Shown here: piece after piece, positions 1 through 64,000 of the stretch
How positions within the stretch are numbered: position 1 is the first letter of the stretch
Layout of the letters: each line of letters starts with the position of its first letter
NCBI GenBank assembly: GCA_012295275.1
Contig: CM022677.1
Location: 11,160,001 to 11,224,000 of the forward strand
Length of the DNA: 64,000 nucleotides
DNA from: Chrysomallon squamiferum
Taxonomy: Eukaryota; Animalia; Mollusca
Direction: 5' to 3'
Notes under the pieces: generated by a model
What the model was told of the DNA's origin: nothing
Databases searched by the model: none
What the model saw: the letters and a program-made list of their open reading frames with translations, nothing else
Made by a program: the position numbers and the translations under genes

Positions 1-558
1 ACAGGCATGTTTTCTATGATGTAACTTACAAAGTGTAATATTAACTATGTAAGATTTCTCCTAGTAGAATAAAATGTAACTGTAAGTGAGGCAAACATAA
101 TAAAACATCAGGTTATTTTCACTCAGTATCAATTTATAATGTAAACGTCGCTGGTTTTATGTATTAATGTGAATTAATGTAATCTGTTCTTCTGTTAATG
201 AAATACCACATTTATATCGATCTGACCTTTTATTTTATAGTGGCATTCAGCGCTGGACTTCTAAATTTAGAAATAAATAACTGAATGACTAGATATACAG
301 GGGAAGCAATCTTTTGCAAACTATTATTCTGTTAAACTGAGATACAATTTCTTCGCAACAAAAAAATTAAAAATTAAAATTAATACTGAACAGGTGAGAA
401 GTTACACTTTACTTGAATCACACAATTTGAGATTGCAAAGCAGACGACATTAAAATTAAAATTCACAGAGATAAGCGAAGTTTTCTGTTTTGTAAAACGC
501 GACGTAATTCACGTTTTATATATAAATTGTGCAGTCAGTATTAAAATTAAAATTATAT

Positions 559-589
<31 letters not shown>

Positions 590-1007
590 TTTCAATTAAA
601 CATAATCAATGTAAACAGTAGTATTCGTACTATTAAAACTAATTTATAAAACTGAAATCTTGTTAATTTATAGAACGTAAATTCCATCCAGCAATTTGTC
701 CGTAGAAAACTACACTGTACGTCAAAGTTTCATGTTTCAGTAAATACTCAAATACGATTTGTATCATGACTCGACTTTTGGGAGAACAAAACTGGACAGC
801 AGAATTTTTACTGAAGCACGTGTTATCCAGACAGTCAGCTACACGTCTGCACAGCCCGACTTGTCTTCAAAAGTTTCACCCAAACGTTTCTTCACAAAAC
901 ACTCGCCGTTGTATAGGTCGAACAACTACCATATTTCTTAAAACATTTCGTTAAATATTAATCACCAGAAAAATGTAATTAAAAACACAGTCTGTGGTGT
1001 AATTATT

Positions 1008-1491
1008 GAAAATCACCTTCATCGTTCTTCTGCTTAGAAAAAGTGTATTTCCTAAAATACATATAACGCTTTGTCTGGAAGTAAAATAATAATCTTTTCT
1101 TCTATTACTACTACTGTCAGGAAGATATTTAGTTGTATCTGTAATCATAATGTGATTTTGTTTCTTGTATAATCTCTAATACAGTCGATACAAAATGACG
1201 TTAATCCACAAGCGCACAATAATTCTGATTATCCACTGATCTTCTATAAAACAAAATATTTATCTTGCGCATTCTACATTAGTAAATGTAAGTAATGTGT
1301 GAAGTTATAAAATGTCATATTATTAATCTATCCTCTTCTCACCTTTTCAAGTACAATCCTACATTGGCGACTAAAAAAAAAAAAAAAAAAAAAATCCAGA
1401 AGCCCATTTAATATATTCAATATACACCTCTCACCTACATACTAAATTATAAATAATGATTTTTATTATACGATGTAAATGTTTATTTATT

Positions 1492-1541
<50 letters not shown>

Positions 1542-2019
1542 CATAAATAATTGTCTCGCTCATAAAAGAGGATTGAAAAGTGGATATCTCCAGTGTACTT
1601 GTCTGTGTGAAGCTATAGCTACGTCATAAAATATACTGACATCCAGACTGGAGCGATTGTGTTAACTTTTCAAGTGTTAATTAATGAAAATCACCTTCAT
1701 CTTTCTCCATCTCACTGACTCCAGCTTAGAAAAAGTATATTTGTAAAATATACCCAACGCTTTGCCAGGAATTTAAAAATAATACTTTCTTCTATTACTA
1801 CTTCTGTCAGGAGGAGAAAAACAACAATACGAAAACACCCCACGAAAAAACAGTATTCTAGCCTAAACATTACAGGTGTTATTTTACTGTGAAAACTGTG
1901 TGTACATTCAGAGATATAGATTGGGGTTTCGGGTTAGCGTGTTTTTATAAACAACAGTAGAATTATATGTGAAATCCAAAATGTCGAGAACGCTTCCATA
2001 CTAATGAAAGACATAATTA

Positions 2020-2069
<50 letters not shown>

Positions 2070-2490
2070 TTGAGCGTCTCAAATAAATGTCTGACTCAGT
2101 TCCACCTTTTTATTTTTATGTAAACAAAAGCGATGATGTAAGACTGGAGCGATGATGTTAACTTTTCAAGTGTTATGGATATTGAGAAGTAAAGAAATCG
2201 AATAAAGATTACTATTGTTGTTGTCGTTGTCGTTGTTGTTGTTGTTTTTTTGTGTGTACTGTAGCATTATAGTAAACATTACAGGTGTGATTGTACTGTG
2301 AAAACACAGTGTACATTCAGAAATGTAGATTGGGCTTCCAGGTTAACGTGTTTTTATAAACAACAGTAGAATTATATGTGAATATCGAGAAGGCTTCCAT
2401 ACTAATGTGATATTTTATTAACAGAACTTGTTTCACAGAACAGATAAGTAGGAGTAATTTTACACAGCGTTATGAAAATAACTTCAGTAC
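1008..2490. repeat. Patchwork of short diverged direct repeats (interspersed repeat remnant)
   Basis: 1008-1122 resembles 1686-1812; 1645-1678 resembles 2141-2174; 1863-2007 resembles 2273-2407. A further diverged copy lies at ~19826-19960. Confidence 0.7.
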
Positions 2491-4746
2491 CGCCATCACT
2501 ATTTATGTTCCATGTTTTATGTTGTAAACAGCGGTAATATTATGTATTGAAAAATAGAGGTATTGTTTTTTTTTTATTAACAGTATTAGATAATTTTATT
2601 TTGCATAATAAATAAATAAATAAATAATAAGCTTAATTTTTGTTTAACAGTATAACCTATCTAACAAGTTGAATAATGAATCAACGTTTAATAATGCGTA
2701 TTATTCTCATTTATTTTTTTATTAAGATAGTAGAATTGCAGTTGAGAGGTGAGAGGCTAGATTATGATGAATTAATTTCACCATGTTACTGATATTTGCA
2801 AGTGCATCTTTCTCAAATACTAGAAAAGTCTAAAATATAGAGAAACATTAATACACGTGTTTATTATTAAAAGTAAAGTGAAAAGGCGAGGATGCGCGAG
2901 ATGAATCTTGTTTATTGTAACACAAGTTCTGTAAATATACTGCGCTGTTACAGATTAATTCTTAATTAACTGTAGAAAGTGATATTCTATTATCTCACCT
3001 AAAAATTAAATTGATAATTAGACAATTAATATTCAACTAGATAAAATCTATTAATATATATTAATGTAAAACATTACGGTTCTTTCGCTGAATTTAAATG
3101 TATTAGTATAAACAGGTCTGGTTGAAGCAAATAAACTGTAAATGTTCTCGTTCAGTTACATTATATGTGGTAAACAGCGTTCATCATAATAACAAGAACA
3201 TATTTTTGTTCATTACTGCAATACAAAGGACATTTCTGTTGCCGTTTACAGGTACAAATAAATAAATAAATGAATAAATTTATTAACATTAATATTAATA
3301 TCTAAGATGCTTCAGTATTTTAGGCATACACAGAACCTCTCCCAGTGAGATAAAATATCATCGCTGCTTTATTATCAATGTTTTCTGGAGTGTTTATCAT
3401 TTCTTTTACTGACGTTTTAATTACAGCGACACCTGCACTTACCACTGTAATCTGAGAGGTAGATAGGTAAGTGGATAGACAGATAGACAGACAGATAGAT
3501 GGAGAGTGAGACAGACAGACATATATAGACATAAATCCATAGACAGACATTATAGACACATAGACAGACTGGAAAACCCAAAACTGAACTGAATAATTAA
3601 AATGACGAATAAAAGAAAAGTTGTGAAAAGCGAGGTTCATGTGAAATTTCATAATAATGAATGTACAAACATTTTCTTACAAGTTCATTTGCCTATGAAA
3701 TGTAAAATGTCTATCTATCTCTATGTCCATCAATGTATCTGTCTCTCTATTATTTAACTATATACATAAACACACTCTCACTGATATGAACTTACGTATA
3801 TAACTATCCTCCAAGGCAAACACGTATACCAAACTATTTCTTTTCTGTGTGTGTCTGTCTGTGTATGTGTGTGTGTGTCTATCTCTCTATCTGTTTATTT
3901 GTTGAAAATTGTTTGTTTCTTTATAATGACGACTGTAATACTGACATAACGATATTAACGATAAAAACAACAACACTAATTGCAATAATACTACTTAAAA
4001 GTATAAATAAAAGTGGTGGAGTAAAATAAAAAGCATATTTCTTGCCTAATTATCACATATTAATCACGTTTCTTCTGTTGAACTTAAAAACCGATTATAT
4101 GTTTACCTGTTACAATTTATCACTAACCTTATGAAACTTCAAAATGCAGTATAGCGGATGCAAGTCATAATATACCTCGGAGGCCAGAATTGCCCTGAGG
4201 CCAGATTTACCCCAACTTACTACTAGTTTTTCAAGCGACTTGAATTAATTTTTTATTTTATTTTATTTTTTTTTTAAATTTTACTCAACACTCAGTCTTT
4301 CTTGTATATTTACCAATGTGAGTGTTAAATAGAGTTGTTTCTCTTAGACCACGAACTTCTGAAATAGATTAGTCCTCGCATATGCGAGGTAACGGTAAAT
4401 TAGATTTGCTGCTTTTAGATGAAAATAAACAATTCTGTATAATGTTTTCTAGCCTACAGAACCAGCTTATTAACATTCCCTGCGTTTTCCTTTTCTTTTA
4501 ACAAACCAGTTTCCTGTATTTTTGGTTTATTTAACGTGATATTATTATTTGATGAATTATTGTAAAATTGCTATTTCATTTAATGGTTTTCATTTAATTT
4601 TCTTTATTTATTTTCTTTATTTTAGTTGAAAAATTAGAGCGGAAAGGCGCAAGAGATCACGTTTTTGTACAACCATCTTTATCAGTGTAAATCATAAAAA
4701 GTTCAGAAAATAGACGTAAAATAATTGTATTTGGAAATTCAATACG

Positions 4747-4792
4747 TTCCGTGAGCTCACGGAAACTTCCGATCGAACTCCAAGATGGCAGC
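4747..4792 (+). promoter_or_regulatory. 18-bp palindrome plus ETS-like and YY1-like motifs (candidate promoter or transposon relic)
   Basis: ttccgtgagctcacggaa is a perfect palindrome (4747-4764); acttccg follows (4765-4771), then caagatggcagc (4781-4792; YY1 consensus CAAGATGGCGGC). Context is CpG-containing. Confidence 0.3.
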
Positions 4793-5327
4793 ATCGAACG
4801 CCGATCAATATTTACACTTTTAAACATGTAGACCTTTATAATGCAATAATTCTACATGGATCATTAAAAGTAATTTGGAGAAGTATGTCATATAACCAAT
4901 GCCTCTTATACATAGATGGCTAATACTCTGTAGCAATTGCTGAAAACGTGGTAACATTTCTTTTTTTTATTCTTTTTTTTTTTGCTGACGTTGACATAAT
5001 ATACCATCTCGTACCCATTCCGTAATATGTTTATTTGTTTCCACTTTTTATTTCGACATCGTTAGCCAAGAAAAAAAAAAAAAAAAAAAAAAAACTTTTT
5101 AAAAATAAGTAAAAAATAATAATAATAATAACTGTAATAAAATAAATTAAAATGACATAAATAATTTTCACTGACGCTGGTTGGAGGGAAGGATCTATCC
5201 ATATAGATACACACACATATATACATACATACATACATACACACACACATGTATAGGAATAACAATATATTTGTACGTTTAGAAGATGATTAGTATGTAT
5301 ATGTATATAAAAGGATAAGTAACTACA

Positions 5328-5377
<50 letters not shown>

Positions 5378-7562
5378 TGAAAAAGAGTGGATAGATGGTA
5401 GATGATAACAGACAGGTAACTTGGTAGACAGAAGAAAGATAAATAGATTACTAGAAAGATAGATAGATGCAAGGAGACATCAGTATACACCTGTACAACT
5501 GAAAGAACGACGGACTCTGTTGCTTATGTATATGGCATAAACAGATAAATAAATATATTTATAGATAGATAACTAGGTAGAAAGAGTGTATTTAAATACT
5601 TAAAAAGGATGTAAATAGAGAGAGTGAATACGTGTGTGTCTGTGTGTGTTTGTGTGAGTGCAAGATAGACTGCGGCTATGTATAACTCAGAAGGTGAGAT
5701 AGATTGATATAGAGATAGTTAGACATCGTTTCAGAGATAAATTGATATGTTAGGTAGACAATAATTAGGTACATATGTAGATAGATATATACAGCTAACA
5801 TAGACAAACTGATGTGTATGTGTATGCATAAATATATGTGTTTTTGTGGATTTATGAGAGTCAGATGATTCATAGAGAGATAATAAATAAATATATGAGT
5901 GAATAGATTTATGTGTATATATATATGTGTGTGTGTGTTAGAGAGGATAGATATAGATGGATGGATGGACACACACACACGAACATATACACCATATAAA
6001 CAACATACATAGGTACATAGCTACATAGGTTCATAATCATGAGTATTTTTATTTATGTCAGAGGATTGATATATAACTGAATGTATGAATAAGACTATGT
6101 TTGTTTATATGGGTGTTAGATTGCAGTTAGATAGCTAGACTGAGAGAGACTGATATGTAGGTGTGGTTATATGTGTTTGTGTGTTATAGAGAGAGAACAG
6201 GTATTGACCTCACTAGGAAACAGAGAAGTATGCCATGTGTGTATGATTTTTCAGATATAGATACAGACAGGCATATAGACAGGCATATAGACAGGCAGAT
6301 ATATAGATATAGACAGGCATATAAATAAATATAGATATAGACAGACAGACAGACAGAGGATAGTGATGAAAAAATGGTTAGCTAGACAGGTAATGGACAC
6401 ATGTATATGAGTAAGAAAATCATATGATTTCTTCATTAAAGTCTGTTTCTATGTTAGAAAGAGGTGAGCAGGTGCGAGATTAAGCTAAACCACAGGTTCA
6501 CCAATAAATAGATAGATAGATAGAAAAATAGCCAGAGAAATTGATGATGAAATAAAACAAATATATAGATAGACCGATAGATATATAGAAACATGCAGGT
6601 AAATAAGGATGGATGGAGTGTTAGATGGAGGGATGGATGAAAGTTTTGGTGCAAGCAAGAACTGTGCAAATAATAAAAGGATAAAAAGACGGAAAGATGG
6701 ACTGAAAGGTTTTCAGTTATATCAGACATTATTACATTGGTAACAATGAGGTCCTCATTGTAGGTTCATGGATTGAGTGATATATCAATGGAATTTGGTT
6801 TAATATATAAACTGTGAGAGAGAGAGAGAGAGAGAGAGCAGGTACAAAAAGTGAAGCATTTTATAGATAGAAAGTCTGACAGCCAGCTAGATTGATACAT
6901 TGAAACACAGAGAGCAGACACATTTAAAAATGTATTTAACAATGACAGTAAATTTTGGAATAAATGATGAAATATTTTAATATTTGATATAAAGAATTGT
7001 CAAAAGACATCACCTTGAAAGACTGAGTATATTGAAATGTCTTGTGTATTCTTAGCTTCTAGGAATTATTTTACTATTAATATGTCATTGATAATCCAAA
7101 CAAAAACTTTCTGTCCACTGGTCTATCCCCTATGTCCATCCACCATAATGCTTTCTCTAAAATGTCCCTATTTGTATATCTTCCTGTGTGTATGTCTGCT
7201 GTCTGTCTTTCAATAGACAGATACACAGACAAACACATCTATCTACCTACGTATGGATGAATAAATGTTATCTCTGTCTCTTTACCTCTCTGTTTCTCAA
7301 TCTGTCAGTCAAGCAGTGTGGAACTGTCTGTGTGCCATTCTATGTACCTACCACTCGGTCTATCTGTCAAATTACATATTACTCATAATTTATCCAAAAC
7401 TATAGTTGAACATTTTTGGGTGAATACAAGATTTTCACTTATATTAATTTGCACACAACAGGTTTTATTCATCTATTTCTCTATCAGTCTATATGTAATG
7501 TTCTAAATCTGTCCTTCTAGGTTTCAATCTACAAATCAATTTACTGCCAGTCAGTGTGTATA

Positions 7563-8205
7563 TCTCTTTATCTATCTATAAAACACATACACAAACATAA
7601 TTCAGTCTAATTCACATAATCATTACCATCTCTTTATCTATCTATAAAACACATACACAAACATAACTCTCTAATTCACATACTCATTACCATCTCTTTA
7701 TCTATCTATAAAACACATACACAAACATAATTCAGTCTAATTCACATACTCATTACCATCTTTTTATCTATCTATAAAACACATACACAAACATAACTCA
7801 CTCTAATTCACATACTCATTACCATCTCTTTATCTATCTATAAAACACATACACAAACATAACTCATTCTAATTCACATATTCATCTCTTTATCTATCTA
7901 TGAAACACATACACAAACATAATTCAGTCTAATTCATATACTCATTACCATCTCTTTATCTATCTATAAAACACATACACAAACATAATTCACTCTAATT
8001 CACATATTCATCTCTTTATCTATCTATGAAACACATACACAAACATAATTCACTCTAATTCACATACTCATTACCATCTCTTTATCTATCTATAAAACAC
8101 ATGCACAAACATAATTCACTCTAATTAACATACTCATTACCATCTCTTTATCTATCTATCTAACACATACACAACCATAACTCACTCTAATTCACATACT
8201 CCCAT
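7563..8205. repeat. 66-bp minisatellite, ~10 copies (some 60-bp variants)
   Basis: Unit tctctttatctatctataaaacacatacacaaacataattcagtctaattcacatactcattacca starts at about 7563, 7629, 7693, 7759, 7825, 7885, 7951, 8011, 8077, 8143. Confidence 0.95.
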
Positions 8206-10769
8206 CCTATCTCACTAACACATTAACATACTAACACTTTCTTCCTCACACACATATCAGCATAGCTCTCTACATATCTCCATATCTGTCTGTATGTCTG
8301 TCATCTACATCTCTTCCTCTGTCAATCTCTCTCACTAATTGTATATCCCTCTCATTATACATATCTCTCTGTTTGTCATCTTCCAGTCCATATTTTCATC
8401 TATCTCTCTCTCTCAAAAATACATGCACACTCCTGCACACACACTATGCATATATACCCATTTTCTCTCAATAATAAAAAAATCATATTCACAAGTTACT
8501 TATGCATACATGCATACATATCATATCTAACACTTAGCTAGATGAATGTGACAGTGTAGGAGGGAGACAGGCAAATACAGAAGGATGAAGTTCTCTTTGT
8601 CCTCCCAGTATTGGTGAATTTACTTTGACAATATTTTTATTTTTGAAGAACTTCATTCACTTGGTGTGAACACTGTCAGTGTGTATTGAAACAGTCACAT
8701 TTTGTTGGATTGTTCTCATTTACAATCATTTAAACATCAGCTTTTTCAAAATATGGTCTTATCTTGATTCTTTTATCACTTTATTTTATGTATATAATGA
8801 ACTGCTTCTAAGTAGTTCTCAGTAGACATGGATCACTCAACATGCAGTGTTGTTTATGCACATCAGAACTCAGTGAAAATTTACATGAAGCTGTTAATAA
8901 AGATCAGTAACTCACTGTACATCATATTGAAACTTAGAATATTTATTTGTCAAAATAAATAAATTATTTTCTTAATCTTTTTCTATTAACGGTTTACACT
9001 TTGTAAAATGTAAATATTTGTCATTTTATTTTAAAGAGTAATTAGTGATATTTAGAGGTTGTTAAATGTACAAATATTGAGAGTGATTGTGTGAAATACT
9101 GATTTGTCTTCACAGATATCTTATAAAGTACACACAAAACACAGTCTATGCTGTCACACAATTAGAACAAAATATTTTATATTTCAATATATCATCCTGT
9201 AATTAACCACATTTCTGCTCATCCAACTACACATGCTTCTATTCATTTATTCTTTCATTCGTCCAGCATTTATCACATTCAGTGAGTTATTCTATTTGGA
9301 TATTATGTGAATGTATCATCTATCCTTATCTCTAACCAGGCTAACATTTTACTTTATCCATTCATATCTCTTATTCATTGTCCATCCATCTTTCAATCCT
9401 GTACTTCCACACGTATACAGTGATTAATCTAAGCACAAACAATCACATCAAGCTGAAACATCCAGTTTATCATAAATGTCATCCTGTAACTGAAACATTC
9501 TCTCCTGCACTCATCCAGTCTGATTATTTATATCAAAAAAATAAATAAATAAATAAATAAATAATATCTATCCTGATCAACAGCTCCACCCAGTGTCTCA
9601 GAGGAACACCCTGTCACAACTGCTCACCATCATCACACACACACACACACACACACACTCGTACACATACACGCACGCACACCACTCACAAAACACACAT
9701 TATACATATATACATAATTACATAATATTACAGACACCACAAATACACACACAAACACATGCACACACTCACATATATACTGAATAGGCTACAAACATAA
9801 ACAGTCTCACAGACAGATTATATACATACACGTGCACATGAACAAAAACGTAACATACCCGTTTCATACATATAGTCATAAAATACACAATCCCATATGT
9901 ACTATTACTGTAATACACATGCACATACATGTGCTAATATGCAAACATAAACACATATACAGTCATGTTTTAAACTTGTCACATATACTCATTCACCTAG
10001 ACAGACATATACACACCAGCAATAATCAACAACTCCACCCTGTGTTTCATACACACACACACCTATACGTACATACATACACATACATACATACATAGAT
10101 ACACACACATTGCATATCTACAAACACAGTCACGTTTTAATCTAGTCACATATTCATATAGACATATACTCACCAACATTAACTTGTGAATACACATAAT
10201 ATACAAAAACACAAACACACACATACACACACACACACACACACTGTAGTTGACATCTATCATTCACACTGAGAGTATCACAGACACTCTATGTATCTGT
10301 TCTTTCTGATTAACATACCATCTCTTTCCATGTCTCTTTAAATTCCTGTCTTTTACAGTGTATTGCATTCTACTGCTTTAGAGCCGCAATGTAACTTTAT
10401 CTTAAGTCTGAAACCAGTTATACCCTTTTATATAAATACACACATACACACACAAACACACACACACACACAGACACAAACACTCAGACATAAATACATT
10501 TTACAGTAATTACTTTTATTCTGAGATGATCTACACAGACTACAAACTAATCAGTGTTTCAGTGTAAACTAACACTGCATGTCTCTCTCTACACCAACTT
10601 AAACTGCTAAGTCAAAGTTTACCATTCTACCTCTAGTTATCAATATAACTTTACCTCAAGTCTTTAATATTCTTAATAAAAAAAGGCTTTTAATCTGGAA
10701 ACCCTTTCTGTATTTTTTCTATTTATACTCACCACTCCTAGTCAAAGACTATCATTACATAATATTAAC

Positions 10770-10803
<34 letters not shown>

Positions 10804-13489
10804 GCAATAATAGTAACAGTAATAATAATTGTAATAATAATAATAGTAATAATTATAGTAAAATAATAATAAAAATGATAATAATAAGAGTAATAGTAAT
10901 AATAATTACAATAGTAGTAATAATAATGACAATGATAATGATATGATGATGATGATAATAATAATAATAGTAATAATAATAATAATAATAATAGCCTTTT
11001 TCTTTTCATTAAAATGAAATTCAAACCACCAAGTAAAGAGGTGCACATACACACACACACACACACACAAATACACACACACACACACATGCATATACAC
11101 ACACACATGCATATACACACACATGACCACAAACACTTAGATACTTTTAATTTATGACTTTGTTATTTAACAACAAAATTAATCATGCTAGTACATGAAA
11201 TGAAACATTCGGATAATGTGAATTTTTTTCTTCTCTAACATATAAACTAATAAAAACAAATTAATATAAATACATTACACAGACCTTTGTAAGAGCCCCC
11301 ACCCAACATTTTTTTTTTTAAATAAAAAAAAAGAGTTTTGTTTACATTAGAGATTCAATGTGTGGAACTTTAATCCATAATGTATCAAAGAATTTGTATT
11401 AAATTTTAAGATAAACAGAATTTTTATTTCTCACTTTTAATACAACAAAAGACAAATAATGAATAATAAAATATCTTGTACTATACATAAAAAGTTGTAT
11501 AAAGAGGAATCAGTATAAACATGTTCCAAGAACACTATATTTCAACTTGTATCTGTTAATATGTGATAAATAATTAAAATATAAACAAAATATTTACAGT
11601 GGATTCTATAATAACAGGAGACATTTTTTATATAATTGTTATTATTTTTAAAATATTTAAATAATTCTCATTGTTACTGCAATAAAACATATAACAAAAA
11701 ATGTATCATTAAATTACATCCAAAAAAAAAAAAAAAAAAAAGAAAAGAGAAAGAACACATGACTGAAATAATTTACTTTTCATATCTAAAAATAAAAATA
11801 CAAGCAGAATAATTTTTCATACAGTAAGGATGATAAAATTAGAAACAGATATTTACAATCAGACATAGTATTTTCATGTATATCTTCAAATGTCTATCAA
11901 ATGATTTTATGTCAAAAAAATAATGTTGTTTTTTGTTATAAACAAATTCTAATTATCCCTAATTACATAATTTTAAATATATTTATACAATGATTACCCA
12001 TAGCAACCCTTGATTTTCCCCGATTTAAAATAGACAAAGAAAGAAAAAGAAAAAAAATTTAAATTTTTTTTGATGAGTTTCTTCTTTTTTTTTATGAAAA
12101 ATTCTAATTACTGTAATTACCTAATTTTAAATATATTTACATTGATTATCCCAGCAAACCCTTCATTTTCCCCGATTTAAATAATACAAAACTTATTAAA
12201 AATGTTTACACCTCTATGCACTAATTTTAGCTTGTTTACAAAGATGGCATTCCATAGCAGTGATGAATCTCCATTCCTCTTTCAGTGAGAAAAATTAGAA
12301 CAACCAAGCACACATCAAAGATAAAAACAGTGCAAGCTGCTATGAAGTACAATGTGAACACTGGATGTTCTGATCACATTGACAATGCAGTCTCTTGGAG
12401 ATCACTCAATTTTTGAAATTCAAATTACATTTCAGACAGATTTTCTCTTGAAAGTGTTGAGCTTTCTCTGGACAGGGAAGACTGTGATGTAATAGCATTA
12501 TTGTGATCTAGTGAACCTCTCCTGAAAATGTGTCTTACAACATTTTCAACTGAAGTGCTGGCTGAGGCAGCTTGAATCTGTTGTCTAGGATCCTACAACA
12601 AAATATCATATTCATTAATAAACTAATCATAAAATAAAGTGCAAGTAGTATTTTTGTTGTCAGTTCTAACTGAATTTCACTGTCTTAGCAAGAACATTTT
12701 TAGACCATATTTTTGTTTCTTCCATACAATTTTAATAATAAAAATATTTTATTAAATGTTTTTATATTCTTAATTTGAATCATTTTTTTTTTTTTTTTTA
12801 ACTTTGATATAAAAGGATTAAAATAGCAATACATCAGTAAAAGAGATTACAAAAATATGTTTTAATATATTTGAATAATTCTGTAACTCGGTCAACTCTG
12901 GTCTTCTAATACTGATTCCACTTGAAATTCTAAGATACTAACATGATGAAAATACATTTGAGATTATTCTGACAATCTTTAATTAACAATTAACAATCGT
13001 GATAGGTTACATCATAGACAACATTTGATTAATTAAAATATTTAATTATAATTTAATTTTGTGCTGCTAATGAAATATATTTCGTCTTATAAATAACCAC
13101 ATTTATCAGCTAACAGTTACAATAATGAATCATTTAGGTATATTTTAAAATGTATTTAAACATTACACATGCCTGTGATAAAATAAGAAAAGAAGCAAAA
13201 CCTAAATCTTTCAAGCCAATTTATGCATCTGTATGACCTTCAAATCCAGCAAAATTACATCTGTCTACTAAATTTCAAAATATTGTAAATATCTTTAGCC
13301 CTACCACATAAAGTAATAAATGTTTTTCAGATTAGAGTCAGATATTAATAACATCAAATTACATATTTATACAACTGTTCTGTTCACTACTCTATTAGGC
13401 TGACATGCAGATTATTACAAGTTTTGTTGAACCATTATTACATTGATTCGACTACTATCTAAACTAAATAACGTTTACAATATCAAGAT

Positions 13490-14113
13490 CTTTTATGAAA
13501 CATTTATATAAAATTATCAATACTATTCTGTACATTAAAATAAATTGTTGGCATTGCTACTTTTGATTAAATTCATTCTTAATGAATTGAGCTAAAAAAC
13601 ACAAAAGTGAATGAATAAAACATAGAGCAGCATTCAATCCACACATAGATATGGATCTTTCAGAACCTGGAGCAAAAAAAAATCAAAATAAACAGTTGTA
13701 CATATCATATTTTTAATTAAAAAACAAAACAAAAAACTCCACAAACTACTACAACAAATTTAAAAAAAAAAATACTGCAACTTTCACCTTTTAAATTGTC
13801 TTCTTTAAAGTTAAGTAACTAATACAAAATTCATTTTACTTTCCAATCATATTTAATAATTAATTGTCAGTTATTAAATTTGTAAAATTCATAGATTGTT
13901 GACTAAGAATTGCTAATAACATTACCTATTTCTGTACAATTGCTGCCAAAAGGCTTTTCCACTGACATTAACTGTTAACATTCAAGTAACATTACACTGA
14001 AAATAATAATGTATGTTTATAAAATAATAAGCATACATTTTATTAGTTCTGACATCATTTTGTGAACAGGAAACATAAAATTCCTGATAGACTGAGGATA
14101 TAGTGTAACATAT

Positions 14114-14159
<46 letters not shown>

Positions 14160-15660
14160 TGTGTGTGTGTGTGTGAGTGAATGAGTGTGTATGTTGTTTG
14201 ATATTTAGCATGTCTGTCTAAAAAATTACTTTTTGAAATAGGAAAATATCAGGCCTCTATCTGTTTTCATAAGCTTGTTATTTTATTTTCTGACTAAACT
14301 CAGTGAAGATTGTCTAGTATAATAAGTTAAACCTAAATACACAATCTCCAAAACAAAGAACCAACTCTAATTGAATAAATAATCTTTTTTCACGTACTGT
14401 TTATCACATCGAAAGATCTCAATGACAAATATCATTAATCTAAAATAACAAATAAATCACATCTTTAAGTAAAATTCTCAATAAATGCAGAATAAAAATT
14501 TACTTACTTTGACTTCTTCATCTGATAAGTTGGTGAACTGAAATAAAAATATACAGTTGAGACAGCTGTCCTAATGGGGAAACAAATCTGGATATTGCTG
14601 ATATTTTGCTAGTTAAGGAAAATGAAGGATGCAACACGAACTGCTGAACTCAAAAGGTGTTTCCTGAACTAATTTAACTAATGTCTGCAATGACTGAAAT
14701 AAGGAAACCTCAGCATAATATAAAATGTCAGTACAAATAAAATGCACATACATGCAAAAACACTCAATGATCAATGATTTCAGTAAACATAACTGAAGAC
14801 TAGGACTGAAGATATCATGTCATGTTACATGTAATTATACATGTTTTAATCAGGTGTTTGCTCAAACCTGTACGGTGGGGTTCAGTATACAAAATGCAGA
14901 CATTATTACACAGTCAGATGACTCTAACCCCAAAAACCAGATAGAAATACATTTAATACCACCTTGAAAATGACCAAGATGTAACCAGACTTGCTGATCA
15001 TAATTCATTGTGAAAAATCCCACAATAAAGGACAACTGATTTTTTTTGGGACAGAATAGAACTGATTCTAGTTTTAGACTTGAATAAAAATAAAAGTTTA
15101 CAGTCTGGCTACAACAATAAACTTATCCAGAATAATAATCTTTTAATCTGAAAAGATCAAGAGAATTCTAATCAATTAATTAACTGCTATGATTTTAAAA
15201 TGAGATGATATAATTAATTCAAACCACAAAAAAGTATTTTATGCCATTATTAAATTGATTCTATACTATCTAAAGTAAACATCATTTGTGAGAAATTTAT
15301 ATAAAATTTTCAATACTATTCTGTGCATAAAAATAAATTTTGCTACTTTTAATTAAATCCATCCTTAATCAAATGAGCTATAAAACATACCTTTATAGGA
15401 CATTGAATCCACACATACACATGGATATTTTATATCCTAGACAAAAAAAATTAAACTCATTCTTAATTAACAAAAATAAATAAAACAGTAGTTATATAGA
15501 TTATATTTTTAATTAAAAAAAAACAAAAAAACAAAACAAACAACACACACAGAAGCTACTACAACCTAAAAACAACAAATAAAACTTTCACCTTATAAAT
15601 TGTCTTCTTTAGTGTTGAAACACTAATATAAAAATGCATTTTAAACCCCAATACAATAAT
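13490..15660. repeat. Diverged direct duplication of a small exon with flanking intron (13490-13860 vs 15285-15660)
   Basis: Shared blocks such as tttatataaaatt.tcaatactattctgt, aatccacacata.a.atggat and actttcacctt.taaattgtcttcttta. Confidence 0.8.
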
Positions 15661-16518
15661 TAAGTAGCATCAGTAACAACAAAAATTGTTCATTCTAATT
15701 ATTTTTTACCTTAATTTTTATAAAAATATCATTATCATCTTTGTCAGTTAAAGAGTGACACATGTGAAAGGAAAAAGAAAAGACAGTGTTAACTTACTTG
15801 GTCTCTTCAAGTTCTGTTTGATCTTTTTTGTGTGGTCGTTTAATGTTCCCAACACAAGTAACCATTACTTCCCACTAACACATGCATGGAAATGAAAGTC
15901 ATTCTCTCATCTCTCTGTGAAAATATATAATGTTTATTAGTATTAAAGGTATTTTATCTGTTTTTATCAGTGTAAGCTATTGCTAAATATACGCGAGTAT
16001 TCAACATAAAATATAAAAGGTAAAAAGAGAAAAAATAAGAGTAAAAATGTAAGTGGAGAAAGTGAACAGAAAATAAGGGTAAGCAGTAGCCAAGCTGCTC
16101 AAGAAGTCGTATTACAAGGATGTCAAATACACAGAATAACAAGATGTTCATCTGCACCATTTTATCAGTCTCAGCAGTCACAGTATGGACAATACCAGGG
16201 TCAATATTCTGGGATAATTTCACCAGTTGTGCACATTCAAGATGTCAGTATAAAATTAGATACCCTGATTAGAAAGTTATTATAAGGTTTAAACCATTAT
16301 TAAATTGATGTGTCAGTGGTGAAATGATTGATATTTAGAAAAAATACAAGATATGAATTACATTCACTAACAGTTTGAAAGCAATAAAAAAAAAACCCTG
16401 AATAGTATGGAATTAAGTACAATATATCAGTGGCAAAATGATTGATATTAAGAAAAAAGTATGAATTACAATCATAGTTTGAAAGCAATAAAAAGATCTC
16501 GGAGATTTGAAATAAATC

Positions 16519-16719
16519 GTGTCAGATATGAACAGTTCTACCCATGAAATGAGAGATAATAATAACAGTATGAAACAAAACATATGTGAATTAAAAACTG
16601 AGTTTGGAAACTTAAGAAAAAATTACCTACAAACTCGCTTCATGTGTGACAATTTAATCTTTAGTGGGATACCAGAGAAAGATGAGGAAGACACAGATGA
16701 GAAATTTACAACAAAATAA
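16519..16719 (+). mobile_element. Non-LTR retrotransposon (LINE) ORF1 fragment
   Basis: Coiled-coil-like stretch followed by LQTRFMCDNLIFSGIPEKDEED, matching the R-S-M-R-D-N-L-I-F-x-G-I-P-E motif at the coiled-coil/RRM junction of L1/L2/CR1-type ORF1 proteins. May extend upstream to ~16150. Confidence 0.7.
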
Positions 16720-16740
16720 TCAGGTCTGTATAAAAGTAAG

Positions 16741-16741
16741 T

Positions 16742-16772
<31 letters not shown>

Positions 16773-17595
16773 CATGATACTAAAATGCAGTGTATGATAT
16801 AAGATTCTAAAGTATATTACAAAATGGAACTTCCTATGTTAAATTAAATTAAACAACATTAGGTTTAGAAAATGAGAAATACATAAGAAAATAAACTCAA
16901 ATTCACCTGTTCAGTTTTTTTCTCTTTTCCAGTGGCAGCAGTACAAGCTTTATCCTCAGTGCTGTACAGCACCTTCTACTGAAACAACTTCACTAGCAAA
17001 TATCAGCATTCAATTATGTGCCATCTGAAAAAAAAAAAATTAAATAATAGAAATAATAAACTGTTATAAATAAATAACTAATGTTTCTGTTATTATTAAA
17101 ATTAAAATTTTATTGGTACCAGTTACTCGATTATTCAGTCACAAAGGGGTGTGGAATATTTTTGATATACTTTGTATAATCATTATAATGATGATAATGG
17201 TAATGTAATTAATTAACAACACAATGATTCTTATTATGCTATTTTACAATCAGTAAAGAGTTGTTACTATAAAATTTATTTCACTTTCTCTAAGAAATAA
17301 AAATAAGATAAAAAACTTAAAACTAGGAATTGTGCAGTCTGCAGTTTCTATACAGCTGATTCATCCTTCTCCATAATGTAAATTCCCTTTCTAGACAGCA
17401 ACTGGACAATACTGCAATGACCTACATAAAATATTTAACATCAACAGTAAACAATGTTTTTAGCAATTCCAACATGGACATAATACTTTCTTTTTTTATC
17501 AATCTACATTTGTCTGATAAATGCATTCTTGTTTGCTTATTATCATTCATCCAATATGTCTCTCTCACACACAAACACACACATACAAATGCATG

Positions 17596-17629
<34 letters not shown>

Positions 17630-17890
17630 GAACATACCCTGCCACTGTTGAGAGGTTTCTGAAAACATTCTAACACCGGCCTGACACATCATTTGACACC
17701 AGACTGTTGATTCACATTATCAATAGTCTCTTGTATCCATTCTCTGGAAAATAGCCTGGATTTCTGTGATGATGAACTAGGGGACAGTCACCTGGGTGCA
17801 TTGGAACCACTCTTAATCAGGTACAGAACTAGCCCAGTTATTTGAATCATCTTGTTCTGCTGCAGCTACAACCTCTGTTTTCTTCTCTCT
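16741..17890 (-). repeat. Left arm of inverted segmental duplication (partner 36710-37956)
   Basis: Reverse complement aligns with 36710-37956, e.g. gataatgtgaatcaacagtctggtgtcaa, tgttagaatgttttcagaaacctctcaacagtggcagggtatgtt, gctagtgaagttgtttcagtagaaggtgctg. Confidence 0.92.
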
Positions 17891-18237
17891 GTTTTCTTTA
17901 TCTTCACATCCAGCTTCATTCTCAGAACAGCAAGCTCAGACGTCACCTGCTGTTCAACTTCCTGGCTGTTGTCTTTGCACACAGCCAATCCAGTCATCTG
18001 CCAAGTGGTTCTGTAGAAAATTCTTTGAACGTCAATTAAGAAGGTAAATCCGTGAAGACCGATAATCATCCCGCACTTTTCCGCAACTACTACACTACAA
18101 ATAAAATTAAAATAAAACAAAAATAAAAATAATGTTCAAAACAAATAAAATAAAATAAAATAAAGGAGCATAACAACCTTTATTAAAATATACGTACTAA
18201 TTATAAATCGATGTGGTTCATCTTTTATTTATTTATT

Positions 18238-18269
<32 letters not shown>

Positions 18270-18527
18270 ATCTCATTATTAACCAATCGTTTACCGTGAT
18301 CTTCAAATAACGGTGTTGTTATTCCCCCCCCCCCTGCTTTTTCTTTCTTCTCATTATTTATATGAATGCACCAAATAAAATCACAAAGCTTACAATTCAC
18401 ACTACAATAACTTGCTTATTACTGTCCAGGAATATACCAATCTTTGATATACGTCTGAAAACATCGTCTGAAAAAAAAAAATAAAAAATAAAATACAGAG
18501 CGTACTTTCAGTTCATTTTAATTTTTA

Positions 18528-18588
<61 letters not shown>

Positions 18589-21477
18589 TTTAGGAAAAAT
18601 AGAAGAAAACTTAAATGATATTCCATTATGTATACAGTTATCACATTTATTTTGTAAAACGAGCGCAGTTTACACTATGAATCATATAACATCACATAAT
18701 TATAAAATAAGGTAATATTTTCAATTAAGGATACCGCTATTTTCACGAATAAATTATATAAACATTACATAATTATAAACAAGCAAAAATAAGCTGTCAG
18801 TTTTACTTAAGGATAACGCTATTTGCATTGTTCATTTTACCACTGAGTCATAAAAATACATTTTTATTCAAAATAAATTTTAAAAACGTGTGCACCAATT
18901 GTGTAGTAGTTTATACGGGATTTTAGTTACATTGTGTTACACAGAACATTCAAAGTTAGAGAGTAACGGTGACACCAACCGTGTAAATTGTCAGAGAAGT
19001 CCGCCGATATCTTGAATAACTATGAGTATCCTTCCAGATTAGCTACATTTTTTCTTAGTTTAGAAAAAAGTTAAGTATCAGCACTACATGTCTAATTATA
19101 AATATGTTTTGTGCTATAATAAAAAAATATATATATAATTTCCGACGAAACCTATATAAATCGATGGTAATAAAATTATTTCTAAATTTAATAATGCCTG
19201 TGAAACAAATATATCCTAATACAAGTAGTTTAATAAACCTAAAAATGTTGATGAAGTTCAGATGATTCAAATAAAACGTCCATTTAAATTTGATGATATT
19301 AGCGTTTATTAAGCAAATTATACAGAATTCAACTGACAGAGTTTTTTATTTTAGATATGTCTCTAAAAAAATAATAACATTGTCATAACAAAAACACTAC
19401 GTTACTTTTGCTGAGTAACAAATTATTCTGACATGATATAGTAAACACAACATAAATTACGTTGAGAAATATCACATTAATATCACAGTTGCTAATGAAA
19501 TAACATTTTTATCTGGTTGCGATATTTCATTCCTGAATATTCACTGTACTTCTCAACTAGAAATATTAAAATGAATATCACTTCATATATAATTAATTAT
19601 TTGCTAATATTTAACAGAGAAACCTCAGCTTTTCAATACACACCTGTCTACTAAAAGAAGATCAATATTTAATTATCAATACCATTTGAGGTGCAACTAA
19701 AAACCAATGCTGATTTTGTTAGTAACACATCATAGGAATTTGGAAGGCCTCTTTATTTCTAAATTTCTCAACTATCTTTCGTGAATGAGATGATATTCAG
19801 TTAGTTATACGACAAAACACTGACAATTACAGGTATGATTTCACTGTGAACATTCAGAAATATAGATGGAACTTACGAGTTGTAATTTTTTTAAATAACA
19901 GTAGTTTGTATGTGACGTCAAAAATATATCGAGAACATTGTGAACTAACTTCAGGTACCGCTTTGAAGTGTCCGTTTTAGTAAAAGTAAAGTGAAATTTT
20001 ACTTTGCTAATTCGAAATCATATAACTGAAAGGTGTAATTTTACTGTACGTGGAACTTAAATATTATTAGACATTACTAACAGTTATAAATAATAATTAT
20101 ACATGGCGTTATGAAAATAAGCGGTTTAATTACTTACAAAAAGAAAAAGATGAGAATTAATTATGAGCAGTGATATTTACAGTTTGTAGGTTAAGTATGT
20201 TGAGAAATGTTATTTTATTAATTATCGTATTTTGTATCAGGTTATATTGAAAAATATCAGAGTTAATTCCCTGGAATCACGATAGTGTGTACTGATTAGC
20301 TGAGAACAAATGAGGTTAACAGGTTATTATGTGAAATTTAATTTGTTCATTACATTCATTAAAAGGTGTACATCAGCGCAAGTTGTATAGTGTAGTATAA
20401 TTTACATTTCTTATTATACCTGAAGTTCTCTTACTTCATTAGATATTAAAATAACCACTCCACCAGTAATTATCAATGAGTCAGTGAAGCAGACACCATA
20501 TTTGTCAACAGCTAAATAACAACAACAACAACAATAATAACACCGTAATATCTTCTCTTTTTTTTTCCTGTAAAAACGCAAGCTTCCTACATATGTCTGA
20601 CGCTATTCTCTTAGTTTCATTAGAACTGTTGTGAGAGCGGATATAAAAAATACTTCGAATATTTTGTTAGGCCTCGTAAAGTTATCAGAGAAATCAGATT
20701 TATTCTTAGTTTATTGTTTCTGTCGAGATAAAAACTAAATACTTCTTTAAAAAAAAATATATAACAATTATAATAATAATAATAAATTGATTTATTTATA
20801 ATATAAATTACATGGGAAATCGTGAACTTTTACAAAACCAGAGTTAACTAAAGAATATCGCTGTTTTCACTGATAATGTTACCCATCGATAACAAAATAA
20901 GACGCAAGTTTTATAACGTCTGTATTATTTATATGAAAAATTAAAATTACATTAATTAGAGATCATCAGTTATATTATTGAATAAACATGGAATTTCATT
21001 CTAGATTAACTTACTTCTCTCAGTGTTTAAAAAAGAAATAATCTGATATATTCTTAATTACATAATTTGATAAATTTGAATTTTAGATTAATCATGTAAT
21101 TTCATGTAGGGAGAGATGTAAATTGTGTCGCGGAATGTCATGTTACTGCTGTCATAAAACAAAGTATCACATTGTGACACTATCTTACGTTAACTTTATA
21201 AAATTATTCAAAGTATGAATTTATCAACTTTAATATCGGTTATAATAAAATATTTAATTTTTCTGAGGCCTAGAATTGTTTTTGATCAGAGGACTGGTAA
21301 ATTAATAACAAACGTTAAACAATTTCGCTCGATCTTAGTTTTATCGTAAAAACGGCCGTGATGTTAGCTGAAGCCGTTTTTCAGGTTTCTGAATAAAGAC
21401 CAAACATTAATTCTAAAAGCAAGGGTTCATTTTAATATTATCACCGAAAAATATAGGAGGAAAATGTATATGCGCAA

Positions 21478-21516
<39 letters not shown>

Positions 21517-21523
21517 CTGTATG

Positions 21524-21554
<31 letters not shown>

Positions 21555-22219
21555 GTGTGTATCCATATGTATCTGTGTGTATAAAAATGTCAAATGATCC
21601 TATTTAAATTTATTTTGTGAACGTTAAACTGTAAGAAAAATGCCTTTTGTAAACTGCGAATGTGAAAAAAGGACTCAATATTTTTATCGAAATTTACGCA
21701 AACTAATAAAAACATGTTCCTTATTTCAGGTATTTTGTTTTATGATTTACAGTCAGCGATCAAGTGGGTTAAGAGAATTTACATTATCCTCACTTGAAGA
21801 AATCACATTTGTTTTCACACGAGTGTTTACAATAATTATATTCTATGAAAAAGGATATATTTTCTAATAGGTTTGATGCTGAAGTGTGCACTTGTTTAAC
21901 CAACACAGCACTGATTTTCTGAGACTACCGAGTTCAAGATTAATAAAGTGTAATGAAAATTATAAACAACATTCACAAATTTCTTCACTGGAATATTTGT
22001 ATTACTGTTACGGAGATGTGTTCAAAGTTTTTAGAAGAGATGTTTATTGTAGTCGTAACAGTTCATTCAAATTTATCTTAAAACTGCGTTAATAATGAAA
22101 ATACAAGGCAAGAACAGAAACGGAAAAAATTATATTTATTTAAAAAAATAACTAATAGCAATAAAAGTAAATAATAATAATAGCAATAACAATAATTAAA
22201 AACAATAAGAATAATATAA

Positions 22220-22295
<76 letters not shown>

Positions 22296-22785
22296 CCAAG
22301 TAAAATGAAACTGACGGCAAAAAAACACATAAAAAAAAAAAAGCAACAACAAAAATAAACACAAATGGAGTGAGGAAATTGATCAAAGAGAAAAAAACAA
22401 CATGTATAAGTGAAACAGAATCATGAGGACAAAAAGAAAAAGTATAAAAAACTAACAACATTCTGGCTTTTGCCTGAGACACTACATAAACTGACACATT
22501 TCCTCACAGTCAGTCATTAATCATTCTGCAATAGTAACTCAAAAAAATCTTTTAACAGTGAGTGCTATCATCCAAATATTGAACTAACAGGCTTAGAGAT
22601 CAAATCCCAGCCACACCTTCTATTCAGAATTAATTACAGACATGTAAAATTACTACTCTGTCTGTTTAACTCGACTTTTAACATTCTGTTCTGAGAAAAT
22701 ACCTAAAATGCGCTTAAACTATATTTTTACAATAGAATAATATCAGCTCGAAATATATATTGTTTGCAAAGATAATAACATATAA

Positions 22786-22820
<35 letters not shown>

Positions 22821-23219
22821 AGTATCTCTTCTTCATCAGGTATCATATTCACATCCTGCTCTGTATCAATAAAAGGATCGCAAGTAAATGGAAGGGTAGA
22901 ACTGATCACTTGATTAACATTCTCACCTATGGTTAACAGAACTGATTATCATATCGGGGAGATGTTTAGGAGAATTTAATGCTGGGTTAATGACAGTGGA
23001 GTCTATGTCCTATGTCGTCTGGAAGATCGTCAGACTGGGTATCTGAAAATGTTACAGTAGATGTTACAGTACTCAGTATTCACTATATCATTTGAATCCA
23101 ATAACTGTGGACATTTTTCTGAGATGCAATTAGTCACATCTTCTGACTGAAACGTTTAAACAGTATTAAATTAACAGTTTATATTACAAACAGATTTATT
23201 AATATGAGAGATAATTATG

Positions 23220-23807
23220 CAGGGCTCGAAATGGCCAGTCGCCAGGTCACCAAATACGACCAAAGTTCCGTTTAGTTGATTTGGATGTAAGAAATATTAT
23301 GGTTAGTCGCCCCCAAAAATATTATTTGGGTGACCTGTTTTTTGCTAAAAGTTACAACACAAGATAATAATTTTATAATAATTTTATCGAAATATTTATT
23401 TCACATAAAATGAGTGCACATAGTTCCATAAGTTGGACGTATCGGCTTACATAATTTGCTAACACCTATTTATAAACAGAACGTTAAAGGTTTATCGGTT
23501 GGTTAAAGGAACACGTTAACACAGGAGATAACTCTGAAACTAATTGTTTGCTATTGTTTTTCCTTTTCAATTCCACCTTTAATTGGCTAAAGTGAAACCA
23601 ACGAGCAAATTTAGCGAACTTTTAGAGCGTTACGTTAATAATTATCGGTTGGTTAACGGAACAAGTTATCATGGAAGATAACTCTATAATCTTGTATTTG
23701 CTATTGTTTTTCGTTTTCACACGCTAAACTTTACTGACTGTCATTTCACGTTGCTTTCCTTTAATTTTTATTTTTTTTTGAAAAATCCAAGCGTTTAATA
23801 CTATAAA

Positions 23808-23856
<49 letters not shown>

Positions 23857-24163
23857 ATTCCATTTTTGTCAAGGTTTGTTTGAAAATGTTTTACCAGCTG
23901 ATTTGTATATTGTATATATATTGTTTTGGCGATTTTAATTAATAAAGAATTTTCGTATTTCATTTTAGATGTTGACAAATTTAGGTATGCCGATACTTTT
24001 AAATTATCGAACTACGAACAAATCTTTTATGTGACATACATATTTGCTACAAAATTATTAATAGTGGCTCTTGTGTTATAACTTATAGAAAAAAAATGAT
24101 AATCCAAAAAATACTTTTTAGGCGACTAAACTATAATGTTACTTTTTTTAATTTCGAGCCTTG
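23220..24163. mobile_element. Non-autonomous DNA transposon / MITE with hAT-like termini
   Basis: Terminal inverted repeats cagggctcgaaat (23220) and atttcgagccttg (ends 24163), 12/13 match; subterminal tagtcgcc/ggcgacta; internal duplication ~23490-23570 vs ~23640-23720. No intact target-site duplication seen. Confidence 0.7.
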
Positions 24164-27100
24164 TGCTTACTGACATAACGTGCATAATGATCAGCTTCAA
24201 AAGACATTAATATGACATTTGTCTCAAGCTGAAAATGTCAGTAATAGATAATCATAAGAAGAAGAAGAAAAAAGTAATTCTTCTAAAATAATATTATTTA
24301 TTCATGTTAGTGACTGTGATAGAATTAACTATGGAAATAAGAACATTTTAAGTGTCAAATCAGTTGTAATATATTTTATCTGCATAAACAACTCATTAAA
24401 ATGATTTTTATAAATAAGAAATTTTTGTCATCTGAATTAGGACAGTTATCTCAAATAATTTACCACTGTATAAGTATTATAAGAATTCAGATTTTTTTTG
24501 TTTGTTTTGCTGCTGAAAAAGATCTGATATTTCTGGGAGTTCTTCAAAGCACTCCAATGAACAAAGCAGAGAGAACTTGTATGGGTTTTTTCATTTGTAT
24601 TTTTCCTATTTAAGCAGCAGTTAATTTGTAATTTGGATGTGTGTGTTTGGGGGGGGGGCTATTGGTGTCTGCTTATATCTTTTATTGTTTGTTTACAGCA
24701 TTAGTCAGAACAAACTCAGAGCTTTATTGAAGCATTGCAGACTGAGTGGGGTAACTCTGAGAGAGAAAAGAAATCTGGCAGAAGTAAATTAATTCACACA
24801 CTTTTACATGTGAAGACAGAGAAAGGATAGTTCAATTTCTGCAGCATTTTACTCAAGATTATGACTAATTTTGTCTGAGTCAGCTGCAGGATTCAAAGTG
24901 ATTAATTTGAAAATACAGTCTACATGTGAGACTAAATCTTCACTTTGGAGGGAGTGTCAACAGACTGCTATTGCACAGGGTAAGAATTCATTTGAATAAT
25001 GTGTACTTGTTCTAACAGATTAAGTGATATTTACTGGAATCTGGTCTGAAACATATTTAAAGGAGTAAATATAATTTTAAGGATATTGTATTAATTCTTA
25101 GATTAATTGATTTTATGTTACATATGCTTTTGTTTGTTATTTTAATTTTTGTTTTCATTTTTATGTTTAAGAAAAAGCTAATTATTTTTTTCAGTTTCAC
25201 TTGTCAGTACAGAAAGTTCACATTCCAAACAGCCCACTCCAGCCTGAACCAGTTTACTTCCTTGTGTCAAGAAAATGTTGAACTTTTAAAATATCTTCTG
25301 AAACTGTGTGTCAGCCAATCTATCAGCTGTGAGTCAGTTGATCTGTTAATTTAATAATTTATATAATTATTTTCTTTTGGAGTATTTGCTTTTTGTTTAC
25401 CTATGTCTATGCTATTTTATGTTATGTTTTTGGATTTATTTAGTAAAAACATTTGGGTCTATTTATTTGTTTGAATTAAAGTTTGGCTCTCAGGTTTTCA
25501 CCGTTGCTATCAAGATGTTTTTAAATGTAAATTCAATTTTTAATTCATTGAATGTGTCATGTAGCATTAGATGTTCACTGGAAAAATGTGGACAGAGAAA
25601 TAAGTAATATTTCATGGTTTCAGAAATTCCACAGCTACAGTTTAGTGTTGTGTTTATTTTAAATTTGATTTTGATTGTGTTTAGATTTGTGAAGTAGTTG
25701 ATTCTGAGTTTGGTAACGTTTTTATTTAGTTTGTTACTAATATGATTTTGGATATGATGAAAGGTGTAACTAATGATCAGGGCCTAACTCTTTCATGAGA
25801 TGTTTATTACTGACAGTGGATTTTAACACAGAATTTTAATATGTGTAGGTTTTTATCTGTATTTCAAGTGTTAGTATATTTTATTCTAACATGAGACTGT
25901 CAGGCAGTGTGATGCTTGGTAAAAGTTTTTACAAGATGTGACTATCTTCTGTACATGGCTGTTGAATGTGACTACCAAAAATTTGAATGATTTTCTTTGT
26001 TATTAAATGGTTATCTATTTTTTGTGTTATTTTGCTGTTATCTTTCTTGTTTTTTTTTTCATTTTATTTAGTAGAGAGGAGGCATGCTGTCTAAGTGAAA
26101 TCTTTATCTCTCAGTTTAAAGGCAGTCATTCAAGTTGTTTAGGTATGTTTGTATTTGGTTGTTTAGAGATCTGCCTGCACAGCAGAAATCCATGAATACT
26201 GTAATTTTTTAATTTTTTATTTACTGAATGGAATTTAGTAAACTTTTGTATTGTTTTGTTATTTACTTGTTAAATTATTGTTGTTTAAGTGTCTGTTCAG
26301 GTGTGTTTTACTAGTGTGTCAAGAGTTTTACATGTGTAAGTTAGTGTAACTGTTCTGTAGTTGATTGGTAGTGAATGGTATTTGTAAGGTTTATGCAAGT
26401 TTCCAGTCTGTTGGTATCTTTCCTGTTTACCAAGTTACATTAAAAAGACCAAGTATTATTACTCAAGTTTTGACTATTTTGTATTTTTCAAGTGTGGACT
26501 GATTTTATTTTTGGATTTAAAAAAAAAAAAAAAATTTATGTTGTCTTCTGTATTTATTTATTTCCAATAAGCTCAGTCCACCACTCAGTGGATATTTTGT
26601 TAGTGCAGTTTTTGGTTTTAGGTTTGTGTTCAGTGACAGCCAAGTCTGTCATGTTGGTAAGTGAAGTGCAATGTGTGTCAGTTTCATTTGTCTTTCTTTG
26701 TTCAATATATTTCCATTTGTAGAATTCTTCCCATTTGACTCAGTAAATATTGAGTTATTGGAGTGTTTCTAGCTATAGTTTGTGTTACAGTTCAACTTAA
26801 ATCATTGACTCAGTGAACTGGACAGTGTTAAATCAGTGGTAAACTGGACACACTGTTGAAGGTGAATGTATCATCATTAAGACAAACAAGAATGGAAAGA
26901 CCTGTGTTAGGTGTTTAGCATGTGAGAGATATGTTTTGTGTTTATTGAGGTTCTTTTGTTGAAATTATTAATTTTTGGTGGGCTCTGTTTACAATTTTCT
27001 TCATGTAGTTGCTGAAAGTTTTCATGTTTTGTGAGATATCAGAACTGGGTAGAGTTTCTATGGCTGGACACTGCAGTTTGCATGCTAATGACTTGAGTTT

Positions 27101-27723
27101 TATCACTGTGTACATTTTGTTGTTTGTCTGCAGTAGGGTACACTCAGGTAACTGACCTCATTTCTGTCTGTTTTGATGTAGCTGTCAGTTGTAATTGTTG
27201 TCATGGTAGATTTGTTGTTAAAGGTAAGTGTGGTCCAGTAGGTTGCTCTCTCGCCCCCTCCCCCATTTATCTGTGTGTGTGTTTGTGTTTGTCTACAGAA
27301 TAAAATTACATGTAAAATTATTTATTTTTATTTATTTGTTTTTTTTTAATGAAAATATCTATAATCAGCACTATTTTAAAAGCTCAATCAAAGTACAGTC
27401 AGTTTTACATTTCTACAGGTTCAGAAATAAAAAGTAGGTCATATGCAAATGAGGTGTTAGATTGATGGAATTTCATTGGTGGAGACTTGCTGACACTGTA
27501 ATCTAGTGGATTCTTGAGCTGTTGAATTAGATACATAAAGTACAGAACAGAACTTTTTGTTCTTGAATTAAATTTGAAAATTGTAAATTAATTATTCAGG
27601 TAAGAAATTCTTATTATATATTTGTTTTTCCAATGTTTAATTTTGCAGGTAACAGAGACTTCTGAAATGAATAGCATATTTTAATATTTTTTATTTTATT
27701 TTTAAATATTTTTTATTTTTAAA

Positions 27724-27783
<60 letters not shown>

Positions 27784-27916
27784 TACATTATCAAAATTTG
27801 TTACATAATTAGCTTTAGGAATGATAAAACAGATTGAATCAAGAAAATTCACAAATAATATATTTTATTTTGGTTACATACTATAATAATTTCAAATTCT
27901 TTCTTTTCTTCCCCAG

Positions 27917-28030
27917 CTTTCCCATGCAGCCTTGATCTTTCTGAAAGGGGAGATAATCGAGCTGTACAACAGATTGGCACATGTAATAGCCGAAAGAGAT
28001 CAGTTAGAAAAACAACTGACTGAATGTCAG
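27917..28030 (+). CDS. MCC: MCC exon LSHAALIFLKGEIIELYNRLAHVIAERDQLEKQLTECQ
   Basis: ccccag acceptor, cag|gtaaga donor; matches human AALASLKGDIVELNKRLQQTERERDLLEKKLAKAQ. Confidence 0.9.
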
Positions 28031-28667
28031 GTAAGAATTTTTTGTTGTTTGTTTTTGTTGTTTTAGTTTTATTTTTTTTATCCTAGCATTAAACTGTGAA
28101 ATTAAATATCCAGCTCACTTTTAATGTTGTTATTCTGGTAACAGTAATAAGAAGATAGCCTGGCTAGAAAATAACATGTTTGGCAATAACTCTTGGTGAT
28201 GATTTAAAGTTATTCAGGCTATCTTTCTGGTAAAGATTTAGAAAATATTTATGTTAAATTTGTGATAATTAAATTTAAATAAAAAAAAGAGTTTTAATTT
28301 ATTATTTATTAACTTGCTTCCTTTTTTGGTTATTTGTGTATTTATTTAATTATATATTTATGATGTTTTATTAATCAGACACATAGCTTTATTGTCTTTA
28401 TTCAGATGTAAAATAATACCATATGTTTGCTGTTCTTCACTGTTTTTAAACACATAATGAAACAATTGTATATATAATGTCAGAAACAAAATGAAACATA
28501 GTATTTTGTCTTTATTCAGTTATAAAATTATACCTTTAGCTTGCTGTTAATCACTGTGTTTAATGAAAGACAAAGAAATAACTTCTAGAAATTTGTTGAA
28601 AATACCAAATTCCAGAAATGAGAAAAGACATTTGAACATTGTCTTTTTTTTCTTCATTTCTGTGTAG

Positions 28668-28759
28668 AGAAGAAGATGAGTTTGAAGACTTGGACAAAAG
28701 CAATAATGGAGGAAGTATCAATGAGAATAATACAAATGGCTCCCAATCTGCGAGTCCTG
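28668..28759 (+). CDS. MCC: MCC exon (R)EEDEFEDLDKSNNGGS...SASP
   Basis: tgtgtag acceptor (phase 2), g|gtaatc donor (phase 1); matches human IREEDEY. Confidence 0.8.
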
Positions 28760-29181
28760 GTAATCATTTACTTTTATATTTATTTTTTGACTGTGCAGTT
28801 ACTGATTATTTTAGTCTGTTTTTGATAGAGATCCAATTGTTTTAAAAGTTTATTCATTTTAATTTACTGTATTTAATATATATATAATACAATGTGTGGG
28901 ATTTTTTAAATATTAAATTACAATCATTTTTTTAAATGTTTAATTTTTCTCATTTACATACTGTTAAAAGGAATTAAAAAAAAAATACCAAATAATCAGT
29001 CAATCAGTTAATTTGATTAAATTTGAAAAAAAGATGAAATTTACAAATAAAATTAAAATTCACTTCATGTTCTATTTATTCTTTAATTACTAAATAAATA
29101 ACCATTTATCCACAACATTAAAACTGAGAATAATTATAAATTAACTTAAGAAATAAAATATATATATTATTTATTTCTTAG

Positions 29182-29654
29182 AAATAGGTAATGAAATAAA
29201 CGCAGAACTGGAGTCAACCATTGCAGAAAGAAAAGACTTTCCTCTCCACAATGTGTCTGATGATCACAACGACATTCAGTGTCTCAGGGAGGACGTTGAA
29301 AAAGACAACGCCGAAAGTCAGCTCCTTCAGAGCATCGGCAACAACAGCGTGCAGCAGCTGAGAGACAATGGCAACAGCAACAGCCTCGATGACAAACTGG
29401 GAGACAATGAGGACAGCAGTGAATCTCCTCACACTATCCCACCTCGAGAACCACGCAATGTCCCATTCCACCCACCTCCTCCACCTCCGCCTAACAGGGT
29501 CCCATACCCAGAGTACCTGCAGGAGGAGGTGAACTCACTGCGAGTAGAAAACAATGCTCTACAAGAACAGATAGGCGGACAGGAAATAGAACTTTTGCAG
29601 CTATGTAGCCATATTGAATATATCAATGATGACAGGGAGAAGTTGAAAAGAAAG
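29182..29654 (+). CDS. MCC: MCC exon with proline tract and coiled coil ...EVNSLRVENNALQEQIGGQEIEL...DREKLKRK
   Basis: Open for 473 nt; ttcttag acceptor, aag|gtaact donor; matches human ELAGLREENESL...EERDRLRRR. Confidence 0.9.
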
Positions 29655-29779
29655 GTAACTCTGCATAAATATTAAACAATGGTTATCATTTACATTTTTT
29701 TATTTGTAGATAGAATTAAAGCACAAAACATAAGTGGTCTTATTTATTTTAGATTCCATTTTTCTTCAGTTATATCATA

Positions 29780-30012
29780 TGTTACATTTGAAAGAGTTAC
29801 AGGATAAATTGTTGCATTTTTGTTACTGTTGAAAGAGTTAGAGGATAAACTCTTAAAAACATTTTTGTTACAATTGAAGGAGTTACAGGATAAATTGTTA
29901 CATTTTTGTTACAGTAAAAAGAGTTACATGATAAACTGTTGCATTTTCAGTGCAGTTTAAAGAGAGAATAAATTGTTACATTTTTGTTACAGTTGAAGGA
30001 GTTACAGGATAA
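29780..30012. repeat. ~40-bp degenerate minisatellite made of the MCC splice acceptor and first codons
   Basis: About 6 copies of catttttgttacagttgaaggagttacaggataaattgtta; the last copy is the functional exon start. Confidence 0.85.
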
Positions 30013-30102
30013 GTTACCTCTGACAGATTTGTCTTCTAGTCCCATGAACAGTCGAACATCAACACCAACAAAGTCACAAGTGAATCCTAATACAGGAGAG
30101 AG
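29993..30102 (+). CDS. MCC: MCC exon LKELQDKLPLTDLSSSPMNSRTSTPTKSQVNPNTGE
   Basis: ttacag acceptor, ag|gtataa donor, phases fit both neighbours; matches human VRELQTRL...INPSTGE. Confidence 0.85.
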
Positions 30103-30425
30103 GTATAAACAAACATTTCTTATATTCCTAGTAACCAAGGAATCAGTGTAGACAGACATATTTGTTTGTTGTGTTTATGTTTATTTTTATAAGTGGAACT
30201 TTGAGAATATACAAATTCAGGAAATAAAGAATTGAAAATGGATATATTATATGCAAAAACTTATTATTATTATTATTATTATTATTATTTTTTTTGTTTT
30301 TTTTATTTTGTATAAATATTTTTTTTTTATTATTTAAGTATATATAAAATGATTTTATTTATTTTATTAGTTATTTATTTATTTATTCATTTATTTTTAT
30401 TTTATTTATTTATTTATTTATTGAT

Positions 30426-30460
<35 letters not shown>

Positions 30461-30471
30461 TTAATTCACAG

Positions 30472-30583
30472 GACCACTGCAGGCAGTGATCAGTTTCCTG
30501 TAGCTAAAATAGCAGAACTGAAGAAACTAAAAACATGTGCTGGAGACAGACAGATTCTTGGTGCTGAAATTACCTCCCTTGGG
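30472..30583 (+). CDS. MCC: MCC exon TTAGSDQFPVAKIAELKKLKTCAGDRQILGAEITSLG
   Basis: tcacag acceptor, ggg|gtaaat donor; matches human IPIAKIAERVKL...DRPVLGSEISSIG. Confidence 0.92.
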
Positions 30584-30994
30584 GTAAATCTCATTTAACA
30601 TCATTTTAATCTGTTGTAAAGCATTTGTTAATTCATTCATTTTTATTATTATTTTTATTAAAAATAATTTCCAGTATGTAAATTTAGAGGAATTTTACTG
30701 AATTTTTGCTAATATTAGATACATTAAAAAATAACCACACACATGCAACACACACAAGAACACACATTTTAGCAAATTTATAATTAATGCTTAACACATT
30801 TAAATGTTAAATTGGAATATACTGACAATATATTTTGATAATTTCCAGTATAAACTGAATTAATGTTTCAGTTCACAATTGTTATTTGACTGATAACTGT
30901 AGTGCAAAAATATGAAGAAAAATAATGAGCACTGATACTGAATAACTCAATCACAATAATTTTCATAATTTCCAGTATGGTGTTTTAATTTATT

Positions 30995-31045
<51 letters not shown>

Positions 31046-31630
31046 TAATTCAGTCATGTCACCTGAGAATAAATTAAACTGACATAAAATTATTCATTGA
31101 CAGTATTTTTCAAAATCTCAAGTGTGAATTTAACTGATTCTTAAATTTAAAAATGTTTTCCAACTACAATCATTCCAAATGAAATACATTTTATACACCC
31201 AAATAAATACATTTTTAACAAGAACTCAGGATTATTATTCATTATTTTTCATGATTTTTAACCCTACATGTTTTGCCCTATGGTAATACTGTTTCAAATC
31301 AACTAAAATAAATATACATTTTTGAGAAAATAACACAGAATAAGTCATTGATATATTGTTTCTCATGACATCTGATATGAATTTAACTGTTTTTAAAGCT
31401 TGCTTATGTTTCTATCACCTTTCAAATCATCTAAAACAAAGTCATTTTTAAACAATAACACAGAATAAGTCACTGACATATTATTTTTCATGACATCTGA
31501 TATAAATTTAACTTATTTTTAACCTTGCTTATGCTTCTCGCCCTGTATAATATCCTTTCACATCATTTTTTAAACAGTAACACAAAATAAATAACTCATT
31601 CATACCAATTTTTCTCAATTTCTTCTTCAG

Positions 31631-32024
31631 CTTCCAATTACGAAATTAGCCGAACATTTAGTGCAGAGTTTACAGGGCTGTTCTAACATGCAGGAAATTG
31701 TTCAGACTTTGTACAAGTGTGGTTCTGAGATAGGAGAAACCAAAGTGAAAGAGTTTGAAATTGAGTTTGAAAGACTTCAGAGCAAAATTGACCACCTCAA
31801 GTCACAGAATGACTTGGCTAACCTGACGCTGAATGAGAGCAAGTCCTACTCGGAGAGGTTGACGGTGTTGATGGGGAAGTATGAGTCTAACAACACAGCG
31901 CTGCAGTTGGCTATTAACTACTCTGATCAGATGATAGAGGCGTATGAAGTGTTGTGTGTTCTGCTGGAGAGTGAGATGGGAGTTTTGTTAGCTAACTGTA
32001 GAGCTGCAGGACTTGGAAGTCTGG
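31631..32024 (+). CDS. MCC: MCC exon, conserved central coiled-coil region
   Basis: LAEHLVQSLQGCSNMQEIVQTLY...KEFEIEFERLQSKIDHLKSQNDL...GKYESNNTALQLAINYSDQMIEAYE...RAAGLGS; cttcag acceptor, g|gtgagt donor. Confidence 0.95.
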
Positions 32025-32181
32025 GTGAGTTACAACTAAAATTCTTATTTTAAAATATATTATTTCAGTAATTGCTACATCACTGAAATTCAATCTTTTT
32101 TATATGTAAATGAAGTTAATTTTTGTATATGTGTGTGTATATATCTTTACAATTTCAGTATTAGTGATTATTAAAAACAGA

Positions 32182-32223
<42 letters not shown>

Positions 32224-32429
32224 CCATTTATCATCTACAAATTCAGCATTTAAGTAATTTTCAGTGTGCATGTATTTCATTTCAGTAAGAAGGATTTAAT
32301 TTCAGTGTGTTACTTTTCTGTATGTGTAATGTTAACTTTCAGTGTGTGTAGCTGTTAATACATAGACACTGAAATTAGCCTAATGCATAGTATTATATTT
32401 TATATCTGTGTATTTTAATGCAAGTTTAT

Positions 32430-33146
32430 TTTAAGTAAGTGTGTATATTAATACAGAAGTGTATTTTCTGTTTATTTTCAGTAAGTGTGTATATTAATAC
32501 AGAAGTGTGTTTTCTCTGTGTTTATTTTCAGTAAGTGTATATATTAATACAGAAGTGTATTTTCTCTGTGTTTATTTTAAGTAAGTGTGTATATTAATAC
32601 AGAAGTATATTTTCTCTGTGTTTATTTGTTTTATTCAGTAAGTGTGTATATTATTACAATTTCAGTAAGTGTATTTTCTCTGTGTTTATTTTCAGTAAGT
32701 GTGTATATTAATACAGAAGTGTGTTTTCTCTGTGTTTATTTTCAGTAAGTGTGTATATTAATACAGAAGTGTGTTTTCTCTGTGTTTATTTTCAGTAAGT
32801 GTGTATATTAATACAGAAGTGTGTTTTCTCTGTGTTTATTTTCAGTAAGTGTGTATATTAATACAGAAGTGTGTTTTCTCTGTTTTTTTTTCAGTAAGTG
32901 TGTATATTAATACAGAAGTGTGTTTTCTCTGTGTTTATTTTCAGTAAGTGTGTATATTAATACAGAAGTGTGTTTTCTCTGTGTTTATTTTCAGTAAGTG
33001 TGTATATTAATACAGAAGTGTGTTTTCTCTGTGTTTATTTTCAGTAAGTGTGTATATTAATACAGAAGTGTGTTTTCTCTGTGTTTATTTTCAGTAAGTG
33101 TGTATATTAATACAGAAGTGTGTTTTCTCTGTGTGTTTATTTTCAG
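32430..33146. repeat. 50-bp minisatellite, ~13-14 copies, ending at an MCC acceptor
   Basis: Unit tttattttcagtaagtgtgtatattaatacagaagtgtgttttctctgtg with exact 50-bp period at 32691, 32741, 32791, 32841. Confidence 0.95.
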
Positions 33147-33338
33147 CTGATGAGTCAGGGGAGTGTGAGGATCAGGTGGAGGTGACGTCTATACTACAGA
33201 GAGCTCATCACTCGAGGAAGTCTGCTGAAGGCGAGGCTCAACATCTACTTCACAAACTGGACAGAAGCTGTGGAGTTCACACCACACCCTGTACTTCTCA
33301 CCCTGGGAGGATCTGTCTTCTAACAGCAGAACTGCAAG
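33147..33338 (+). CDS. MCC: MCC exon with 1-bp deletion near 33301
   Basis: ILQRAHHSRKSAEGEAQHLLHKLDRSCG, then PWEDLSSNSRTAS in a shifted frame (human QPWESLSSNSHT). Confidence 0.88.
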
Positions 33339-33822
33339 GTGATGCTTTACTTGAAGTCTTTTTGTGTTACATGGACTTTGTTTTCTATTATTTTATATTT
33401 AGTTTTGTAAGTACTGAAACTCACTTTATTAATTAATACACTTTGTTTTTCACTACTTCAAGGTGATATTCTGCTTTTGCTTTGTTTTTATACTTTACTA
33501 TAATTACTTTTCTGTCTAAAGAGATTTTGTCTTTAGCATTTTAATTATTCTTTTAAAATTGTCTTTATTTTATACATTAATAATTTGTTTTTCAGTAATT
33601 AACCTAAATAATTAAAAAAAACATAGTTTTGCATCTGACAGGGATTTTTTTTAAAAAATAGATTTTGATTTTGCAGTAGTCTACAGTCTATTCTGTAATT
33701 TAATTATCTTTTTAAAAGGATTTGACCTAATTAGAGAATTATAAATTTCAAGTGCATTAACTTATTTTTTCATGGCTAGTGATAATCTTTACAAAACCAA
33801 CTTTTCATTTTGAATTGTCCAG

Positions 33823-34056
33823 CACGTCCAGTTCTACGGCCAGCTCAGTGGACACTGACTTCACCAAACTGGATGAACAGAGACTGCGTGAGTACATTCA
33901 GTCACTGAAGAATGACCGGGCAGCGGTCAAATGACCATCATGGAGCTGGAGAGTTTACATTTTGATCCTCTGCTTGATGAACCCAAGAAAACTCCAGAAG
34001 CTCAAAGACTGGATTTGGAAAATGCTGTGTTAATGCAGGAGCTGATGGCTATGAAG
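33823..34056 (+). CDS. MCC: MCC exon with 1-bp deletion near 33930
   Basis: TSSSTASSVDTDFTKLDEQRLREYIQSLKNDRAAVK, frameshift, then MTIMELESLHFDPL...QRLDLENAVLMQELMAMK; aag|gtcagt donor. Confidence 0.92.
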
Positions 34057-34529
34057 GTCAGTGTTACTAAATGTGTTGTTCTGTCTGTATAAAAATTCCT
34101 TGCTGCTAATCTTAAAAGAGAATAACCCATTATTTTTTGTGAACAGGAGTCTTCTCTCATTGTGTTTGTGTTTTTAACAATTTGAATAAATTAATATAAA
34201 AATTGTCTTCTATTTTTGTGTTATATTATTTCTTTTCATATTCTTTTACTAATAACACTTTGGACTTTGTTTTATATGTATTATTATGTTCTTTCTCTGT
34301 ATTTAAAAATATTTTCTGGGATTCTAGACAGATTTGTTCTTAACACTGGAATAGCATATTATTAAAACTACCTTGATGTCTTGTACTCTATTAACTAGTA
34401 TTTCTGTTCTTTTGATTTTATTAATGACACTTTGGTCTTTATTTTGAATCATGCTCTTTTTATATTAAAACATTTTCTGAATTCTGGACAGACTCAATTT
34501 ACTCACCTTGTTGTAATTTTGTTTTTCAG

Positions 34530-34707
34530 GAGGAGAAGGCAGAGCTGAAGGCTCAGAACTACTTGATGGAGAAGGAGAAGGGAGCTCTGGAGTTGAGACT
34601 GAGTGGTAAGGAGTCACAGGAGCAGGCCTACAGAGTACAGATAGAGCATCTCAAGTGTGAGATCTCAGAGCACCAGCAGAGACTGGGCAGAGACGGCAAA
34701 CACAAAC
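34530..34707 (+). CDS. MCC: MCC exon EEKAELKAQNYLMEKEKGALELRLSGKESQEQAYRVQIEHLKCEI...
   Basis: tttcag acceptor; strong match to human EEMAELKAQLYLLEKEKKALELKLS...EQAYLVHIEHLKSE. The donor c|gtgatt is out of phase with the next exon. Confidence 0.9.
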
Positions 34708-35635
34708 GTGATTATCTCTATTTTATTTATCACTTTATCTCTTCTAAGTTAGACAGTATATATATATAATTATATAAACAGACTGGGCAAACACAAACAT
34801 GTGATTTTCTCTTACTTTATCTAGCAGTTAGACAGAGATATATATATATATATATAAATATAATATAGGGGAAACCAAATATAATTTTCTCTTAATCTAT
34901 AGTTAGACAGAGATAATTATATAAACAGGGAACAAATATAATAATAACATACACAGTAGATATGTCACATTATTAATTTTATTATTTATCACATATTTGT
35001 GTGTTTTAAACCTGATTTAAAAAGAGAAAAAAATCTAAATAATATTTATAGAATATGTGTGTTTATTTCATTATGTAAGTAGTCTAAATAAAGTGACTTG
35101 TTCATATAAACAGATAAAACCAAATAATACAAACTTACTATATCATGTCATAACTACTGATACTGTTTATCACAGTTCTTTATTATAATTTTAAATTGTA
35201 TCTTTCTAAGAATACTGAGTGTAACAGAATGTAATAATAATAGGTAATAATGATAGGTTATATCATAATATTGATTTTGTATGCCATAACCACTGATACT
35301 CTTTTTCATAATTACTTTTAAAATTTTAAATGTATTGTTATGATAATAATTAATTGAAAACCTTTTTATTATTAAATTTTAAATGTTTTAAATTTTGATT
35401 CATCAAGGTGTTAAATTAAGGAACAGACAACATTCATAATTCTAATTTTATTATATAACTGAGTTTCAATCATTTAATCTGATAATTACTTATGATAATT
35501 CTATTGATATAAATCATTACAATTTTAATTCTATTATTATAATCAAGTTTTCATTGATTATCATCATGTGAAAGATGATAATTTCATAGCTTTTATAATT
35601 ACTAAAGTTCTAAATGACTAATCATTTATCATCAG

Positions 35636-35857
35636 GATGATGAAGATGATGAGCTGACAGTGCCATCTATCTGTGAGTTGAGATTGAATGATGTGATGGA
35701 GATAGCTCAGGACCTGTGTGTGTCGCTCAGAAGAGAAAAAATGACTCAAATTCAGAGTACAAGAGTTAGTGGCTGCTCTAGAGAAAATCTCTAAAAACTC
35801 AGAAATCAGACATCAGCAGTCAGCAGAGTTTGTCAATGACCTGAAACGAGCTAACAG
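35636..35857 (+). CDS. MCC: MCC exon with +1 frameshift near 35741
   Basis: ...SLRREK, shift, LKFRVQELVAALEKISKNSEIRHQQSAEFVNDLKRAN; ag|gtaaac donor. Confidence 0.9.
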
Positions 35858-36709
35858 GTAAACATACAGGTGTATGCATGCACGTCACACATATCTACAT
35901 ATATGCATACATACACACTTGCTCATGCAAACACATACACAAATTTCAAACATAAGTTCAAATTATATTTAGAGACATTTTAATACTAAACTTATTATTA
36001 TAACCTAAACTGCCATAATGTCATTGATTTCCTTTTTATTGGTGTACAAATGTTTGCATTACATATATACTTACCCAAGCAAACACACATACAAACATTT
36101 TCAAACATTCAAATTATATTTAGAAACATTTTAATACTAAGCTTATTATAAATCTGTCATTGATTTTATTTTTTCCTTTTTACTGCATTTTTTTGCAAGA
36201 TTTTTGGTTTAGTATTAAAATCACTTTTACCGGTATTGTTCTTATTAACATTTATATATTTTTAATATAAATTACATATCTAATTTTATTTTCTGCTTTT
36301 GCTGATAGCGTTAGTATTTCTGTAACATGATTGAGGTATCTAATATTACATATCTTTATTTCACTTTATTTTTTGTTCTATAATGTCTTTATTATCATTA
36401 GTATTTTTGTTAAATAAATAATTTAATTTTACATCTTATTATTTCACTTTATTTCATAAATCACTAATATCATTTTACTTTTTTAAACCAAATTTACATA
36501 ATAGTTATATAGCTTTTTAATTTTACTTTGATATCATTAGTATTTTTGTAAAAAAATATTATAATTTTATATTTCTTTATATTTTACTTATATTTTGACT
36601 GATTACCAGCATATCTCCATAAAGTAAATTCTCTTTCTAGTATTGGTAAAAAGGTATCATTAACACTATCATGCACGTCAACATTAGAAAAACAACAGAA
36701 ACGACACCA

Positions 36710-37957
<1,248 letters not shown>

Positions 37958-38311
37958 GACACAACAGTTCCATTCATATAGACTTGATTATTTTCTGTAA
38001 AGAAGAAGAAGCCTCATATTTTAAAATATTTAACTTTCCTGTTACCAGATGGAACTGTCAGCCTTCACACAGTGTCACTGTTCCTGTGATGACAGACATA
38101 CTAAAATACACTGGAGATGGATGTACTGTAGCTGTTGTCTATATTTATGTTGACCACAGTTTCTCAATTTTCATGGTTGGTTTAATACAATTTTTGTAAA
38201 TAAAATAATAAATTAGGTGGTAATTTTTAAATATATGAATGTTAATAACTAGTTAATCAACATAATTCATATAATATTAGGTCTGGTTTTCTTTTTTGGT
38301 TTTGATATAAA

Positions 38312-38412
<101 letters not shown>

Positions 38413-40489
38413 GATGCATATGTAGCTATAAAGGTAAATAAAAAAAAGACTGTTGTTTTTCAGAAACTGCTCTGCTCTGTACATAAGAAGAGCTAATTCT
38501 GTCAGATCACCACAGGGAAGAAATGTCATCAAAGAATATGGCAGAACAGGAACATCTATAGAGGTTGTTGTTATAGTAGTAGTATTAGTCATTGCCATTG
38601 TTATAGTAATGTAGTTGTTGCAGCATTAGTACTTGTATTAACAATAATACTACTTGTTGAAGGAATGCTGCAAAATTGATCTTGGTGATGTTTCAGCTGA
38701 TGATGCTATCACCATAGCTTTGTAATAGTAATGTATCTTGTGAGACTTATGGTGATTAAAAAAACTGTTTGTAGTCAAATTACTGGTTGTAATGGTGGTA
38801 GTAGCAGTACTAACAGTAGTTGTTTCTAGAGAAATTGTTATGATAAATGTAACAAGATGAGTTGTGTAACAGCTGTTATAGTAGTAGTAACAGCAGTCAT
38901 TGTTGTTGTAGTAATTATACTAATATTAGTATAAAGAAATAAAGGCACAGGACTAATAGCAAAGAGAGTAAAACATCACTTTTATTACTAATGAATAGTA
39001 ATTTTAGTAATAGGAGTATTATTTCAATAACAGTAACCCTAGTTGAATAAGGAACAAGAGTACATTTTAGTTATAGTAATGATGGTTTTAAAAGTAGCAT
39101 GTAGTGTTGCAGTAAATGTAGTATTTTATTTGTTTTATATTTTTTACAGTATTTTATTTATTTATTTCCTCAGACTAGGCACCCACCAATGTGACTCTGA
39201 CTCAGAGTTGTTCAAAGTTCTGCAGATGAAAAGCTCAATTTTGGTGACCTGGACATTGAAGCCAACCATGTCAGATCATTCTTAAGTTGGAGAGTCTTAC
39301 AACAGGTCACCAATCTCAACAGTCAAATATCAGGAGAAAAAACTTGAAAACTTGAACATGCTAAAACCAGGCAAAGAAAAACATTAAAGTGAAACCACTT
39401 GGCAGAGACTGTGATGGCTGTGTGTGACAGTGGCAAAGTCAAAATCCTGGAAGTTGAGCAGCAGGTGACTTAGTATACTTCCATTAGCATTGTTTTATTT
39501 CTTTTTAGCTTATAGGAGTAATCAAAACAGTTTCATTTTTAACTCACAAAAACTGAACCAAGAACTACGTGGCTTAACTAGACTAAGTTCCTGACCTTCA
39601 AGATGGGCAAATTATCTCAAGAGCAGAGAAAAGAGAGTCAAAAAAGGTTGTGGGACATTGCTGAAAAGAACATGGACCAAGAACTACATGGCTTAAGGAA
39701 TGATGTTCAGGTATGTTTGAAATCAGTTCATAAAGAAAAGCAGATCTAGATTAATTTTGTTGAAGGTGTTTCTGAATGAAAAATTCTCCTTTAGCTTTAA
39801 TTATGTGATTCATATTCATCTTTATTTTAGACATATTTGTCATCACTCTACCTAAAATAGTTATATTTAATTTTTAATATAATTTTTAATATTTACTTTA
39901 TTTTATATGTTTATTTTTTAAAATACAGGCATTCAAAACTTCTCTTCATGTTTATCAACATTTAAATTAATATAGATCTGACCTTCATTCCATTGAAGAA
40001 TCTAACTAGCAGAAGTAAATAGTGCAGATTTGGGATTAAATGCCTTTCTTTAATTTTTATTTATGAATTTGTTTTTGTTTATGAGAAATAATGCTTGCCA
40101 AAACAGTCTGCTAGATCATTATAGAAGTTCAAGATGAAAGAGGAAATAAAAGAGAGAAATGTACTCAGTGAATACAGATATAACAAACTGTAAGCTGGAA
40201 ACCATTTTGAGTTTATTGTGGCTAATCCAGCTTTAATTCCAAAATTGCTAAATTAGTAATCTTGTTTTGCAAACATAATTGTGCAAGCTGAAATTAAATC
40301 TCTTTCTGGTTTTGTAGACAATTATGACAAAAAAGACCTGAAGATGACAAATTCTTCTGATACTCTTACTAGCCAGTCAGAGTAAGTCAATAAAACAGAG
40401 AACTGTTCTGAAGTAAGTGGTATCGATATGTTTTATAATAATAAATAATAGTAATGTGTTTAAGTACATATGTATATTACATATGAATG

Positions 40490-40640
40490 CAGGGCTTGTA
40501 ATGGCCAGTCACCAAATGCTAGCAAAGTTCCGTTTGGGTGACTGGGATGTTAAACTATTATTTGGGTGACGTTTTGTTTTCTATAAGTTATAAGACAAGA
40601 ACCACTATTAATAATTTGATGGCAATATTTCTTTCACAGA
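40490..40640 (+). mobile_element. Truncated relative of the 23220-24163 element
   Basis: cagggcttgtaatggccagtcaccaaatgctagcaaagttccgttt...tattatttgggtgac matches the left end at 23220-23400; absent from duplication copy 2. Confidence 0.7.
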
Positions 40641-41300
40641 GTGTTAGTTAAAATGGAAGAATTCTCTTTATTTTGTTCCCTGTAATGAACAGTTACAAAA
40701 ATTATGTTTTTAATCATTAACTCATTAATTGTAAGGTTTACTGCAGGTAAATGATTTAGTCTTTTTTAAAGTTATTTTTACTGCTTCTTGAATGTTACCA
40801 TCATATCCAGATAAATAAAGTCAGTATTAAATCATTGTTAAAGTATAATTAATTCATAATTTATAATAATTTTCCATGACTGAGATATTTCTTCCCAAAG
40901 ATTTTATTGTGAAATTAATCATATGCTCCTAGCCTGGAATTACGTTAAAAAAATAGTCTTTTTAATAATGTATGTTAAGATTCAGAATGATAAACTTGAT
41001 GCTTATTTTTTATTTATTATTTTATTTTTATTTTATTAATTTTTATTTCTATATTTGTTTATTTAGATAAATCTGGCTAAAAAAAGGGGAATGTACAAAA
41101 TCCACAAAATTGTCTGATCTTGAACAAATAGTAGGAAACAATGACTCATACATGAAACAAGATAGTTGTTTAAATATAGCTGTCGTACCACCAGCACAAA
41201 CTTTGGATCCAGCATTTCAGAGGATTTTCTTGACCAGCTTGGAAGACCTTTCAGGTAACTCAGATACAAATGAACTTGAACATGAACTTGAACAAAATTA

Positions 41301-41463
41301 ACGTTTGGTTCAGCTTGGTGTGTGGAATGTCTTGTTTGACGAGTGTCATGATGTCTCCCTGGGTGCTGTTGAATCTGTTGACGTAGTGACTTTGATACCC
41401 GGAGACCTTAAAGCTTTTTGAGGTTTTGTTGTTTTTGTTTTAGTGTCCTAGCCATGTTTCTTG
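41301..41463 (-). mobile_element. LINE apurinic-type endonuclease (APE) domain relic
   Basis: Minus-strand translation QETWLGH*NKNNKTSKSFKVSGYQSHYVNRFNSTQGDIMTLVKQDIPHTKLNQT contains the QETWL, F-x-V-x-G-Y and R...G(G)...LV...IP motifs of non-LTR retrotransposon endonucleases; one in-frame stop. Confidence 0.8.
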
Positions 41464-41559
41464 TCTTGTGTGTTTTGAGTTTGTCTTGTGTGTTTTTAGC
41501 TGAAGAATGGAGGCCAGGAAGTGTTTGTACGAGTTTGTCTCCTGTGGTCTGCTGAAGTG

Positions 41560-42640
41560 GGAGGTGTTTGTGTGCTTGCTGAAGAGTGGAGAGGTCTGTT
41601 GTTGCTTGTTGTGAAAGAGTGGAGAGTGTGTTACTGTGTTGTTGTGAAGAGTGGAGAGGCCTGTGTTATTGTGTTCTTGTTGTGAAGAGTGGAGGTCTGT
41701 TATTGTTGTTAAGAGTGGAGAGTCTTGTTGTGAAGTTGTGAAGAGGAGAGGGTCTGTGTTATTGTGTTATTGTGAAGAGTGGAGAGTCTTGTTGTGAAGT
41801 TGTGAAGAGTGGAGAGGTCTGTGTTACTGTGTTTGTTGTGTCTGTGTTTGTTGTTGAAGAAGAGTGGAGAGGTCTGTGTTATTGTGTACTTGTTGTGAAG
41901 AGTGGAGAGACCTGTGTTATTGTGTGCTTGTTGTGAAGAGTGGAGAGGTCTGTGTTATTGTGTGCTTGTTGTGAAGAGTGGAGAGGCCTGTGTTATTGTG
42001 TGCTTGTTGTGAAGAGTGGAGAGGTCCTGTGTTATTGTGTGCTTGTTGTGAAGAGTGGAGAGGCCTGTGTTAGAGGGAGAGGCCTGTGTTATTGTGTGTT
42101 TGTTGTGAAGAGTGGAGAGGTCTGTGTTATTGTGTGCTTGTTGTGAAGAGTGGAGAGGTCTGTGTTATTGTGTGCTTGTTGTGAAGAGTGGAGAGGTCTG
42201 TGTTATTGTGTGCTTGTTGTGAAGAGTGGAGAGGTCTGTGTTATTGTGTGCTTGTTGTGAAGAGTGGAGAGGTCTGTGTTATTGTGTTCTTGTTGTGAAG
42301 AGTGGAGAGACCTGTGTTATTGTGTTCTTGTTGTGAAGAGTGGAGAGTCTGTGTTATTGTGTTCTTGTTGTGAAGAGTGGAGAGGTCTGTGTTATTGTGT
42401 GCTTGTTGTGTAGAGTGGAGAGGCCTGTGTTATTGTGTGATTGTTGTGAAGAGTGGAGAGGTCTGTGTTATTGTGTGATTGTTGTGAAGAGTGGAGAGGC
42501 CTGTGTTATTATGTGCTTGTTGTGAAGAGTGGAGAGTCTGTGTTATTGTGTGATTGTTGTGAAGAGTGGAGAGGTCTGTGTTATTGTGTGATTGTTGTGA
42601 AGAGTGGAGAGGCCTGTGTTATTGTGTGATTGTTGTAAAG
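41560..42640. repeat. 38-bp minisatellite, roughly 25-30 copies, degenerate at left
   Basis: Unit ttgtgaagagtggagaggtctgtgttattgtgtgcttg (e.g. 42141, 42179). Confidence 0.95.
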
Positions 42641-43361
42641 AATGTTTAAATGGTTGGTACTGTTTGGTGTTTCTTTTGTTCACTGTTGTTTTGTGTTTTG
42701 GGGATTTCTGTTGTCTGTGTGTAATTTGTCTTTTGTCATCTGTGGATATCTTGAAGCCCAAGCTGTCTTTGATTATTCCTCGATATTCCTGAAAAATGTA
42801 CCTTCCAAATGCACAGCCATCAAGTTGGTGGTAATTATGTTATAAACTGCCATTGATCAGAAAGACGCAGATGTAAATCCTTACAACTCTGTTTCCTACC
42901 AGTCAAAACTTTATATATGAGATGACACTGAGTTGATTAGTTTCAGTGTTACTGTTGCAGTATCTGCATTATTTTGTCCATTTTTTTTTTTTTTTTTTTT
43001 TTTTATCAGCTGGATCACTTCCTCCTTCAGGATTCAAATCTGTTAACTTTAATAAACATAGATTTGTAGGTGATAAAAGTCAAGTTCAGATCAAGATAAC
43101 ACTTCAGCATTTTAATTACTGCAGTTTTGTGTTAGAATAATATACATAAACTAGCTGATGAACTTTTTTTTATGATATTCACAGATAATATTTATTTTTT
43201 ATGAATTTATTCAGTTTCATTTAATGTATCAAACTCTCTCTACCTCTTGGTCTCTCTGTCTCACTCATCTCCTGCATGCATAACAACTTTCAAAATACAT
43301 ATGTATCTTTCTGTTTCTCTGTCCATTTATAACCCATACAAAAGTACTCTCTCATCACAAG

Positions 43362-43413
<52 letters not shown>

Positions 43414-43712
43414 CATATCATGACACAGTGACCTACCTACATACATTTTTATTGTTCATTTTTTTATTGTGAATGAAAGTGGATTTTTTAAATGAATATA
43501 TAGATATATTCCATTGTTGAAAAGAAAATATGCACATTGTTCAGGGTTAATTTTCACATTCATTATACATATTTTTATACATTTTCATTTTTGCTGTTGT
43601 TGGTAAAAATGCAAATTAAATATATTTCAGTACAGATTTTAAATAATAATAATTATTATTTTATTATTCTCACTCAACAAACTTACTCTTTTTTTTCTTT
43701 TGGAAACAGATA

Positions 43713-43758
<46 letters not shown>

Positions 43759-45179
43759 GCTACTACTACTACTAATAATAATAATTAGTGAAAATTTAGT
43801 ATAAACTTATTATATTAAGTATGAAAGAAAGAAACAAAAAAGAAGAAAAATGTTAATTAAAAAAGAACAAGAAATATTTTGTTTTTGTTTTGTGATTGAA
43901 AAAAATAATACTGAAAATAAATAAATAAAAACTTAAATTTCAATAAATTCTTTCAGTGCTAAAAAAAAGAAGAAGAAAAAAAAGAAGCTTATTTGTATTT
44001 CTGTTGTTCATGAAAATGAAAATCGATATAAATATTAGAATTTAATTGATCTTATTTCCATTATTGAGTGTTCTGTAATGCGTTTTCATCTGTTTTGGTG
44101 ATGTATAATATTAATAAATGAATAGTTCTTATTGAACCGTCTGATTTTATTATTTAAATTTTTTCTATCAGATGCAAAGCCACATGTGAGTTGAAAACAG
44201 GTCTCGATTATGTCATTAGTTTTACAAATCAAAAAAGTCTACCATGTATAAACAAAATTCTGAGATGAAGTGATATAAAGACATTAACTTCATCCTTCAG
44301 CAAGCATCATAATATTATTTTAGATGTCATAATATGCAACAGTTTTGGCAGCCGGAAAATAACAAATGATCCCGAATAAATTTTTCTTTACAAAATGATT
44401 TAAATCAAGATTGATAAAAATAAATTATTTTCATTGTTTGTGTGTGTGGTATCTTAATTCTTCTGTCTTCTTGTGTTTTATTCTTCTTGTTTCTTCTTAT
44501 TCCTGTGTTTATTCATATTTCTTCATATTGTTTTAATGTTTGTGTTTTCTTTTTTAACCTATTTACCATGATTATTGTTTCTTGTTATTTTTCTACATTG
44601 TAGTTTCTTCATAATCTTCTTTTTCTTCTTTTGTGTTCCTCTTTCTGTATTTATTTTCAGATATTTTTGCAAGATTTTATAATATTACAATTTACTTATT
44701 ATTTTTCAGTCTCCGAGTTTCTCTTCATAGTTCTTATTCTTCTTTCTTTTTGTTTCTTCATATTTTAAATTCTTAGTTTTTATTTTAATATTTTTGATTA
44801 TTTATTTATTATTTAAAAAAAAATATATTATTATTATTATTATTATTATTATTTTTTTTTTTTTTTGGAATCTACTGACCATTCATATTCTTATTAATTT
44901 TCTTCTTCATTATTTTTGTTTCTTATTCTTCATTTCCTAGTTTCTGCATATTCTCTTATGTTATCATTATTTGTTATTTACTTATTTTTTCCTGACATCA
45001 CTTAAAATATACAATATTATTCCTTTTAGTTCTTCAGTCTCTTTCTTTTATCATTTTAATTTCTTTTGTTTTTTTGAATTTTGTTATCCTGCTCATGGTT
45101 ATTTAAAAAATTAGAGTTCTTTTTTTTATTATTATTATTGTATGTGTATGCGTATATATTTATATTATTATTATAATAT

Positions 45180-45210
<31 letters not shown>

Positions 45211-47160
45211 TTATTTATTATTTTCAGTCTGTTAACAGCATCTCTATCTTTCTAGTTATTTTTCTACATTCTAATAATTCAAATTATTTTATTTTAATAT
45301 TTATTTATTATTATTATTATTGTTATTATTTTTTTACATGCTAGTTATAATTGTTGTCAGTATTATATTTCTTCTTCATGTTTGTTATTATTCAGTTGTG
45401 ATCAGATGTTTTTCTTTTTCATTGTTTTTTTCATATTCGCTTTTTCAAATGATCTGAGCTCAGAACTTACACTTAGTTACAGCACTTAAGAGATAAAAAA
45501 CTGCACAAACAATATATCTACATTATTCTCAACAGTATTCATTGTTTTAATAAAACAAGTTACCTACTAATATCTCAGATAATTAATATTTCAGTATATG
45601 TTTTTGTTACTAGTGTAGATGTTCTTTCTAATTGAAAATGTGATTCCAATGAGATGTCATATTTCTAGTGTTTGCCAGTGAAAACACTGTTATTTTGATA
45701 TGCCAAGCAGACCTGAACAATAATGAAGTTGTAAACTTGTATTGTTGTTATCAATATATTTTGTTTTCTGAAAATTACTATTATTAGTGATTTTTCAGAA
45801 CAGTATTATTCTGATAACGTGTTTGTTTCTATTAGTCTATTTTAAATAGTTACCAATCATTTGTTAAAAATATTACGTGACAGTTGTATTTATATGTTTT
45901 TATTTTTTTGTTTTATTTTATTATTTACACAGAACTGACATGGGTTTCACATCATCGAAAAAGAAATGGCAGTCAGCACCAAAAACACCAGTACCACCAT
46001 TAGACTGAGGCAAACTGACACCACCAGACCAACCACTGAAAACTCAACTCCTGTGCCAAGCAAGGAAGATATGGATCCACAGAAAAAGTTTGATCATGTT
46101 CTTCTTCTTTTGAATCCAGAGTTTTGGTTGAAAGCAGCCAGACCAAGACTTAAACTGCCACAAGCTTTACCACTTAGTCAGATTTTAATAACTTTAAAAA
46201 TATATCTGTAAATTATGTCTTTGTCTATCTGTCTGTTTCTCTTTGTGTCTGCCTATTTATTTAAATATTTCTATCTCTCTCTGCTTTTCCCTGTGTATTT
46301 CTTTCCTTGAAAATGTTCAGATAAAGGTGTTTGTCTTTCTGAGAATCTGTCTATATGTCTATGTCTCTACTTACTATATACTTATCTGTTTGTCCTTCTA
46401 TAGTTCACTGTGTCTTTATATATCATTTCTTATTTGTTCCTAATTAGCAAGTTTTTAGTTTTCTTTCTTTTTTCTTTATTTCTTCTCTTTATGTTTTTAA
46501 CAATTACTTTCAAATACTTGTAATATTTCTGAAGTATAACAAAGAAAGAAAATATCTTATATAATCTTTCTTTATGTTCTCTTTTGATAATTCTGAATAT
46601 AAATAGCTTAAGAATCAGTTATTTAAATAATTTTAAATTTATTCATAGTCTTAATTTATAAAAATGCTTTTAAAACATGTTTTAGTAGACAGTTGATTAT
46701 TTTTATTTTATTTACTTTTATTTATTTATAAATCTTTCTATCTATCTTCTGTCTGTCTTATATATGTGTCTATCTATCTATCATTTATTTATTTATTTAT
46801 TAATTTTCTTATTATTTTTAATTTATTTAAAATATAACCATACTGAATTACAGAACATTGGATATTTGCATTCATTCTTATTAATCTTTTCATTATTTTA
46901 TTTAATATTATAACCTACTGAATAATTTAGTATTCTATATTTTCATTAATTATTAAAACCTTTATTTTTGGTTTTTTACTCTTTTTTTTACCTTGGTTTT
47001 AAATTTATCATGAAACAGTTCTGGACCCCAGGCTTTTCGAGCTGTGTGTTTGGCAATGTGTTCTAACACAACAGTGATCTTCCTTAGCCTCACCACCAAC
47101 AAAACAGACACTGAGAGTGCTGTGAGTAATCTTAATTATAACTGTTATAAAATGTTTTAT

Positions 47161-47172
47161 AATAATAATAAC

Positions 47173-47212
<40 letters not shown>

Positions 47213-47260
47213 GTGATAATAATAGTAGTGGTAGTAGTAATAATAATAATAGTAGTGGTA

Positions 47261-47329
<69 letters not shown>

Positions 47330-47737
47330 CTTAATAACAAGAAATTATTTTATATTTATATATGTATAACTGTGAAAAACAACTTCTTATTTTTTCTTCT
47401 TCTTCTTCTTCTTCTTATTATTATTACTGTTGCCATTAGTATTATTATTATTATTAGTGTTATTATTAATATTATTATAGTTATTGTTATTATTAGTAGT
47501 AGTATATGTAATTGTCCAGTAGTGTCAATTAGCTACTAATATTGCTACTTCTGCTCCTCACACTGTTATTCTATTACTGAAAAAAATACTAACAGTGACT
47601 TTCAACACACTAAAGCTATTACCAATAACTATTATATATCTATGTACCACTATGTCTCTTACTGCTATTTCTACTGTTGTTATATATTAATTATATTATA
47701 TTTACTACCATTATTACATCTACTACTACTACTACTG

Positions 47738-47830
<93 letters not shown>

Positions 47831-48130
47831 TTACTACTGCTACTACTGTGGTGTCTCCTGTTATTTACTACCTCTTCTTGTTGTATTTACTACTACTACA
47901 CAACCTAAGCTAATTCTACCACAGTTACAACTAGTACTAATACTATGACTAGAACAGTTACAACGAATACTACAACTTTTACCACTATTACTACTATTAG
48001 TACTATTAATACTAAAATTATTACTACTTCTAGTATTGTTACCACTAATAGCATAACTATGAATTCTGCTGCTGCTGTTACTACAACTACTACTACAGCT
48101 GTTGACAATGTTACTACTATTAAAACATTA
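47161..48130. repeat. Trinucleotide microsatellite / low-complexity block ((AAT)n, (ACT)n)
   Basis: Directly visible; explains the poly-N/I/T/L ORFs. Confidence 0.9.
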
Positions 48131-48707
48131 TGATGTCTTCAACTAACTACATTTTAATAATAACAAATCAATTATTTTCTGCTTATGTAGATTCTACATA
48201 TTGATAATTATAATTATTATTATTTGTTATTATTTGTTTTTAATGGCCAGCTGGGATCACTAAATTGTGTACTTCTTTTTTCAATCATCCAAAGATGACA
48301 GCTTTTCATCTGAATGATGCAAAAGTTAACAATCAAACACTTACTGTTGATAGTTAATTTAGATTTTTATATTATTATATCTTATTAACCTCTATCTCTC
48401 TGTGTGTGTGTGTCTATATATATATCTTACACACATGTATTTCAATTTCTAACTATTTAGATTTGACAAAATCTCATTATTATATGTTTTCTTCTATTTG
48501 TTTTTTCTTTTTCTGCTGATAGTTAAAATACAGTTGCCATGTTTCTTTATACTATTTTTCAATTACTTCAGATATTCCAGAATCCAAACCAGACACAAGT
48601 TCTCTGCAGGAATTAAGTCTGAACTCCAGTTGTTTATTAGGTATGTATATTAAATATGTAAAAACTGCTTGTTTCCTTTTTGTCTTTGTTCTCATGATCT
48701 TTGAAAA

Positions 48708-48800
<93 letters not shown>

Positions 48801-48820
48801 ATGATATATTCGTAGGTCTC

Positions 48821-51199
48821 TTGTTTTTCAGAAACTGCTCTGTACACAAGAAGAGCTAATTTAGTGAGTCACCACAGGGTAGAAATATCATCAAAGAATA
48901 TGGCAGAACAGGAGCATCTATAGAGGTTGTTGTTATAGCAGTAGTATTAGTCATTGTTGTAGTAATATAGTTGTTACATCATTAATACTTTAATAATAAT
49001 ACTACTTGTTGTAGTAATGTTGTTTATTTGATATTTGAGTAAAGAAATACAGGCACAGGAGTAATGGTGAAGAGAGTAAAAAAAATCACTTTTATTATTA
49101 ATGGATCGTAATTTTAGTAATAGGAGTATTATTTTAATAACAGTTACCCTAGTTGAATAAGGAATAATAGTAATTTGTAGTTACAGTAATGATGTTAATA
49201 AAAGTAGCATATAGTGTTGTAGTAGCAGTGTTTTATTTATTTTATATTTTTTACAGTATTTTATTTATTTATTTATTTACTCAAACTAGGCAGTGCACCA
49301 CCAGACATGACTCTGATTCAGACATGGACATTGAAGCCGACCACGTCAATTCTTAAGTTGGAGAGTCTTACACCAGTCACCAATCTCAACAGTCAAATAT
49401 CAGGAGAAAACTTTTTTGAAAAACTTGAACATGCTAAAACCAAGGAAAGAAAAACACTGTGCGTGACAAAGACAAAAGGCTTGAAGTTCAGCAGCAGGTG
49501 ACTTAGTAAAGTTCCATTAGCAAAAATTGAGCCAAGAAGTACTGCATTTCATTGTATTTGTATAAAGGAGTGATATTCAGTTATGTGTGAAATCAGTTCA
49601 TAATTTTGTTTAATGTGTTTCTGAATGAAAAATTCTTCTATAGCTTTAATTATGTGATTCAAATTCATCTTTATTTTAGACGTATTTGTTATCTCTCTAA
49701 TCTATTTAGATTTAATTAATATTTTATTTTTAATATTTACTTTATTTTATATATTTATTTTCGAAAATGCTGGCATTCAAAACTTCTCTGCATGTAGATC
49801 ATAAACATTTAAATTAATAGCATCCATCAGATATAGATCTGACCTTCATTCCTTTAAAGAGTCTAACTAGCAGAAGTAATTAGTTTAGATTTGGGATTAA
49901 ATGTCTTTCTTAATTTTTATTTATGAATTTGTTTTTTGTTTTTCTCCATGAGATATATTCCTGACACAGTTTTAGGCTCATCATAAATAATTATTAGTAG
50001 CCGGGATGCCTGCCGGAACAGTCTGCTAGATCATTGCAGAAGGTCAAGAAGAAAGAGGAAATGAAAGAGAGAAATATACTCAGTGAATACAGATAAAACA
50101 AACTGTAAGCTGGAAACCATTTTGAATTTGTTAACTGTGGCTAATCCAGCTTTACTTCCAAAATTGCTAAATAAGTAATCGTGTGCAAGCTGAAAATAAA
50201 TATTTCTGGTTTTGAAGGTGATTTTGAGAAAAAAAACCTGAAGCTGACAAATTCATCTGATACAGTTACTAGCCGGACAGAGGAAATCAATAAAACAGAG
50301 AACTGTTCTGAAGTAAGTGGTCTTGATATCTTTTATAGTAATACTTTTTTTTTTCTTCTGTATGTTTTTGCTGCTTCTTGAATGTTACCATTATATCCAG
50401 TCAGTATTAAAACATTGTTAAAGTATAATTTATAATAATTTTCCATGACTGAAATTTTTCTTCCCAAAGATTTTATCGTGCAAATTAATCAAATACTCCT
50501 AGCCTGAAATAGGTAAAAAAAATAATCATTTAAATAATTTATGTTAAGATTTAGAATGATAAACTTGATGCTCATTTTTTATTTATTGTTAATTTATTTT
50601 TATTTTATTAATTTTTCTTTCTATATTTGTTTATTTAGATAAATCTGGCTAAAAAAAAGGGGAATGTACAAAATCCACAAAATTGCCCAATCTTGAACAA
50701 ATAGTAGGAAACAATGACTCATACATGAAACAAGATAGTTGTTTAAATATAGCTATCATACCACCAGCACAAACTTTGGATCCAGCATTTCAGAGGATTT
50801 TCTTGACCAGCTTGGAAGACCTTTCATGTAATCAGATACAAGACAGATCGGTGGATTTTATACTTATGTGGTTTGCAGGGAAGGGATATTAATATGTTTT
50901 TTTTTGTTTGCTTTTTTTTTTTCTTTATCAGCTCAAATAGCATTTTAAATAAATTATTTAAAAATATATAATAGCAACATGAACAGTAATAATAGCAATA
51001 ACAACAACCATCACCACAACAACAACAACAATAATAATAAACTAAAATAAAACAAAAACCTGTCAAAACCAGTACTTCATTTCTTGATTCTGTTTTATAA
51101 AAATTCCTCGATATTCCTGAAAAATGTTACAAATGCACAGCCATCAAGTTGGTGGTAATTATGTTGTAAACTGCCATTAATCAGGAAGAAGCAGATGTA
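48821..51199 (+). repeat. Direct segmental duplication, copy 2
   Basis: Colinear with 38454-41268 and 42773-42875 with several indels; lacks the MITE fragment, LINE relic and 38-bp minisatellite. Confidence 0.93.
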
Positions 51200-51939
51200 A
51201 TTAAACACAATCGAAAAATACTTATTATTCTATTAAATTTTATTATTGTATCTACAGGAAAGACAAGATTCTGGAATCAGCTTCAGTTACAAGACACTCC
51301 ACTTAACACTTTCTCTTTCTTTCTCATTCATTGTTTGTCATTCTATTTGTGTCTGTGTTTGGCATCTCAGTGTATTTGTCATCTGTTGTTGGTATTTAGG
51401 GTTAGCTGGTGTGTTTGTTTCTGAGTTTCTGTGTGTCTATGTATGTGCTCAAGCTTTCAGCCAGTTGGATTACGGATGTTAATGACACAGTTTGTGGAGT
51501 CCATGTTGAAACATCAGAAACATCCACTAAGTGTTCTTGATTTATCTGATAAAGCTGTGGTTTTTTCTTGTTTATTAATGCATTTTTCTCTTCTTTTTTT
51601 CTTGTTCTTTATTTGTTTTTGTTTGTTTCTGGTTGTTGGTCTAGGTGTATATTTTATATGATGATGCAATTATTATAATTGTAATAAGAATACTTTTTTA
51701 AATGTTATTTTAATTCTGGAGTGAAATCTGACAATCTTTTCCCCCCAATTTTTTTTTTTTTTTTGATATGTTTTTTTTATTTTTTTTATTGTCGTTTTCT
51801 TGAATTTCATTTATAGATAGATAGATAGATTGATAGATAAATCTACATCTCTCTTACTCTGTCTCTGAGTCTCTTTCTGCCTTTTATTATTAATTTTGTA
51901 ATTTTAGCTTTACATATATATATATTCCTGAGAGTGAGT

Positions 51940-52635
51940 GAGTGTATCAGCAATAGTGATAATTGCTACTCAGATAATAGTGCTTGTGTGTGTGTGTGTG
52001 TGAGGGGTATCAACAATAATGATAATTGTTACAACTCAAATAATAGTGTGTATGTCTGAGTCAGTGTGAGTGTATCAGAAATAGTGATAATTGCTACTAC
52101 ACAGATAATAGTGTTTGAATGTGAGTTAACAGCAACAGTGATAATTGCTACTGTGTGTGTGTTGTGTGTGTCTTAGTGTATCAGAAATAGAGACAATAGC
52201 TACTCAGATAATAATGTGTTTGTGATTGAGTGTGTGTATATCAGCATTAGTGATAATTGCTACTCAGATAATAGGGTGTGTGTGTGTAGGTGTGATTGTA
52301 TCAGCAACAGTGATAATTGCTACTCTGTGTGTGTGTTTGTGTGAGTGTGTGAGTGTGTCAGCAATAGTGATAATTGCTACTACTCAGATAATAGTGTGTC
52401 TGAGACTGTTATAATTGCTACGCCGATAATAGTGTTTGCTTCTATGTATCAGCAATAGTGAGAACTACTACTGCTCAGTATAGTAGTGTGTGAGTGTTTC
52501 AGTAATAGTGATAATTGCTAATACTCAGATAATAGTGTGTATGTGTTTCAGTAATAGTGAGAAATGCTACTGAGATAATAGCGTTTGTGTTTGTGAGTGT
52601 ATCAGCAACAGTGATAATTGCTACTCAGATAATAC
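51940..52635. repeat. Degenerate ~45-55-bp minisatellite with (GT)n-like spacers
   Basis: Core gtgtatcagcaatagtgataattgctactcagataatagt recurs about 13-14 times. Confidence 0.85.
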
Positions 52636-55193
52636 TGTATATATTAAAGTGTCCAGCTATTATATATTCTTTTCTTCTTCTTTCTGAATTCTGTTATTTC
52701 ATTGTGAATTTTATTGTTAGTAATATTCTTATTTCATATTTGTTATTACTTTTTTGTTGTTTATATTATGAATATTACTATGATGTATTATTGTTATTAC
52801 TACTACTACAACTACTACTACTACAAATACTACTGTTGTTTCTGTTGCTGTTACAGCTGCTATCCTGCTCCTCGTTCTCTCCTGCTACTGCTACTGCTGC
52901 TACTACTACCACTACTGCTACTACTACTACTACTTGCATTTGTCAGGATCCAGTGACACGGTCAAACAGTGGAATAGCATGGATACTGATGTCTGATTGT
53001 GTATCTGTAGACAAGGCTTTAGATTACTACAACAGAGTAGAGGTATTCCATTTAAATCATCAGTGTTTGATTAATTATATATAAATGTAATTTGATTTAC
53101 CTGCTACTCCAATCTGTCAGCTTCTCTCGCTCTTTCTGTATGCATGTGTGTGTGTGTGTGTGTGTGTTATTGTTACATCTGCCTAGTCTATTAACTGTAT
53201 ATATATTTACCAGTATAAGTCTACAGTAACCTGTCTGTCTGTCTGTCTGATGGTCTACATCATCAACCTACCTATCTATCCAATATCTACTGGTCTCTAA
53301 ATCATTTTACTTGAAACATACATCTATGTATCTCTGTATTCTTTTCTTTTATATTAGTCTATCTTTCTAGCTTTCTGTCTGTCTGTAAGTATGTGACTTT
53401 ATCTAACTTAGTCTACTTATATAATCTATCTATGTGTCTAGCTATGTATATGTACATCTAAACACATAATTTATAAATATCTATCTGTTTCAGCAGATTT
53501 TTCTGTAAATATTTCTCCCAACTGTAGCAGTGATTATTATGAATAATACAAAAAATGTGTTTATTGTTATGGAGGTGGACAGCCATTCATAGTGTAAAGA
53601 ATTAACATTAATGTTGAAGATGTTAAAAGTACAGAACTGGAGGCAAAAGTCAGGTATGGTGATGATGTTTTTTGTTTCTCTCTCACTATCACTAATTTTT
53701 TCCTAGCCTCTTTGATTCTGTCTTTCACTTTCTATCTTTCTTTTACTTTCTTTCTTTCTTTCATTGTCTTTCCCTGTTCATAATGTGTATATGCATAATT
53801 ATGATACCTAGGTGTGTCTGTTGTACATCTGATTAAATTTGGTTTTCGCTTTGATGCTCATGGGAAGGCATATATATATAAGAAAAAAAAAAAAAAAAAA
53901 TGTAATGGTAACTGATAAAACAAAATTAAAAATTAAAAAATATATATATTTTTCATTTGTAATTTTATGTATTGGTAATTTTATGTAATTATGTCAGTTC
54001 TTTTGGTGAAATGGGCAGGAATGAAAGCTTATTTTTAAATAAATGTGAGATTTTTGATAGCCATTTGTTTTACGAACTATACAAATGAATGAATGAATGT
54101 TTAAGGACACCCCAGCATGAAAAATATATCAGCTACTGGGTGACAAACAAAGGTAAATCTAACAATACAAACTATACAAACCAATACCTAATTACATTAA
54201 TATTAAATACTGAAATGTTTTTCTCAGACAAGAAGTGGTGAAGAGGATGAAAGTGAGACAAGCTGAAGATTCAGCTCATCATAAGCTTTTTAATGCTCTA
54301 TTCAACATTTTGTGAGACAGAATAACATGATAAAATATTCTGTTAATTCTCACACACTGATACTGATACTGATGTGCTGATAAAATACACAGACCAAAGT
54401 TTATAAAGGAAATCATATTTTTATTAGATTTTTGTTTTCAAAGTGTGATCTTTATATTTGTTGTTTTCATTGAAGTGTTTTTGATAATATCAGTTATTAT
54501 TTATGTTCTGCACTGTATGTGTTGGGATGTATGTCAGTATGTATGTCAGTATGTCTCTGCACATATGTATGCCTGTATTTGTGTGTGTGTTTTGGTGTAT
54601 GTGTGTGTATATGTCAGTATGTATGTTGGTATGTCTGTGTGGATGGGTGGGTGTTGCCTAAGTGAATGTGTGTCTGTGTTTGTGTGTGTTGTAATATTTG
54701 TATATGTGTTATTTTCTGTGTTTATTTTGTGTCTTGTATGTGTGTGTATTTGAGGGCATGCATTTATGTGCCTGAAAATAAACTCAGCAAATAAAGCATA
54801 AAATCAGTTTATTTAGCAGACTAATGTAATTAATTATCCAATGTAATAATATAAAACATGTGAAAAAATAAGTAAATAAGTAACAGCTTTTTACATTATT
54901 TTTATTGTTTGTTTATAATGCACATGTAATTTGACAGTATCAGTATTATGTTTTTATAGGCATTTTTAATTAATTTTAATATTTTCTGTTGAATTTGACT
55001 TTTTACTTCATTGTTACTGATTCTTGGTAAATATAAAAAAGATATAAAACTGTTTTCAAGGTGTTTTTATTTTAAATTTGTGTGGGAAAATTGTATTTGC
55101 TTTCTTTCTTTATTTCACATAAAGTTTTATTAAAAGAGAGTTATTTCCCTTATGTTATGAAAATTATTATCCATGGTCAGTTGCTCATAATAT

Positions 55194-55196
<3 letters not shown>

Positions 55197-55280
<84 letters not shown>
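55197..55280. repeat. Perfect 84-bp AT-only palindrome (TAA)14(TTA)14
   Basis: (TAA)n switches directly to (TTA)n at 55238/55239 with no spacer. Confidence 0.9.
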
Positions 55281-55290
<10 letters not shown>

Positions 55291-56479
55291 CAAATAAATA
55301 AATAAAATAAATAAACCAGTGATAACAATAACCAAACTGATAATAATTAAAATAATAATAATATTACTTGTAACTAAACTAAGACAAATGAATAAATAAA
55401 TAAATAATATTAATTGTTAATAGTAAAACAGGTTTATTTCTCATTCAAATAAACAAATGTAATTTTCTAAAAATTTTATTATTATTTTTTATTCTACATA
55501 CTCGGGTATTCATTCACACAAAACAGGACAAAATAAAACTGAAATGAAGCTATGTAAACTTTGTGAAGCTAATAAATGTACAAATTTGGAGCCAAGAATT
55601 TTTGAAAATGTAACTCAGTTCTCAATATATAAATACAGTTACTGGAAAAGTTATATTTATGCTTAAATATTAATCAAAAGGAAACAGAGGATTATATATA
55701 TAATGTAGAAGTAAATACAAATTTTCCATTTAAAGTGGAATAACAATTGCTGCTTTTTTTTATCAAATATTTACTTCATGGACGACTCAAAAATGATAAC
55801 AGTTATAATATATTTAAAGATGTACAGAATTAAAAATTATTAACTACATACATGTGTGCATTTGTGTTTATATGTGTGTTTGTGAATAAACTAGCACACA
55901 CTGACACACAACGAAAAACGTTTATATAAATTTCTTTATTAGTATATATCCAATGTGTTGTATATCAATTAATTAGAAAATTCTCTTAAACTGTATTTAT
56001 TATTAATTTATCGCTTGCAAATCAAGCAATATTAATTTAAATTCAAAAGTAATAATAATTGTGTAAATTATCAGTTTATGTCTATTTGAATAAAAATGGA
56101 ATGATTTATTTTTAAAAAGAAGAAAAAATAATAAAATAAATAATATTAAAAATAAATACATAAATAAATAAATAAATAATACAAAAAGTAAAACAGATAA
56201 CCAGACGAATATGTTTACTTAAATATGAAAATGAAAAGAAAAAGGAATAAATCAAATAAGATAAAGAAAAGAAAGCTGCTGTAGAGAAACGTACATCCTC
56301 ACAAAGAATCAGCTCTTAGTCTACATGGAATGTTTACTTGAAATTATTTTATTTAGTCACTAAAATCGAGTTTTCCTGTCATGAAATTTCCAAGATCACC
56401 AGTGTTGTCAGATCTGTAATATTCACAAGAAAGCTCCTTCAAGTATTCTAAATCTATCTTCTTTTCATTGTTCTCATAA

Positions 56480-56544
<65 letters not shown>

Positions 56545-57819
56545 CAACAGCAATAATAATAACAATAATGATGATGATGATAATAAAACTTTGTTACAGC
56601 TGAAACTCAATTTATTCATTGTTCTCATAAAATAATAATAACAATAATAATAATAATAACAATAATAATAATAATAACAATAATGATGATGATGATGATA
56701 ATAATAATCAAACATTATTACAGCTGAAACTCAATTTATTCATTTACACAACAGTACTCACATTAATATATTTTATACTCAACTTGTTAATGTAACCGTT
56801 CTGACTCTAGAAGACTGTAATTATAAATAATAAACTGATAGATAATTAAATGTATCTCTCTCTTCTGTGTCATATAGCCTTTTCTTTTTACAATATTGGT
56901 TAATTAAAGAACTTAGCACCACTTGATATTACGCTGCACATCTAATTATCACTCTAATATGTTGTTGAACAGAAAACCACATTAATGTCTAGCGATCAAG
57001 CCTTTTCACTTTAAAAAAACGTTTATAAAAATGTGGCTTTCTAAGGAATCCGTATGTTGATTTTATTACGTAACTACATTTTAGCTACATTCCATATTTA
57101 TTTAAAGTTTGGGGCGTCTCCTATGCTACAAAATGCTATGACTAAATATGACTATATTCTTTATTATCATATTATCAGAAGCACAGTTTATACAAAGAAA
57201 TTTAAAATCAACGAAAATAACTATTCGTTTATTAATGATATTAGGCGTAACTAAAAACAGACGAAGAAACACAACAGAACGCTCAATAATTGAACTATTT
57301 AAAATCTTAAATTCTAATATTTATATCAATTTTCATTTTCATAAATAAGCTTATTATTATTTTTCTTTAATGATTTTTAATTTTTATTTATTTATTTATC
57401 GTCAGTAATTTGATTTTTCAATCCACACAGCACAAAACAGAACTGTTTTTCTATTATTAACTGAAGCAGTAAGTTAACTTACACGTTACTTTTACAATGA
57501 AAAGAAAACAATACTTTTTGTTCTTTTTTGATTAAGATTTTCCTTTAAAGAGTAAATGAGAGAGAAATAGGTTTGTTGAATGAGAGTATTAAAATAATAA
57601 TAAATATATTATATTTGCATTTTTACGAAAAACAGTAAAAATGCAAATGTATAAAATTTTTGCTGTAAAATGATAAGTTTATAAAATATGAATAATAAAT
57701 ATAAAAATTAACTCATTTTTCATTATCAACAATGGAAAATATTTATATATCCATTTCAAAAATTCAGTTTCTTTCACAATAAACAGCAAAAATCTTATGA
57801 CGTACAATGAACAGTAAAA

Positions 57820-57909
<90 letters not shown>

Positions 57910-59161
57910 ATGAGAAATACTCCAAGAAAGCTAGGAACAACGCCGTTACAACGGCAACGATGATGATAGTAATAATACATTTTTCTAAAGGATTTGATCG
58001 CTAAAGGATTATGAATAATAGTTAATAAAAAGCAAAAGAATAATGGTAAATACACCTAAAACATTAGGAATAACCCCTTCACGACTGCAATGACGGCAAC
58101 ATCAAAAAAGATAATAATATATGCTGATGAGGAATAGACTTTATAAGATAAACTGAGATTAGTAAAATTTGTATTAGCAGTACGTCTGCTTACTTTATAA
58201 CCTTCTCACAAAATTTTATGCCGATAATTTAACAAAGCAAAACGGTTTATCTTTCAGTTGCTAGCAGCAGAGCTACGTGTGTTTGTTTATTCGTGATAAC
58301 GATGCCTAACAGCACCAGCAAACTGTATGTGGCAGTTACGTAATATTTTATTACCTTTATTACAGAATTCAGAGATAGAGAAGGATATTATTTTTCTTTA
58401 AAAATTGAGAAATATAAATAAATGTGCTTTTTTAAAATGTAAAATGTTTCAATGCGTCAGAAAATGGGGATATTTTATAATAAAAGATATGAACGTGATA
58501 TTTTGATAGGATGAATGCCGCGATTTACATACGGAATTTTACTAGAGAAAACCTCAATAGTGAGAAATGTTGAGTGTACACAAGAATCTTGCTACATCGC
58601 AGTTCATTGTCAGCATGCTTCGGTAGTTATAGATTTGTTCGGTATTATTCGTCATTTTCTGGCTACGAACGCGGTCGCATGTAATATGTAAAATTATTAT
58701 TATGATACAGCTGAATGACAAAATTAGTATATTTTTATATAGTTTTTGCCTCGGAAAATGTTTATAAAGGGTAGTCATTTATTGATTTATTTATTTATTG
58801 AAACTACTGTCGTAATCGATACCTGTCTTCAACTCGCACCAGACCGTTTTACTCTTGAACGACGAATGATAAAAGAAAGAATAACGTTGTAAAATAAATG
58901 TTCGCTTATTAATAATAATATTATTTATCTCCAAAACAGACATCGCAGGAAGAAATCCTACTTTCAGGAACTAGGTGTTAGATTCTAATCATGTTTATGT
59001 AAATAGTTTTCAGTTTTACAAACAATGGAAGTTTACTAAACATTTATTTCTTTTTGTTTACAGTAAAGCTGGAGAAGTAGATATAATAATCCTACATCCC
59101 AGTTTGGAAATGTGTTACGGTTTTGTTTTGTTATCTTATAAGTGGATTTAAAATCACCACG

Positions 59162-59210
<49 letters not shown>

Positions 59211-59414
59211 GTAAATATATTTTATTTCATTTTCGTTTTATTTTTATTTTTTCATTTAACAGTGAAAAAACAATTATTTAAATAAAATACATATTTTGAT
59301 GGATGTAAATAACTATTTTAAAAATGTTAATTAAATTAATAAATGAATAAACTATAATCATATTCTTTGAAAAAGATGCGCAAGATGCGCGTAGAAGAGT
59401 TGTGAAGTAAAGCT

Positions 59415-59496
59415 CATCCGATACTCTCCCAGCATTTGCTAGTGCTAGCAGAACGTGAAACGCCAGCACAACCAAATACAAGCAAAGTACTGATGA
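59415..59496 (-). ncRNA. Candidate pri-miRNA hairpin A (predicted 3p arm 59426-59447)
   Basis: Constant arm pairs in register with the divergent arm; several plus-strand C/A oppositions become G-U on minus; ~11-nt basal stem; CUUC at +19. Other copies (constant arm start): 60560, 61697, 62836. Confidence 0.7.
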
Positions 59497-59582
59497 TGTC
59501 TTTCTCTTAATGTACGTAATGCGTAACTTTTCGTCATTTCGTCGTCTACTTGCGACGGCGATGTTTCGGAAGCGTAGCTGTC

Positions 59583-59666
59583 TATTCGATAAACCTCCAG
59601 CATTTGCTAGTGCTAGTTGTGTTTTACGTCACGAGCACGAAACAAATACCAGAACGTTTAGAAATA
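59583..59666 (-). ncRNA. Candidate pri-miRNA hairpin B (arm 59594-59615, ends GGAGG)
   Basis: Stem with five minus-strand G-U pairs; CUAC at +17. Other copies: 60728, 61865, 63004 (one substitution) and inverted at 63949. Confidence 0.65.
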
Positions 59667-60037
59667 ACATATCAGGAAATTGTCTCGTACAGTTTCTGTT
59701 GAAGAAAACTAAATGTGAAGAAAGGCAAATAATACCTGAAAGCTGATGTGACTGGAGACGACGCCTGCATCTGCAACGATATTAGAAGTATCTGAAATTA
59801 CTTATACTTAGTAAATGAGGCAGTGAGCTGTCAGTGAGACTGAATGCATTTTGAATTGACTCATTGACAACCGCTAGTTATCACTTGGTTGAAACATCAA
59901 GCATTGTTTACTTAATTGGACTAATTAGAAATTTCGACGTCGAAAATTCAAATTACCAAGCGCTTTTAAAGAAGAAAAAACGGATTACGAACGAAATGAT
60001 AGCCGTGCAGTTTACGTATCGTTGTTGAAGTGCATTT

Positions 60038-60118
60038 CGTACTATACTCTCCCAGCATTTGCTAGTGCTAGTACTTTGTGACACACCAGCACAAAGAAAT
60101 GCTAGCAGAGTGCTAACG
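60038..60118 (-). ncRNA. Candidate pri-miRNA hairpin C (arm 60049-60070)
   Basis: Well-paired stem, UGUG at loop entry, CUUC at +19. Other copies: 61186, 62323 and inverted at 63491. Confidence 0.75.
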
Positions 60119-60212
60119 ATGTAGTCGTCCTAAATAAATCTGACTGCTTTTGTGATCTGTTTGCGGAAACAGCATTACTTCGCTCAAAAGGTATCGTTGT
60201 TGAAGTGCATTT

Positions 60213-60296
60213 CGTACTATACTCTCCCAGCATTTGCTAGTGCTAACAAGACGTGAAACGCCAGCACCAAGAAATACTAGCAAAGTATTAAGGACG
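60213..60296 (-). ncRNA. Candidate pri-miRNA hairpin D (arm 60224-60245)
   Basis: ~27-position upper stem with only two true mismatches on minus (G-U at every other non-Watson-Crick position), plus basal extension; CUUC at +19. Other copies: 61361, 62498 and inverted at 63316. Confidence 0.75.
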
Positions 60297-60418
60297 TGAT
60301 GGTCGTAAATAAATTTGAGTGGTGTCTTCTGTGATCTGGTAGCGGTTTGAGCATAATTTAGCTAAAAAGGAAAGGCTTTCAACCAGATGGTCGGATGTCC
60401 CAAAACGCGAAGAATCAC

Positions 60419-60503
60419 CGCAGGATTACCTCCCAGCATTTGCTAGTGCTAGCTCAGTTTACACACAAGCACGTGGCGAATACTGAGAAAAAATATGCCT
60501 GCG
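60419..60503 (-). ncRNA. Candidate pri-miRNA hairpin E (arm 60430-60451)
   Basis: Basal cgcagg/cctgcg helix closes exactly 11 nt beyond the constant arm; UGUG at loop entry; CUUC at +18. Other copies: 61567, 62706. Confidence 0.7.
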
Positions 60504-60548
60504 ATTACGTTTCGAAAGATGCGCGTAGAAGAGTTGTGAAGTAAAGCT

Positions 60549-63076
60549 CATCCGATACTCTCCCAGCATTTGCTAGTGCTAACAGAACGTGAAACGCCAG
60601 CACAACCAAATACAAGCAAAGTACTGATGATGTCTTTCTCTTAATGTACGTAATGCGTAACTTTTCGTCATTTCGTCGTCTACTTGCGACGGCGATGTTT
60701 CGGAAGCGTAGCTGTCTATTCGATAAACCTCCAGCATTTGATAGTGCTAGTTGTGTTTTACGTCACGAGCACGAAACAAATACCAGAACGTTTAGAAATA
60801 ACATATCAGGAAATTGTCTCGTACAGTTTCTGTTGAAGAAAACTAAATGTGAAGAAAGGCAATAATACCTGAAAGCTGATGTGACTGGAGACGACGCCTG
60901 CATCTGCAACGATATTAGAAGTATCTGAAATTACTTATACTTAGTAAATGAGGCAGTGAGCTGTCAGTGAGAGTGAATGCATTTTGAATTGACTCATTGA
61001 CAACCGCTAGTTATCACTTGGTTGAAACATCAAGCATTGTTTACTTAATTGGACTAATTAGAAATTTCGACGTCGAAAATTCAAATTACCAAGCGCTTTT
61101 AAAGAAGAAAAAAAAAACGGATTACGAACGAAATGATAGCCGTGCAGTTTACGTATCGTTGTTGAAGTGCATTTCGTACTATACTCTCCCAGCATTTGCT
61201 AGTGCTAGTACTTTGTGACACACCAGCACAAAGAAATGCTAGCAGAGTGCTAACGATGTAGTCGTCCTAAATAAATCTGACTGCTTTTGTGATCTGTTTG
61301 CGGAAACAGCATTACTTCGCTCAAAAGGTATCGTTGTTGAAGTGCATTTCGTACTATACTCTCCCAGCATTTGCTAGTGCTAACAAGACGTGAAACGCCA
61401 GCACCAAGAAATATAGCAAAGTATTAAGGACGTGATGGTCGTAAATAAATTTGAGTGGTGTCTTCTGTGATCTGGTAGCGGTTTGAGCATAATTTAGCTA
61501 AAAAGGAAAGGCTTTCAACCAGATGGTCGGATGTCCCAAAAACGCGAAGAATCACCGCAGGATTACCTCCCAGCATTTGCTAGTGCTAGCTCAGTTTACA
61601 CACAAGCACGTGGCGAATACTGAGAAAAAATATGCCTGCGATTACGTTTCGAAAGATGCGCGTAGAAGAGTTGTGAAGTAAAGCTCATCCGATACTCTCC
61701 CAGCATTTGCTAGTGCTAACAGAACGTGAAACGCCAGCACAACCAAATACAAGCAAAGTACTGATGATGTCTTTCTCTTAATGTACGTAATGCGTAACTT
61801 TTCGTCATTTCGTCGTCTACTTGCGACGGCGATGTTTCGGAAGCGTAGCTGTCTATTCGATAAACCTCCAGCATTTGATAGTGCTAGTTGTGTTTTACGT
61901 CACGAGCACGAAACAAATACCAGAACGTTTAGAAATAACATATCAGGAAATTGTCTCGTACAGTTTCTGTTGAAGAAAACTAAATGTGAAGAAAAGCAAA
62001 TAATACCTGAAAGCTGATGTGACTGGAGACGACGCCTGCATCTGCAACGATATTAGAAGTATCTGAAATTACTTATACTTCGTAAATGAGGCAGTGAGCT
62101 GTCAGTGAGAGTGAATGCATTTTGAATTGACTCATTGACAACCGCTAGTTATCACTTGGTTGAAACATCAAGCATTGTTTACTTAATTGGACTAATTAGA
62201 AATTTCGACGTCGAAAATTCAAATTACCAAGCGCTTTTAAAGAAGAAAAAAAAACGGATTACGAACGAAATGATGGCCGTGCAGTTTACGTATCGTTGTT
62301 GAAGTGCATTTCGTACTATACTCTCCCAGCATTTGCTAGTGCTAGTACTTTGTGACACACCAGCACAAAGAAATGCTAGCAGAGTGCTAACGATGTAGTC
62401 GTCCTAAATAAATCTGACTGCTTTTGTGATCTGTTTGCGGAAACAGCATTACTTCGCTCAAAAGGTATCGTTGTTGAAGTGCATTTCGTACTATACTCTC
62501 CCAGCATTTGCTAGTGCTAACAAGACGTGAAACGCCAGCACCAAGAAATACTAGCAAAGTATTAAGGACGTGATGGTCGTAAATAAATTTGAGTGGTGTC
62601 TTCTGTGATCTGGTAGCGGTTTGAGCATAATTTAGCTAAAAAGGAAAGGCTTTCAACCAGATGGTCGGATGTCCCAAAAAACGCGAAGAATCACCGCAGG
62701 ATTACCTCCCAGCATTTGCTAGTGCTAGCTCAGTTTACAAACAAGCACGTGGCGAATACTGAGAAAAAATATGCCTGCGATTACGTTTCGAAAGATGCGC
62801 GTAGAAGAGTTGTGAAGTAAAGCTCATCCGATACTCTCCCAGCATTTGCTAGTGCTAACAGAACGTGAAACGCCAGCACAACCAAATACAAGCAAAGTAC
62901 TGATGTTGTCTTTCTCTTAATGTACGTAATGCGTAACTTTTCGTCATTTCGTCGTCTACTTGCGACGGCGATGTTTCGGAAGCGTAGCTGTCTATTCGAT
63001 AAACCTCCAGCATTTGATAGTGCTAGTTGTGTTTTACGTCACGAGCACGAAACAAATACCAGAACGTTTAGAAATA
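60549..63076 (-). ncRNA. Further 12 candidate miRNA hairpins in array units 2-4 (A-E, A-E, A-B)
   Basis: Near-identical copies of hairpins A-E at the coordinates listed above. Confidence 0.7.
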
Positions 63077-63264
63077 ACATATCAGGAAATTGTCTCGTAC
63101 AGTTTACACACAAGCACGTGGCGAATACTGAGAAAAAATATGCCTGCGATTACGTTTTTGGGACATCCGACCATCTGGTTGAAAGCCTTTCCCGTTTAGC
63201 TAAATTATGCTCAAACCGCTACCAGATCACAGAAGACACCACTCAAATTTATTTACGACCATCA

Positions 63265-63981
63265 CGTCCTTAATACTTTGCTAGTATTTCTTGGTGCTGG
63301 CGTTTCACGTCTTGTTAGCACTAGCAAATGCTGGGAGAGTATAGTACGAAATGCACTTCAACAACGATACCTTTTGAGCGAAGTAATGCTGTTTCCGCAA
63401 ACAGATCACAAAAGCAGTCAGATTTATTTAGGACGACTACATCGTTAGCACTCTGCTAGCATTTCTTTGTGCTGGTGTGTCACAAAGTACTAGCACTAGC
63501 AAATGCTGGGAGAGTATAGTACGAAATGCACTTCAACAACGATACGTAAACTGCACGGCCATCATTTCGTTCGTAATCCGTTTTTTTTTCTTCTTTAAAA
63601 GCGCTTGGTAATTTGAATTTTCGACGTCGAAATTTCTAATTAGTCCAATTAAGTAAACAATGCTTGATGTTTCAACCAAGTGATAACTAGCGGTTGTCAA
63701 TGAGTCAATTCAAAATTCATTCACTCTCACTGTCAGCTCACTGCCTCATTTACGAAGTATAAGTAATTTCAGATACTTCTAATATCGTTGCAGATGCAGG
63801 CGTCGTCTCCAGTCACATCAGCTTTCAGGTATTATTTGCTTTTCTTCACATTTAGTTTTCTTCAACAGAAACTGTACGAGACAATTTCCTGATATGTTAT
63901 TTCTAAACGTTCTGGTATTTGTTTCGTGCTCGTGACGTAAAACACAACTAGCACTAGCAAAAGCTGGAGGTTTATCGAATA
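63265..63981 (+). ncRNA. Three candidate miRNA hairpins (D, C, B) in the inverted arm
   Basis: tagcactagcaaatgctgggag reads directly on + at 63316-63337 and 63491-63512; variant tagcactagcaaaagctggagg at 63949-63970. Confidence 0.7.
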
Positions 63982-64000
63982 GACAGCTACGCTTCCGAAA

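Follow-up and report, generated by a model that had tools for sequence, protein, structure and literature searches.

In fish, frogs and flies, early zygotic microRNA clusters remove maternal mRNAs. Zebrafish miR-430 has over 300 promoters, spaced ~1.8 kb apart and with a TATA box, and for miR-290-295 only the hairpins and a minimal promoter are conserved between species. Molluscs are stated to lack miR-430. In Capitella teleta, scaffold_488 carries a tandem cluster of embryo-expressed 3p microRNAs that its authors described as reminiscent of miR-430 (PMC8915122); that remark aside, we found no maternal-clearing microRNA factor established for spiralians in the literature.

Here we analyze 64 kb of DNA from the snail Chrysomallon squamiferum (the whole stretch is hereafter called the window), which ends in an array of closely similar hairpins. 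We regard this array as almost certainly a microRNA cluster amplified in tandem. Judged by sequence, its family is new only in part, as relatives in oyster and, probably, Capitella have already been published, unnamed; no paper linking the snail array to the oyster and Capitella hairpins was found in the literature.

A tandem array with one inversion

The initial annotation counted 20 copies of a near-invariant 22-mer, five hairpins per ~1.135-kb unit, and our search bears this out. With up to three mismatches allowed, the 22-mer occurs 20 times in the window and never in 100 shuffles; 16 copies are exact, and four B-type copies have two or three mismatches. Each unit holds five hairpins (A-E), the three full units are 1,134, 1,137 and 1,139 bp long, and identity among units and part-units is 98.5-99.7%. 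The description as a tandem holds for the 17 of 20 copies that lie head-to-tail; past a junction at ~63,100-63,157, with the reversal near 63,157, three copies lie on the opposite strand. The array continues beyond the end of the window at position 64,000.

59382..60515, minus strand: array unit 1, 1,134 bp; plus-strand order A, B, spacer, C, D, E; the sense strand is minus
60516..61652, minus strand: array unit 2, 1,137 bp; the partner arm of hairpin D lacks 1 bp
61653..62791, minus strand: array unit 3, 1,139 bp
62792..63105, minus strand: partial unit 4, with hairpins A and B
63100..63157, no strand: junction, a 58-bp piece of hairpin E, then the strand switch
63156..64000, plus strand: inverted partial unit with hairpins D, C, spacer and B, leaving the window

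The junction piece comprises the partner arm and loop of hairpin E, lacks the mature arm, and is joined through short microhomologies. The inverted arm has variants of its own and is no mirror copy of the adjacent unit, which speaks against a simple fold-back read as the source of the inversion. Contigs from six sequencing runs were covered, four of long RNA-seq and two of unrecorded kind. No strand-changing joint was present among the listed contig pieces from X5, X6, X1 and X2 (557 further pieces fall outside that list). One X6 contig on the array unit has a depth of 15,792. RNA contigs from X1-X4 span the array unit and also the dispersed repeat beside the array; they may be DNA carry-over and, for this reason, are not counted as expression. 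The surroundings of the array are rich in repeats, and a neighboring MCC exon is 95% identical to that of Gigantopelta, placing the host among the gastropods. Searching positions 1-59,380 of the window with a family hairpin model returned no further family hairpin (best E 0.38), and a look-alike at 58,255-58,345 was rejected because it does not fold.

Strand-specific hairpins with microRNA-like features

59411..59501, minus strand: hairpin A, pri-miRNA-like, predicted mature arm 59426-59447
59580..59671, minus strand: hairpin B, predicted mature arm 59594-59615
60034..60124, minus strand: hairpin C, predicted mature arm 60049-60070, apical UGUG
60210..60301, minus strand: hairpin D, predicted mature arm 60224-60245
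60416..60508, minus strand: hairpin E, predicted mature arm 60430-60451, apical UGUG

On the strand that places UAGCAC... in the 3´ arm, all five hairpins fold with z scores of -4.3 to -5.8, and none of 200 shuffles did as well. The initial annotation had proposed selection on an RNA fold from one strand. With both strands folded, this stands for A, B and D, for which the other strand is no better than shuffles (z -0.9, -0.5 and +0.5), and is qualified for C and E, which partly beat shuffles there too (z -2.4 and -3.7). Nonetheless, across these five hairpins and ten more from the second array described below, the sense fold is the more stable in 15 of 15, by 4.8-22.3 kcal/mol, and the strand-specific folds contain G-U pairs. 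Between 18 and 20 of the 22 mature bases are paired in all 15; a canonical animal microRNA calls for at least 16 pairs, arms of ~22 nt and a loop of 8 nt or more. Predicted precursors are 58-60 nt with a loop of 12-15 nt in 14 of the 15 (hairpin B was mis-parsed by the script), in agreement with a published average precursor length of 60 nt (PMC11701709).

We treated the CNNC, apical UGUG and basal UG motifs as supporting rather than required features of a microRNA. A CNNC starts at +19, +17, +19, +19 and +18 in A to E, respectively, and C and E have UGUG where the loop begins, both as first annotated. Hairpins C and D have a common downstream flank and so are not independent. Over both arrays, 13 of 15 hairpins have a CNNC at +17 to +19, where 20,000 shuffles average 2.1 and reach at most 9, and so do 7 of 8 lineage representatives; the apical UGUG is found in 5 of 15, and a basal UG at -14/-13 in just 3 of the 14 with properly computed geometry. 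Mature nucleotide 9 is G, whereas U is common at this position. The partner arms, first described as diverged, have not diverged freely, as they retain GUAUUU and GUGCU blocks.

A second array and a conserved spacer block

A second, diverged array was found on a metagenome contig (L001), with ten hairpins in a 1,612-bp unit. Its similarity to the window is confined to the hairpins and one block of the spacer. Mature nucleotides 1-17, including a U at position 7, are invariant in all 15 hairpins, while nucleotides -1 and 18-22 vary. This cross-species invariance begins exactly at the predicted U1, which supports the 3p arm, strand and 5´ end originally proposed for the mature product; oyster homologues are annotated from the same first base (PMC4138081). 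The lower stem of the hairpins covaries. Across both arrays 92.8% of cells pair, compared with 85.0% in shuffles, and there are 25 double-sided changes, present in all five lower-stem pairs, compared with 9.6 (0 of 500 shuffles reached this number), in a test whose shuffles ignore the relatedness of the hairpins. The number of pairs with a double change, 7 compared with 5.7, is not above the control. The overall pattern is that of a microRNA: the mature arm is kept from nucleotide 1, the loop and flanks are free, and the stem is maintained by compensatory change. The hairpin tree is without a starred branch and gives hints that B groups with L2, L5 and L8, and E with L4, L7 and L10.

The family hairpin model scores true copies at 57-96 bits. 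Viral contigs gave 18 single matches to the 17-mer, none with a hairpin, the best at 20.5 bits, and these were discarded; the hairpin pattern matched 0 times in prokaryote genomes.

59709..59928, minus strand: spacer block of unit 1, ends approximate, upstream of hairpin B in the sense direction
60843..61061, minus strand: spacer block of unit 2, approximate, from the unit offset
61980..62199, minus strand: spacer block of unit 3, approximate, from the unit offset
63636..63855, plus strand: spacer block of the inverted unit, used in the alignment to the second array

Between the window and the second array, this block aligns with a score of 100 (shuffle maximum 45). It contains CCAAT, TAAACAA, TGTCA-TGAGT and TATAA, then a CAG/GTA donor-like site; on its conservation, we take the block to be a putative Pol II promoter. 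Among the RNA contigs over the unit, none was spliced at the donor-like site.

Unnamed relatives expressed in oyster embryos

For the array hairpins, no Rfam 15 family reached the gathering threshold (best 14.8 bits for unit 1), and the best match of the second array, at 29.2 bits, was a generic hairpin match far under its cut-off of 74. The string AGCACU/AGCACT is absent from the MirGeneDB 3.0 supplement, which holds family names only; among its nodes, in the part covered, are MIR-1984 for Conchifera, MIR-2722 for Mollusca, and MIR-12588 and MIR-1988 for Gastropoda. An eastern-oyster survey supplement gave 0 matches, and among the matches listed in a main-text literature search for the mature sequence all were on unrelated subjects.

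Relatives were found in the supplements of a 2014 Crassostrea gigas study, the covered parts of which contain the unnamed precursors m0316, m0317, m0338, m0342, m0345, m0348, m0214 and m0215 (PMC4138081). Our comparison covered mature, star and loop segments. By eye, the m0316 and m0342 3p matures are identical to the array mature at 18 of 22 positions, and the m0316 star to that of hairpin B at 15 of 21. The array seed, AGCACUA, is shared by m0342, m0345, m0348, m0214 and m0215. In the window, 15 copies match m0316_3p at 18 of 21, all ten arms of the second array match the first 17 nt of m0342_3p at 14, and three hairpin E copies contain, in the partner arm and loop, an exact 15-mer of m0317. 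By chance, 11 or more of the 15 bases outside the search term would match with a probability of 1e-4 to 3e-3 per sequence. The novelty first claimed for the family and its seed holds in part: the seed and 18/22 matures were in print (PMC4138081), as was the seed in Capitella (PMC8915122), all without a name. Like the snail hairpins, the oyster precursors are clustered, on three scaffolds; they differ in numbering eight, as far as the tables cover, instead of forming a homogenized large-unit array, and in the variation of nucleotides 8-13 among the copies.

Reads for m0316_3p number 3 in egg, 290 in blastula, 1,802 and 789 in trochophore, and 1,236 in D-larva, with none in five later stages or in any of eight adult organs (PMC4138081). 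In the rows covered, related hairpins are likewise read from blastula to D-larva and not in later stages or adult organs; m0214 and m0317, zero or low in egg, reach their maximum, a modest ~100-300 RPM, in the blastula, which is the next stage sampled (PMC4138081). The early-embryo role offered as a hypothesis in the initial annotation gains support from these counts. The germline role offered with it does not: the related rows covered for oyster female gonad have zero reads (PMC4138081), and an abalone gonad list, within its coverage, includes miR-29 and neither UAGCACU nor AAGCACU. Both arms of the oyster homologues are read, m0316 and m0348 are noted as failing the overhang rule, and six of the eight precursors, in the part covered, stand in a lower-confidence table for reasons such as 'too few reads' (PMC4138081). 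The two that were accepted were dated as oyster-specific, without a family name (PMC4138081).

Discussion

Our main reading, to which we assign a probability of roughly 0.7, is that the array hairpins give rise to microRNAs of an unnamed family that oysters also have, made in an early-embryonic burst and repressing mRNAs with UAGUGCU sites. Together, the array and oyster hairpins likely represent an overlooked mollusc-wide embryonic microRNA family, and the snail cluster is probably early-embryonic. In this model, the spacer of each unit would hold a Pol II promoter, transcription would follow the order spacer-B-A-E-D-C, and Drosha and Dicer would release a 58-60-nt precursor and then a 22-nt 3p product, predicted to start at UAGCACUAG and to have the seed AGCACUA. 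Hundreds of units would provide a large dose soon after genome activation, and mRNAs with UAGUGCU sites are predicted to be repressed. The main targets could be maternal mRNAs, as for zebrafish miR-430, a hypothesis that we place slightly below even odds. Against it, oyster expression lasts to D-larva, while the oyster maternal-to-zygotic window is at morula, where m6A/YTHDF decay has been proposed (PMC10787124).

The alternative that survives best, a serious minority possibility, is a true microRNA cluster that acts in larval development (trochophore-veliger timing or patterning) or tunes zygotic mRNAs, and does not clear maternal ones. Levels of m0316_3p are highest in trochophore and D-larva, later than blastula. 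The oyster authors tie novel microRNAs to trochophore-veliger organogenesis, and the Capitella authors suggested a function in metamorphosis (PMC8915122). However, m0214 and m0317 peak at blastula from zero or low levels in egg, and many-copy arrays with a promoter per unit suit fast output from few nuclei.

It is improbable that the hairpins are simply seed-shifted MIR-29 paralogues, perhaps already filed under some name, with only the amplification being new. By eye, mature nucleotides 1-6 and 8 equal those of miR-29, both matures are 3p, and the stars begin alike; MIR-29 is a possible ancestor of the family. However, nucleotide 7 differs (AGCACCA compared with AGCACUA), the ungapped match by eye is just 9/22, Rfam gives no mir-29 match at E up to 10, and, in the part of the Capitella summary table covered, the same-seed MirGeneDB column is empty. 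In oyster, reads of miR-29 come from every stage and almost every organ (PMC4138081), a broad lifelong expression unlike that of the m0316 group.

A repeat derived from a satellite or transposon, with the 22-mer a protein-binding box and the hairpins DNA palindromes or a source of piRNAs or siRNAs, is very unlikely. The many copies, 99% unit identity, inversion junction and repeat-rich surroundings would fit such an origin, but the folding is strand-specific with G-U pairs, conservation between the two arrays is confined to hairpins and one spacer block, and matching 22-nt products have been sequenced in a bivalve. A tandem array of spliced-leader RNA genes, which a conserved 22-mer of leader size in a 1-kb tandem unit resembles, is scarcely credible, as a GT follows nucleotide 22 in only 1 of 15 hairpins, failing the donor test, and what is conserved forms the 3´ arm of a hairpin present five times per unit.

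Returning to the shared embryonic family, its significance lies in joining three things under one defined seed: the locus in the snail, the second array, and the oyster embryo microRNAs that had no name. With transcriptomes already available for oyster and Capitella, and antisense oligos, the question can be tested now. If common to gastropods and bivalves, the family would add a deep node to the phylogeny of mollusc microRNAs, and it would show that old families escape notice when sampling is biased toward adults. If the early-embryonic reading is true, the family would be the prime candidate for clearing maternal mRNAs. A bolder version, which we consider unlikely in its entirety, is an ancient early-zygotic mollusc-annelid family, possibly a seed-shifted offshoot of MIR-29, missed because it is silent in adults, that would serve as the spiralian counterpart of miR-430 in clearing maternal mRNAs through AGUGCU and has expanded convergently here to hundreds of promoter-bearing units, possibly forming a genome-activation transcription body.

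The Capitella sequences are among the closest known systems. One microRNA, 'confident-14', also unnamed, has the array seed and 13/22 matches (PMC8915122), and the scaffold_488 cluster shares the AGCACUA core. By eye, 13 nt across the loop-mature boundary are identical between Capitella and oyster m0348, and 9 nt between a Capitella star and m0342. The scaffold_488 matures differ in starting with UAAGCAC, shifting the seed by one base, and their 3´ halves are more diverged; we lean toward homology of this cluster with the snail and oyster family. The Drosophila miR-309 cluster is similar in being early zygotic, and it clears maternal mRNAs, but it is without tandem amplification. Its members carry mixed seeds. 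The likeness to miR-430 first proposed for the array extends to architecture, with units of several hairpins and a conserved spacer block, and not to the seed. AAGUGCU in miR-430/427/302, compared with AGCACUA here, means different targets, and the array is no member of that family; maternal clearance, demonstrated for miR-430/427, is a hypothesis for the snail. Zebrafish miR-430 and Xenopus miR-427 likewise repeat units of a promoter, only putative in the array, and several paralogous hairpins; in the snail, the unit of promoter and hairpins would have arisen independently of theirs. As with miR-290-295, the two arrays have kept only their hairpins and the spacer block.

Structure of the array and its surroundings

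The initial annotation described a tandem array carrying 20 copies of a 22-mer, and a match scan of the window recovered all 20 between 59,426 and 63,970 (17 on the + strand, 3 on the - strand), where none is expected by chance. The repeated units were as described, with 98.5-99.7% identity among units and part-units, but a strand switch had been overlooked: at about 63,100-63,157, short microhomologies lead into a piece of hairpin E, after which the strand changes. The inverted arm has variants of its own and is not a mirror of the adjacent unit; no contig joint confirming the junction was seen among the contig pieces listed. Both breakpoints coincide with microhomologies of 5-7 nt within or next to hairpin E, an arrangement that may be read as resembling template switching at an inverted repeat. 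The junction could record a route of amplification or be an artefact of assembly. Within the array, the 22-mer is changed at nt 9 in three B copies and at nt 14 in one, with the seed intact.

Features of the window
7,562-8,201: 66-bp minisatellite, ordinary
27,914-35,855, + strand: MCC (colorectal mutant cancer) gene, from Pfam USHBP1_PDZ-bd and exon matches
32,424-33,146: 50-bp minisatellite, ordinary
41,851-42,641: 38-bp minisatellite, ordinary
57,920-59,150: dispersed repeat adjoining the array, with many variant contigs in long RNA-seq runs X1-X3 and in runs X5 and X6, among the pieces listed
59,382-64,000: three complete array units (1,134, 1,137 and 1,139 bp), part of a fourth and one incomplete inverted unit

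An AT-rich stretch (59,275-59,374) lies directly past the last hairpin in the sense direction. Among the pieces listed, two X6 contigs exit the window at 59,374 into sequence whose end resembles the 22-mer; contigs of X1 and X5 hold a variant of this stretch with a different left flank. Additional array ends or loci probably exist. Run X6, of unrecorded kind, includes a 95-nt contig that matches the spacer exactly and reaches a depth of 15,792, and the lowest depths among the pieces listed are 19.7, 39.9 and 48.5; if the latter represent single-copy DNA, the unit is present in very roughly 300-800 copies. X6 may be the run from which the assembly was built. RNA contigs also cover the unit but are indistinguishable from DNA carry-over.

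The MCC exons span 27.9-35.9 kb, more than 23 kb away from the array. An exon lying between 31.6 and 32.0 kb shares 95% identity with the Gigantopelta aegis MCC protein and 88% with that of Haliotis, further exons match at 58-97%, and the final 60 residues of the reference protein did not map in the window. These matches identify the host as a gastropod close to Gigantopelta. Compared with the Gigantopelta protein, the reading frame changes in three exons, near 33,300, 33,930 and 35,740, reflecting either uncorrected assembly indel errors or a broken gene; if the former, part of the variation between array units may likewise be erroneous. The dispersed repeat has a 70% copy at 44,185-44,381.

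Conservation in a second array

Metagenome contigs scanned with a 19-nt pattern returned a sole locus, L001, of 1,767 bp with ten hairpins and a 155-bp terminal repeat, and so a collapsed 1,612-bp unit. Only its hairpins (75-87%) and a single spacer block (about 70%) resemble the window. Four of its ten arms were chosen by the search pattern itself, and six were identified later. Across 15 hairpins (five from window unit 1, ten from L001), there is no variation in mature nt 1-17, whereas nt -1 and nt 18-22 differ; this sets the 5' end at U and gives the seed AGCACUA, both as originally predicted. At 376-1,563 of L001, beyond its initial hairpin, the hairpin types recur as a triplet three times downstream of one spacer.

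The shared spacer block, sense-upstream of the first hairpin, aligns with a score of 100 (shuffle maximum 45) and keeps CCAAT, TAAACAA, TGTCA-TGAGT, TATAA and a CAG/GTA site, which are putative promoter elements and a putative splice donor.

Fold and candidate processing signals

Fold z-scores of the five hairpins are -4.3 to -5.8 on the strand with UAGCAC... as the 3' arm. On the opposite strand three are no better than shuffles and two beat them less strongly. Between 18 and 20 of the 22 mature bases are paired, with 4-9 G-U pairs per fold, and predicted precursors are 58-60 nt long in 14 of the 15 hairpins (B was mis-parsed by the script); PMC11701709 gives 22-nt arms and a mean precursor of 60 nt.

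In the hairpin alignment, 92.8% of cells are paired, compared with 85.0% in shuffles, and pairing falls to 29-56% when the structure is slid. Double-sided changes fill 25 cells against 9.6 in shuffles that ignore relatedness, on a structure derived from the same alignment, and 0 of 500 shuffles scored as high. Such changes are present at all five lower-stem pairs; counted by pair rather than by cell, they (7, control 5.7) are not in excess. A CNNC starting at +17 to +19, a range set beforehand from the five window hairpins, recurs in 13 of 15 hairpins (shuffle mean 2.1), in seven of eight lineage representatives (one per sequence group) and in 8/10 of L001 alone. UGUG is present in 5/15 and basal UG in 3/14. 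Directly observed are the repeat, the fold, the pattern of conservation and, as described below, the match to oyster small RNAs known from sequencing; we put the probability that the array is a microRNA cluster at about 0.93.

Probable relatives in oyster and Capitella

The supplements of PMC4138081 contain, among the matches listed, at least eight related Crassostrea gigas precursors on three scaffolds. By eye, m0342_3p and m0316_3p agree with the predicted mature at 18/22. In the window, 15 copies matched m0316 at 18/21 and three E copies contain a star/loop 15-mer of m0317 exactly; all ten L001 arms matched the first 17 nt of m0342 at 14/17. Both m0342 and m0345 share the starting U and the seed of the predicted snail mature. 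We consider it very likely that the array and the oyster group form one family. A further supplement match, m0324, was judged unrelated and discarded.

Read counts of m0316_3p are 3 for egg, 290 for blastula, 1,802 and 789 for trochophore and 1,236 for D-larva, and zero for five later stages and eight adult organs (PMC4138081). Other related rows, among the matches listed, have the same expression window at lower counts; m0338_3p has zero reads. The accepted table in that source includes only m0214 and m0317 of the related rows, dated 'Oyster', the remaining six bearing failure notes, and the available main text does not mention the precursor IDs.

PMC8915122 describes an embryo-expressed tandem cluster on Capitella scaffold_488, called reminiscent of miR-430. 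Its matures start UAAGCAC; comparison by eye shows 13 nt shared with m0348 across the loop-mature boundary and a 9-nt stretch of star shared with m0342. Capitella 'confident-14', separate from the cluster, has a seed identical to that of the snail mature and 13/22 matches by eye. We lean towards homology between the window array and the Capitella cluster. MIR-29 membership was rejected on the seed: miR-29 equals the snail mature at nt 1-6 and 8, and at 9/22 overall by eye.

The array had been proposed as a novel family. Related sequences are already in print, but without a name, and no match was found in Rfam, the family database that the sequence comparison covered. A literature search that covered part of the supplements found no paper uniting the snail, oyster and Capitella sequences or describing a gastropod array.

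Possible function and comparison with miR-430

Pol II transcription would start in each spacer and run through B-A-E-D-C, Drosha and then Dicer would process the hairpins, and the 3p arm would be loaded into Argonaute, repressing mRNAs bearing UAGUGCU in early embryos. Early-embryo expression of the array is likely. Clearance of maternal mRNAs is a more tentative suggestion: a role in clearance has been put forward for the high copy number in Xenopus, but expression in oyster is modest and persists into D-larva, and PMC10787124 proposes that the maternal-to-zygotic transition of oyster, at morula, uses an m6A route.

The snail array is like miR-430 in its proposed architecture but not a member of that family. 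In zebrafish, more than 300 TATA promoters serve miR-430, with two or three hairpin triplets under each, and the triplet repeats of L001 are similar to miR-430 duplex and triplex genes. Mature nt 2-7 (AGCACU; window 59,426-59,447) are the reverse complement of AGUGCU, the core of the miR-430 seed, which is probably a coincidence; the snail family and miR-430 would recognise mirror-image sites.
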